Shown here: one piece after another, positions 1 through 10,497 of the stretch | Layout: each line of letters begins with the position of its first letter | Position numbering within the stretch: the first letter of the stretch is position 1 | Assembly (NCBI GenBank): GCA_049599895.1 | Contig: JBMYPC010000108.1 | Span: 1-10,497 of the forward strand | Direction of reading: 5' to 3' | DNA from: Bacteriovoracaceae bacterium | Lineage (GTDB): Bacteria; Bdellovibrionota; Bacteriovoracia; Bacteriovoracales; Bacteriovoracaceae | Length of the DNA stretch: 10,497 nucleotides | Program-made: the position numbers and the translations under genes | The notes under the pieces: model-generated | Databases searched by the model: none | Told to the model about the DNA's origin: nothing | Seen by the model: only the letters and a program-made list of their open reading frames with translations

Positions 1-1002
1 ACTAATCCCAAGAATAAGAAAGAAAAGACGGTTTCGATTCAATCAGAGGATAAGAACTCCAGAAACGAAAGAAAAATAAAACAAAAAGAGCTCGCTAAAA
101 AAACCAAAGCGAGAAAGAGCACAAAAAGAAAACAAACTCATAAAGTTGCCAAGTATTGTAACGAAATTCAAAAACGATTTAAAAAATACAGATGGGGTCA
201 AAGCCATTGTGAAAATTATAAATGGAATCATGTAAGAGACTCTTATCTTGGGAGACCTCTTATCTGGAAAGTCTTTGGAAATGAAAAAGAGGGATCTCTT
301 CGCTCTAAGAATGTGACACTTATTTTATGTGGAGTTCATGGTGATGAGATCACACCTGTTAAGTTTTGTTTTGATCTTCTTAAGCACTTAAGTCAGTTAG
401 ATCAAAAAAGTGATTCTGATGAGAAGCTTTGGAAGAATGAAGTGGTGGCCATCGCACCTATCGTAACTCCGGACAGTTTTTTTAAAAGAAGACCAACAAG
501 GACCAATCATAAAGGTGTCGATGTAAATCGAAACTTCCCAACTAAAGATTGGGCAAAAGATGCCATGAGAATATGGAAACACCGGTATCGAAGTGATCCA
601 AGAAGATATCCTGGTGAAAAACCATTAAGTGAGCACGAAACTGTTTTTCAGGTGAATCTTATAAAACGTTATAAACCTAGTAAGATCATTTCTGTTCACG
701 CCCCACTTACGATTATTGATTATGATGGGCCAGAGCATGGCGGATTATTTTCAGCTTCAAAAGCCAATAACCTTCTGATTCAAATGAGTAAAAAAGCTAA
801 GGGCTATAGGATTAAAAATTATCCTTTCTTTCCAGGAAGTCTTGGGAATTATGCGGGCAATGAAAGAAAGATTCCAACTTATACACTTGAGCTTCCAAGC
901 AGTGATTACACTAAACATAAGCGTTATTGGAAACTCTTTAAAGATTCAGTTTCTCATGCAATCTTTGAAGACCTTAGTCCAAAGACCGCTGCCAATCCTT
1001 AA
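1..1002 (+). CDS. M14 family zinc carboxypeptidase/amidase, murein peptide amidase A (MpaA)-like; 5'-truncated by the window edge
   Basis: Frame 1 is open from base 1 (TNPKNKKEK...YCNEIQKRF...SYLGRPLIWKVFG...) into the listed 313 ORF, so the GTG at 313 is not the real start. M14 motifs: GVHGDE (HxxE Zn ligands), GVDVNRNFP, YPGEKPLSEHET, ISVHAP (third Zn ligand), PGSLGNY, TLELP (catalytic Glu). Stop TAA at 1000-1002. Confidence 0.85.
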   Translation, partial: TNPKNKKEKTVSIQSEDKNSRNERKIKQKELAKKTKARKSTKRKQTHKVAKYCNEIQKRFKKYRWGQSHCENYKWNHVRDSYLGRPLIWKVFGNEKEGSLRSKNVTLILCGVHGDEITPVKFCFDLLKHLSQLDQKSDSDEKLWKNEVVAIAPIVTPDSFFKRRPTRTNHKGVDVNRNFPTKDWAKDAMRIWKHRYRSDPRRYPGEKPLSEHETVFQVNLIKRYKPSKIISVHAPLTIIDYDGPEHGGLFSASKANNLLIQMSKKAKGYRIKNYPFFPGSLGNYAGNERKIPTYTLELPSSDYTKHKRYWKLFKDSVSHAIFEDLSPKTAANP

Positions 1003-1005
1003 ACC

Positions 1006-2205
1006 TTATAGACAACTTTCAAAAGAGACAGCAACACCTTGACCAACCCCAACACACATTGTGGCAAGGCCCTTTTTAAGGTTTGAATTATCTTTCATTG
1101 AGTGAAAGAGAGTTGTAACAATTCGAGCTCCCGAGCAGCCAAGAGGATGGCCTAAAGCTATGGCGCCACCTTTTTGATTTACAATATTTTGCTCAATCTC
1201 AAGGTCTTTTAAACAGGCCAAACTTTGAATTGCAAAGGCTTCGTTAAGTTCAACCACATCATAATCTTTTGCTGCGATTCCAAACTTCTTTTGGATTTTC
1301 TGGACGGCACCCACTGGGCCAATTCCCATAATATTGGGTTCTACTCCATGAGTGGCAGCTCCTGAGATTCGCAGAATAGGTTTTAGGTTATGTTTCTTTA
1401 AAAAGGCTTCGCTAACAACCGCGACGAGTGCTGCTCCATCATTCATGCTTGAGGCATTTCCGGCTGTGACCGTACCATCTGCTTTAAAGACAGCTCTTAA
1501 CTTTGAAAGCTTCTCTAAAGAGGTATCGGGCCGTGGCCCTTCATCCTTTTCAAGAGTAAGGGTTGATTTTCTAAGGGCAATCTCAATGGGGAGAACCTCA
1601 TTTTTGAAAAGATCATTGTCCCAAGCTGCAATGGCTTTTTGATGAGAGTTTAAAGCAAATTGGTCTTGTTCTTCTCTTGAAATAGAGTAGTGTTTGTGGA
1701 GTTCTTCTGCAGTTTGTCCCATTCCAAAGAGAGGGAACATGGCCTCCATCTTGGGGTTTGGAAACCTCCAGCCGAAAGTCGTGTCATACATTTTAGAGTC
1801 CCGACCAAAAGGAGTTGATCCTTTTGAAACTACAAGTGGTGCGCGAGTCATACTTTCAGCTCCACCTACAAGAACACAATCAGCGTAACCTGCTTTAATC
1901 CTTGCACTGGCATCTAAGACTGCATCAAGGGATGAGGCACAGAGACGGTTAAGAGTGACTCCTGGGACTGAATAGGGGAAGCCTGCAAGGACCACGGCCA
2001 TTCTTGCAAGGTTTCGATTATCTTCTCCTGCTTGATTAGCACAACCAACGATAACTTCATCCACTTCTTCCATGGAAAAATCACTTTGTTTTTTAAAGTC
2101 GATTAAAAGATCGGCCATAAGATCATCGACTCTTTTATGAGAGAGACCGCCACCGAGTCTTCCAATGGGAGTTCTTTTGGCATAGATGAGGTAAGTCTCA
2201 GTCAT
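1006..2205 (-). CDS. paaJ: Thiolase, 3-oxoadipyl-CoA/3-oxo-5,6-dehydrosuberyl-CoA thiolase (PaaJ/PcaF type)
   Basis: Thiolase catalytic motifs NRLCASS, NEAFA, GAIALGHPLGCSG and CVGVGQG. PaaJ/PcaF-specific segments GCANQAGEDNRNLARM and DTTFGWRFPNP. AAGGA RBS upstream. Lies in a paa context. Confidence 0.88.
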   Translation of the reverse strand: MTETYLIYAKRTPIGRLGGGLSHKRVDDLMADLLIDFKKQSDFSMEEVDEVIVGCANQAGEDNRNLARMAVVLAGFPYSVPGVTLNRLCASSLDAVLDASARIKAGYADCVLVGGAESMTRAPLVVSKGSTPFGRDSKMYDTTFGWRFPNPKMEAMFPLFGMGQTAEELHKHYSISREEQDQFALNSHQKAIAAWDNDLFKNEVLPIEIALRKSTLTLEKDEGPRPDTSLEKLSKLRAVFKADGTVTAGNASSMNDGAALVAVVSEAFLKKHNLKPILRISGAATHGVEPNIMGIGPVGAVQKIQKKFGIAAKDYDVVELNEAFAIQSLACLKDLEIEQNIVNQKGGAIALGHPLGCSGARIVTTLFHSMKDNSNLKKGLATMCVGVGQGVAVSFESCL

Positions 2206-2218
2206 AGGGATATCCTTT

Positions 2219-2869
2219 TTAAATATCTTGTCTTAGAAGTTCCGAGCATGCGTAACGTTTATCTTTTTTGGCTTCAAAAAGATCATCAAGAAGATAGACA
2301 ATACTCTTGAGACTTCCTTTATCGGCCCATTCAAATGGGCCGAGGGGATAGTTTACGCCGTATTTCATTGCTGTATCAATATCTTCTTTTGTGCAAAGTC
2401 CATCTTCGAGAGAGAAGTAGGCTTCATTAATAATCATGGCAAGTGTTTGAGATAGGGGAAAAACATCATTTAAAACTTTGATTTCAAAACTTTCTAAAGA
2501 AAGTGTTTCTTGGGCCCAGCTTGTAAACTCTTTTTTATGATCATCAAGTTCTGAGTAAAGAAGCTCGAACTTATTCTTAGGAGAGTAAGTATTGAGGTTG
2601 AAGCAAAGTTTTAAAGCAGGGCAAATCTTTTTGTACTTTGGGATGTAATAAGCTCCAAGGTCTGAGTAAATTAGGGCAGAGCTTTTTTTATTGATATCCG
2701 ATAAGAGTTCCTCTTTTTGATTTGGTGGCAAAAGAGTGAGATCAAGAACAGTTCTTTCATTGAGAAGAGAGAAGTCTTTTTTTATCTCTACGAGGTCGAT
2801 ATAGTTTGGGAGAACTTTCACTCTCTCAAAGTGTGGGTGATCTGGGGTACAAAGGATATAATCAATCAT
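2219..2869 (-). CDS. 3-hydroxyacyl-CoA dehydrogenase C-terminal-domain protein (equivalent to the second half of PaaH)
   Basis: C-terminal 3HCDH dimerisation motif LAMIINEAYFSLEDG...EDIDTAMKYGVNYPLGPFEWAD. The N-terminal part is degenerate and has no GxGxxG. Its start overlaps the upstream stop in ATGATTGA (2869-2862). Confidence 0.75.
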   Translation of the reverse strand: MIDYILCTPDHPHFERVKVLPNYIDLVEIKKDFSLLNERTVLDLTLLPPNQKEELLSDINKKSSALIYSDLGAYYIPKYKKICPALKLCFNLNTYSPKNKFELLYSELDDHKKEFTSWAQETLSLESFEIKVLNDVFPLSQTLAMIINEAYFSLEDGLCTKEDIDTAMKYGVNYPLGPFEWADKGSLKSIVYLLDDLFEAKKDKRYACSELLRQDI

Positions 2870-3728
2870 ACTTATAAAATCCCTTTGATACCTTTTTCCC
2901 TATTCGTCCTGATTCCACCATCGACTTTTGAATGGGGTGGGGAGCGAATCGAGGCTCTCTATAAAACGCGTCCCAGACACATTCCGTGACATTGAGATTC
3001 ACATCAATTCCAATGAGATCCATTAATTGAAAGGGGCCTAATCGAAAGCCACCAACTTCTTGTAAAACGGAGTCATGTTCTTCCACTTTTTCAGTGTTGT
3101 TTTCTTTTATGATTCGAAAGGCTTCTCCATAAAAGTTTCTTGCCACTCTATTGACAATAAAGCCAGGAGAGTTCTTGCAGACAGCAATTCTCTTACCTTT
3201 ACTTTCAAAGTACTCTTTCATCCTCTGGATTAAGGCTTTTGAGATTGTCTTTGATTTCACAATCTCAACCAGCTTCATAATTGGGGCAGGATTGAAAAAA
3301 TGAATTCCACAAAACTTTACTTTGATTTTTTCAGGAAGAGCGGCACAAAGACCATCAATGGAAAGGGATGAAGTGTTGGTTGCCACAATTTGAGTGCTAT
3401 TGATTGTCTCAAGAACTTCATTAAAGAGTTTTACTTTAAGTTCAAAGATTTCGGGAACAGCTTCAAGCACCAGATCAAAGTCTTTATTCATGAGATTTTT
3501 CAGATCATTTTCAAAAGAAAGCTTTTTGTGAAAAGTTTTAACATGATCTTCTGAAAACTTTCCTTTTTCTTTGAGCTTATTCCACGAGAACGTAATTTGT
3601 TTATTGGCTTTTTCTGTTACTTCTTGAAAAGGATCGTAACAGACAACTTGAGCTTTTTGCTGAGCAAACCACTGAGCGATACCACTTCCCATGGTACCGC
3701 TTCCAATTATAAGAACTGTTTGAAACAT
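2862..3728 (-). CDS. paaH: 3-hydroxyacyl-CoA dehydrogenase, NAD-binding (PaaH-like, N-terminal half)
   Basis: Rossmann motif IIGSGTMGSGIA, plus LEAVPE, ATNTSSLSI, GIHFFNPAPIMKLVE (catalytic His/Glu), PGFIVNRVAR, GFRLGPFQLMDLIGIDVN and GRIGKKVSKGFY. Lies in a paa context. Confidence 0.85.
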   Translation of the reverse strand: MFQTVLIIGSGTMGSGIAQWFAQQKAQVVCYDPFQEVTEKANKQITFSWNKLKEKGKFSEDHVKTFHKKLSFENDLKNLMNKDFDLVLEAVPEIFELKVKLFNEVLETINSTQIVATNTSSLSIDGLCAALPEKIKVKFCGIHFFNPAPIMKLVEIVKSKTISKALIQRMKEYFESKGKRIAVCKNSPGFIVNRVARNFYGEAFRIIKENNTEKVEEHDSVLQEVGGFRLGPFQLMDLIGIDVNLNVTECVWDAFYREPRFAPHPIQKSMVESGRIGKKVSKGFYKYD

Positions 3729-3739
3729 GGGACCTTCAG

Positions 3740-4567
3740 TTATTGAGGCTGTTCAGTCTCATTATACTCAGGAATAACCAATCCCACTTCCTCACAAAGT
3801 GTTTTGATCTCAGCGATGAAAGTTTCTCTAATCGCCATATTGGTTCTTTTCTTAAGACCAAGCCTTACATAAAGATCGTTTCTTTTTCCTTTACCTCGAC
3901 CAAAGACATTCATGGTTCTTGGCCACCATATATTCAGTCGCTCTTGAAGAAATTCTTTCTCTTTAGGGTCTTTACCAAGAATTTTCACCCATTTATCACC
4001 ATGAGCAAGGTGCATCACTTCTTCTTTATAAATTCCTTCAATTCCTTTTTTCCAGGGAAGGTAACTACTATGGAGAGTGTCCTGAAGTTGGTGACCAGCT
4101 GCTCTATCCATTAAAAAGTTAAAAAGGATAAAGTCTGTCCAGTAGTTGATCCCATAATAGAAGATATTCACTCGGTAGTCGTTTTTAAGACGTTGAAAAC
4201 CAATATTCGCCTTATCTTCTTCGAGTTTATAACCCATCTCAGTGTTTTCAATGTGAGATGCTGCATCTTCACCTAGGCCTTCCAAGATTCTGTAGATAAC
4301 GGAAGCATGTCGCATTTCATCTTTTACAATTTGTGCCACTAAAACTTTCTCTTGAACCCCTGGTGCCTTTTCAATCCAAGGCATATAACCTAATGCTCCT
4401 GAGTATTCGCTATCTCCTTGCATCCATAAAAGGTTCAGAAGTGCTTTTCTATAGATTGGAGGAAGTTCATCACCTTTATCAAAAGTTCTTCCTTCTTTAA
4501 TTTCTTCAAAAAGTTTTAACTCTTCAGCGGAATATTCCGAATCTAAGTTTCTTGCTGCTTCACTCAT
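3740..4567 (-). CDS. Ferritin-like diiron ring-epoxidase subunit, PaaA/PaaC family (catalytic PaaA-like, divergent)
   Basis: GDSE...WIEKAP...EKVLVAQIVKDEMRH...YRILEGLG, NIFYY...WTD...FLMDRAAGHQL...SSYLPW...KEEVMHLAHG and QERLNIWWP...FG match the PaaA_PaaC family. Both ExxH motifs are present. Strong GAGGAGG RBS. Confidence 0.8.
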   Translation of the reverse strand: MSEAARNLDSEYSAEELKLFEEIKEGRTFDKGDELPPIYRKALLNLLWMQGDSEYSGALGYMPWIEKAPGVQEKVLVAQIVKDEMRHASVIYRILEGLGEDAASHIENTEMGYKLEEDKANIGFQRLKNDYRVNIFYYGINYWTDFILFNFLMDRAAGHQLQDTLHSSYLPWKKGIEGIYKEEVMHLAHGDKWVKILGKDPKEKEFLQERLNIWWPRTMNVFGRGKGKRNDLYVRLGLKKRTNMAIRETFIAEIKTLCEEVGLVIPEYNETEQPQ

Positions 4568-4580
4568 ATATCCTCCTCAA

Positions 4581-5342
4581 TTATTCAAAGCTTGGTGGGC
4601 GCTTCTCAAAAAAGGCCTTAAGGCCTTCTTGGTAGTTGGGATGATTTCCCAACATTCTTTGCCCGATAACTTCATTTTTTAAATTATGTTGAAATGTTGA
4701 TTCTTGTGATTCTTGTAAATTCTTTTTAACGATCGCCAGTGCATTTGGGCCACAGAGGGAGATCATTTTTGCTGCTTGTAAGGCTTTTTCCATTGGATCT
4801 TCAGAAAGATCATTAATGAGACCAACATTTTTCAACTCTTCAGCAAATAGGGGAGAGTTTGAAATGTAGAACTCGAAAGTCTTTTTAGGCCCAATCGAGC
4901 GACTGAGAAGATAAGTTGATCCTGCATCAAGGCAAAGGGCAAGTTTTCCAAAACCACCAACAAACTTTGTTTGAGGTTTACAATAAACAAGATCGCAATT
5001 GAGAGCAATTGAGACTCCCGCTCCAGCTGCCACACCATTTACTGCGGCAATTACTGGCTTTGAACTCTTCCTTATGGACTCAATTAGAGGGTTCCACTCT
5101 GTTTCGAGGGTTGTTCCTAGGTCTGTACCACCTCCAACATTACGATCATTGAGATCTTGACCTGTGCAAAAGGCTTTACCAGCACCTGTGAGAATGATTG
5201 AGCGTATACGAGAGTCTTCAGAGGCCTTGTTAATAATATCCGCCAGTTGAAGCTTATTTTCTTTCGAAAGACCGTTGTAAACCTCTGGGCGGTTAATAGT
5301 GATGATTTGGATGTTCTCTTTTATTTCGAACTCTATAGGCAC
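4581..5342 (-). CDS. paaG: Enoyl-CoA hydratase/isomerase family, ring-1,2-epoxyphenylacetyl-CoA isomerase (PaaG)
   Basis: INRPEVYN, LTGAGKAFCTGQDLNDRNV...DLG...WNPLI and KPVIAAVNGVAAGAG, a catalytic Asp in LCLDAG, and a C-terminal EGLKAFFEKRPPSF. The GQDLNDRNV segment is PaaG-like. GTG start with AGGAG 9 nt upstream. Confidence 0.82.
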   Translation of the reverse strand: MPIEFEIKENIQIITINRPEVYNGLSKENKLQLADIINKASEDSRIRSIILTGAGKAFCTGQDLNDRNVGGGTDLGTTLETEWNPLIESIRKSSKPVIAAVNGVAAGAGVSIALNCDLVYCKPQTKFVGGFGKLALCLDAGSTYLLSRSIGPKKTFEFYISNSPLFAEELKNVGLINDLSEDPMEKALQAAKMISLCGPNALAIVKKNLQESQESTFQHNLKNEVIGQRMLGNHPNYQEGLKAFFEKRPPSFE

Positions 5343-5411
5343 TGCTTGGTCTCCTAAATAGTGCTTTGTGTTGAAAAGATGTGTTTTTTCGTATAAAAAG
5401 ATACCAAAAAG

Positions 5412-5423
5412 CCATTTAAATGG
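5412..5423. promoter_or_regulatory. Perfect 12-bp palindrome CCATTTAAATGG in the paaG/regulator divergent intergenic region; possible operator
   Basis: The palindrome is seen directly, about 70 bp upstream of the paaG start. Its function is not established. Confidence 0.3.
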
Positions 5424-5541
5424 GCAAACTTTGATGTATAAAGTCGAAAATTTAGCTCTTAAAAGCTTAAAGTTCTAAATCTACGACACTTGTCACATCT
5501 TTGTTTAAGAGAATTTAGGCTAAAAGTAGGGATAATTCATT

Positions 5542-6462
5542 TTGTTAGAAAAAGAGAATATAAAATATCTGTTTCGAGAACTTAATCAGAGATTTGATAA
5601 ATCCGAGTTGTCTGATCTTCTTGAAGTTTCACGAAAGACCTTATCATCAGCAACAGAAAGAGGGGATATTGTTCTTTATGACCTGGTTCATATTTCTGAG
5701 AAGCTCAACATTGCAGTCGAAAATATTCTTTCACAAAACTATGATTTACCAGTTGCCTGCAATTATATTGAGGGCGAAAAGCAAACTCTTCCAAATCGCT
5801 ATAATCGTTGTTTTTCAAGCCGCATAAGAACTATTAAAAGTGCTTTAAGTCTTCTAGGGAAGATGTCAAAGCAGAACCAAGACTTTTTACTTCGTAAATT
5901 TCAGTTAACACCAGAAATTCTTGAAAATGAAGATGAGCTAATTGGGGGACAACTGCTTCTCGATATTTACTCTTATGTTGACTCTCAACCAATTTTTTCT
6001 GGGAAAAAAGTGTTTGAAATTTTAGGTCATTCAGCTTCAGATGCATTTAAGGGAAGCGAACTTGCTGGACATTTAAAAAATTATTCAGGAGCAAAGGAAG
6101 CCTTAGAATATTTTATTGAAGAATTAACTCCTATCGTTGAGACGAATCAGGATTACAAAATTCATAAATCTGATTCCAATAGCATAATTTTTTCTCACAA
6201 TGTAAAAGACTCAATCTCTGAATCATTGCAAACAGAACATTATGGAGGCCCAAATATGGACCTCCATATAAAGTCTTGGTTTTCTAACTTTACGACATTT
6301 ATTGGCCTACAGCCTGTTGAGGTAAAGAAACGATCTTGTGTCCAGGACGGTGATTCAACTTGCAAATACGAGCTATACTTTCCTCAGACTTTTTGGAAAC
6401 AACGATTCTTTGGTCCCAAACATTCTGATACTCCACAATGGCATCAAGGGAGTCTTGGCTAG
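5542..6462 (+). CDS. Putative transcriptional regulator: degenerate N-terminal XRE-type HTH plus C-terminal V4R/HNOB-like putative ligand-binding domain
   Basis: The N-terminus SELSDLLEVSRKTLSSATERG...LVHISEKLNIAVENIL fits an XRE HTH. The C-terminal VEVKKRSCVQDGDSTCKYEL fits the V4R-type C-x3-G-x3-C-x-[FY] motif. TTG start with AGGGA 9 nt upstream. Confidence 0.6.
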   Translation: MLEKENIKYLFRELNQRFDKSELSDLLEVSRKTLSSATERGDIVLYDLVHISEKLNIAVENILSQNYDLPVACNYIEGEKQTLPNRYNRCFSSRIRTIKSALSLLGKMSKQNQDFLLRKFQLTPEILENEDELIGGQLLLDIYSYVDSQPIFSGKKVFEILGHSASDAFKGSELAGHLKNYSGAKEALEYFIEELTPIVETNQDYKIHKSDSNSIIFSHNVKDSISESLQTEHYGGPNMDLHIKSWFSNFTTFIGLQPVEVKKRSCVQDGDSTCKYELYFPQTFWKQRFFGPKHSDTPQWHQGSLG

Positions 6463-7114
6463 GATTTTCGAAGGTTAAAATTTCAAAATCATCATTCATA
6501 AGCTGCTCAAGAGGGACTGCAGGCAATGTTCGACCTTCAAGTGATAGTGGTTCATAGCCAATTTTTTGAATAATGGTATTGGCCTTAGTGCGAAGTCTAC
6601 CAACACAAAATGAAAATGGGGTGTCAAACTCATAATGGTATTGAGCTACCAAAGGAAGAAAGAGCCGCAGAAGCGATGCTCTTGCTCTGCGATCTCTAAT
6701 TCTTGGGGCCATTGTAAAACTCGATGTATAAGCAACATCTCCCGTTTTTTCGACAACCGTTTCGATAAAGCTTTCAATAGCCTTAAGATGTTCTTTTATG
6801 TTCGCTTTTTTGATCATCTCATAACCTCCAAAAGGAAGATTATAAAATTTACTGTCATTTTTTGTGATGGCCTTTGTACATAGTAATGGTTCTAAGCCTT
6901 CATCATTTTGTTCGCAGACTAAAAGATGGGTGCCAATTGTATCTGTTGTATCAATGGCAAGATAACCTGTTTCTAATGTGCGAAAACCATCAGACTTTAA
7001 CTTTAGAACTTTTCCAAAGAAATCTCTGAATTCTGGTATGTGCATAAATTTTAATGGATTATCAACCATAACGATTTGATAATTTGATTTCTTATCAATA
7101 TTAATTACTGACAT
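6299..7114 (-). CDS. GNAT-fold protein, divergent LuxI/FeeM-like putative N-acyl synthase
   Basis: Motif order resembles acyl-HSL/N-acyl amino acid synthases: VLKLKSDGF (cf. LRxxVF), IDTTDTIGTHLLV (cf. DxxD...HLL), LLCTKAI (cf. VGxxRL), LPF, AYTSSFTMAPRIR (cf. ELSRF..P..R), IIQKIGYEPL (cf. xxRxG). Strong TAAGGAG RBS. The canonical Trp and several Arg/Glu residues of LuxI are substituted. Confidence 0.5.
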   Translation of the reverse strand: MSVINIDKKSNYQIVMVDNPLKFMHIPEFRDFFGKVLKLKSDGFRTLETGYLAIDTTDTIGTHLLVCEQNDEGLEPLLCTKAITKNDSKFYNLPFGGYEMIKKANIKEHLKAIESFIETVVEKTGDVAYTSSFTMAPRIRDRRARASLLRLFLPLVAQYHYEFDTPFSFCVGRLRTKANTIIQKIGYEPLSLEGRTLPAVPLEQLMNDDFEILTFENPSQDSLDAIVEYQNVWDQRIVVSKKSEESIARICKLNHRPGHKIVSLPQQAVGQ

Positions 7115-7155
7115 GCTTACTCCTTAAGCCGATTCCCTTCCTGGGAAAAGTCAAT

Positions 7156-7944
7156 TCACTTAGTTCCTTTTGTAATAAACTTTGTATGAAACAGTGGGGT
7201 TAGGGGATTTTGAATTTCTTCAAGATAGGCATTAATGAAGTCATCAATCGAGCTTTTGTTTGTAAAGACTCTATTAAGAGAAGGGCGAATGAGCTCACAT
7301 CGACTTCTGTTATTCTCTATTTCTTCATTTCTATCTTTCCCTTTAAAATCATGAAAAGTTGTCTTCCATTCAATGTCTTTAAACTGTTCAAGGTTAAACA
7401 TTTGAGGGAGTTTGCGACCAATAAATAAATCGACTCCAAGTTTTGTATTGAGACTTTCAAGGTCTGACTGAAGTTTTTGATTTAAGGTTCCAATATTAAG
7501 AAAAAGGCCATCAAAGTCGATAATGATTAATTGACCACCAGGTTTTAGAACTCGTTTAAGAGATTTGATAAGACCTTGACGGTTATCAACATGTTCAATG
7601 ACGTAACGGCAGATAATTTTATCGAAAGTATTATCAGCGAACTCTAAGTCAAAAAGGTTTTGTTTTGCATAATGAATTTGATTATTATGGATTCCCAGCT
7701 GAGAGTTTTTAGCAATTTCAACTCGATCTAAGGATTGATCGACACCAAATATTTCAAGATTGTGGTTTGGATAATTTTCGCATAAAAACTTAGAGACGAT
7801 TCCTGTTCCACATCCTGCATCTAAAACTTTTTCGTTCTCTGAAAATGTAACGCCTAACAACTCTTGATCTACGCTGTAATGCTTTTGGCGACTTTGTTTT
7901 TCTAGCCTTCGGCCTTCACCTGAGTTCTCGAGGACATAACCCAT
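7156..7944 (-). CDS. Class I SAM-dependent methyltransferase (small-molecule type)
   Basis: Motif I VLDAGCGTG, acidic GVD, FADNTFDKIICRYVIEHV and LKRVLKPGGQLIIID, with an N-terminal ExxRLxxQ. Start reassigned from TTG 7980 to ATG 7944, which has TAAGGAG 9 nt upstream (262 aa). Confidence 0.88.
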   Translation of the reverse strand: MGYVLENSGEGRRLEKQSRQKHYSVDQELLGVTFSENEKVLDAGCGTGIVSKFLCENYPNHNLEIFGVDQSLDRVEIAKNSQLGIHNNQIHYAKQNLFDLEFADNTFDKIICRYVIEHVDNRQGLIKSLKRVLKPGGQLIIIDFDGLFLNIGTLNQKLQSDLESLNTKLGVDLFIGRKLPQMFNLEQFKDIEWKTTFHDFKGKDRNEEIENNRSRCELIRPSLNRVFTNKSSIDDFINAYLEEIQNPLTPLFHTKFITKGTK

Positions 7945-8002
7945 AATAATTAACTCCTTAAGTCTTGCTGTGATTGGCAAGATTATTTCTATCTAATGGA
8001 AT

Positions 8003-8108
8003 TATTCTATAAGGAATAGAATAGAGCGACAGTCAGCATTTTTTTCCAGGATGAATAAAAATGCACTATAAGATTTTTTTACTTGATAGATTTATTCTCA
8101 TTAGAATA
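8003..8108. promoter_or_regulatory. Three palindromic operator-like boxes, TATTC-N6-GAATA, in the divergent promoter region
   Basis: TATTCtataagGAATA at 8003-8018, TTTTCcaggatGAATA at 8042-8057 (one mismatch), TATTCtcattaGAATA at 8093-8108. Boxes 1 and 3 share the extended flanks TTATTCT...GAATAGA. Confidence 0.65.
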
Positions 8109-8164
8109 GATTAGTGATAAATTTAACGATTATCTAAGTGTTATAAGTTGTTGAAAATACAAGA

Positions 8165-8965
8165 ATGAAAAGAACTAGAGAAGACTTTCTCCATTTAACC
8201 GGTCAGTTATTAAAAGCCGTAAGGGCCATGAAAGGGATAAACCAGTCCCAGCTCGCTACAATTCTCAAAATTTCTCAATCAAAAATCTCAAAAATTGAGT
8301 CTGGAAATCTTGAACTAAGTGCCATTGAGTATGTTGGCCTGTGTCGTTACGCAGATATTAACTTTGATTGTATTGAGAAGGGCTATATTGATGTTTTTCA
8401 TCAAAGAAATGGCTTAGGACAACAAGGGACGATATCTCGAACTCCACAAACTGGTAATGCCTTTAAGTCACGTTTTTTAATGCCATACGTACAATTCGCG
8501 AAAGTCTCTGGGTTTGCCGTAAATGAATTAGTTGGATTAAGTGATCTTGAACTGATCCTGCTCGATAGCGAAATTCCTAACGCTAAAGTTGTCGAGCTTA
8601 TAAAAGACGAGAGGTTTGGCTCTAAATCTTTTAGGGATTTTTATAAAGAGAACTTTAAAAGTGATCTTTTCCATGGAGAGATTCATCATTATCTTGAAAA
8701 TAGTCTCAACACAGTTGAGGTGTTTAAAAAGTACTTTGAAGTTTCAGATCAATATGAGTCAGTCCTTAACAAAAAGATTGTTTATTCAGATGAAAAGAGG
8801 CTCGACTTTGAAGTTACCCCAGGAGATTTCTGGGGAGACAATATGGTTCAGCATCTTGATTTCTTCTATTCAAACCTTTGTTCTTATGGAGGTGAGATGT
8901 CTCAAAATATCCTTAAAAAATCTAAGCAATTAAATTCAACTCTTTATTCTCTGAAAGTAAGTTAA
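8165..8965 (+). CDS. XRE-family (HTH_3) transcriptional regulator with a C-terminal domain related to that of the 5542-6462 protein
   Basis: Clear XRE HTH: GQLLKAVRAMKGINQSQLATILKISQSKISKIESGNLELS. Transcribed divergently from the methyltransferase. The C-terminal segment aligns by eye with the other regulator. Confidence 0.8.
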   Translation: MKRTREDFLHLTGQLLKAVRAMKGINQSQLATILKISQSKISKIESGNLELSAIEYVGLCRYADINFDCIEKGYIDVFHQRNGLGQQGTISRTPQTGNAFKSRFLMPYVQFAKVSGFAVNELVGLSDLELILLDSEIPNAKVVELIKDERFGSKSFRDFYKENFKSDLFHGEIHHYLENSLNTVEVFKKYFEVSDQYESVLNKKIVYSDEKRLDFEVTPGDFWGDNMVQHLDFFYSNLCSYGGEMSQNILKKSKQLNSTLYSLKVS

Positions 8966-8978
8966 TTATCGGTGACCC

Positions 8979-9800
8979 ATGCAAAAAAATACGATCGAAA
9001 TCAAGGGAAAGACGCTCTCTTTTTTAACAAAAAACGAGGGCCCAGAAAAAGCTCTTCTTTTTGTTCATGGGAACTCCTTATCAAAAGATATTTTTCAATC
9101 ACAGATAGAAAGCCTGGCGAAGACAGGGGCTTATTGTATTGCTGTGGACCTTCCGGGTCATGGCGAGTCTTCAAAGCGACTTGAGAATGAAAGTTATTCA
9201 CTAGATTATTATGCTGAAACGCTTAAAGATTTTTGTTCAATACTTGGTCTACAAAAAATTACTTTTTTCGGACATAGTCTTGCTGGACATATCGGAAGTC
9301 ATCTTTTTCAAAAAAAACCGGACTTGTTTGAAGCTTTAATTACATTGGCAACTCCACCTGTTAGTGACGTGGATTCAATGGGAAAAGCGTTCCATCCTCA
9401 TGAAGCGCTTCCATCGCTTGTAACTGGTGATCTTTCTTCAGAGCAGGTTGAGTTTCTTGCCAAAGCATGTTTGGACTCTGAAATGCATGTAAAAGAAGTT
9501 TCAGAGATGATTGTAAAGACTGATCCTCGAACTCGTGATGAACTAGGGAAGTCTCTTGTGTCAGGGAACTTTCAAAATGAGATTGAAATTCTTAAGAACT
9601 CAAACATTGCTTATCTTAATATTTTTAGCGCAAATGACGAGATCGTCTCTTCTGAATACATCAAAAGTCTTCCAATTTTCAGTTTGAAAAATCAAAAAGT
9701 TACAGAAGTTCAGTCTTCTCATAATGCCATTCTCGAAGACCCTGATAAGGTCAAAGTCATTATTGAGGACTTCCTTAATGGGGTTGGTCTTAGCCTCTAA
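8979..9800 (+). CDS. Alpha/beta-fold hydrolase, AidH-like (putative N-acyl-homoserine lactonase)
   Basis: HGNSLSKDIFQSQ, DLPGHGES, SYSLDYYA, nucleophile elbow FGHSLAGHIG (Ser100), TPPV, KTDPRTR, acid Asp220 and His248. The motif series matches Ochrobactrum AidH as I recall it (HGNSSSGAIFAPQ, DLPGHGKS, SYSMEGYA, FGWSLGGHIG, GTPPV, RTDGRAR). The fold is confident; the substrate is inferred. Confidence 0.85.
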   Translation: MQKNTIEIKGKTLSFLTKNEGPEKALLFVHGNSLSKDIFQSQIESLAKTGAYCIAVDLPGHGESSKRLENESYSLDYYAETLKDFCSILGLQKITFFGHSLAGHIGSHLFQKKPDLFEALITLATPPVSDVDSMGKAFHPHEALPSLVTGDLSSEQVEFLAKACLDSEMHVKEVSEMIVKTDPRTRDELGKSLVSGNFQNEIEILKNSNIAYLNIFSANDEIVSSEYIKSLPIFSLKNQKVTEVQSSHNAILEDPDKVKVIIEDFLNGVGLSL

Positions 9801-9807
9801 AGCCCTT

Positions 9808-10497
9808 TTAAAGATAGCCTCGTTTTTCTTGATCTTTTTCAATGGCATCAAACAGCGCTTGAAAATTACCTTCACCAAAGCCGTTATGTTTCTTTCTTTG
9901 AATTAATTCAAAGAACAAAGGCCCAATATAAGTGTCAGTGAAGTTTTGTAAGAGATAGCCTTCAGCATCTCCATCAACTAAAAGTTGTCGGTCTTCGAGA
10001 AGTTTAAGATCTTCTTCAACTTTAAAGCCTCGGTTTGGTATGGCCTCATAATAAGTGTGAGGAATATCGAGGAAGCGAACACCTCGAGATTGAAGATCAC
10101 CTACAGACTCGGTTATGTCGGCAGTTGTTAAAGCAATGTGCTGAACACCTGGTCCATTATGACGATCGATGAACTCTTGAATTTGAGACTTTGAGTCAGA
10201 ACGGTCAGGTTCATTAATAGGAATAATGACATTGCCATTTTCAAGTTGAACAACCTCTGAAAGAAGGCCAGTTTTTAGACCTTTAATATCAAAGTAGCGA
10301 GTGACTTTGAATCCGTAGATTTGTTTATAGAATTCAACCCATTTTTTCATTTCACCTTTTGGGACATTGTTGGTGATGTGGTCAATTCTTGAAACTCTTT
10401 GTGCTAGTGGCTTTGCTTCGGGATCGGATTCAACTTTTGTATATCCTGGTCGAAACAGGCTTTTTGGCCTTTCAATAAATTCATTAACAACATCCCC
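9808..10497 (-). CDS. hppD: 4-hydroxyphenylpyruvate dioxygenase; 5'-truncated by the window edge
   Basis: The frame is open from 10497 (GDVVNEFIERP...RIDHITNNVPKGEMKKW), so the listed 10350 start is internal. Fe-ligand motifs DHITNNV, GPGVQHIAL and FFELIQRK, plus IPINEP, SQIQEF, YLLQNFT and GFGEGNFQALF. Confidence 0.93.
   Translation of the reverse strand, partial: GDVVNEFIERPKSLFRPGYTKVESDPEAKPLAQRVSRIDHITNNVPKGEMKKWVEFYKQIYGFKVTRYFDIKGLKTGLLSEVVQLENGNVIIPINEPDRSDSKSQIQEFIDRHNGPGVQHIALTTADITESVGDLQSRGVRFLDIPHTYYEAIPNRGFKVEEDLKLLEDRQLLVDGDAEGYLLQNFTDTYIGPLFFELIQRKKHNGFGEGNFQALFDAIEKDQEKRGYL

Follow-up and report, generated by a model that had tools for sequence, protein, structure and literature searches.

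Quorum-sensing systems of the LuxI/LuxR type (e.g. BjaI, RpaI, LasI and TraI), taken together with AidH-type lactonases, share several features with the locus described here, i.e. the synthase fold, a synthase adjoining a ligand-binding regulator, a palindromic box at the synthase promoter, and an unlinked regulon. In addition, the receptor-only loci reported below resemble LuxR solos, and the hydrolase is related to AidH. They differ in that here LuxR is missing and the receptors are paired XRE + H-NOX/V4R proteins, four of the LuxI signature residues appear to be missing from the synthase (9-15% identity), a finishing enzyme is added, and the box is a different one. The N-acyl-cyclolysine (ACL) system, work by Linares-Otoya from 2025, reportedly proceeds by acylation of lysine followed by ATP-dependent ring closure. 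Excerpts of two publications describe it as phylum-specific for Bacteroidota, with a two-enzyme synthesis encoded beside a dedicated regulator that is released from promoters (PMC13080023, PMC13419125). As far as these excerpts go, phylum specificity and a (here putative) two-enzyme signal synthesis encoded next to a dedicated, promoter-released regulator are common to ACL and our cassette, whereas the ACL regulator is a LuxR-family repressor and the cassette has two XRE-V4R proteins and no LuxR-family receptor, as well as a methyltransferase alternative and linked hydrolases.

The OxzAB, TyzABC, TrzAS, and stieleriacine clusters share with the cassette family the combination of an N-acyltransferase with a ThiF-like cyclase, and a methyltransferase is also present in the Stieleria clusters. 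However, the oxazolone and N-acyl tyrosine clusters depend on a nitroreductase and contain both ThiF and methyltransferase, whereas in the cassette these two exclude each other, and sensors and an operator are attached. Methyl esters are found as signals or AHL look-alikes among the 3-OH PAME/MAME of Ralstonia and the NAMEs of Roseovarius. PAME lacks an amide, and its sensor is a kinase; NAMEs are not known to have a receptor. The NAME synthase genes are given as unidentified in an excerpt of one report (PMC11580390). The V4R/H-NOX-fold sensors MopR, PoxR, DmpR, VirS, and CdpR have the same pocket fold as the regulators found here, and their Cys pattern recurs in part of the type A proteins, but they carry AAA+ or AraC domains instead of an N-terminal XRE HTH and linkage to a synthase. 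For Bdellovibrionota, a comparative genome study reports that no acyl-HSL synthase was found and supposes other regulators (bioRxiv 10.1101/2020.11.01.364414).

We analysed a stretch of 10,497 nt from a Bacteriovoracaceae genome (contig JBMYPC010000108.1), called the window below. The initial annotation had described five genes, with spacings of 41 bp in the minus-strand pair and 13 bp between regulator B and the hydrolase; all five ORFs were found at the respective coordinates, and both gaps are correct (Table 1). The sequence shared by the regions ahead of the two minus-strand genes, CTTAAGGAGT, was also recovered at both places; it is a ribosome-binding site and occurs 14 times genome-wide. 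The methyltransferase starts with ATG, and an in-frame TTG at 7980 sits upstream of its ribosome-binding site. Regulator A and the synthase overlap tail-to-tail by 164 bp, a feature that the initial annotation does not mention, and the tail-to-tail arrangement is found in 52 of 81 cases. The hairpin, a possible terminator, lies 31 bp beyond the synthase stop and within the coding sequence of regulator A; terminator-like sites in the region are not above chance (3 vs 2.6). Neither a ThiF cyclase nor a nitroreductase is encoded in the window, and no nitroreductase was detected among the 43 neighbour proteins scanned. The reported absence of LuxR from the window extends to the whole 97%-complete genome, in which Autoind_bind gave no match, while the same search was positive in the E. 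coli control. Autoind_synth also gave no match in this genome (97% complete), a weak result because the LuxI profile was equally silent in 14 of 14 control genomes.

Table 1. Coordinates of genes and sequence elements in the window
Feature	Position	Strand	Remarks
Regulator A	5542..6462	+	N-terminal XRE-type HTH, C-terminal H-NOX/V4R-fold pocket domain
Hairpin	6241..6268	-	12 pairs; possible terminator of the methyltransferase-synthase transcript
Putative signal synthase	6299..7114	-	LuxI/FeeM-fold N-acyltransferase, unnamed family
Ribosome-binding site of synthase	7119..7128	-	CTTAAGGAGT
Class I SAM methyltransferase	7156..7944	-	Cassette-linked family, alternative to ThiF; Methyltransf_31 E 4e-21
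Ribosome-binding site of methyltransferase	7953..7962	-	CTTAAGGAGT
Operator 1	8003..8018	.	TATTCTATAAGGAATA; 16.5 bits, window-free matrix; 58 bp upstream of methyltransferase ATG
Operator 2	8093..8108	.	TATTCTCATTAGAATA; 14.4 bits, window-free matrix; 56 bp upstream of regulator B
Regulator B	8165..8965	+	XRE HTH and same sensor fold as regulator A
AidH-like alpha/beta serine hydrolase	8979..9800	+	Putative signal esterase/lactonase

The five genes belong to a conserved Bdellovibrionota cassette. The synthase family is present in 96 of 401 genomes of the phylum, i.e. in about a quarter of the sampled genomes. We compared 80 related loci, the counts for which come from kin genomes and are not independent. 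XRE + H-NOX/V4R-fold regulators, which form two clades, A and B, were found in 73 of the 80 loci (A in 72, B in 57) and in none of the other seven, several loci being short contigs. The co-occurrence of the five families proposed for the signalling cassette is supported, but the complete set is present in only 14 of the 80 loci and is one version of a modular cassette with the synthase and regulator A (plus B) as its core. Seven receptor-only loci were detected in genomes without a synthase match, and two of them retain the hydrolase. In cultured strains the cassette genes are annotated as hypothetical.

The methyltransferase family is represented in 41 of the 80 loci, with 27-43% identity and the conserved residues Y3, E10, R13, L14, Q17, R113, R177, and E208; no characterised close relative was found. 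About one third of the loci (25 of 80) have a ThiF adenylylase in its place. The two enzymes occur together in a single locus of the 80 and in none of 20 further loci, and at least 10 switches between them were counted on the synthase tree. For example, the synthases of L069 (ThiF and H5) and L055/L088 (methyltransferase and AidH-like) are 61% identical. Neither enzyme lies within 6 kb in 15 of the 80 loci, several of which are short contigs, and therefore the finishing of the product may be optional. Over its full length, the ThiF of the sister cassettes has its best PDB match in 9EGB/9EGC/9EGD, which we guess to be AclA of the ACL system. The window cassette has no ThiF, and the best ThiF-like gene elsewhere in the genome reaches 93 bits, compared with 227-286 for cassette members.

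In line with the AidH-like lactonase of the initial annotation, the hydrolase has its best PDB match in AidH (4G5X, E 1.7e-22). S100/D220/H248 align with the AidH triad Ser102/Glu219/His248, and the HGNS motif, N32, L101, and F138 are retained. The position of the cap-domain Tyr160, which contacts the lactone oxygen according to an excerpt of the AidH study (PMC3532132), is occupied by L160, and Leu is also found in the consensus of 14 relatives. The family is present in 15 of the 80 loci, each time with the methyltransferase, and one exception, L180 with an AidH-like gene alongside ThiF, was seen in 20 further loci; the link comprises just three well-supported independent pairs and is not significant. 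A hydrolase from any of three families is present in 41 of the 80 loci.

The proposal of two XRE-V4R-like sensors holds for the V4R-like sensor domains, but the two regulators are not equivalent. They are full-length homologues (hhalign 99.9%), and regulator B forms a separate clade (SH-aLRT 100) in which the window copy is a long branch. The HTH is poorly conserved across the family of regulator A and well conserved in that of regulator B, with HTH_19 and HTH_3 above the cut-off and R20, Q27, Q38, S42, and E45 kept in 90% or more. Regulator B is the likely binder of the operator. A V4R domain match was obtained for 25 of 65 type A proteins; of the zinc Cys of the V4R type, the regulator A of the window keeps two (C266 and C274; D240) and its regulator B none. 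Across 52 loci, synthase similarity tracks regulator A (rho 0.52) more than regulator B (0.33).

A conserved operator, TATTC(C/T)-N4-(G/A)GAATA, is new here; it is a DNA pattern to which a regulator would bind. Operator-like palindromes had been noticed in the divergent promoter, and we found four whose arms measure at least 8 (1 mismatch) in its 220 bp, compared with 1.26 in 300 shuffles (P about 0.017); for arms of 7 the excess was not significant (4 vs 2.7, P 0.23). Two of the four are copies of the conserved operator, and the second overlaps a -10-like TAGAAT at 8102-8107. With the window held out of the matrix, exactly two sites in the window scored at least 9 bits, and both lie in the divergent promoter. 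The dyad ATTC-N6-GAAT was found in 30 of 117 upstream regions (0.9 expected), and the operator is promoter-proximal in 29 of 57 loci with regulator B vs 2 of 23 without it. In 49 of the 80 loci, 28 of these with B, no operator was detected close to the genes. The matrix was trained on these regions. In this genome, 9 of the top 15 sites fall into promoter zones, which make up 8.8% of the genome, whereas none of 60 permuted matrices exceeded 5 of 15, and sites also precede unlinked genes whose products are apparently secreted or act in signalling. Exact off-cassette sites were non-coding in 12 of 20 cases in two cassette genomes and in 2 of 20 in two cassette-free genomes. The plain number of pattern occurrences per genome does not distinguish genomes with the cassette (4-17) from those lacking it (2-13).

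The LuxI/GNAT fold claimed for the synthase (271 aa) is supported by fold comparison, which revealed a GNAT-derived AHL-synthase fold. The enzyme could be a deeply diverged true AHL synthase, forming acyl-HSL from SAM and an acyl donor, with XRE-V4R proteins in LuxR's place, a real AHL lactonase, and a methyltransferase or ThiF that modifies or re-closes the ring. We regard this as quite unlikely. AHL synthases take the first four places among its structural matches, with FeeM following within about 1 Z, and K40, F44, D55, D58, and K81 align with TraI R25, F29, D46, D49, and R70; in the same weak profile alignment (0.4%, shallow profile), TraI W35, E44, E101, and R104, invariant in 23 TraI relatives, have no counterpart. 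The relationship of the hydrolase to AidH and the 15 loci without either finishing enzyme would fit an AHL product, but the match to FeeM/Acetyltransf_5-like proteins (74%, E 3e-5) outranks that to TraI, and fold and profile agree in the likeness to FeeM/OxzA. Pfam Autoind_synth matched neither the synthase nor any of 71 relatives (best 25 of 28 families listed), whereas FeeM matched one of the 71 (E 0.007), and Atlas neighbours at 0.90-0.91 carry FeeM/Acetyltransf_5. Carboxyl activation would, moreover, be superfluous for a ready-made lactone. Because the four LuxI residues appear to have no counterpart and AidH Tyr160 is replaced by Leu, the sequence suggests that the product is probably not a plain, canonical acyl-HSL.

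It is also unlikely that the locus directs the regulated formation of a lipid, either bioactive or part of the membrane (an oxazolone, an N-acyl amino acid, or an ester), or of a messenger inside the cell, with the product sensed for feedback but playing no part between cells. The oxazolone-type clusters, one of them with a methyltransferase, have no proven signalling role, tryptazolones are mostly retained in cells according to an excerpt of one report (PMC12856293), and single loci contain other tailoring genes. However, a signal accounts better than an end product for several features: dedicated regulators come in pairs, some loci hold only receptors, a degrading enzyme shares the operator, and operator sites precede unlinked genes. 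Acylation of a protein or tRNA, as a toxin-antitoxin or post-translational switch with the XRE proteins as antitoxins or targets, is very unlikely: small-molecule synthases rank structurally above protein acetylases, the regulators carry a 200-aa pocket domain, PADLOC matched neither the synthase nor regulator A nor the hydrolase, and the neighbours include small-molecule tailoring genes, against which stand the GNAT fold, weak matches of the XRE HTH to antitoxin models, and the activation of proteins by ThiF relatives. That the regulators are haem NO/O2 sensors (H-NOX) controlling the adjacent enzymes is the least probable reading, since no His column of 30% or more is present in the helix before the sheet among 65 type A proteins (position taken from the fold), and the conserved ligands are three Cys of the V4R type (66, 65, and 58%).

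We favour, with a probability of roughly 0.6, an autoinducer-type, quorum-sensing-like circuit of Bdellovibrionota with an N-acyl amino acid, methyl-esterified or ring-closed, as the putative signal. Judging from its fold, the LuxI/FeeM-fold enzyme would acylate an amino acid or amine, with acyl-CoA or acyl-ACP as the donor. The gene exchange suggests that a second enzyme would then work on the carboxyl group, here the SAM methyltransferase, yielding a neutral methyl ester or, via the ester, a ring, and in sister cassettes ThiF, which would do the equivalent job with ATP. Within this model, a methyl ester has a little less than an even chance, a lactone, lactam, or oxazolone ring about one in three, and another methylation about one in five. 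The product may occupy the pocket (H-NOX/V4R fold) of one of the two regulators or of both. Regulator B would bind TATTCY-N4-RGAATA near the promoters of the synthesis operon, of B with the hydrolase, and of unlinked genes that encode secreted or signalling proteins, and the signal would most likely relieve repression, leading to positive feedback. The co-regulated hydrolase might cut the ester or lactone and reset the switch.

A wider and more tentative version, slightly less probable than its negation, is that predatory Bdellovibrionota perform quorum sensing with a diffusible derivative of an N-acyl amino acid, the last step being either methylation of the carboxyl group with SAM or an ATP-dependent ring closure. 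The XRE-H-NOX/V4R pair, possibly a heterodimer of sensor and DNA-binder, would control, via the operator, two-component genes and a type IV pilin-like gene as well as secreted proteins, and receptor-only genomes would eavesdrop.

A group of predatory bacteria carries conserved genes that resemble a system for chemical messages, with a putative signal maker, a finishing enzyme that can be exchanged, two sensors, an eraser, and a DNA switch of its own. The kind of sensor, an XRE + H-NOX/V4R pair, has not been seen before in such signalling systems. The cassette allows a direct test of predator-to-predator signalling, as it provides the genes and candidate targets, together with a predicted operator that can be used in reporters and in shift assays. 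If the model is true, it would add a new receptor class for quorum sensing in predatory Bdellovibrionota, including receptor-only eavesdroppers.

The five ORFs of the cassette, their intergenic gaps and their ribosome sites were confirmed at the positions of the initial annotation. The window is an entire contig (G000:C108) of a genome of 3.27 Mb (37.7% GC, 97% complete), in which tblastn found every cassette gene to be single-copy. Atlas clusters and the names of family members point to Bdellovibrionota as the phylum. The cassette GC content is slightly below that of the flanking genes, and the cassette seems to have been inserted between phenylacetate-type genes and a glyoxalase-fold gene. 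The tails of regulator A and the synthase overlap tail-to-tail by 164 bp (6299-6462), and both overlapping tails have low confidence in the structure models. The same genome contains an unlinked second regulator-B-like gene (G000:C83:2839-3654, 77 bits) and a separate FeeM-domain gene barely above the cut-off (L111, G000:C116:5125-5448); FeeM-domain genes are present in 57 of 101 genomes of the phylum.

Features of the window
Feature	Position	Strand	Remark
M14 zinc carboxypeptidase	1-1002	+	open at contig start
Phenylacetate-type catabolic genes	1006-5342	-	one flank of the cassette; enoyl-CoA hydratase, one PaaA-like gene, thiolase, 3-hydroxyacyl-CoA dehydrogenase with its C-terminal domain encoded by a separate gene
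Regulator A	5542-6462	+	
Synthase	6299-7114	-	
Methyltransferase	7156-7944	-	
Operator-like palindromes	8003-8018, 8093-8108		
Regulator B	8165-8965	+	
AidH-like hydrolase	8979-9800	+	
Glyoxalase-fold gene	9808-10497	-	other flank of the cassette; resembles 4-hydroxyphenylpyruvate dioxygenase

The cassette is real and conserved. Of 85 non-self matches, all but the five weakest were analyzed with about 6 kb fetched per side, giving 80 loci. The predicted co-occurrence of the five families across genomes held: regulators are present in 73 of the 80 loci (A in 72, B in 57), the methyltransferase in 41, and the complete set in 14. A ThiF adenylylase was found in 25 loci, neither finishing enzyme in 15, and both in a single locus, where the methyltransferase is longer and about 2 kb away. 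Hydrolases occur in 41 loci (AidH-like 15, H5 19, H6 9); AidH-like (15/15) and H6 (9/9) genes are restricted to methyltransferase loci, and H5 is found with either finishing enzyme. The gene order is shuffled, but in 52 of 81 loci regulator A and the synthase are direct neighbours arranged tail-to-tail. The surroundings often contain kinases and response regulators. Additional genes beside the synthase are an argininosuccinate-synthase relative (L051, L106, L107), a di-iron oxidase with an unnamed protein (L094, L104), a PLP enzyme after ThiF (L042, L048, L062, L063), and an acyl-CoA dehydrogenase (L034, L050); some loci contain an acyltransferase. One 541-aa ORF (L098:7592-9217) joins the AidH-like hydrolase and regulator B, a fusion or an assembly error.

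Among 20 further, picked loci, six combine ThiF, H5, synthase and regulator A, none has both finishing enzymes, and one has ThiF with an AidH-like gene, an exception to the hydrolase-methyltransferase rule. Seven are receptor-only, i.e. they contain regulators without a synthase, and two of these keep the hydrolase; a synthase-profile search of the receptor-only genomes (91-99% complete) retrieved no synthase. The methyltransferase/ThiF label switches at least 10 times on a synthase tree of 80 rows, built by a quick method and having many long branches; one switch falls inside a clade with support of 100 and 61% identity. A paired test for the link between hydrolase and methyltransferase, with three supported pairs, was not significant.

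The best solved relative of the methyltransferase is the uncharacterised 3MGG, and the carboxyl methyltransferases JHAMT and LahSB are present among many generic matches. In the literature, OxzB, TyzB and TrzS are described as ThiF enzymes that cyclise N-acyl amino acids with ATP. Because the methyltransferase exchanges with ThiF, and because it pairs with a serine hydrolase, it is a putative carboxyl methyltransferase. The AidH-like lactonase proposed initially retains the AidH triad and lacks Tyr160; it could accordingly be an esterase, or a lactonase, whose specificity differs from that of AidH.

The 123 full-length regulators form two clades (SH-aLRT 100), 73 of type A and 50 of type B, which are homologous over their full length. 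The model of regulator A, a predicted XRE domain followed by an H-NOX/V4R-fold domain, agrees with the earlier reading as a V4R-like sensor. A V4R match was obtained for 25 of 65 type A regulators, and the regulator A alignment contains no conserved haem histidine. The HTH is better conserved in B than in A (mean column identity 0.46 versus 0.31), and regulator A tracks the synthase more closely; these features suggest that B binds the DNA and that A is the partner specific for the signal.

The operator-like palindromes were also supported; two of them share TATTCT-N4-RGAATA. An unbiased dyad count covered 117 upstream regions of synthase, methyltransferase and ThiF units, among them those of the window, with each divergent region entered two times. 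ATTC-N6-GAAT was the top word, found in 30 of them versus 0.9 in shuffles. A matrix of 48 sites from 30 loci other than the window detected at 9 bits or more only these two sites in the 10.5-kb window, 58 and 56 bp before the two divergent start codons. Promoter-proximal sites were found in 31 of 80 loci; 30 permuted matrices gave 0-3, and the regions scanned had also served to train the real matrix. Such sites occur in 29 of the 57 loci with regulator B versus 2 of the 23 without it.

Of the top 15 matrix sites in the window's genome, which is outside the training set, 10 are non-coding and 9, including the site of the cassette, fall within promoter zones; 60 permuted matrices gave at most 7 and 5, respectively. 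Among the products of the genes behind these sites are an M10 peptidase, a receiver-HD protein and response regulators, as well as several unnamed proteins whose starts, judged by eye, resemble signal peptides. Raw counts of the exact pattern were similar for five cassette and five cassette-free genomes. The locations of off-cassette exact sites differed: 12 of 20 were non-coding and 11 of 20 promoter-proximal in two genomes with the cassette (14 sites of 17 and 6 of 10 sampled), versus 2 of 20 in two cassette-free genomes (13 of 13 and 7 of 8). The Fisher P values are 0.002 and 0.006; the genomes are few and related, and the ORF calls crude. The targets in the cassette genomes again appear secreted or regulatory, and one has a type IV pilin-like start. 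In L158:2489-7451 (G000:C82), an operator-like site at 3450 separates a secreted-looking gene from an operon encoding an MFS transporter, a spermidine-synthase-like protein and two DUF6445 proteins, possibly a second small biosynthetic unit. In L159 (G000:C140), two operator-like sites precede three large unnamed secreted-looking proteins, adjoined by a trypsin-like protease.

The analysis establishes the genes, their predicted folds, their co-occurrence, the exclusivity of the finishing enzymes and the operator positions. We regard the cassette as a synthase-receptor signalling variant with putative chemistry, in which substrate, product, export, the binding partners of each regulator and the sign of control are presumptive. 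A signal circuit with a non-AHL amide has a probability of roughly 60%. That the product is instead a regulated lipid or an internal messenger appears unlikely, a divergent true AHL system is slightly less probable still, and all remaining explanations together carry very little weight.

Literature searches found no description of the cassette; they turned up related work (bioRxiv 2020.11.01.364414, bioRxiv 2020.06.11.147165, PMC3532132, PMC11580390, PMC13419125, PMC13080023, PMC12927660, PMC12479983, PMC12856293, PMC10404671). The cassette is apparently undescribed so far. Added here are the exchange of methyltransferase and ThiF, the two regulator clades, the operator, its unlinked sites, and the receptor-only loci.
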